A stretch of 24,239 nucleotides of DNA from a virus (taxonomy: Duplodnaviria; Caudoviricetes). Location of the stretch: IMG/VR virus record IMGVR_UViG_3300020044_008468, positions 1 through 24,239 of that record; one strand, given 5' to 3'. The notes below the pieces were generated by a model. It saw only the letters and a list, made by a program, of their open reading frames with translations, had not been told where the DNA came from and did not search any database. Each line of letters starts with the position of its first letter. Within the stretch, counting starts at the first letter, position 1. This document shows, one piece after another, positions 1 through 24,239 of this stretch. The translations under genes and the position numbers were made by a program.

Positions 1-195
1 AGGAGCGATCTCCTCCGCTTGTGGCAGTTCGCGACCGGGGAGGTCATCTCGGACGGACGGAGATGCTCGGTTTGTCACGGCGATGGCGCAAGCGAGAGCC
101 AAAACGAGGTTCCCGAGTATCGACAATGCTCCTCGTGCGGAGGTCTTGGATGGGATGTCCTTCCGACGGCTTGGCAACGATACTCCGACGAGTAG
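1..195 (+). CDS. 5'-truncated protein with DnaJ-type zinc finger (two CxxCxGxG motifs)
   Basis: Not in ORF track (no start in window). Frame 1 reads ...RRCSVCHGDGASESQNEVPEYRQCSSCGGLGWDVLPTAWQRYSDE then TAG at 193-195. Confidence 0.75.
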   Translation, partial: RSDLLRLWQFATGEVISDGRRCSVCHGDGASESQNEVPEYRQCSSCGGLGWDVLPTAWQRYSDE

Positions 196-253
196 GAGGG
201 TAGTGGCGAGCAAATCCAAGATTCGGATATCATTGCGAGCACGGAGGCTCGCA

Positions 254-1078
254 ATGAAAACTCGCATGATGTCGGCTCGATGTTGTTGCGGTCCCGGTCC
301 GTCACCGACATGCGATCCGATCAACGGTTATTTCGACGTTTTCGACGCGTTTTCGTCGGTCCCGGCGCAATTTCCATTGGTCACCGGGAGATGGAATCTT
401 ACGCAAGAGCCGGGAACTCTCGTCACCGCAAGCGCGGGAAAAGTCCGGATCGATCATTCTGGACTTTCGTTTCCGCAAACCGGAAACACGATCCTAGAGC
501 GTTGTGCTATCTGGGACACGTTTGAGCATGGAGGATCTTGGCCGACGACGTCCGGGATCCAATTGCGATTGAATTACCAATGGAGCAATGGAAGTTATTC
601 GCTCGACGGCCAACTCTTTGAGTCGGTGGGCGCATATCCCGATATTGCGGAGCTCTATTACGATTTGCTCTCGGGATCTTTTCGACAACGGACATTTGTT
701 CGAGCTCGTCTCGCTTACACAACCGGAGTTGGATGGAGGCATCGATTTGAGTTTGTCGATGCCTCCTCAAGCCCGGTTGTTTCCGTCACCGCGACGACGG
801 CAGTATTTTCGACATCGCGATTTTTGCCGCTCAACTCGACATTCTCGCATTCGCTCGTGATGGCCGTTGCGCCGCTGCCGTCGCAAATCTGGTTCGCTCA
901 AGACGACTCGGACAATCTCATCTACAACGAGCTCCGCGACTTGGCGCATGCCGTCTCGCCGGCCGGCGTCGCCGATGCTTGGGAGCACTTCTTGAAGCCC
1001 TACCCGGAGAAGCGATCGCTCGGCTTCACCTCGTTCGACAAAGACGGAGCGATTCTTCAAGAATACTTTCCGAGCTAA
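254..1078 (+). CDS. Hypothetical beta-rich protein with N-terminal CCC motif, resembles a phage tail-tip/receptor-binding protein
   Basis: GGAGG 243-247 before ATG 254 (in-frame GTG 203 is an alternative). MKTRMMSARCCCGPGPSPTC followed by Trp/Tyr/Thr/Ser-rich sequence. The track start at 83 overlaps the Zn-finger gene. Confidence 0.6.
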   Translation: MKTRMMSARCCCGPGPSPTCDPINGYFDVFDAFSSVPAQFPLVTGRWNLTQEPGTLVTASAGKVRIDHSGLSFPQTGNTILERCAIWDTFEHGGSWPTTSGIQLRLNYQWSNGSYSLDGQLFESVGAYPDIAELYYDLLSGSFRQRTFVRARLAYTTGVGWRHRFEFVDASSSPVVSVTATTAVFSTSRFLPLNSTFSHSLVMAVAPLPSQIWFAQDDSDNLIYNELRDLAHAVSPAGVADAWEHFLKPYPEKRSLGFTSFDKDGAILQEYFPS

Positions 1079-1110
1079 GGAGTCGCGCTCGCGGCAATGT
1101 GATCACTCAA

Positions 1111-1134
1111 AACGCTTGGCTTCGGCCAAGCGTT
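1111..1134 (+). other. Perfect 10-bp hairpin with C(UUCG)G tetraloop (copy 1)
   Basis: AACGCTTGGC-TTCG-GCCAAGCGTT. No U-tract follows on +. Homologous to 2490-2513. Confidence 0.8.
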
Positions 1135-1139
1135 ACCAC

Positions 1140-1162
1140 AAACGAAAGGGATGAGCAATGCA
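1140..1162 (+). repeat. Duplicated leader/RBS/start element (copy 1)
   Basis: AAACGAAAGGGATGAGCAATGCA; matches 2161-2184 except for one extra A there. Confidence 0.85.
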
Positions 1163-1370
1163 GGTGATTGGACGGATTGTGCTAAATGCCGCCGGGAGCT
1201 CGCGCACGATTGAATGGAGCATCGTGCTCCAAGAGTTTCCCGAATACCGGCTCTTCGGCTATGAGATCAAGGAGGGGGACCGAGTCGTCTGGTCGTTGAT
1301 CGGCCATGAGACGCTTGAGCGAGTTTGGGAGGACGCGATCGCTCAATTGAGCAAATTGAAGAAGTTCTAG
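1158..1370 (+). CDS. Small hypothetical protein (70 aa)
   Basis: ATG within the repeated leader. Its TAG stop overlaps the first base of the ribozyme. Confidence 0.75.
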   Translation: MQVIGRIVLNAAGSSRTIEWSIVLQEFPEYRLFGYEIKEGDRVVWSLIGHETLERVWEDAIAQLSKLKKF

Positions 1371-1432
1371 CCGAAACGCCTCTTGCGAGGCGTCATGTCC
1401 GGATTGACCTCCGGCGTCTGACGAGGCAGGTT
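1370..1432 (+). ncRNA. Type II hammerhead self-cleaving ribozyme with loop I/3'-tail pseudoknot
   Basis: GCC(1370-72) GAAA(1373-76); stem III ACGCCTC-ttgc-GAGGCGT; cleavage triplet GTC 1392-94; stem I ATGtCCGG-attgacct-CCGGCGT; core CTGACGA 1418-24; GGC 1425-27 closes stem II; loop GACCT 1406-10 pairs with AGGTT 1428-32. All catalytic-core nucleotides are present. Confidence 0.93.
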
Positions 1433-1467
1433 CCTCGAATCACTTCTTTGCTCAGGAGCTTTTAACC

Positions 1468-1734
1468 ATGCCAACTGGCCGTACAAACTGGGTGACTCGC
1501 CACATATTCACGGTTCCCATCCTCCACCGAGAGGTCGCCGCAGACCTCGTCGGAGACTTCGTGTCGGATCACAAGCTGAAGGTAGACGCAGAGTGGCATT
1601 ACTCGCCCAATGGCGACCTCGCGCATCTCTGGGTGACGGGCTCTCGGGCCTCGCTCCAGCGAATAGAGGATTATGCCGCTGGGTATCAACTCGGCTACGA
1701 CAAAGGCTACGACCTCGGATGCAAATTGGGTTGA
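1468..1734 (+). CDS. Small hypothetical protein (88 aa), probable distant paralog of 2180-2464
   Basis: AGGAG RBS 1454-58. LWVTGSRASLQRIEDYAAGY motif. C-terminal GxxxG repeats (GYQLGYDKGYDLG). Confidence 0.8.
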   Translation: MPTGRTNWVTRHIFTVPILHREVAADLVGDFVSDHKLKVDAEWHYSPNGDLAHLWVTGSRASLQRIEDYAAGYQLGYDKGYDLGCKLG

Positions 1735-1765
1735 GACGCACAACACCAACGAAAGAAAAAGAACG

Positions 1766-2029
1766 ATGTCTGATTTTACGACGATTCAATTGACCGGCGG
1801 ATGCCTCGGCAGCGACACGATGGAAGTTCGGTGCGTGTTATCGCGAGCCGAAGCTCCCGTCCAAGTGGACTACCATGAAGGCAATGGATGGGAATTCACG
1901 CAATTTCAGGGAGGCGATTGCCGAGGCCGAGTTTCCGCATTGGTCGCGATCGCTCGCGGCCTCGCGGCTCATGCCGTTGGCGCGAGCGAAGAGGAGGCCA
2001 ATGCTTGCACTTGGATCGTGCTCCCATAG
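1766..2029 (+). CDS. Small hypothetical protein (87 aa)
   Basis: ATG 1766 (MSDFTTIQLTGG) after an A-rich leader AACGAAAGAAAAAGAACG. The track start at 1673 overlaps the previous gene. Confidence 0.7.
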   Translation: MSDFTTIQLTGGCLGSDTMEVRCVLSRAEAPVQVDYHEGNGWEFTQFQGGDCRGRVSALVAIARGLAAHAVGASEEEANACTWIVLP

Positions 2030-2060
2030 CGGGATTTGGTGTCTCCGAGTCGGGCTCCGG

Positions 2061-2130
2061 AAAAAAAGTCCCAAATACTTCCAAAAATGGTCCCATTTGG
2101 GATTGCCGACGTCCGATACCTTGATATCAT
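2061..2130 (+). promoter_or_regulatory. sigma70-like promoter with A-rich upstream element and operator-like repeats
   Basis: -35 TTGCCG 2103-08, 16-nt spacer, -10 TATCAT 2125-30. Upstream A-tracts. TCCCAAAT 2069-76 is inverted to ATTTGGGA 2095-2102. Lies in the longest intergenic gap of the window. Confidence 0.55.
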
Positions 2131-2160
2131 GGAAGAGTCGGAGCGAGAAACCAACAACCG

Positions 2161-2184
2161 AAACGAAAAGGGATGAGCAATGCA
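2161..2184 (+). repeat. Duplicated leader/RBS/start element (copy 2)
   Basis: AAACGAAAAGGGATGAGCAATGCA, compare 1140-1162. Confidence 0.85.
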
Positions 2185-2464
2185 AGATGAAATGATCGAA
2201 GGTTTGGCTTACGTTAGCGGCATGGATAGCGAATCGGAATGCCGGCTGATTACAACGGCTTTGATCGGCCTTCGTGATAGTGGCGAGGCGAGTCTTTGGT
2301 TCGATCTCCTCGTCGTCGGGACAACGGCTGGTCCCAGCAAGACGGTGATCACGCTTCAGGTTCGCGGAGCCACTCGCCGCGACTTGGATCTCATGCGGAT
2401 GTATGTTCACGGCTGGAGGACGGCGCGACGGCTCTCGGCGATGTCCGAAGCCGCGATCAAGTAG
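2180..2464 (+). CDS. Small hypothetical protein (94 aa)
   Basis: ATG in the repeated leader. LQVRGATRRDLDLMRMYVHGW resembles the motif in 1468-1734. Confidence 0.75.
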   Translation: MQDEMIEGLAYVSGMDSESECRLITTALIGLRDSGEASLWFDLLVVGTTAGPSKTVITLQVRGATRRDLDLMRMYVHGWRTARRLSAMSEAAIK

Positions 2465-2477
2465 GCGAGTCGGCTCC

Positions 2478-2527
2478 GCTCTTGGCAACAACGCTCGGCT
2501 TCGGCCGGGCGTTGTTTGCCGGAGAGC
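2478..2527 (+). other. Long hairpin with C(UUCG)G tetraloop (copy 2)
   Basis: Core AACGCTCGGC-TTCG-GCCGGGCGTT 2490-2513, extended by GCTCTTGGCAAC / GTTTGCCGGAGAGC pairing. Confidence 0.8.
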
Positions 2528-2575
2528 ACAAGCAACGTCACGAGCTCTAGTTTTTTTAACCGAAGGAGAGACAAA

Positions 2576-2944
2576 ATGAAGATGAAGCTCGAAACGATCA
2601 AAGGCAATTACGAGTCGGAGTCGTTGCGCGATTTGCGCGAATGGCTCGAAACGCATCAACCGGCATTCGCGACGATCCTCGTATGGTCGCGGGATCGCGA
2701 AGTCTACGAGCAAGCCAACTTGCGCGATGACCTCCCGGTCACCGAGGCGTTGATCGATGCGATTGCTCAAATCGTGCTCGATGTTTACGATTCCGGCGAA
2801 TACGAGGGGGACAACGAGATGCCTCATCGCCTTTGCTTCCATCAAATCGCGGCTCGTCTGGAGCGAACCCTAGAAGAGTCCGATCCAGACGACATTGAGA
2901 CGGCGATTCGCTTCGCCGGCCATGATTTGCATCGCGAAGTCTAG
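2576..2944 (+). CDS. Acidic hypothetical protein (122 aa)
   Basis: AAGGAG 2563-68 before ATG 2576. Confidence 0.75.
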   Translation: MKMKLETIKGNYESESLRDLREWLETHQPAFATILVWSRDREVYEQANLRDDLPVTEALIDAIAQIVLDVYDSGEYEGDNEMPHRLCFHQIAARLERTLEESDPDDIETAIRFAGHDLHREV

Positions 2945-2949
2945 TAACT

Positions 2950-3027
2950 TGCTCCGCATTCAAGCGGAGCGGTAATGCAAAGCCGGCTTGCATCCTTGTG
3001 GACGCAAGCCGGCTTGGTTTGTTTGCA
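2950..3027 (+). other. Intergenic double stem-loop upstream of the RHH gene
   Basis: GCTCCGC-attcaa-GCGGAGC, then AAGCCGGCTTGC-atccttgtggac-GCAAGCCGGCTT, with outer TGCAAA/TTTGCA complementarity. Confidence 0.6.
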
Positions 3028-3047
3028 GACACAAAAGGAGAGAACTT

Positions 3048-3230
3048 ATGCAACGGTTGGCGATCAAAGTCTACTTGGTATCAAATCTCTTGAAGGCTCT
3101 TCGAGCCGATGCCAAGGCATCCAAGACGACGGTTCAAGCCGTTATTTTGGCTTGCCTAGCAACGCACTATGGGATCGATGTCCCGGCTCCGGTGCGCGGC
3201 CGGCCGTCAAAAAAGGTTGTGAAGCGATAA
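3048..3230 (+). CDS. Ribbon-helix-helix (CopG/Arc-like) DNA-binding protein with C-terminal RGRP motif
   Basis: AAGGAG 3035-40, ATG 3048. 60 aa: beta strand AIKVYL, helix SNLLKALRADAKAS, turn KTT, helix VQAVILACLATHY, then VRGRPSKK. Confidence 0.7.
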   Translation: MQRLAIKVYLVSNLLKALRADAKASKTTVQAVILACLATHYGIDVPAPVRGRPSKKVVKR

Positions 3231-3247
3231 GCAATAGGAGGACTTTC

Positions 3248-3505
3248 ATGAACAGCGAAGACAAAATGCGGCTCGTCGCTTTGCGCAGCATCGAGCGAGC
3301 AAGCCGCTCGATCTTTTCATCGATCGAATCGATCGCGGGAATTTTGCACGAAATGCCGGCCTTGGAGGACATCACCGACGAGGAGCGGCAACTCATCGAC
3401 TCCGCGAGCGCATGGATATCGCTCGCGCCATTCTTGGTCGAGAGCCGGATCCGCAAGTCGTTTGCGGCGAAGCTCGGCAAATCCCTGAACGCAAAGCCCG
3501 ATTAA
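3248..3505 (+). CDS. Small helical hypothetical protein (85 aa)
   Basis: AGGAGG RBS before ATG 3248. Stop overlaps the stop of the convergent gene (TTAA 3502-05). Confidence 0.75.
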   Translation: MNSEDKMRLVALRSIERASRSIFSSIESIAGILHEMPALEDITDEERQLIDSASAWISLAPFLVESRIRKSFAAKLGKSLNAKPD

Positions 3506-3882
3506 GAGGCCGACGAGGACGCCGAAGCTATCGCGGGCGTGAGCGTTTGGGGCGTCCCAATGCCGGCGAGGCGAAGCGATACCGTCTCGTTGGTTTGCCT
3601 CGTGATGCTCGTGCCTCCAGTTTGAATTTCGATCTCGATCCGACATCCTTGCGGATCGAGGTCTTTTGTTTGGTCTCCCGAGACGGGAACCGACACAATG
3701 CCTTGCGCCCATGATCCATTGCTTGGCTCGGCGATGACCCAAGGGCCGGCAAGATGCCGGCCGGCGATCGAAACGAGCGATGCTCGGACCGTCGCTCCGC
3801 TCGGGATCGAGTAAGCAACTCCGTCGGTTGTGACCAAGACCGAGAGCGGAAGCGTGTCGCCGATATAAAGTATCCTCGTCAT
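3502..3882 (-). CDS. Putative virion protein, BppU-N/Ig-like (126 aa)
   Basis: ATG 3882 overlaps upstream TGA (ATGA). IGDTLPLSVLV...SGATVRASL...IEIEI pattern. Confidence 0.6.
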   Translation of the reverse strand: MTRILYIGDTLPLSVLVTTDGVAYSIPSGATVRASLVSIAGRHLAGPWVIAEPSNGSWAQGIVSVPVSGDQTKDLDPQGCRIEIEIQTGGTSITRQTNETVSLRLAGIGTPQTLTPAIASASSSAS

Positions 3883-4802
3883 ACCAAAACTCCCGCCGGC
3901 CGCGCCGGCTTTCTTGGTGCGGTGAAGCTTGCGCCTCGAATCGAAACGGTAAAAACAGTTTCGATATCTGCGCATAACGCAAAAGTTTGCCGATCGGCGA
4001 CCAAATCCCAATCGAGTCCTCCAGCGACAATTCCCGGAGGCATGACGATTGCGATTGCCGAGGCAACGTCGGCAACAAGAGCTCCACCGATTGCGACTCG
4101 CGGCGATGAAACAGAGCCGCTTGCCAAAATCACCGGAGGGACAAGCGTCACGAGAGATGATGTCGTCGGAGCAATTGCGGCCGCGATCGAGGATACGACG
4201 TCGACCGCGATCGTCATTGAGCCGAGAACATCTGGAGCAATCGCGGTTGCGATGGACGTCGCAAGGCCGGGAATGATCGATCCTTCGAGTCCCAAGTTAA
4301 TCGCGATGATCGCTCCATGCGATTCGATTATTGGAACCGCGATCGAGACGGTCGCTCCGGCGATCGGCTCAATCAAGCTCGACGAGCTCGTGACGATCGG
4401 AGCCGCGATCGAAACGGTCGCTCCGGCGATCGGCTCAATTACACTCGACGAGCTCGTGACGATGGGAGCCGCGATCGAAACGGTCGCTCCGGCGATCGGC
4501 TCAATTACACTCGACGAGCTTATGACAATCGGAGTCGCGATCTGCAACGAGACAAAGATCGGCACGAGTCCCGAACCCTGCCAACAAGCGAGCGAGCTAT
4601 CTTGCCAATTGATTAAATCGCCGGCTTGATCGCTCCACTCGGGCTCCGGCAAATATTTGACGCCGGCGACAACGACCGGAACTTGGAGCGAAATTGCAAA
4701 ATTGGATGCCGGAGCGAGCAAGCTCGCCGAGCTTGCAATTACGGGAGCCGTTATCGTTTGAGGCGTCGCGGTCTCGATCGCGACGCGAAGAATTCGTCTC
4801 AT
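3879..4802 (-). CDS. Ala/Ser/Ile/Val/Pro-rich repeat protein (putative fibre/virion protein)
   Basis: ATGA-coupled at both ends. 22-aa repeats SSSSVIEPIAGATVSIAAPIVT. Confidence 0.7.
   Translation of the reverse strand: MRRILRVAIETATPQTITAPVIASSASLLAPASNFAISLQVPVVVAGVKYLPEPEWSDQAGDLINWQDSSLACWQGSGLVPIFVSLQIATPIVISSSSVIEPIAGATVSIAAPIVTSSSSVIEPIAGATVSIAAPIVTSSSSLIEPIAGATVSIAVPIIESHGAIIAINLGLEGSIIPGLATSIATAIAPDVLGSMTIAVDVVSSIAAAIAPTTSSLVTLVPPVILASGSVSSPRVAIGGALVADVASAIAIVMPPGIVAGGLDWDLVADRQTFALCADIETVFTVSIRGASFTAPRKPARPAGVLV
4337..4542. repeat. 66-bp tandem repeat, about 3 near-identical copies (in-frame)
   Basis: Units start at 4337, 4403 and 4469 (ccgcgatcgaracggtcgctccggcgatcggctcaat...). 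Confidence 0.92.
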
Positions 4803-5500
4803 CGGCGCGTATACCCTATTCCTCGTTGCGAAGCCAGCAATCGTATTTCTTCGACGTCCAACATTCGCTGCCGAATCGAAACATCATCGATCGCGCCGGT
4901 AAACGGCGAAACTTGAGATCCAGAATCTCGCCTCGCGCCGATGCACAAAACAGATTGATTCTGAGCAACAATCGTCGAATTGCTTGTTGATGCGACGAGA
5001 GCTCCATCGATCCACAATTGTGCAATGCCTCTTGCACGCGATCTTTGAGCGACAATGTGATGCCAGCCCCAAGAGTATGCCGACGACGTCTGAACAATCG
5101 TCGAATTTATCCAGTTAGCGGTGATTGAGTCGTTCGTGTTCTGGAAAAGCCGAAAAAAGACTCCGGTTGTCCCGATCGACATCGGAATTCGATTCGCGGT
5201 TTGGAATTGGGTTTGAAGCCAAATCGAGATCGAGATCGTGTTTGGCTCGCAAGCAAACGTAGGGAACGCAAACCCTCCGTTTGTCGCTTCGAGAAAATAG
5301 ATCGTCGGCAAGCCGTTCTCGATCGTCCACCTCGACGGCAGATAGTTTGTGGCGATCGATACTTGGCTTGTAATGTGATCCCACAAGCGCGATCCGCTAT
5401 GTCCAAGGCATGGAGCCGTCGCGAAGATGCAATCCGCCCATAGGCTCGGGTAAGCCGAGTCTTCCGCGATCCCATAATCGGCGTACGAGGGGATCATCAT
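4799..5500 (-). CDS. LamG / concanavalin-A-like lectin domain protein
   Basis: TISISIW, WHHIVAQR, LWIDGALV, LCIGAR, FTGAIDDVSI...LDVEEIRLL motifs. Confidence 0.88.
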   Translation of the reverse strand: MMIPSYADYGIAEDSAYPSLWADCIFATAPCLGHSGSRLWDHITSQVSIATNYLPSRWTIENGLPTIYFLEATNGGFAFPTFACEPNTISISIWLQTQFQTANRIPMSIGTTGVFFRLFQNTNDSITANWINSTIVQTSSAYSWGWHHIVAQRSRARGIAQLWIDGALVASTSNSTIVAQNQSVLCIGARRDSGSQVSPFTGAIDDVSIRQRMLDVEEIRLLASQRGIGYTRR

Positions 5501-6051
5501 GTCTCCGAAACTTGCACTCGACGAGGGATTACCAAAATGCGACTATCGTTGTTTGCTGGAGTCCCCTCGGTTTTTATCGCGACTCCAAGCGAATTTCGCA
5601 CAACGGCCACAACATATCGTCCTCGAGGCCTCCAAATCACCGGAGCTTGCCGAAGAATCTTATCGGCCTCGGGAGTTGCCACTAAAACGCAAGCCGCCGG
5701 ACCGAGAAGAGGCAACGCTTGTGCGAGCGTCGCGGCCGTTTGCGCGGAAGGAGGATATGCTCCGTCGCCTCCGGTAACAAAGCCCGGCCAAATCGAATTA
5801 TCGTTGCTAGAAATTAACCAGAGCTCGCAAGTGTTTCCCGCCGTCGGAGCGGTTCCGGTCGCGGTCTCTACTCGGAAATAGACAATGTATTCGTCGCTAA
5901 ATGATTCGCCGAGATCCGCCGAGGCCGACATTCGAGCCGAACCAGAAGCAAGCCCATTAAGCGAAAGCGAATGAGTTACATCCGTAGCGGTTGGCTCGCC
6001 AAAGACATATTCTGGGCCTTGCTTGACGTCGATAAAATCGGGGAGAGCCAT
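5497..6051 (-). CDS. Hypothetical phage virion protein (184 aa)
   Basis: Clean ORF in the operon, GGAG RBS, ATGA coupling, beta-rich (TAPTAGNTCELWL). Confidence 0.7.
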   Translation of the reverse strand: MALPDFIDVKQGPEYVFGEPTATDVTHSLSLNGLASGSARMSASADLGESFSDEYIVYFRVETATGTAPTAGNTCELWLISSNDNSIWPGFVTGGDGAYPPSAQTAATLAQALPLLGPAACVLVATPEADKILRQAPVIWRPRGRYVVAVVRNSLGVAIKTEGTPANNDSRILVIPRRVQVSET

Positions 6052-6054
6052 TGA

Positions 6055-6528
6055 TCACGCTCCTTCCGGTATTGGTTGAATCGTTCCGCTTGGCCTCCAA
6101 GGAGCGACAATCTCCGCGATTTGCGAGCCATCAAAAATTTGTCGCTTCGTTCCGAGCTCGGAGAGAGCAACAAATTCTCCAGCCGTAAGAATGTTGGCTT
6201 CGGCAAGGCCTTCGAGCAAGTTGAGTAGTGCGGGATGCTGAAAGTCGACTCCTCCGGCTTGTGGCGCGAGCCATCTTAAGCCGCGAGCGACAAGAGAGGA
6301 TCCCGGAGCTCCCGAGCTCGCAAACGATTCAAGCTTCGTCAAAATTGCATCGGCGAGAACGGGACCAAGTTCCGCGAAAAGCGAACGCTCGGTGATGAGT
6401 TCTCCCGTAGGGATCCTCGGCGCGAGATTGGACAAAGCTTCCGCGAGCGATTGGTCGTCGCCGGCTTCGACATATGCGCGCAATTCTGGCGAGGCAAGGA
6501 TTGCTGCTCGCATCTCGTCTATTGTCAT
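6055..6528 (-). CDS. Hypothetical phage protein (157 aa)
   Basis: ATGA overlap with upstream gene, GAGGG RBS, helical sequence with GGVDF motif. Confidence 0.75.
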   Translation of the reverse strand: MTIDEMRAAILASPELRAYVEAGDDQSLAEALSNLAPRIPTGELITERSLFAELGPVLADAILTKLESFASSGAPGSSLVARGLRWLAPQAGGVDFQHPALLNLLEGLAEANILTAGEFVALSELGTKRQIFDGSQIAEIVAPWRPSGTIQPIPEGA

Positions 6529-7631
6529 TCGATAACCCTCGCTTGAGTCGTCGCACCGATACTATTCGAGTCGCAAGAGCCGGAAAAACCGAAAGTCGAG
6601 TTGAGAATTACCCTCGGATCGGCGATCGAAGCGTTGCCGGCTCTCTGCTCGTCTTGAGGGACAAAAAGCACGCCGTGAGCGAGTGTCATGCCAACTTTCG
6701 CTCCGGCTCGCGGATGCAAGGAGAGTCGAAACTCTCGCGTTTCGCCGGCGGCGATCGTCACGGCTTTTTGGTGAATGTCGACTCCGGCTTCATCGAGAAG
6801 CTTCGGATCCCAACTATATCGCGACCGATGAGCGATCGTGCCGGTGACATCGCAACCTTCGCGATTTGTGATTTGAATTGGAACATCGATCCTTTTTTTC
6901 GTCGAGACATCCACGATCGCGGGGACTTGGACGTCGAATCCGCGCGGCTCCTCGTAGAAGAATTGGACGTTATCGACAAACATCCGGACCGGCCTCGGGA
7001 TCTCGGGCTCGGCTCCATACGGAGTGCAGTCTATATAGAGCCGAGTCGCGATCTCCCAATAGTTCGCAGTCGTTGTTGGGTTTGCGGGGACTCGATATTG
7101 AGAGAGAGATCGTTGGTGTTGCGGAGTGTCGTTTATCACTACGCGAATCCAATCGCCGCCGGCCAAATCATGCCGGATGAGCAATTGATGATAGAAATGC
7201 CAATTGTCGGACTCCTTAACCTCCTTGGTTCCGATCTTCGACGGATCGAAATGATATGTGCCGATCACCAGATTCTCGGCTCGTTTGATGCTCGACTTTG
7301 CGCGAAAGCCAGCATCAAACCGAACATCGAAAGCGAAGCGATTGGCTCGCTCTCCATTTCGCACGAGATATCCGGCGCGATCTCCCGGCGTCATGACGGA
7401 TCGACCGGTTGATTTGCCTCGGAGGATCCAAAAGCCCGGCAAACCAGAACGCTCGTCGGGCGACTCGACCAATAAACAATCGCCTCCCGAGCGTCCCTCC
7501 CCTCGCGCAATCGTCAAGCGATCGGCTCCAGAGTCTCCTTTGGGATCGACAAAAGTAGACGTCGTTCCCTTTGGGCGACTCGCCGCCCATTCTCGATTTG
7601 GCAAGACGCTCGAGGAAAAGTCGAGGAGCAT
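6525..7631 (-). CDS. Hypothetical protein (368 aa), beta-sandwich/carbohydrate-binding-like N-part and Ig-like C-part
   Basis: Fills the operon gap exactly. MFVDNVQF-type strand; VPIQITN...VTIAAGETREFRLSL Ig-like signature. Confidence 0.7.
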   Translation of the reverse strand: MLLDFSSSVLPNREWAASRPKGTTSTFVDPKGDSGADRLTIARGEGRSGGDCLLVESPDERSGLPGFWILRGKSTGRSVMTPGDRAGYLVRNGERANRFAFDVRFDAGFRAKSSIKRAENLVIGTYHFDPSKIGTKEVKESDNWHFYHQLLIRHDLAGGDWIRVVINDTPQHQRSLSQYRVPANPTTTANYWEIATRLYIDCTPYGAEPEIPRPVRMFVDNVQFFYEEPRGFDVQVPAIVDVSTKKRIDVPIQITNREGCDVTGTIAHRSRYSWDPKLLDEAGVDIHQKAVTIAAGETREFRLSLHPRAGAKVGMTLAHGVLFVPQDEQRAGNASIADPRVILNSTFGFSGSCDSNSIGATTQARVIE

Positions 7632-7638
7632 AGGTCAC

Positions 7639-8064
7639 CTATACGGAGATTTGGATGTTCCCGCCGGTCGCCGCAAAGTCGAGCGTAACGTCGCCGCCGT
7701 TTGTGGCCGTGTTCGCGACATCAAAAAACGCGATCAATTTGCTAGTTGCGTCCGAGCCAGTATCTTTCACGAGCACGGCTCCATGAATTGTCGCGCCGGC
7801 TCCAAGAGCCGTCCAAGTTTGATCGGGGATTGTCACCTCAACTCGCTCGGAGCCGGAGGTATTGTTCGCCGCAAGCGTAGGAGTAACACTTTTTCGAGCA
7901 TAGTTCGTTACGGCAAGTTCTCCGGTGAGATTGCTCACGAATTGATGCGACTTAGTTTCGCCGTAAGCCGTCGAGACAAGCAAGATCTTAAATGTGCTCG
8001 CCGCGCCAAGATCGCCGGAGCCAAGGACATCTAAGAGGCCGGTCGTATAAAGAAAAGATGCCAT
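7639..8064 (-). CDS. Phage tail/virion protein (141 aa)
   Basis: AAGGA RBS. FKILLV...YARKSV...TWTALG...LIAFFD...TNGGDVTL is a recurrent small phage structural pattern. Confidence 0.7.
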   Translation of the reverse strand: MASFLYTTGLLDVLGSGDLGAASTFKILLVSTAYGETKSHQFVSNLTGELAVTNYARKSVTPTLAANNTSGSERVEVTIPDQTWTALGAGATIHGAVLVKDTGSDATSKLIAFFDVANTATNGGDVTLDFAATGGNIQISV

Positions 8065-8078
8065 CGTGCGAATCCTTA

Positions 8079-8140
8079 TGAAAGAGAGCTCCGCCGGCGG
8101 GACGAGACCGGCGGAGCCGCGAGGGAGGAGATCACCTCGC
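8079..8140 (-). terminator. Terminator-like/processing tandem hairpins between the lysis-position cassette and distal virion genes
   Basis: GCTCCGCCGG 8088-97 / CCGGCGGAGC 8108-17 (10 bp) followed on the minus strand by weak TCTCTTTC. Second stem GCGAGG 8119-24 / CCTCGC 8135-40. Confidence 0.5.
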
Positions 8141-8155
8141 TACGAGTTATTGTGA

Positions 8156-8365
8156 TTAGCGACAAAACATCCGGCCATTGATCATCGAGCATCGCGAGCC
8201 GGCAACATTTGCGCCGGTAATGATTTTGGATCGCTCGACATACACTTCCGAAGCCGACATTGAACACGAGCCAGAAAAGCAAGAGCGATTGCGAAAGATC
8301 ATTCGGCCTTCGGAGGCAGAAGCGAATGCGACAAGAACCAAGAGAGCGAGCGTAAATTTCTTCAT
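8156..8365 (-). CDS. Small exported Cys-rich peptide (69 aa)
   Basis: ATG 8365: signal peptide MKKFTLALLVLVAFASASEG, then SCFSGSC and CSMINGRMFC. Confidence 0.7.
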   Translation of the reverse strand: MKKFTLALLVLVAFASASEGRMIFRNRSCFSGSCSMSASEVYVERSKIITGANVAGSRCSMINGRMFCR

Positions 8366-8370
8366 GATGA

Positions 8371-9345
8371 TTATGATCCCATTCCGAGAGAGCTCCAATC
8401 GATGGAGCGAGGAGGAAAATCCATTGTCTCGCCATGAGCGAAAACTTCGGAGGAAGACGACGCAATAATCCGCTTCATCGTTGCTTCGGTGACCCAAAAG
8501 GATCCGTTTACTCGGCCGGCATACTTTGCTTCGAGCCATGGACATCGAGGATTTGAGTCCGGCCCCCATTGATTGTCGATCGCAAAAACGAGCCCAAGTC
8601 CCTCATGGTTCCGATATCCGCTTACAGACATTTGGTGAGCCCAAGAGCGATTCCAATCGCCGATAAGGAGCCCGGACTTGATCGCGGGAACCGTACCAAA
8701 ATTCGAGGCGACCGTTACTCCATATCCTTGAGCCAGAGCTTGCCTCAAGGATTTGATGTCTCGAATGCGCGCAACATAGCCGATGCGATGCAAATTTGCG
8801 AGCGGCGCGAGCTCGGTCTCGGGGATCGGCCAAGCCCTCGGAACCGACCAATCGGCCTCGATCTTTTCCGACCAAACCAGCCATCCCCCGCGATTGGTTG
8901 CTTGGGGAAGCCGAGGATCGTCGGCGGCAAGCATTCCCCATTCGGCGACGGCTTTCGCTTGCGTCGCGCCGAAAGATCCACCTCCGCGAGAGTTCAAACC
9001 TCCGAGCCTCCGGCCGATCCCCCAAGTCGCCCAAGGAAAGATCGTCTCGATCTCCTCGCCAGTTTTGCGGACATAAGCATCGCCGGCTTGCGATTGCGCG
9101 TAGGATCGAGCTCCGGCCGCTCCGACGCAAGAACCGATTTGTTGCCAAATGCGAGGGAGGAGGCCTCCGGTCGCAAGCTCGATATCGTATAGGAGAGCCG
9201 CCTCGGGGAGATCGACGTCGCCGCCGACATCGCCGAAGTCCGGAGTCGAGCGATCAAATGCCTCCGCAAGAGCTCGCTCGCGTGCGGTACGCTCGTCTGG
9301 AAGAATGTACCCTCCGGCGGCTCCAAGATCGTCCAAACGGCTCAT
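8371..9345 (-). CDS. Papain-like (clan CA, C1-type) cysteine peptidase, candidate lysin
   Basis: QQIGSCVG (oxyanion Q, catalytic C), WAHQM (H), IDNQWG (N), GSFWV. ATG 9345 overlaps upstream TGA; GGAGGAG RBS. Confidence 0.85.
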   Translation of the reverse strand: MSRLDDLGAAGGYILPDERTARERALAEAFDRSTPDFGDVGGDVDLPEAALLYDIELATGGLLPRIWQQIGSCVGAAGARSYAQSQAGDAYVRKTGEEIETIFPWATWGIGRRLGGLNSRGGGSFGATQAKAVAEWGMLAADDPRLPQATNRGGWLVWSEKIEADWSVPRAWPIPETELAPLANLHRIGYVARIRDIKSLRQALAQGYGVTVASNFGTVPAIKSGLLIGDWNRSWAHQMSVSGYRNHEGLGLVFAIDNQWGPDSNPRCPWLEAKYAGRVNGSFWVTEATMKRIIASSSSEVFAHGETMDFPPRSIDWSSLGMGS

Positions 9346-10007
9346 CGTGCTCCTCCGGCGGCTTCGAGTCCGCTCATTGCCTCGGCAAAAATTGCGGCGA
9401 TCTCCGGAAGAGTTTTGGCCGACTTGAGCGATCCAGCGATAAAAGCCCCTAGAGCCCTCCATGGCTCGCTTCCCGGCGAGATGCCGGTACATAGAGCGGT
9501 AATGCGATCCCTCGCCTCCACGGGGCTCCTAAGGCCTCCTCCGTTGATCTCGGCGATCGCGGTCCGGAATGCCGTTGCGTAGCGGCCGGCGATCTCCGGT
9601 TGGCCGATCGCCCGAGCCATGCGAGCAACTTCGCCGGCAAGTCCCGGCGGATCGGGCTTTGCCGGATCCGGCTTGGGCGGAGGCGGCTTGGGCGGAGACG
9701 GAGCCTCGCCGTCGACGGTGACGATCCAAGTCGTCCGATCCCGGCGGCGATGCTCCCAATCGATGACATCGGAGGCGAAAACCGCCGATCCGGATGCGAG
9801 GTAGGTCACTAGGACCGTGCCTCCCTCGTAACATTTGAAGTCGGCCGTAAGCGGATCGCGCGCCTCCCATGAGACATCGGAGCCCGGAGGGACATCGCGA
9901 AGCCGGAGCTCCACGAGACCGGGACGGACGGTCACGCCTTGCGGATCGCCGGCAAAAGCATTCGCGACCAAAAGTAACATCGCAAGAGCCATCACAAGTC
10001 TTTTCAT
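9342..10007 (-). CDS. Exported protein with Pro-rich linker (221 aa)
   Basis: AGGA RBS, ATG 10007. Signal peptide MKRLVMALAMLLLVANAFA; beta domain, PSPPKPPPPKPDPAKPDPP linker, helical domain. Confidence 0.8.
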   Translation of the reverse strand: MKRLVMALAMLLLVANAFAGDPQGVTVRPGLVELRLRDVPPGSDVSWEARDPLTADFKCYEGGTVLVTYLASGSAVFASDVIDWEHRRRDRTTWIVTVDGEAPSPPKPPPPKPDPAKPDPPGLAGEVARMARAIGQPEIAGRYATAFRTAIAEINGGGLRSPVEARDRITALCTGISPGSEPWRALGAFIAGSLKSAKTLPEIAAIFAEAMSGLEAAGGAR

Positions 10008-10020
10008 CGATTGCTTTCCT

Positions 10021-10293
10021 TTAGGATCGGGAACCAATCAAGCTTTCGATGGCCCGCTCAAGCTTCTCAACCGATTGCTTAAGCGCGACAAGCGTCTCGG
10101 AATTGCGTTGCGCGAGCTCCGAGACGGCTTCGAGGAACGCGATTTGGTGCGCCGCAAGCGGCTTCACGATTTGATTGGCGATCCACGATGCCGCTCGCCA
10201 AACGCAAATCATCAAGACTACGAGAACCAGCATCGGCGTCCCGACGGCTTCCAGAAACGAAAGGAAACGCTCGTTGCTCAATAATTCGATCAT
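10021..10293 (-). CDS. Putative holin-like membrane protein (90 aa)
   Basis: One TM helix (VGTPMLVLVVLMICVW) followed by a coiled coil; located after tail genes. Confidence 0.6.
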   Translation of the reverse strand: MIELLSNERFLSFLEAVGTPMLVLVVLMICVWRAASWIANQIVKPLAAHQIAFLEAVSELAQRNSETLVALKQSVEKLERAIESLIGSRS

Positions 10294-10595
10294 TTCTCCT
10301 CCCCGCTCTTCATCTGTTCGATGAGCAAGCGAAGAAGAATCGAAAACAACAAGCCCAAGCCGACCGAACCTTCCTTCGGGACGTCGACTCCAAGATCTGC
10401 GATCGTTTCGGAGAGCTCAAGGATTGCGTCGCTTTCGCTCTCGGGAGAATCGCCGAATGGGATTTGCTGCTCCAGCGACATCCAAGCATCGCCAATGGCG
10501 CAAATCAGAGATGCGGCCGCGACTCGAATCGCCTTTCGATTGCCTCCCCGAAGAGCCTCGCGAAAAACGCGAATTGCTTCCAACAACTCCACCAT
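10290..10595 (-). CDS. Hypothetical protein with C-terminal hydrophobic helix (101 aa)
   Basis: AAGGAG RBS, ATG 10595 (MVELLEAIRVF). VGLGLLFSILLRLLI near the C-terminus. The track start at 11000 overlaps the tailspike. Confidence 0.7.
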   Translation of the reverse strand: MVELLEAIRVFREALRGGNRKAIRVAAASLICAIGDAWMSLEQQIPFGDSPESESDAILELSETIADLGVDVPKEGSVGLGLLFSILLRLLIEQMKSGEEK

Positions 10596-10606
10596 AACGG
10601 GACTCC

Positions 10607-12523
10607 TTAGCTTGTGTAATTTTGATGCTCGTAAGTCGCTTGAAGAGATTGCGCCGCCGAAGACGACACTCCGTTCGGATCTCCGTTGTCGCCGCGAATG
10701 CCGATCTTGTCCGTTCCTTGCGTAAAGCGTTGAGTATACCCTCGGCAATGATTGCCGACGATTTGGATCTTGTCCGGTCCGTTCGCGTAGGGATGCAAGA
10801 TGTAATCGTTGCTCTCCCGATCGAAAAAGTTCCCTCGAATCTTGTGGTCGGTTCCTCCGTAAATTTGAATTGCCGCTTTCACAAAAAGCGGAACGGCCGT
10901 TTCGCCGGAGCCGGACATCCAAGTCGCGCAATTCCTCATTCCGCAATTGTCCATTTCGAGACCGTTCACTTGATATTCGGCGTAGAGAGTCGTCCCCCAA
11001 ACATCCTCGAAATGGACATTAGAAATTCGCAAGTTGTGCTGGACGATAACGGCATTGTCCGGCGGAGGAGTCGCATTAAAGCTTCTTGGTTGCACTCCGA
11101 TTGCGGCTCCTTCTACATACCCTCCATCGATCACGGCATCGGCTTGTGCCGTTACAAAAGCATATCCTTCGTTGCGTCTTCCGGACGATGCTCGCCGGCG
11201 ATCGTAAAAAGAGCAATTGCGATATACGCTTCGCCGCGATCGTCCACCAAATCCGCATTGCCTTACAAGCGGTGATCCGCCGGCGAAAACGCGACATGAG
11301 TCGAAGGTTATTCCATACCCTTCGGCGTGAGAATCGAAGCCGGTGAGGACGTCCGAATTTACCGAGCCGGCTTGGTATTGCGTCACATTGCTTACAAAAA
11401 CTCCGCAAGGAGTTCCGGCGCGAACGTAGCTTGTGCCAATCCGGTTGCCTCCAGTCGTGAAGACATGGCGAGCATTGTGCCAAGTTGAGTCGCGAAACGT
11501 GAGTCCGTTTACGGTCATCACAACGACGCCGTAATCAACCGAATTATCGGGGACTCCGTATCCGTTGAATCCCTCGATCATCGTATTCGCGGACATGTTT
11601 ACGCGAAGATTGCCAGCTGTTGTGTCGTCGATCGTGACGTCCGAAACATGAAAGCCAACCGTCCGTTGAACATCAAAAGCAAGCGTGATATCGCCGCCGG
11701 TCTCAAAAGAAGACTCGGTTGCCAAGTTCCGGCCGGAACCAATCGTTAGGTTTGCAAGGCCGCAATTTGCAAGCATCGGAAGCTTAATGATCGTCGGGCT
11801 TGTGATCATGTCATCGATTATCGCGCCGTCCAGAAATGCTTTGGGGACTCCATTCACGGTTGCGACATAAGCAACGCGACGCACTTCTCCCGGTCTTTGT
11901 TGAGCCGCAACGGAGGACGCCGAATAATGCGGGGCGACATTTGGAATTGCGTCAAGCGAGGTCATCAAGATCCAATCGCCGCGCTTTAGGTATCCGCTCG
12001 TCCATCCGGAAATTGAAGTCGAGCCGGCGGGAGCCGGATCAATTGAAACTTGCGAAGCGGCTGAATACCAATTGATCGAGTCTCCCCACAAAATGCGATA
12101 TCCGCGAACAGTCGTCGACGTAGTATTGAGCGTGATATGAGCGTTGCGCGTTTCGCCCACAAGTCGGAATGGCTTATTGATCTCGATCACGCCGAGATAG
12201 CTTGCATCGATCTTGACATTTCCAGAAGTCCCGGCGACCGAGTATGCCGGATCCAGAATGAGCGACGAGCCATTGTCCATCACTCGGACGGTCCCTCCGC
12301 CACTAACTGGAAGAGCTCGTACAAGCGACTCGAATGCCGGCGTATCAATTGAGCCCGATCCAGTCGGCCAAATATCGTAGGTTGCAAGTCCGCGAATTTG
12401 TGCGAGCGAGACCTTGTTCGATGTCTTGGGATTAACGCCCGCATTGTCGATGCCAAACTCGATTGATGAAGCATTAACACCCGTGAGATCGAGCGGCGTG
12501 AGCTGGTTAATCGTCTTCGTCAT
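10607..12523 (-). CDS. Tailspike / parallel beta-helix (pectate-lyase-like) depolymerase
   Basis: ATG 12523 in ATGA overlap. N-terminal TINQLT...KVSLAQI anchor, GGGTVRV cap, repeated V/I-x-D/N-V/C-x-F/I rungs, NARHVFTTGG and GFDSHAEG. Confidence 0.8.
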   Translation of the reverse strand: MTKTINQLTPLDLTGVNASSIEFGIDNAGVNPKTSNKVSLAQIRGLATYDIWPTGSGSIDTPAFESLVRALPVSGGGTVRVMDNGSSLILDPAYSVAGTSGNVKIDASYLGVIEINKPFRLVGETRNAHITLNTTSTTVRGYRILWGDSINWYSAASQVSIDPAPAGSTSISGWTSGYLKRGDWILMTSLDAIPNVAPHYSASSVAAQQRPGEVRRVAYVATVNGVPKAFLDGAIIDDMITSPTIIKLPMLANCGLANLTIGSGRNLATESSFETGGDITLAFDVQRTVGFHVSDVTIDDTTAGNLRVNMSANTMIEGFNGYGVPDNSVDYGVVVMTVNGLTFRDSTWHNARHVFTTGGNRIGTSYVRAGTPCGVFVSNVTQYQAGSVNSDVLTGFDSHAEGYGITFDSCRVFAGGSPLVRQCGFGGRSRRSVYRNCSFYDRRRASSGRRNEGYAFVTAQADAVIDGGYVEGAAIGVQPRSFNATPPPDNAVIVQHNLRISNVHFEDVWGTTLYAEYQVNGLEMDNCGMRNCATWMSGSGETAVPLFVKAAIQIYGGTDHKIRGNFFDRESNDYILHPYANGPDKIQIVGNHCRGYTQRFTQGTDKIGIRGDNGDPNGVSSSAAQSLQATYEHQNYTS

Positions 12524-13281
12524 GATTCGCACTCCGCTCCGGTGATTCGCCAAACTTGTTCGCCGTCAAACCAAGTCGCCATAACTTGCTTGCCGTTGCT
12601 AATTTGCTGGCCTCCGGTCATCCAGTTGAAGTGGACGCCGGAAATTTGATACGTTGTCGCCGCTCCTCCGCGCCATACTTGGACGATCGCGGTTGTCGAT
12701 CCGTCCGCAACGGAAGCAATTGTTTTGCCAACGACAACGGCCGTCGATCGCGCCGCAAGTCGCACAAGAGCTTTCTTGGTTCCGGTTCCGGACTCGATCC
12801 ACAAAATTTCAGCGGTCCCATTTGGCTTTGCCGTGAGCTTGGTTGAAAATCCCGGCGTGACATCGGCTCGCGTCAACCAGTCATGCGAGATCTCGACCGT
12901 CACGGCAACAACTCCAGCAATCGCCCCAAAGCCCATTTTGCCGGCCGCGATCGGCTCTTGCAAAACGGCAAACTTCCCATGAGAGCTTGACGTCGGAACA
13001 TTTCCGACAAACGCGATGCGGCTCGCGAATGTATTGGCATTTTCGCTCGGGAGAACAAGCGGAGCTCCAAGAGCGAGGATCTCGCCCGGCTCGCGAGCAA
13101 GCGAGGTGTTGTTTTTTACGAGAACTGTTGGAGCCGGTTTTTCGCGCGGCGTATTGCTCGCTCCGGCTCCCACATTGATTATGCTCTGAAAGCCATTCGC
13201 GGCATCAACGAACGCATTCCAAGTAGATGCGGTGAGATGATCGGTGATTGGCTCTCCGGCATTTGCTCGCTTGATGCTCAT
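12520..13281 (-). CDS. Phage distal tail protein (253 aa)
   Basis: Second gene after the tape measure. LTASTWNAFVDAA, FAVLQEPIAAGKMG, ends WRITGAECES. Confidence 0.7.
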   Translation of the reverse strand: MSIKRANAGEPITDHLTASTWNAFVDAANGFQSIINVGAGASNTPREKPAPTVLVKNNTSLAREPGEILALGAPLVLPSENANTFASRIAFVGNVPTSSSHGKFAVLQEPIAAGKMGFGAIAGVVAVTVEISHDWLTRADVTPGFSTKLTAKPNGTAEILWIESGTGTKKALVRLAARSTAVVVGKTIASVADGSTTAIVQVWRGGAATTYQISGVHFNWMTGGQQISNGKQVMATWFDGEQVWRITGAECES

Positions 13282-14087
13282 TACGGGATCCCCAAGACCG
13301 TTTGGAAGTTGTCTCGCTCGAATACCCGCTCTACGTTTACTTGGTACGGCGTAGGGATGTATCGGCCTTGGGCGATCGTCTCTTCGTTATAAACCCAAAT
13401 AACGTCCCATCCGTCGGCCGCGATGCCGGAAAAAGGACCGATCGTAAGTCCAGAGCGATTCAACCGGACATCGAATCGAAATGAGAGCTCCCAATCGGTT
13501 CCGTTTCGCGCTTTGCCAGTACAACCAACAAACCGAACTTCGCCGGCATTGTATCCGAAATAGGATGTCGAGTTAACCTTGCCAGCCAGATTCATCACCG
13601 ATCGCTTCCAAGCATCGGTGACGATCGCCCAAGTCGGATAGTATGACAACGTAAACGAGGAGATCGGGCGACCGACAGAGACTCCGTTGATAGTTACACT
13701 ATCGCCAGAACGCTCGACGTCGATTGCCTTATTGAAATTCATCGCGGTCCCGGCTTGATAAGTCGCGACCGTCGAAAGACTTTGCTTGATCGTGACATTC
13801 TCGAGCGATATATCGAAAGCAAACTCGACGGCTCCCGTCGCCGGAGGATCTTGAGTTTCCCGCTCGGATTTGCCATACGTTACGGTTGCTTCAAACAAGC
13901 TCGGCCAAATGATCTCATCGATTTGGATGCCGGTCCGAACCAATCCATCATATGAGCCGGGAGCGGCGAGCTCGACGGCATCGAGTGCATCGATGTCGGA
14001 CGTCGCGTTTTTGACGACGTACCCAATTGTCCGCGACTCTTGATCGCCGGAGACAGAGCGATATTTCGTTGAGACGGTGACCGGCAT
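13281..14087 (-). CDS. Phage distal tail/hub protein (268 aa)
   Basis: Immediately follows the tape measure. GKVNSTSYFGYNAGEVRFVG, WELSFRF, GWDVIWV. Confidence 0.72.
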   Translation of the reverse strand: MPVTVSTKYRSVSGDQESRTIGYVVKNATSDIDALDAVELAAPGSYDGLVRTGIQIDEIIWPSLFEATVTYGKSERETQDPPATGAVEFAFDISLENVTIKQSLSTVATYQAGTAMNFNKAIDVERSGDSVTINGVSVGRPISSFTLSYYPTWAIVTDAWKRSVMNLAGKVNSTSYFGYNAGEVRFVGCTGKARNGTDWELSFRFDVRLNRSGLTIGPFSGIAADGWDVIWVYNEETIAQGRYIPTPYQVNVERVFERDNFQTVLGIP

Positions 14088-14090
14088 TTG

Positions 14091-15929
14091 TTATCCCATC
14101 AAAAGCGAGAACTTGTTTCGCTCGATTTGCTGTAATCGCTTATCCATGCGCTCGGCGGCTTCGCGAGCTTTCTTGTTCTCCTCGTAGTTTTTCTTCTCGA
14201 AGCTATCGCCTCCAAAGATTTGGCCGGCGAGATCTCCTCCGAAAATTGCTCGCGAGCCCGAAACACTTGCGGCCGCTTTTTCCGCGACGTCGCGAAGCTC
14301 GTTATCATCGGGTAAATTTGGAGCTCTAAGATTAGGCGCGGCGACGTCCGGTCCGGGAGCCTTTGAGGCGATCGCAGTATTCTTCGCAAGCTCATACGCT
14401 TTCTTTGCGTCGTCCAATCGCTCTTGCGCGGCCTTCGCGGCTTCTGCTCGCGCGGCATCGAGGAGATTGATCTCTTTTGCGAACTCGCTGTTGATCTTTG
14501 CTCTCGCTCTTGCGTCTTGCTCTTTGATGCGATTGCGATCGGCGTCGGTCATCGCCTCATTGCCTTGGCGATAAGCGTCCTTGAGATCGGCATCATCGCC
14601 GGCCATAAAATCACCAACCAATGCCGACGCAAGCTCGCCAAATCCGGCCGCCGTTTTTTCGTATTCGGTTTGAAGTCCCGTCCAAAAGGACTTCATGCTT
14701 GTTTCGGCATTCAAAAACGCTTCTTGCATCCCGAATACAAGCTCGGTTGTCGTCGACAAAAGACTTGCCTTGCCGTTTTCCCATATAAGCTCGAGCGTCG
14801 CCCAAAAGAGTTTTGCGGCCGCTTCCGTATCGCCCGAAGCGAAAGCGTTTGAAAATGCAGTCGTAAGATCGCCGGCTTCTTTTACAAGCGTACCGAATCG
14901 CTCGCGAGCCCAAGAGAAGACATCGTCGAGAGAATTGAAACTTGCACCGAAGTAAAGGACGGCTCCTCCTAGAGCGATCCAAAAAGCGGCCGCGAGCGGT
15001 CCTCCACCTAGCAAGCCGACAACGGCCGCAATGCCTCCGATGGCCGTCGAGACGATGCCAAGAGCCGTTCCAAGACCGTAAACTGCTCCGCCGGCAACAA
15101 CGGCCGCGACTCCAAATTTGGCAATGCTTACGACAAGCTCTTTATTTTCCCGAAGCCATTTCGACACCGACAAGACGATCGGCTCGACAATGTCCAAGAC
15201 GGTCATCAAGGCCGGCGCAAGAGCGGCTCCTAACCGCACATAAACCGAATTTACCGAAATCGTCAACCGCGAGAAGGCGTCGTCAAGCTCCGTCGCCGCT
15301 TGGATGTCCTCCTCGGATACGGCCGCTCCGGTGCGCTTGGCCTCGTCGCGCAACGCTTTGATCGCGGCCGCTCCGCCGGCAAAAAGCGGCTTAAGACTCG
15401 CGCCCACCTTGCCAAACATTTCGATGCCGAGCTTCGCTTGCTTCGCCGGATCCTTGATCTTTGCGAGAGCCGCAGCAATCGCCTCGAATTGTTTTTCTGG
15501 AGAGAGCTTGGACAAACCATCCACGGTAAGTCCAAGCTCGCTCAAAGTCCTTTGCACGGCCTCGGAACCTCCTCGAGCATCGAGGAGGCGTAATTGCATT
15601 GTTCGGAGACCGGATTCGAGATCCTCGAGGGAGGATCCCGTTTCCTTCGCGGCATAAGCAAGCTCGGAGAGAGACGAGCCAGCAACATTCGTCCGCGCGG
15701 ATACTTCGGCGAGTTGCTTGCCATAACTTGCAAAGCTTTTTGCGGCGAGCACGAGCGGAACCGTAACGGCCGTCCCGACTCCAGCAATCTTTTTGCCGAC
15801 TCCGGCAAGTCCGTTGCCGAATGCCTCCAATCGCTTTTGGGCGTTTCGCAAACCCTTGATGAGAGCGGCATCGGAGAGCGTGAACTCAACAAAAGCTCGT
15901 CCGGCCATGATGCCTTGACGATCGGCCAT
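14091..15929 (-). CDS. Tail tape measure protein (612 aa)
   Basis: AGRAFVE start, Ala/Gly/Leu-rich helices, LSELAYAA, LSPEKQFEAIA, hydrophobic central segment; follows the chaperones. Confidence 0.92.
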   Translation of the reverse strand: MADRQGIMAGRAFVEFTLSDAALIKGLRNAQKRLEAFGNGLAGVGKKIAGVGTAVTVPLVLAAKSFASYGKQLAEVSARTNVAGSSLSELAYAAKETGSSLEDLESGLRTMQLRLLDARGGSEAVQRTLSELGLTVDGLSKLSPEKQFEAIAAALAKIKDPAKQAKLGIEMFGKVGASLKPLFAGGAAAIKALRDEAKRTGAAVSEEDIQAATELDDAFSRLTISVNSVYVRLGAALAPALMTVLDIVEPIVLSVSKWLRENKELVVSIAKFGVAAVVAGGAVYGLGTALGIVSTAIGGIAAVVGLLGGGPLAAAFWIALGGAVLYFGASFNSLDDVFSWARERFGTLVKEAGDLTTAFSNAFASGDTEAAAKLFWATLELIWENGKASLLSTTTELVFGMQEAFLNAETSMKSFWTGLQTEYEKTAAGFGELASALVGDFMAGDDADLKDAYRQGNEAMTDADRNRIKEQDARARAKINSEFAKEINLLDAARAEAAKAAQERLDDAKKAYELAKNTAIASKAPGPDVAAPNLRAPNLPDDNELRDVAEKAAASVSGSRAIFGGDLAGQIFGGDSFEKKNYEENKKAREAAERMDKRLQQIERNKFSLLMG

Positions 15930-15932
15930 TGA

Positions 15933-16345
15933 TTACCCTCCCTCAAAAAAACGTCCCATCTCATCCCAAGATTTTACCGGCTTCGTCTGTTTTTTTTTCC
16001 TAAGCGGATGGACGACATCCGGCAAAAATGGCTTGGGATTCCGCTTTGAGTCTCGAACCGTATTGGCGATCGCCGACCAAATCAGCGAGGTTTGATCCCA
16101 ATCGTGCATTCGCTTTGCGTGAGCCATCCACAGAAGCTCGCGGAGCGTGAAGCTCCATGGCTCGACACCTACAATCCCCGCTAACTCGAAGCAAAGTTCG
16201 TAGAACCGGTCTCGATCATTTCGGTCATCGTCTGCTCTGTTATCCCATCGATCTTCTTCGCCGCTTGAGCCATCGCGATCGTCAACGCTTGCTCCGTCTT
16301 CTCCACAAGCCGGAGAAGAGGATCGCGACGGCTTGGAGGGAAAAA
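15933..16345 (-). CDS. Tail assembly chaperone gpT-like portion, probably expressed as a G-T fusion by -1 frameshift
   Basis: -1 frame relative to 16181-16636, open from the slippery site. ELAGIVGVEPWSFTLRELLWMA...HPL domain lacks a convincing own start. Confidence 0.7.
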
Positions 16346-16636
16346 ACCAAAGACGGCCCTCACGAGACATCGTCCGCCGGCCTCAAAGGATTCGCCGGCA
16401 AATCCTTTGGCGAATTGCCTTTGGTCGATGCCGCGAGCCTCCGCTTGCGATCGACAACAAACCCACAAGACATTCACGCATTCGATCGGATCGGCAATCA
16501 ACTCAAAAAGCTTTTTGATGTCTTCATCTACAAGCTTGGTGAGATGGATGTCGAGAGCTTCCTTCACGGCAGCGATCTCCTCGACGGTGATTGTCACCGT
16601 CCATTCGCGGCCGCTTGCGTCCACAAAACTCGGCAT
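16181..16636 (-). CDS. Tail assembly chaperone gpG-like
   Basis: Between tail tube and tape measure. GGAGG RBS. FVDASGREWTV...FFP. Confidence 0.8.
   Translation of the reverse strand: MPSFVDASGREWTVTITVEEIAAVKEALDIHLTKLVDEDIKKLFELIADPIECVNVLWVCCRSQAEARGIDQRQFAKGFAGESFEAGGRCLVRAVFGFFPPSRRDPLLRLVEKTEQALTIAMAQAAKKIDGITEQTMTEMIETGSTNFASS
16340..16346 (-). other. -1 programmed ribosomal frameshift slippery heptamer T TTT TTC
   Basis: GGT TTT TTC in the gpG frame (codons start 16348, 16345, 16342) fits X XXY YYZ. Confidence 0.6.
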
Positions 16637-16651
16637 ACCTCCTCCTTCAGA

Positions 16652-17116
16652 TTAAACCGTCGGCTTCTTGTACCATGCGCCATTGGCCGCAAGCGTCAAG
16701 GTGATGCTTGCCTTCTGGATGTCGGCAAGCGGCTCTTCCTTGGAGATCGCAACGAAAAAGTTCCCCACAAGACCTTGGTACGTTGTCGCGCTTTTCTTTT
16801 GGTCAAGAATGAACATCGCGATAGTGCTGTTGGCCGTCCAAGCCGCGACGATCGCGTCAAAAGCCGTGTCGCCGGGAATCCATTTTGCGTCAAACGTCAC
16901 CGAGGCATTCTTGTAGGTTTGGGCTTGCGTCTTGAAGCCGGCAGCGGCATCGGCTCGCGTCGTAATGTCGACATAATCGGCTCCCATATCTACGGAGACG
17001 TCCATGACATTGAGGAGCTCGGTTGCCGACGTAAGGACCGTTGCCGTGTTGGTCCCGTTGAGCTCCGTCGTCGAATAATAGATAGCGGCATCTTTTCCAA
17101 GAATGAAAGACGGCAT
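16652..17116 (-). CDS. Major tail (tube) protein
   Basis: 154 aa. LGKDA, VMDVSV...DITTR, EEPLADIQKASITL; synteny. No sheath gene present. Confidence 0.85.
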   Translation of the reverse strand: MPSFILGKDAAIYYSTTELNGTNTATVLTSATELLNVMDVSVDMGADYVDITTRADAAAGFKTQAQTYKNASVTFDAKWIPGDTAFDAIVAAWTANSTIAMFILDQKKSATTYQGLVGNFFVAISKEEPLADIQKASITLTLAANGAWYKKPTV

Positions 17117-17118
17117 AC

Positions 17119-17775
17119 TTAAGCTCCTTTAATTGCTTGCGATTCGCGGAGTTTGTTTTTGGCGATGAGGCCTCGCCATTTTTGCAATATCTTCGGCCAA
17201 TTTCTTGCCTTCGGTCCGTTGTATGGACGAGCCTCTATTTTAACGACTCGCCGACCAACTTCGATTCGCTCCGAATTCTTCCGCTTGTATTTGCTTATCG
17301 TCCCGTCTTTGTTCCAATAAGCGTAGAGCGTTTGATAGTACGCTCCGCCATCGTTCAGCACTTGCGGAATTGATGTCGATGCTTCAAACGACTTTCCGTT
17401 GAGCCTTCGCGGACCGACGATAAGCGAGCGTTTTTTTGCGTCATACGAGAACAAAATATTGTCCCGCAAAGCTCCGGTAATGTATCGCGGGGGCTCGCCG
17501 GGCTTGCTGGAGCGAATGCCTCGCTTCATGCGAAGCGATGCGCTTTTCGCCTTGCTCTTGCCGGGCTTCATCGAATTCTTGATTGCTTTGCGAGTGTAAA
17601 AACCAAGTCCGGCGAAGTCTTGCGCAGCTTTGATGCCGATTGCTTGGATCACTTTTTGTTGGTCGAAAAACATGCCGAAATTGTACCCGCGCTTGTCGCG
17701 CTTCAAGAGAAGCGGCTTGGGATCCACCCATTTCGTCACGTTGCCGGAGCTCAAGTTTGTGAAGCCGGCGAACAT
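17119..17775 (-). CDS. Tail completion / neck protein (HK97 gp10- or gpZ-like)
   Basis: Basic protein with SKPGEPP...TGALRDNI, IVGP, ARPY. ATG 17775. Confidence 0.75.
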   Translation of the reverse strand: MFAGFTNLSSGNVTKWVDPKPLLLKRDKRGYNFGMFFDQQKVIQAIGIKAAQDFAGLGFYTRKAIKNSMKPGKSKAKSASLRMKRGIRSSKPGEPPRYITGALRDNILFSYDAKKRSLIVGPRRLNGKSFEASTSIPQVLNDGGAYYQTLYAYWNKDGTISKYKRKNSERIEVGRRVVKIEARPYNGPKARNWPKILQKWRGLIAKNKLRESQAIKGA

Positions 17776-17778
17776 CAA

Positions 17779-18204
17779 CTAAGTTCCCATATAACGCAAC
17801 GACAAGACCGCGACAAATTGGCGATTGACGGACAATGCCTCGGCTTCGATTGTCGTTCGCGAGCCGCTCCCATAGTCGACAAGCCGGAACTCGCCCATAG
17901 GCTCGCGGACGATGTCGGCTTCGATTGTTTCGAGGAGATCCATCAAGGCATCTTGTTGATCGAGATCAAGTCCGGATGTCATCCGTTGCGACAAGACAAG
18001 CGAGACGTTGTAGATGCGCTGAATCGAGTCGCGAGTAATAACGCTTGTCTCGATCTCTTGCGGAACAACCACAAGTCGAACATCCGAATTAGTCTCAAGC
18101 GCGTTTGTCCAGACGTTTGCTCGCTCGCAAATATAGGCGATCGCGTATTCACGCTCCGAGAGCCAACTAACAAGCGTTTCGCAAAGATCCGACACCTTAG
18201 ACAT
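17779..18204 (-). CDS. Tail terminator-like protein
   Basis: Acidic 141 aa, GAGG RBS, synteny in the neck module. Confidence 0.6.
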   Translation of the reverse strand: MSKVSDLCETLVSWLSEREYAIAYICERANVWTNALETNSDVRLVVVPQEIETSVITRDSIQRIYNVSLVLSQRMTSGLDLDQQDALMDLLETIEADIVREPMGEFRLVDYGSGSRTTIEAEALSVNRQFVAVLSLRYMGT

Positions 18205-18559
18205 CGGACACCTCGCGAGTATGGATGCGCCAATAGAGATCCGTCATTCCGATTTGCTCGTAGTGCTGGCCTCCCGTCATGCTCATTACCTCGTAAACCG
18301 TCGCTCCGTCAACAATGCGATCTCCGACTTGGGGGATCGCCGGTTGATTGTCCAGCACGAGATCGGCCGCTTTAACGATCCAATCGGCGGCTTTCGCGGT
18401 CCGGATCACGCCGTCGCCGAGATCGAGCTCGGCAACGGTTTGAGCCGGGACCGCGACAAGCGAGCACTCGCGGCGAAGAGAGCGATAGGCAACGATCTTG
18501 CCTCCGTTCGTTCGCTGCGCATACCATAGGGTTTGCAATGCTCGCTCGCGGATCGTCAT
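18197..18559 (-). CDS. Head-tail joining protein (gpFII-like)
   Basis: DWIVKAADL, PQVGDRI, YEV, WRIHT; follows the capsid gene. Confidence 0.75.
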   Translation of the reverse strand: MTIRERALQTLWYAQRTNGGKIVAYRSLRRECSLVAVPAQTVAELDLGDGVIRTAKAADWIVKAADLVLDNQPAIPQVGDRIVDGATVYEVMSMTGGQHYEQIGMTDLYWRIHTREVSDV

Positions 18560-18570
18560 TGGAGCCTCAA

Positions 18571-19497
18571 CTAAGTCGCGGCGACGAGCGTCTCGGAATT
18601 GCCGATTGCATCGGTGACCACAATCGGAATTCCCTCCACTTCAACGGGAACCGGAGCCGGAGCTCCGGTTGCATTTGTGGCGGTCCTACTTTTGCGAAGT
18701 TGAGCAAGCGATCGGCGATTCATGATGATATGAGTCGGACCCATGCCGGCCTCGAAAGTCGAGATCGCATCGTACAAGAGCGAATCGGTCAAACCCTTGG
18801 TCGTCGCATCCAGATTGCAAATCCGAGCGAGCGACTTGACGTCGCTGCCGATCTGGAGTCCGTACCATCCGGAGATCGGAGTAAAGTAGATCGGCATGTG
18901 GCCGGTCGTCGCTCCACTCGCGCGCTGAATGATCGTTTCGCCGATCTCCAGCAATCCATTGTTCGTCACAAGCGAGACGTCGCTCAAGCCATTGCGAATC
19001 AAATAGACGCTCGAGAGAGCCGTCGTTCCGGTTGCATTGATGCACTTGCCGGTGACATTCTTCGCATTCGCAAAGCCGGTGAAGCCGGTTGCGACTCCGT
19101 TATTCAGCGTGCCGTTAATAACTTGCGTCTCAAGCTTGAAGTAAGCCGCCTTGAGATGCTCGAGAGCTTCCATGCGGAGGATTGCCTCGGCTCCGGCATA
19201 GTATGAATCGGCCTCGTCCTTGCCGAAGCTAAAGCTTGCATCAAGGATCTTGAGATCGAGCGTTACCGAGGTGCGCACGGTTGCGTCATGAGCTCGGCCA
19301 TCGTTAAAAGCACGGAAGCCGACGTCCGGCGATTCGGTCGTCTTGTAGTACTTATGAACCGTTCCATTCGAGCTTCGAGTTGCGCTCATAATTCGCACGA
19401 GCGGCGAATTGATGAACAAGTCGGAGACTTCGATATCGGCCATGTTGCGATCGTTCACGATCGCCATATCAGCAAGCGTCATCAAGGTATCGGGCAT
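18571..19497 (-). CDS. Major capsid protein (HK97 fold)
   Basis: 308 aa after protease/scaffold. FRAFNDG, INGT...GFTGF, LARICNLD, IIMNRRS, EGIPIVVTDAI..SET. Confidence 0.9.
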   Translation of the reverse strand: MPDTLMTLADMAIVNDRNMADIEVSDLFINSPLVRIMSATRSSNGTVHKYYKTTESPDVGFRAFNDGRAHDATVRTSVTLDLKILDASFSFGKDEADSYYAGAEAILRMEALEHLKAAYFKLETQVINGTLNNGVATGFTGFANAKNVTGKCINATGTTALSSVYLIRNGLSDVSLVTNNGLLEIGETIIQRASGATTGHMPIYFTPISGWYGLQIGSDVKSLARICNLDATTKGLTDSLLYDAISTFEAGMGPTHIIMNRRSLAQLRKSRTATNATGAPAPVPVEVEGIPIVVTDAIGNSETLVAAT

Positions 19498-19503
19498 GAA
19501 TGC

Positions 19504-20514
19504 TTATCCTTCGTAATTACGGCCGGCGATGCGAATCATCCGAGCCTTTGGTTTTGGAGTAACATGTTGCGAGAACGCGACCGGCTCCGCCTCGCCTTCG
19601 ACGCGAATCGAGCTTAAGCGTTGCCGGAGCTCTTCGTTTTCGGCTTTCAAGGAATCGACATAGAGATTCATCGCTTCGGAGAATGTCTTTCCTTGCGCGA
19701 ACCAGACTCCACCAACATCACCGAAGGCCTCGAGGAAGCGAAGACCTTCGGAGAGTTGCGAAGAGCTTGGGGGAGCGGACGCCGCTTCAACGCTTGAAGA
19801 CGACTCATCTTCCGGATTGGAAGCGTCGTCGCCTTCTGGCTCGGCGGTCATATCGGGATCGGGCTCGGGCGAGGGATCGACGATTGCAACAATCTCCTCC
19901 TCGAGAGCCTCGGCTAGTTCGGTTTTAATCGCATTGCTTGGCATATCGGATTCCTTATATTCGACGTCGAAAGTCGTACCCGATGCAAATTCCGTCGAGG
20001 TGTTTGAATCGGCTCCATACGGACAAATCGCGATCCCCCGGAGCGGCCATTCGCGGATCACAACGCCCGGACCGGCAAACTCATATCCATTTACGCTCAC
20101 GGCTTCGCCGGCGCGGACCTCTTCGATTTTGATGCCGTCGCCGCCGAAGTTGATCGAGGCCTCGTACGGGATCCCCTCGCGTTGCTTGTGAATGATCTCG
20201 GATGCTCGATCGGAGTCTTTGTACGGAACCAACGCTCCGGTAACAACGAGATCTCCGGATTCGGACTCGAATTGATTTGCGTAGCCGATCACCTCTTTCG
20301 GATCGTGAGCGTAGTCGATCGCGACTCGGTTTTTCGAGAGCTTCATTCCCGACAAATCGTGGACAACGGATCCCCAATACCAATGCTCGATCGGCTTTCC
20401 CGATCTCGCCGTCATGCGGAACGGAGCGGACTTGGCCGATTCGCCGTTTTCGCGAAGCTCGAATTGGCCGACGGAAAAGCGGAGCGCAGCGGCCGGGACT
20501 TGCTTTTGTGTCAT
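19504..20514 (-). CDS. Prohead maturation protease / scaffold
   Basis: ATG 20514 overlaps the portal TGA. IDYAHD (His), PYEASI (Ser), ICPYGAD; acidic linker and coiled-coil C-terminus. Confidence 0.85.
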   Translation of the reverse strand: MTQKQVPAAALRFSVGQFELRENGESAKSAPFRMTARSGKPIEHWYWGSVVHDLSGMKLSKNRVAIDYAHDPKEVIGYANQFESESGDLVVTGALVPYKDSDRASEIIHKQREGIPYEASINFGGDGIKIEEVRAGEAVSVNGYEFAGPGVVIREWPLRGIAICPYGADSNTSTEFASGTTFDVEYKESDMPSNAIKTELAEALEEEIVAIVDPSPEPDPDMTAEPEGDDASNPEDESSSSVEAASAPPSSSQLSEGLRFLEAFGDVGGVWFAQGKTFSEAMNLYVDSLKAENEELRQRLSSIRVEGEAEPVAFSQHVTPKPKARMIRIAGRNYEG

Positions 20515-21977
20515 GATGCCTCCAATTCGCGAGCGTCTTCGGATTCGTCTTCGGCCGATCCTTCGCTCTCGCTTTGCATAGCAGATTGCGCGGTCGAGAC
20601 TCCCGGCAAGATGATAGAGACGCCGCGATTCTTTGCGTAAGTGTTGGCCTTCGCGATCTCGTCTACGTTGTCGTAAAAATCGGTCCCGATCGCTCGGCAT
20701 ACTCGTTGCGGCGTATCGAGGCCGGCGGCGATCGCCGCAGCATGTCCCGAAACTTCCTTTGCCGGATCCCACCAAGGCACTCCATCGGGAACCCACTCCC
20801 ATGAGAGATCACGATAATTCACTCCTCGCGGGAGGATGAGATCTCCATCGGCGATCGCCATTCCAAGTCGCCAAGACGTTACCTCGTCGAGGAGTTCGCT
20901 CAAGTCTTGTTGCTTTGAGCGACATGCCTTGAGGTACTGGATCATCGAGCCGCGCGAGCCATAGAAGTTCGTGAAAGACTCATCGAAAAACGAGTATGGC
21001 AAATCCAAGGACTTCAACGCGACATGAATGATCAACTTCAGGAATGTGACCGTTTCGGTCGCCGGCGATCGGCTTTCGAGGAACTCCGCGCGATCGCCGG
21101 GATTCAAATCGAGCATTTGCGGGCCGCCGGAGAAGTTAACTTCATATCCGGTATCCGCGAAGCCGTCTCCGTTTGAATCGAGAGTCGGCTTGACGCCGTC
21201 GAAGGCATCGGTTGCCTCGCGATAAAAAACAAGCCCGAATAACTGGCTTACTTTGATTTTTGCAAGAGCGTAATCAATCCCCTCGTAAACATCTTGGAGC
21301 GAATTCAAAGCCGAGGCGATTGGCGAGATCCCTCGGACTTGGTCGAACCGATCGTAAAAGCCATGGGAAAAGATCGACTCCTCGGGAACAATCCGGCCGA
21401 ACGATAGTTGGCCGTTTGAATCGCGATTGCAAATGCAATACTCTTTTGCGATCCCCGAGCCGGTGAGCCGGATGCCGTTTGTCCAATTGCTCGCATCGAT
21501 CCCCGAGGGAAAATCGGTAGGAGTCGCGATCCGATCTCCCTCGATCGCTTGGAGCTTGCCTCGCGAATTTCCATCGCCGGAGAGCTTGAGAAAAAAAACG
21601 TCTCCATCAACGACGCGACGAGCTTCGGCAAGTCGGATCATGCGACGAAACGGATGCTGCTTTCGGACGTCGCATTGATATTTGGAGCTCCAGCGCAGCA
21701 TGAATGCTTCGACGGCCGTGTCGACTTCGTCATCGCCGGTTCGCGATTGAAACGCGAAGGACGAGACATAGTTGAGGTGCATTCGGATCGCCCAAGCCGC
21801 AATGGCAAAGTTTCGCTGGACGTCTTGAGCCGTCGCCGCGAGAGCTCGCCGATCTCGATCCTTGAGGACGGCATCTTCGCTTTTTACGCGAGTACTCGTC
21901 CCCTTGCGGCGTCCGCGAGGATTAAGAGCATCATATCCAGAGAGCGACTGGAAGAAATTGCGCGCGGCTTGGATCAA
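20511..21977 (-). CDS. Portal protein, lambda family
   Basis: RNFAIA, VDGDVF, LQAIEGDRI, DQVRGISP, NFYGSRG, PWWDPAKEV. Confidence 0.95.
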   Translation of the reverse strand: MIQAARNFFQSLSGYDALNPRGRRKGTSTRVKSEDAVLKDRDRRALAATAQDVQRNFAIAAWAIRMHLNYVSSFAFQSRTGDDEVDTAVEAFMLRWSSKYQCDVRKQHPFRRMIRLAEARRVVDGDVFFLKLSGDGNSRGKLQAIEGDRIATPTDFPSGIDASNWTNGIRLTGSGIAKEYCICNRDSNGQLSFGRIVPEESIFSHGFYDRFDQVRGISPIASALNSLQDVYEGIDYALAKIKVSQLFGLVFYREATDAFDGVKPTLDSNGDGFADTGYEVNFSGGPQMLDLNPGDRAEFLESRSPATETVTFLKLIIHVALKSLDLPYSFFDESFTNFYGSRGSMIQYLKACRSKQQDLSELLDEVTSWRLGMAIADGDLILPRGVNYRDLSWEWVPDGVPWWDPAKEVSGHAAAIAAGLDTPQRVCRAIGTDFYDNVDEIAKANTYAKNRGVSIILPGVSTAQSAMQSESEGSAEDESEDARELEAS

Positions 21978-22180
21978 TTAAACGGCATCCTGATTCGCAC
22001 GAGCCTCGGTCGAGTCGTCCCCGCATTGATGGACGCTTGATCTTGCGACTTGAGTTCCGCTATGCGCTTCCGCACGGATTCCAAATCGTAAGACGTTGAA
22101 AGCCCATCCGTCGATACGGAGGATGCTCCAGAATTGAGAATGGCTTCGAGAGCCGCAATTTCAATCGAATAATCGGCCAT
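21974..22180 (-). CDS. Head completion protein (gpW-like)
   Basis: 68 aa. GASSVSTDGLSTSYDLESVRKRIAEL; directly before the portal. Confidence 0.75.
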   Translation of the reverse strand: MADYSIEIAALEAILNSGASSVSTDGLSTSYDLESVRKRIAELKSQDQASINAGTTRPRLVRIRMPFN

Positions 22181-22186
22181 GCTCAA

Positions 22187-22256
22187 AGAATGCCGTTTCG
22201 CCGCGATAGAGTCTATAGCAAGAATCCAGCATCCGGATTTATTCTCGGATCTTGCT
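22187..22256 (-). promoter_or_regulatory. Putative late promoter (leaderless) with upstream dyad
   Basis: Minus strand: TAGACT (22215-10), N17, CATTCT (22192-87), N6, ATG 22180 with no SD. Dyad AGCAAGAATCC 22217-27 / GGATCTTGCT 22247-56. Confidence 0.45.
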
Positions 22257-22271
22257 TGCGGCTTCCGAAGC

Positions 22272-22595
22272 TCAAACGTATTGCCGCTTTTTCACGCGAA
22301 TGAATTGGCCGCATTCGCATTGTCGGTTTTGCCAAATCACGCGATTGTAGACGAAGCCGTCCTCGGCAACATGCTCGTAATTGAGAGTCGCCGGCCGGTA
22401 TGGGCTTTCGAGCACTTTGGTCACGGTGCGCTTGCAAGCGGGACATTGCAAATCATTCACCACAACAAGCTCATACGGTCGCTTTTTAGAGCCGGGAGGT
22501 CTTCCCGGTCCGCGCTTCGCCGGCGGATCGCTAGATAGAGAGCTTCCGGACTCGGTTTGCCGGTCGTTCTGATTGTCGCTCGTTTGTTCGCTCAT
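22272..22595 (-). CDS. AT-hook + C4 zinc-ribbon protein (Ogr/Delta-like regulator candidate)
   Basis: KRGPGRPPGSKK, CPAC...CECG; GAGGAG RBS. Confidence 0.7.
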   Translation of the reverse strand: MSEQTSDNQNDRQTESGSSLSSDPPAKRGPGRPPGSKKRPYELVVVNDLQCPACKRTVTKVLESPYRPATLNYEHVAEDGFVYNRVIWQNRQCECGQFIRVKKRQYV

Positions 22596-24239
22596 TTTGC
22601 GTTGCTCCTCGCGTTATGCCGCTCATCGCGGCCGAAACCAGGGCTCCTACGAGGCAATCCCAATAGTGATTGTCGGGAGAGAAGGACGGGAGATCCCACT
22701 CGTCTACGATGCGACCGCGAGCCTCTACGCGAACCGCTCGCTCGGCGGCTAAATGCTCCGCAAGCATTTGGTGATGGCTTTGCTGCTCGCGATAAAGAAC
22801 GATCGATGATTGATGTCCGATAGGAGTAAGCAAGGCCTCGTGAACTTGCGACTTCCAATAATTCGTGTCGTAAAAACACGATGGGTAGAGCCGGCGATCC
22901 GGCTTTTGCACAACAAAGTAATGTCCTCGCCGGACTCCGCGCTTCTTTATCCATTTGTCGATTGGAGCGTCTTTCGCTCGAATGCCGACGCCGTAGGACG
23001 GCATCCAATTCGGAGCCATCGACGCGCGTATGCCGGCCTCGACGCAATCGGTTTGATATCTAGCATCCACCATGCCTCGATCTATTCGCATGGTCGCGCC
23101 GTCCAATCGAGGGAACGATCGCTCCGCGAGCGATCGAATGCAATCGGCAATCGCTTGCTTGAGTGCCGATGTCGCATCGAAGGCCGGATAGGATTCGGTG
23201 AGCTCTCGCTTGATGTCGGTGAGCTTGAAAAACCGCCGGTTTTGTTGCGGCCAAACTCCATAATCGACGACTTGGCCGGCTCCAGATTGCGTCCAAGCGA
23301 CAACAAGCCAATAGAGGATCCTCGATTGCACGTCGATATGCGCGGTGAGGATTGTCGCTTCGGGAGGGACTTGTCCGCGCCGGACATCGGACATCCGGCG
23401 AGCAAGATCAAGCGCATTGAGCTCCGGGAGATCGCTCGTGATGTTCGCATCGGGAGTGTTTTGTTTTTCGGCCATGAACGAGCGAGGATCCGAATAATAA
23501 TCGTCCATCGCCGATTGAATCGCCGAAAGCCGTCCCGGCAGCATTCGAGCCGGCCAATAGACGGTCGCTCCCTCGTCCATTTCGGCGCGATACTGCTCGT
23601 AAAAGCAATTGGCCGCTCCCGTCGGCTTTTCGCCGAGGAGCTCCTCCCGTCTCACGCCGTCATACTCTTCCCATCGAGCGAGATTTTTGGGCCAAGCTTT
23701 GATCATTTGAACTTTAATCGCATGCCAAGTCGGATTACGCTCGCGATCAAGCAAGCGATCGGCAAGATCTCCGCGATAGATTACGGTGCAAGCGCAAAGA
23801 GCCGCGATCGATTTGCCGGGACCGGCCATTCCCATCACGTCGCCGTTGAGGATGTCTTCTCGCTCTTGGTTTTGAACCGTGCTCTTTGCCGAGCGGCGAG
23901 TTTGTGGATCGTCGATCAAGACGGCATCCGGCCGGATTTGCGTCCCGTCCGGAAGCGTCATGACACCTCCACGAACGGCCGCTCCCGTAAGTCCTCCTCC
24001 GCCGATCACGGCTCCGGCATTGCCTCGCTCGATCGATTCGGCGAGCGTCGCGAAGACGAGATTTGTGGTCCCCCAATTGATATAAGTCGGCTCGCGCCGG
24101 ACGGTTTGAAAGCGAGCCCGAATTGCTACTCGCTCGAGAGCTCGGATCGGATGGATCACCTCCGGAAAGTCCTCGAAAAAGAACGCGTTGTTTTCGAGGA
24201 CCGTTTTGATGCCTCGGACCAAGGCCTTAAATTTCTCGT
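22531..24239 (-). CDS. Terminase large subunit (GpA-type nuclease C-terminus), 5'-truncated by the window edge
   Basis: Walker B region RPDAVLIDDPQT, CTVI coupling motif, EKQN, AHIDVQ, MVDARY, DNHYWDC nuclease motifs. Confidence 0.93.
   Translation of the reverse strand, partial: EKFKALVRGIKTVLENNAFFFEDFPEVIHPIRALERVAIRARFQTVRREPTYINWGTTNLVFATLAESIERGNAGAVIGGGGLTGAAVRGGVMTLPDGTQIRPDAVLIDDPQTRRSAKSTVQNQEREDILNGDVMGMAGPGKSIAALCACTVIYRGDLADRLLDRERNPTWHAIKVQMIKAWPKNLARWEEYDGVRREELLGEKPTGAANCFYEQYRAEMDEGATVYWPARMLPGRLSAIQSAMDDYYSDPRSFMAEKQNTPDANITSDLPELNALDLARRMSDVRRGQVPPEATILTAHIDVQSRILYWLVVAWTQSGAGQVVDYGVWPQQNRRFFKLTDIKRELTESYPAFDATSALKQAIADCIRSLAERSFPRLDGATMRIDRGMVDARYQTDCVEAGIRASMAPNWMPSYGVGIRAKDAPIDKWIKKRGVRRGHYFVVQKPDRRLYPSCFYDTNYWKSQVHEALLTPIGHQSSIVLYREQQSHHQMLAEHLAAERAVRVEARGRIVDEWDLPSFSPDNHYWDCLVGALVSAAMSGITRGATQNERTNERQSERPANRVRKLSI

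Follow-up and report, generated by a model that had tools for sequence, protein, structure and literature searches.

Self-cleaving RNAs have been found among the variable genes of bacterial viruses before. In prophages, type II hammerhead ribozymes flank single, non-constant genes, including the anti-restriction gene ardA; their cleavage has been shown, and they were proposed to process long transcripts (Perreault et al. 2011, PMC3088659). The layout discussed here is already known from other phages, having been described in 2011. A 2019 review gives the purpose of self-cleaving ribozymes between short phage genes as undefined (PMC6765202).

We analysed a viral stretch of 24,239 nucleotides, hereafter the window, in which a hammerhead lies within an array of small genes. 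Like the clustered prophage hammerheads, this ribozyme is of type II, can form a pseudoknot between loop I and the 3' tail, and is placed between varying phage genes. Unlike them, it is the only one found in the record: a promoter and hairpins take its place in the other slots, the seven proteins are unrecognised, and cleavage is predicted.

Three further systems invite comparison. PeSLs in the hyperplastic regions of T4-type phages are homologous, recombining repeats, about 50 per genome (Arbiol et al. 2010, PMC2839356). The segment at 2053-2184 resembles a PeSL cassette in combining a sigma70-like promoter, an AT-rich upstream part, a stem-loop and a Shine-Dalgarno sequence before an ORFan. 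Stem-loop terminators, putative here, and modular shuffling between close relatives are also common to both. However, our 24 kb contain a single promoter of the pattern and two short two-copy repeats, the clear joints lie off the repeats, and a ribozyme is present. The polycistrons of T7 that RNase III processes likewise have structured spacers between cistrons (PMC6938266), but the hairpins here are more terminator-like and the predicted cutting is by a ribozyme. Finally, archaeal viruses carry early anti-defence gene blocks that were found through shared promoters (PMC11065993). Our locus is similar in that a conserved strong promoter precedes small genes of unknown function and small regulators lie close by, whereas it belongs to a bacterial phage and no anti-defence homology was found for its ORFs. 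What is new here is a set of natural variants that place the same hammerhead ahead of different genes, together with an unnamed protein family represented by ORF3.

We consider it fairly probable that the locus comprises at least two transcription units, with a single ribozyme cut, an internal promoter, leaky terminators, autoregulation by ORF6 and shuffling at gene boundaries. The region would then be a fast-changing accessory region, probably transcribed early by host RNA polymerase. Each small gene would lie behind an interchangeable signal (hammerhead, promoter, terminator-like or stabilising hairpin, or bare A-rich leader), and genes and signals would be reshuffled at gene boundaries.

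Results

Seven small genes facing the virion genes

The source record is linear and about 69% complete, and the window is the entire record. Genes for terminase, portal, head protease, capsid, major tail and tape measure occupy the minus strand from 3502 to 24222. Seven small plus-strand ORFs converge on this virion block. All seven, of 60-122 aa, had been called in the initial annotation between 1079 and 3505, and all are present there; for ORF3, ORF5, ORF6 and ORF7 the start used is the ATG downstream of the ribosome-binding site. Positions 1079-3505 are the variable small-gene region of a tailed phage. The features of the locus are as follows.

254-1078, plus strand: upstream gene A; 274 aa when read from 254, in a frame that is open from 83; no family; adjoins the hammerhead in a relative without ORF1 (joint 1085->1369)
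1111-1134, plus strand: UUCG hairpin 1, with a stem of 10 bp that is not followed by a U tail on the plus strand; lost along with ORF1 in a relative
1145-1162, plus strand: 18-nt leader / ribosome-binding repeat, copy 1, from the repeat search
1158-1370, plus strand: ORF1, 70 aa; stop codon overlaps the hammerhead start; no family match
1369-1435, plus strand: type II hammerhead ribozyme, full-length RF02276 match; predicted cut after 1394
1468-1734, plus strand: ORF2, 88 aa; missing behind the hammerhead in one relative, other leaders in front in two
1735-1765, plus strand: A/C-rich leader, unstructured
1766-2029, plus strand: ORF3, 87 aa; member of an unnamed family; model confident but without a fold match
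2053-2144, plus strand: promoter block; rich in A upstream; 10-bp inverted repeat directly adjoining the -35 (2103-2108); CCGAT (2113-2117); -10 (2125-2130)
2167-2184, plus strand: 18-nt leader / ribosome-binding repeat, copy 2, from the repeat search
2180-2464, plus strand: ORF4, 94 aa; no family match
2479-2528, plus strand: UUCG hairpin 2; 8-bp core at 2492-2511 with 5 U among the next 8 nt; can lengthen into a long, imperfect stem; resembles a terminator or an RNase III site; precedes the promoter block in X4
2576-2944, plus strand: ORF5, 122 aa; one homologue fused to another small array protein
2950-3015, plus strand: double stem-loop; second stem at 2980-3015, then 5 U in 8 nt; terminator-like
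3048-3230, plus strand: ORF6, 60 aa; tentative ribbon-helix-helix (RHH) DNA-binding protein
3248-3505, plus strand: ORF7, 85 aa; overlaps the stop of the convergent minus-strand gene
3647-3661, plus strand: hairpin with a T run, resembling a terminator; lies within the convergent gene and probably ends the plus-strand unit

The spacers had been described as mostly carrying a distinct element each. The listed elements are present, but the 17-nt spacer between ORF6 and ORF7 is without one. None of the seven ORFs has a significant match in PHROGs, Pfam, NCBIfam or PADLOC.

A Planctomycetota host is probable because of the names among the homologues of the gene at 5500-6051 (184 aa): of 120 listed, three are named Planctomycetota or Planctomyces and one Alphaproteobacteria. 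This inferred host is probably uncultured. We surveyed 44 loci with homologues of the same gene (best-segment identity 45-56%), and up to 10 kb on each side contained none of the seven ORFs and, by pattern, no hammerhead. Scans of viral contigs with ORF3 alone and with the capsid protein alone returned no relatives, isolated phages gave no match, and a genome scan gave a single weak match of 25 residues, which was set aside.

Contigs of relatives support exchange at gene boundaries

Contigs from four runs of four studies (X1-X4, four of the nine runs listed) were aligned on positions 1-4800 at a likeness of 80; the region is not covered from end to end by any single piece, and uncovered parts of the window are uninformative. 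X1 has a joint at 1085->1369, which omits hairpin 1, the leader and ORF1 and joins upstream gene A directly to the hammerhead. X2 has a joint at 1436->1775 through a different leader, which omits ORF2 and places the hammerhead ahead of ORF3. Each of these deletion joints comes from a single contig, their short sides measure 29 and 27 nt at a likeness of 80, and other organisms or repeats can yield such joints. In X4, the end of ORF5 is joined to hairpin 2 (2938->2491) and hairpin 2 to the promoter block (2517->2053), with other sequence behind the promoter. Where ORF2 occurs in X1 and X2, its leaders differ from that of the window.

Loose contig ends show the same tendency. Among the 24 shown of 43, 18 fall within 1079-3505, and 8 of the 9 shown ends of at least 40 letters lie in spacers or no more than 20 nt from an ORF end (36% expected, p 0.002). 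Spacers that diverge faster than genes would also give breaks at spacers. As computed from these contigs, exchange that keeps signals but swaps genes at gene boundaries is supported for close relatives. Contigs without ORF1, without ORF2 or reordered, with breaks at spacers, agree with the variable gene content predicted earlier. The accompanying prediction that exchange would occur at the repeats held only for the exchange itself: the two clear deletion joints, 1085/1369 and 1436/1775, lie at module edges and not at the repeated leader or hairpin, and repeats are therefore not supported as its drivers. Two other joints, 1160->2971 and 2144->1140, touch the leader and are ambiguous.

An internal promoter and terminator-like hairpins

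How might the array be transcribed? A generic promoter scan is by itself at chance level, with 2 found and 1.5 expected. A sigma70-like pattern that includes CCGA is found at a single place in the window, 2103-2130, as had been claimed for a promoter and leader in this spacer. The pattern recurs on the sense strand of 10 of 18 ORF3-family loci and on none of the opposite strands, bearing in mind that it was derived from the window and 4 of the 10 matching loci and that some of the others are near-duplicates. The promoter block is bounded by a 6-bp inverted repeat (2054-2059, 2139-2144), its flanks vary in relatives, and the X3 variant retains the -10 and CCGAT. We propose that ORF4-7 would be transcribed from 2103-2130 and ORF1-3 from upstream.

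The hairpins provide a second set of candidate signals. C(UUCG)G occurs at 35 sites in the window, both strands counted, and only two have stems of 10 bp or more, those at 1111-1134 and 2479-2528. The two differ at three positions, all preserving pairing (one double change, one wobble), in line with the conserved UUCG hairpins first reported. The ORF4-5 and ORF5-6 spacers fold better than their shuffles (z -3.6 and -5.2, respectively); for the remaining five spacers tested, folding of the whole is not significant (z -1.3 to +1.1). A terminator scan called neither of the two U-tailed hairpins and returned 7 sites against 5.0 in shuffles. Both U tails are broken by a G. Elsewhere, the hairpin pattern has exact matches at 3 loci (two being the same sequence), followed by T runs and at gene ends. 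If the two U-tailed hairpins act as leaky terminators after ORF4 and ORF5, termination would lower expression stepwise toward ORF6.

An unlikely alternative is that the array is transcribed as one long RNA, which the hammerhead, together with RNase III acting on long stems, then divides into pieces the size of genes, as in early T7 transcription. RNase III does process T7 transcripts (PMC6938266), hairpin 2 can be lengthened into a stem that is long but imperfect (-33.1 kcal/mol), and hairpin 1 is without a U tail and so is not an ordinary plus-strand terminator. Against this, hairpin 1 has just 10 bp, the matches to the hairpin pattern at the 3 other loci look like terminators, and X1 and X2 both have additional letters, including a T run, inserted after ORF6. 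The initial annotation had likewise favored one polycistron cut by stems. This is less likely because there is an internal promoter, two hairpins carry terminator-like tails of 5 U in 8 nt, and only one ribozyme was found. We therefore favor at least two transcription units.

The leaders had been regarded as cloned, which is true of one 18-nt repeat in two copies (1145-1162 and 2167-2184), but the others are only A-rich. In one type of relative (L021, L029) the repeated leader is used ahead of a major tail gene, which makes it a favored ribosome-binding sequence. The leader was also considered as a mobile element and ruled out: its 16-nt pattern has 32 matches in viruses, about the number expected by chance, most of them neither ahead of a long ORF nor at a plausible gene start.

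A type II hammerhead with predicted self-cleavage

The hammerhead match spans positions 1-66 of the 66 in the RF02276 model at 34 bits, below the gathering score of 37 (E 1.8e-4), and an Rfam scan at the gathering threshold did not call it at 1369-1435. RF02276 has no match in any of 14 control genomes. The conserved core is in type II order with its core positions matched. Stems I and III are present in the predicted fold and loop-closed, and the alignment has an open 3-bp stem II. Loop I (1404-1409) can pair with the tail (1429-1432) in a pseudoknot, of 5 bp in the window; one of at least 4 bp is possible in 84% of 82 relatives versus 40% with shuffled partners. Judged by this computed anatomy, the hammerhead is real, with core, stems and pseudoknot intact and self-cleavage predicted, and the earlier call stands. 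One match was found in the record, itself about 69% complete, and no second hammerhead around one gene.

A pattern made from this hammerhead matched at least 127 viral stretches, giving 131 distinct cores including that of the window, 128 of them with enough flank. In these 128 sequences, which are phylogenetically non-independent, 113 hammerheads lie no more than 20 nt after a same-strand stop (17 for the opposite strand, 10% for random places), and 111 have an ORF start 8-70 nt downstream (29 for the opposite strand, 34% for random places). Among the matches listed, the median downstream ORF is 83 aa over the 87 that end in the locus, and at least 12 loci have two or three distinct hammerheads. 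A layout of stop, hammerhead, leader and small gene is common, and the position of the hammerhead in the window is ordinary. Our literature search, which took in few subscription papers, found no paper on hammerhead ribozymes in phages of Planctomycetes.

In vivo, the hammerhead would cut a single time, after 1394. The ORF1 message would then finish in a 3' hairpin, and the ORF2-3 message would begin with a hairpin bearing a 5'-OH. RNA is protected by 5'-OH ends and by hairpins at its termini, and hence both cut products would have protected ends. Decay and translation of the two messages would thereby be uncoupled.

The ribozyme could also be a translational switch, its tail pairing with either loop I (the active form) or the ORF2 Shine-Dalgarno sequence, such that folding or cleavage sets ORF2 output. 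We give this little credence. Tail 1429-1435 can indeed form 8 contiguous pairs with the Shine-Dalgarno region at 1454-1460, and in eleven hammerheads with the same tail the ribosome-binding region is less often unpaired (mean 0.44) than in 109 others (0.68, p 3e-4). However, the eleven were chosen by a pattern that includes the pyrimidine tail, which largely builds in the contrast, they represent few genomes, and the folding calculation ignores pseudoknots. Moreover, pairing of at least 6 bp occurs in only 2 of 61 unselected hammerheads, and the mean of 3.34 is no higher than the 3.47 for shuffled partners. On the same count (2/61), anti-Shine-Dalgarno pairing was rejected as a general hammerhead feature. 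We found no paper from 2021 on about coupling between ribozymes and ribosome binding, again in a search that left aside most subscription papers. Hardly more probable is a broader proposal, in which a phage subfamily of type II hammerheads with a dual-use 3' tail would be a translation switch that is portable and coupled to cleavage. Such a switch would belong, in Planctomycetota phages, to a set of exchangeable headers placed on early host-interaction proteins from a common pool, of which the ORF3 family may have an uncatalogued fold. A single cut that separates two messages is the reading we retain.

An unnamed ORF3 family and a tentative regulator

A profile search with ORF3 returned 100 representatives (E up to 0.001), of which a few matched because of repeats, and the family comprises about 100 clusters. 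None of the 42 members tested matches Pfam. The predicted ORF3 model is confident (pLDDT 89); fold searches gave no match (best Z 4.5, none under E 0.001), and the Atlas gave no usable match. Across the 19 loci examined that carry ORF3 homologues, none of the other six ORFs lies beside these homologues, and the elements in front of them differ: L164 has a type I hammerhead, L165, L166, L167 and L173 have a promoter, and others have small GC-rich hairpins. Rfam returned nothing on the 19 loci at the gathering threshold and one hammerhead on 12 of them at E up to 1. Five of eight ORF3-locus neighbours, chosen by eye as likely DNA binders, have helix-turn-helix matches.

Since one ORF5 homologue carries a fused protein that stands alone in L167 (46% over 72 aa), small-gene arrays, judged by sequence, draw on a shared protein pool. 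That ORF3 belongs to a conserved family with a confidently predicted fold, that ORF3 and ORF5 both have full-length homologues, and that the hammerhead core, stems and pseudoknot are intact makes it highly improbable that the locus reflects neutral turnover, in which signals ride with scraps of DNA and ribozyme and genes matter little to the phage, even though no ORF has an annotated function and the 32 matches to the leader pattern fall mostly off plausible gene starts.

ORF6 had been called an RHH regulator. A small DNA-binding regulator is probable from language-model features (Atlas feature score 0.91-0.92 against RHH clusters, TM 0.5-0.6), but the RHH fold is tentative: ORF6 has no family match and no HMM, PDB or Foldseek match, and its single-sequence model is poor, showing two helices (pLDDT 63). 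In the model of at least two units, ORF6 would probably repress the promoter at 2103-2130. No family or fold match supports the host-takeover or anti-defence role suggested earlier: no ORF matched a known inhibitor, and the best structural score of ORF3 (Z 4.5) is within noise. An anti-defence role is plausible by position (compare PMC11065993), and these genes are candidates for it.

Discussion

Why would a phage place a ribozyme in front of one small gene among many? One and the same hammerhead precedes different genes, and members of the ORF3 family have a hammerhead, a promoter or a small hairpin in front of them, depending on the phage. These observations point to the ribozyme as a general device for message ends or insulation, not a gene-specific regulator. 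The natural variants supply matched constructs. Moreover, the locus draws attention to a class of promoters and to an unnamed protein family in phages of the Planctomycetota type, which have been little studied.

Homologues of ORF3 and of ORF5 come from contigs of matching length in two cases (lengths 4040 and 2575). ORF3 and ORF5 seem to stay linked in two relatives, suggesting that their exchange is less than free.

Candidate regulatory elements in related loci

A predicted promoter class with CCGA(T) between or beside its hexamers is present in the window (2103-2130) and in 10 of 18 loci of the ORF3 family, the family of the third gene in the small-ORF array. The CCGA(T) could serve as a promoter element specific to the host, or as half of an operator site. 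It frequently lies within an inverted repeat.

One other virus, at locus L229 (contig range 16789-24832), is a single phage that carries four hammerheads, with a tail identical to that of the window's hammerhead. Each of the four precedes an unrelated gene, one of which looks by eye like an HNH nuclease.

Three ORF3-homologue loci (L168, L169 and L175) have in common a short GC-rich element, located ~30-70 nt 5' of the homologue, in the same slot that a hammerhead occupies in L164. Judged by eye from its sequence, this element could fold into an H-type pseudoknot; an Rfam search at the element in the three loci returned no match. Related hairpins are found in L171 and L176-L180.

Other features of the window

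Gene A, the 274-aa gene upstream of the array (254-1078, frame open from 83), has close to its start a CCC motif, which we take to be one seen in tail-region genes of such phages. Despite this motif, gene A lies on the strand opposite to the virion genes. Relatives' contigs from sequencing runs X2 and X3 diverge from the window within gene A, upstream of 892.

Strong hairpins occur within coding regions at 730-775 (a 60-nt segment at 721 has a folding z of -7.8) and 3520-3720, the latter region including several stems immediately 3' of ORF7. The 307-aa minus-strand gene contains three 66-nt tandem repeats (4330-4542).

The first ATG within the 18-nt leader repeat opens an overlapping frame of 20 codons with a CxxC motif (1151-1213). 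The frame is probably incidental, since its counterpart at the second repeat copy reaches a stop after 5 codons.

Finally, a short motif starting GAGTCG (1080, 2047, 2135 and 2467) directly follows three stop codons and also lies at the predicted transcription start, four places to be weighed against 25 occurrences of the hexamer on the window's plus strand.

Follow-up and report, generated by a model that had tools for sequence, protein, structure and literature searches.

A predicted type II hammerhead ribozyme that shares a base with a stop codon between two small phage genes

The window, i.e. the whole 24,239-nt stretch of DNA analysed in this study, spans the entire length of a single virus record. 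Its minus strand carries the terminase, portal, protease, capsid, tail and tape-measure genes, and the plus strand contains, at approximately positions 1150-3500, a series of small ORFs without assigned function. The named relatives among the best 120 capsid matches listed were mostly from Planctomycetota (48-51% identity), with one alphaproteobacterial record, and the single relative of the portal protein found in genomes was a Phycisphaerae MAG (50%); a search of genome contigs revealed no capsid relatives. The record is likely to represent a tailed phage of a planctomycete host. The ORF that ends the tail gene cluster (3879-4802, minus strand) encodes three near-identical 22-residue repeats and gave no family match.

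The small ORFs designated ORF 1158 and ORF 1468 (Table 1) border the junction described in this study. ORF 1158 and the unrelated small ORF 2180 are preceded by an identical 18-nt leader (1145-1162 and 2167-2184, respectively), composed of a Shine-Dalgarno (SD) sequence, an out-of-frame ATG placed too near to it, and then the real ATG. The identity of the leaders suggests cassette shuffling. A promoter-like site with an extended -10 (2103-2130) lies directly before the ORF 2180 leader; the promoter scan of the window as a whole gave a result at chance level. One near-identical homolog of ORF 1158 was detected (3 substitutions), and its Atlas model (pLDDT 0.78) has a viral look-alike at TM 0.74. 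ORF 1158 is probably translated, because of the identical leader, the near-identical homolog and the confident Atlas model. Loci of ORF 1158 relatives were found neither in the genome nor in the viral contigs, and the representatives yielded weak partial matches only. Pfam and PHROG searches assigned neither ORF 1158 nor ORF 1468 to a family, and the Atlas matches were all under 0.9.

Two loci with full-length homologs of ORF 1468 were found (L623 and L624). In both of them the homology is confined to the region from the ATG onward, a different gene lies upstream and there is no ribozyme; the DNA similarity (positions 3001-3264 of these loci) fades just past the position of the window's stop codon. 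ORF 1468 is a gene cassette exchanged between phages. Since its homologs in two records lack an upstream ribozyme, the element identified in the window belongs to the junction and not to the gene.

Table 1. Position of the features identified at the junction of ORF 1158 and ORF 1468
Feature	Position	Strand	Remarks
Upstream ORF (ORF 1158)	1158-1370	+	Open reading frame, 70 aa; ends with TAG at 1370
TAG stop codon of ORF 1158	1368-1370	+	Its G (G1370) is position 11.3 of stem II
Predicted type II hammerhead ribozyme	1370-1432	+	Between two small phage ORFs; read from the sequence, pairs checked singly
Stem II, 5' strand (G1370-C1371-C1372)	1370-1372	+	Pairs with 1425-1427
Core G12 A13 A14 A15.1	1373-1376	+	G12-A13-A14 at 1373-1375, A15.1 at 1376
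Stem III hairpin	1376-1393 (1376-1382/1387-1393)	+	7 Watson-Crick pairs; -11.8 kcal/mol; predicted 3' end of upstream product
Predicted cleavage site, after C17 of GUC	1394..1395	+	Hammerhead numbering on alignments; U16.1 at 1393, C17 at 1394
Stem I	1395-1417	+	7 bp, 8-nt loop (1403-1410); predicted 5' end of downstream product
Pseudoknot	1406-1432	+	Loop I 1406-1410 with tail 1428-1432; 5 pairs, one G-U
Core C3-U4-G5-A6-C7-G8-A9	1418-1424	+	Heptamer occurs once in the window, both strands considered
Competing (anti-core) hairpin	1422-1437 (1422-1426/1433-1437)	+	-6.4 kcal/mol in context; excludes stem II, masks G8/A9
Stem II, 3' strand (G1425-G1426-C1427)	1425-1427	+	Covariance-model alignment, pair check
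Shine-Dalgarno sequence of ORF 1468	1454-1458	+	9 nt upstream of the ATG; possible pairing partners are the tail (1428-1435) and the end of ORF 1158
Downstream ORF (ORF 1468)	1468-1734	+	88 aa; mobile cassette; homologs at 77-89% identity

Analysis of the junction revealed the features of the type II hammerheads, i.e. the motifs CUGANGA, GAAA and the UH core (1418-1424, 1373-1376 and 1393-1394, respectively), and a topology in which loops close stems I and III while stem II is open. A pseudoknot of at least 4 pairs between loop I and the 3' tail is common but not obligatory in this type, and here it comprises 5 pairs. We observed no deviation in the core, and every helix as well as the pseudoknot is intact. 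The initial annotation had described an intact type II hammerhead with a complete core, three stems and a 5-bp pseudoknot; all of these were found, although it had omitted a one-base bulge in stem I (U1398), a helix that also contains one U-G pair. It had also placed the cut correctly with respect to both genes: C1394, the predicted site, lies 24 nt after the stop codon, and A1395 lies 73 nt before the ATG of ORF 1468. The 3-bp stem II does include the G of the TAG codon, as had been claimed.

An Infernal search (cmscan), which the same annotation had recommended, matched this region (1369-1435) to Rfam family RF02276 with 34.0 bits (E 0.0016), but the gathering score of 37 was not reached. 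The value of 37 was set by curation and does not describe a structural feature; 3 of 7 RF02276 matches likewise score below it. A covariance model built from 41 pseudoknot-type phage hammerheads, with the window excluded, gave 57.0 bits, and the next-best score in the window was 8.4. A loose descriptor without the pseudoknot yielded 2 matches in 300 dinucleotide shuffles of the window. In the 42-row alignment of the subfamily, 93.2% of 840 cells were paired, with 202 double changes vs 51 in shuffles; in alignment A3 the row of the window is one column off in stems I and III, and the covariation counts are slightly low. Each of the 5 pairs of the pseudoknot shows covariation in the form of double changes, with 77.6% of the cells paired; this count alone is independent of the choice of rows, which were selected by their stems. 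The pseudoknot reaches 5 bp in 69 of 116 family members, compared with 14% when tails were swapped. The evidence of sequence and covariation thus points to 1370-1432 being a real type II hammerhead, whose cleavage after C1394 is predicted from the chemistry of the family.

Searches of the 24,239-nt record, itself a fragment, with Rfam, the descriptor and the subfamily model revealed no further ribozymes; the clustering described by Perreault et al. 2011 (PMC3088659), in which several ribozymes border single genes or short gene blocks, was not observed. The window ribozyme shares with the type II examples of that study an open and short stem II, a full core, a pseudoknot of at least 4 pairs right after stem II and an intergenic location among small phage genes. 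It differs from the clusters described there in being a single copy in a 24-kb fragment, in its bulged stem I and in its score below the Rfam cut-off. It also resembles the type II hammerheads of Desulfovibrio vulgaris (PMC8782182) in its type, its phage-like or hypothetical gene neighbours and its (here predicted) product ends. The window ribozyme is an ordinary further member of the known hammerhead class.

We then asked how the type II hammerheads of viral contigs are placed with respect to stop codons. Four pattern scans, which leave everything upstream of position 11.1 free, yielded at least 501 loci and at least 414 distinct structured type II hammerheads; among the matches listed, the set was narrowed to 403 with at least 280 nt upstream, and then to 383 without shared flanks. 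An ORF of at least 50 aa ends at -9 to -2 from G12 in 278 of these 383 listed matches, vs 3-8 of 371-383 in shifted controls and 20 of 365 in the antisense control, and 41/383 have no ORF end within 60 nt. With one ribozyme per locus the count was 230/325 among the matches listed, several loci still being on one contig. The last base of the stop codon is paired in stem II in 90/383 listed matches, and 36/383 carry TAG at -3 exactly like the window. Also among the matches listed, 75 of the 138 stop codons at -2 to -4 are TAG, vs 36 of the 204 farther off (p about 1e-12), and ORF ends within the ribozyme itself are near background. The stop overlap is therefore a class habit typical of phage type II hammerheads, with nothing special to the window locus. 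We found no description of a stop-codon overlap or of a core-masking tail in phage hammerheads in the largely open-access literature searched; the main texts of PMC3088659, PMC6765202 and PMC8782182 do not contain the term 'stop codon'.

Comparison with the other hammerhead types and with plain gene junctions indicated how much of this habit may be due to compact packing. Type I elements lie within 5 nt of a stop codon in 41 of 95 cases, and 47 have no ORF end nearby. Among the 56 type III elements only 2 lie within 5 nt (median gap 29), and the core is found within 9 nt of the stop in 1 and within 12 nt in 3 of them; as type III elements sit at some 30 nt from the stop codon, cover by a ribosome is dispensable. 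A dedicated scan of type III revealed a hairpin of -8 kcal/mol or lower within the last 36 nt of the 5' product in 41/48 cases vs 14/48 control windows. In types I and II, stem III of the ribozyme itself provides the hairpin end of the upstream product. The common theme across types is a hairpin-capped upstream message, rather than ribosome cover of the core. The survey yields testable rules: type II elements start at the upstream stop codon and bias its choice, and type III elements add a hairpin to the upstream product. In most of the type III loci L753-L873 the extra stable hairpin is situated just 5' of stem III, an arrangement absent from the portions of the literature searched.

Plain junctions of the same loci are also tight, with a median stop-to-SD distance of 0 nt and 63/111 within 5 nt among the matches listed. 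The slack on the 3' side of the ribozyme has a median of 10 nt, with 67/215 within 5 nt among the matches listed. The 5' gap (277/342 within 5 nt, again among the matches listed) is tighter than either of these, the three kinds of gap being not strictly like for like. Compact packing explains much of the overlap, because type III cores keep off the stop codon and plain junctions are tight, but packing alone does not fully account for the tight 5' gap. An intrinsic terminator control gave 7 terminators, 5 of them with an ORF (median gap 11 nt), which is too few for comparison.

The interpretation that we favour, and that on balance seems probable, is that the type II hammerhead is active and divides a polycistronic mRNA in two, each part having a protected end. 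In this view the stop overlap results from packing under a double constraint, and the tail hairpin comes into play once the RNA has been cut. On the assumption that ORF 1158 and ORF 1468 are co-transcribed, transcription past position 1432 would allow stems I-III and the pseudoknot to form, and the RNA would then cut itself after C1394, as expected from the chemistry of the family. The upstream message would retain the stop codon, followed by 24 nt that terminate in the stem III hairpin and carry a 2',3'-cyclic phosphate; such an end would be terminator-like, yet transcription would go on. In the downstream message, a 5'-OH would mark the start, at the paired foot of stem I. The two products should part easily, because only 3 bp of stem II would join them, and the freed 3' strand would probably refold into the 1422-1437 hairpin, hindering re-ligation. 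The purpose may be to obtain separate, end-protected messages with independent half-lives for the two genes. As the cut must fall downstream of the stop codon and packing is tight, the 5' edge of the ribozyme would come to lie against or into the stop, and TAG would be favoured because stem II wants a G at this place. Ribosomes may slow cleavage somewhat, as a side effect rather than as a function. The processing of phage transcripts into gene-length mRNAs has been proposed previously, and clustered examples do cleave (PMC3088659); in D. vulgaris, cleavage in cells has been shown for three type II hammerheads with phage-like genes nearby (PMC8782182). Hammerheads of A. tumefaciens have also been shown to cleave. 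Protection by a 5'-OH end is not universal, as the glmS product is degraded by RNase J1 (PMC3997798).

A different reading, which we consider rather unlikely, is that cleavage is tuned by translation: the ribosome at the UAG codon would strip off the 5' strand of stem II, 1433-1437 would capture 1422-1426, and the ribozyme would be held off, so that well-translated messages would remain whole and untranslated ones would be cut. The footprint of a ribosome extends roughly 10 nt past the stop codon. With UAG in the A site, the 5' strand of stem II, as the initial annotation had stated for this stem, and GAAA would be covered, and the 278/383 listed stops mentioned above would be within ribosome reach. 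Elements placed a few nt past a stop codon are known to be masked by the ribosome (PMC7858274). The type III cores argue against this reading, since only 1 of 56 is located within 9 nt of a stop and the others are beyond such reach.

This reading also draws support from the competing hairpin at 1422-1437. The minimum-energy fold of the region contains stems I and III and this hairpin instead of stem II (z -0.6), and in the nearest-neighbour model the ribozyme, taken without the pseudoknot, is 3.4 kcal/mol less stable than the fold with the hairpin, which counts against the favoured interpretation. The predicted probability of stem II without the pseudoknot is 0.0005, a value equalled or undercut by 20% of the family. 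Since ViennaRNA omits the pseudoknot and the core contacts, its energies do not decide which fold wins. The tail that forms the hairpin is common to the window and five relatives, four of them in phage record G001 and one at locus L908. The hairpin was found in 6/6 members of this subfamily (3 records; -3.2 to -5.3 kcal/mol) despite differing stems I, which share a build of 7 bp and 8 nt and carry a one-base bulge in 3/6 members, i.e. in the window and 2/5 relatives. Its pair at N7 is C-G in the window and U-A in L908. On the other side, four of the six members come from one phage, kinship is only partly controlled, and the stop codon, which is at -3 or -4 in 5/6 members, is 40 nt away in the remaining one.

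The family-wide counts also point in both directions. A hairpin of -4 kcal/mol or lower is present in 25/383 of the matches listed, vs 12.0 +/- 2.9 when the tails were exchanged (40 permutations, none above 17), and this excess is kept after de-duplication (21/309 vs 9.8, and 13/194 vs 7.0, p 0.03, among the matches listed). Conversely, at the cut-offs used, the hairpin is absent from more than 90% of the type II elements among the matches listed; it is found in 7-8% of them, and chance would account for about half of these. The Watson-Crick match at position 10.2 (17/33 vs 10.6, p 0.006 uncorrected) favours this reading, but the matches at N7 (16/33 vs 12.4, p 0.10) and 10.3 (p 0.34) are not significant. 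Translation termination is brief and RNA refolding is fast, which counts against a ribosome acting in this way. Two mutually exclusive folds, as in an attenuator-like switch controlled by translation, may be conserved: the hairpin forms in all six subfamily members, its family-wide excess is approximately twofold, and the covariation is weak; as modelled, a minority of type II copies, including that of the window, would carry a tail that can mask the core.

The initial annotation had proposed that cleavage could be coupled to translation of ORF 1158. Such coupling is possible: the competing hairpin provides a concrete route for it, but no association was found between the hairpin and the stop overlap (Fisher p 0.44; also p 0.30). 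An effect of the opposite sign is also possible, in which ribosomes melt the helix 1341-1361/1443-1459 and thereby aid refolding of the ribozyme. We regard as unlikely the stronger version, a ribosome-gated ribozyme in which the terminating ribosome flips the RNA into the core-masking hairpin and cutting follows upstream translation. If true, it would define a switch subfamily within the phage type II hammerheads, make the stop-codon fusion a class-wide control point and constitute a natural ribosome-controlled ribozyme.

Several observations were made on the relatives themselves. The four hammerheads of G001, a 56-kb phage record, lie within 5 kb (loci L998-L1001), and one of them precedes an ORF with a cysteine/histidine motif, which is presumably HNH-like; a fifth match in this record (L996) was rejected as a hammerhead. 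A scan of genomes with the core-plus-tail motif gave 120 loci, of which a loose filter retained 2; one of these, L908, is a hammerhead. This element (positions 389-456) has a TAA codon directly before stem II. The contig that carries it, 1,962 nt long, belongs to a Patescibacteria-group MAG and is possibly a misbinned piece of a phage. No useful match came from annotated collections of phages and plasmids.

It is also conceivable, although quite improbable, that the ribozyme gates translation of ORF 1468, whose SD sequence would be masked either by the tail (1428-1435) or by the last part of ORF 1158, until the pseudoknot forms, the RNA is cut or a ribosome acts upstream. The duplex of the tail with the SD sequence (-9.2 kcal/mol) is beyond the 1st percentile of 71 family members (-7.2), and the 17-bp imperfect helix that would enclose the ribozyme by linking the last part of ORF 1158 to the ORF 1468 binding site (1341-1361/1443-1459; -20.3 kcal/mol) falls within the top 0.7-2.4% of three null sets; both pairings were chosen after the fold had been seen, and family-wide enrichment was found for neither (mean z 0.09 +/- 0.09, n=168, and 0.04 +/- 0.12, n=71). 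When the tail is held in the pseudoknot, the cost of opening the binding site in the precursor drops from 9.9 to 6.1 kcal/mol, but cleavage leaves the predicted SD access nearly unchanged (7.9 vs 7.6 kcal/mol), no consistent SD release was found in the five subfamily relatives, and ORF 1468 has homologs that lack the ribozyme. As family rules, SD release by cleavage and the long helix between the ORF end and the downstream ribosome-binding site are both unsupported. The GAGG of the core was rejected as the ribosome-binding site of ORF 1468, whose ATG lies 44 nt past A9 and which has its own SD sequence.

Finally, a misfolded or decaying copy that rarely cleaves is very improbable: the score below the Rfam cut-off, the bulged stem I with its weak A-U/U-G foot, the low probability of stem II without the pseudoknot and the inactivity of 4/18 candidates tested by others (PMC3088659) would fit it, but the core is unchanged, all helices and the pseudoknot are intact, stem II is no more probable in a fifth of the family, the bulge recurs in relatives, and the subfamily model gives 57 bits.

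Under the favoured interpretation, i.e. cleavage into two end-protected messages, the element may be compared with two other systems. The glmS ribozyme (PMC3997798, PMC6765202) likewise cleaves a bacterial mRNA from within, leaving a downstream message with a 5'-OH end, as predicted here. It differs in having another fold, in its dependence on a ligand (no ligand site is evident in the window), in its location in the 5' leader and in triggering decay. Intrinsic terminators situated shortly behind stop codons (Johnson et al. 2020, via PMC7858274) also place a structure within ribosome reach and leave a hairpin-ended upstream message; in contrast, the end in the window would be made by cleavage, transcription would continue, and a U tract is absent. 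The role of bacterial and phage self-cleaving ribozymes has been described as largely open (PMC6765202).

The plus-strand region also contains four very stable intergenic hairpins (1111-1134, 2483-2520, 2951-2970 and 2980-3015; z about -6.7 to -7.1), the first two of which are related in sequence. None of the four is followed by a clean U tract on the plus strand, and they are possibly terminators or stabilisers with a job like that of stem III of the ribozyme.
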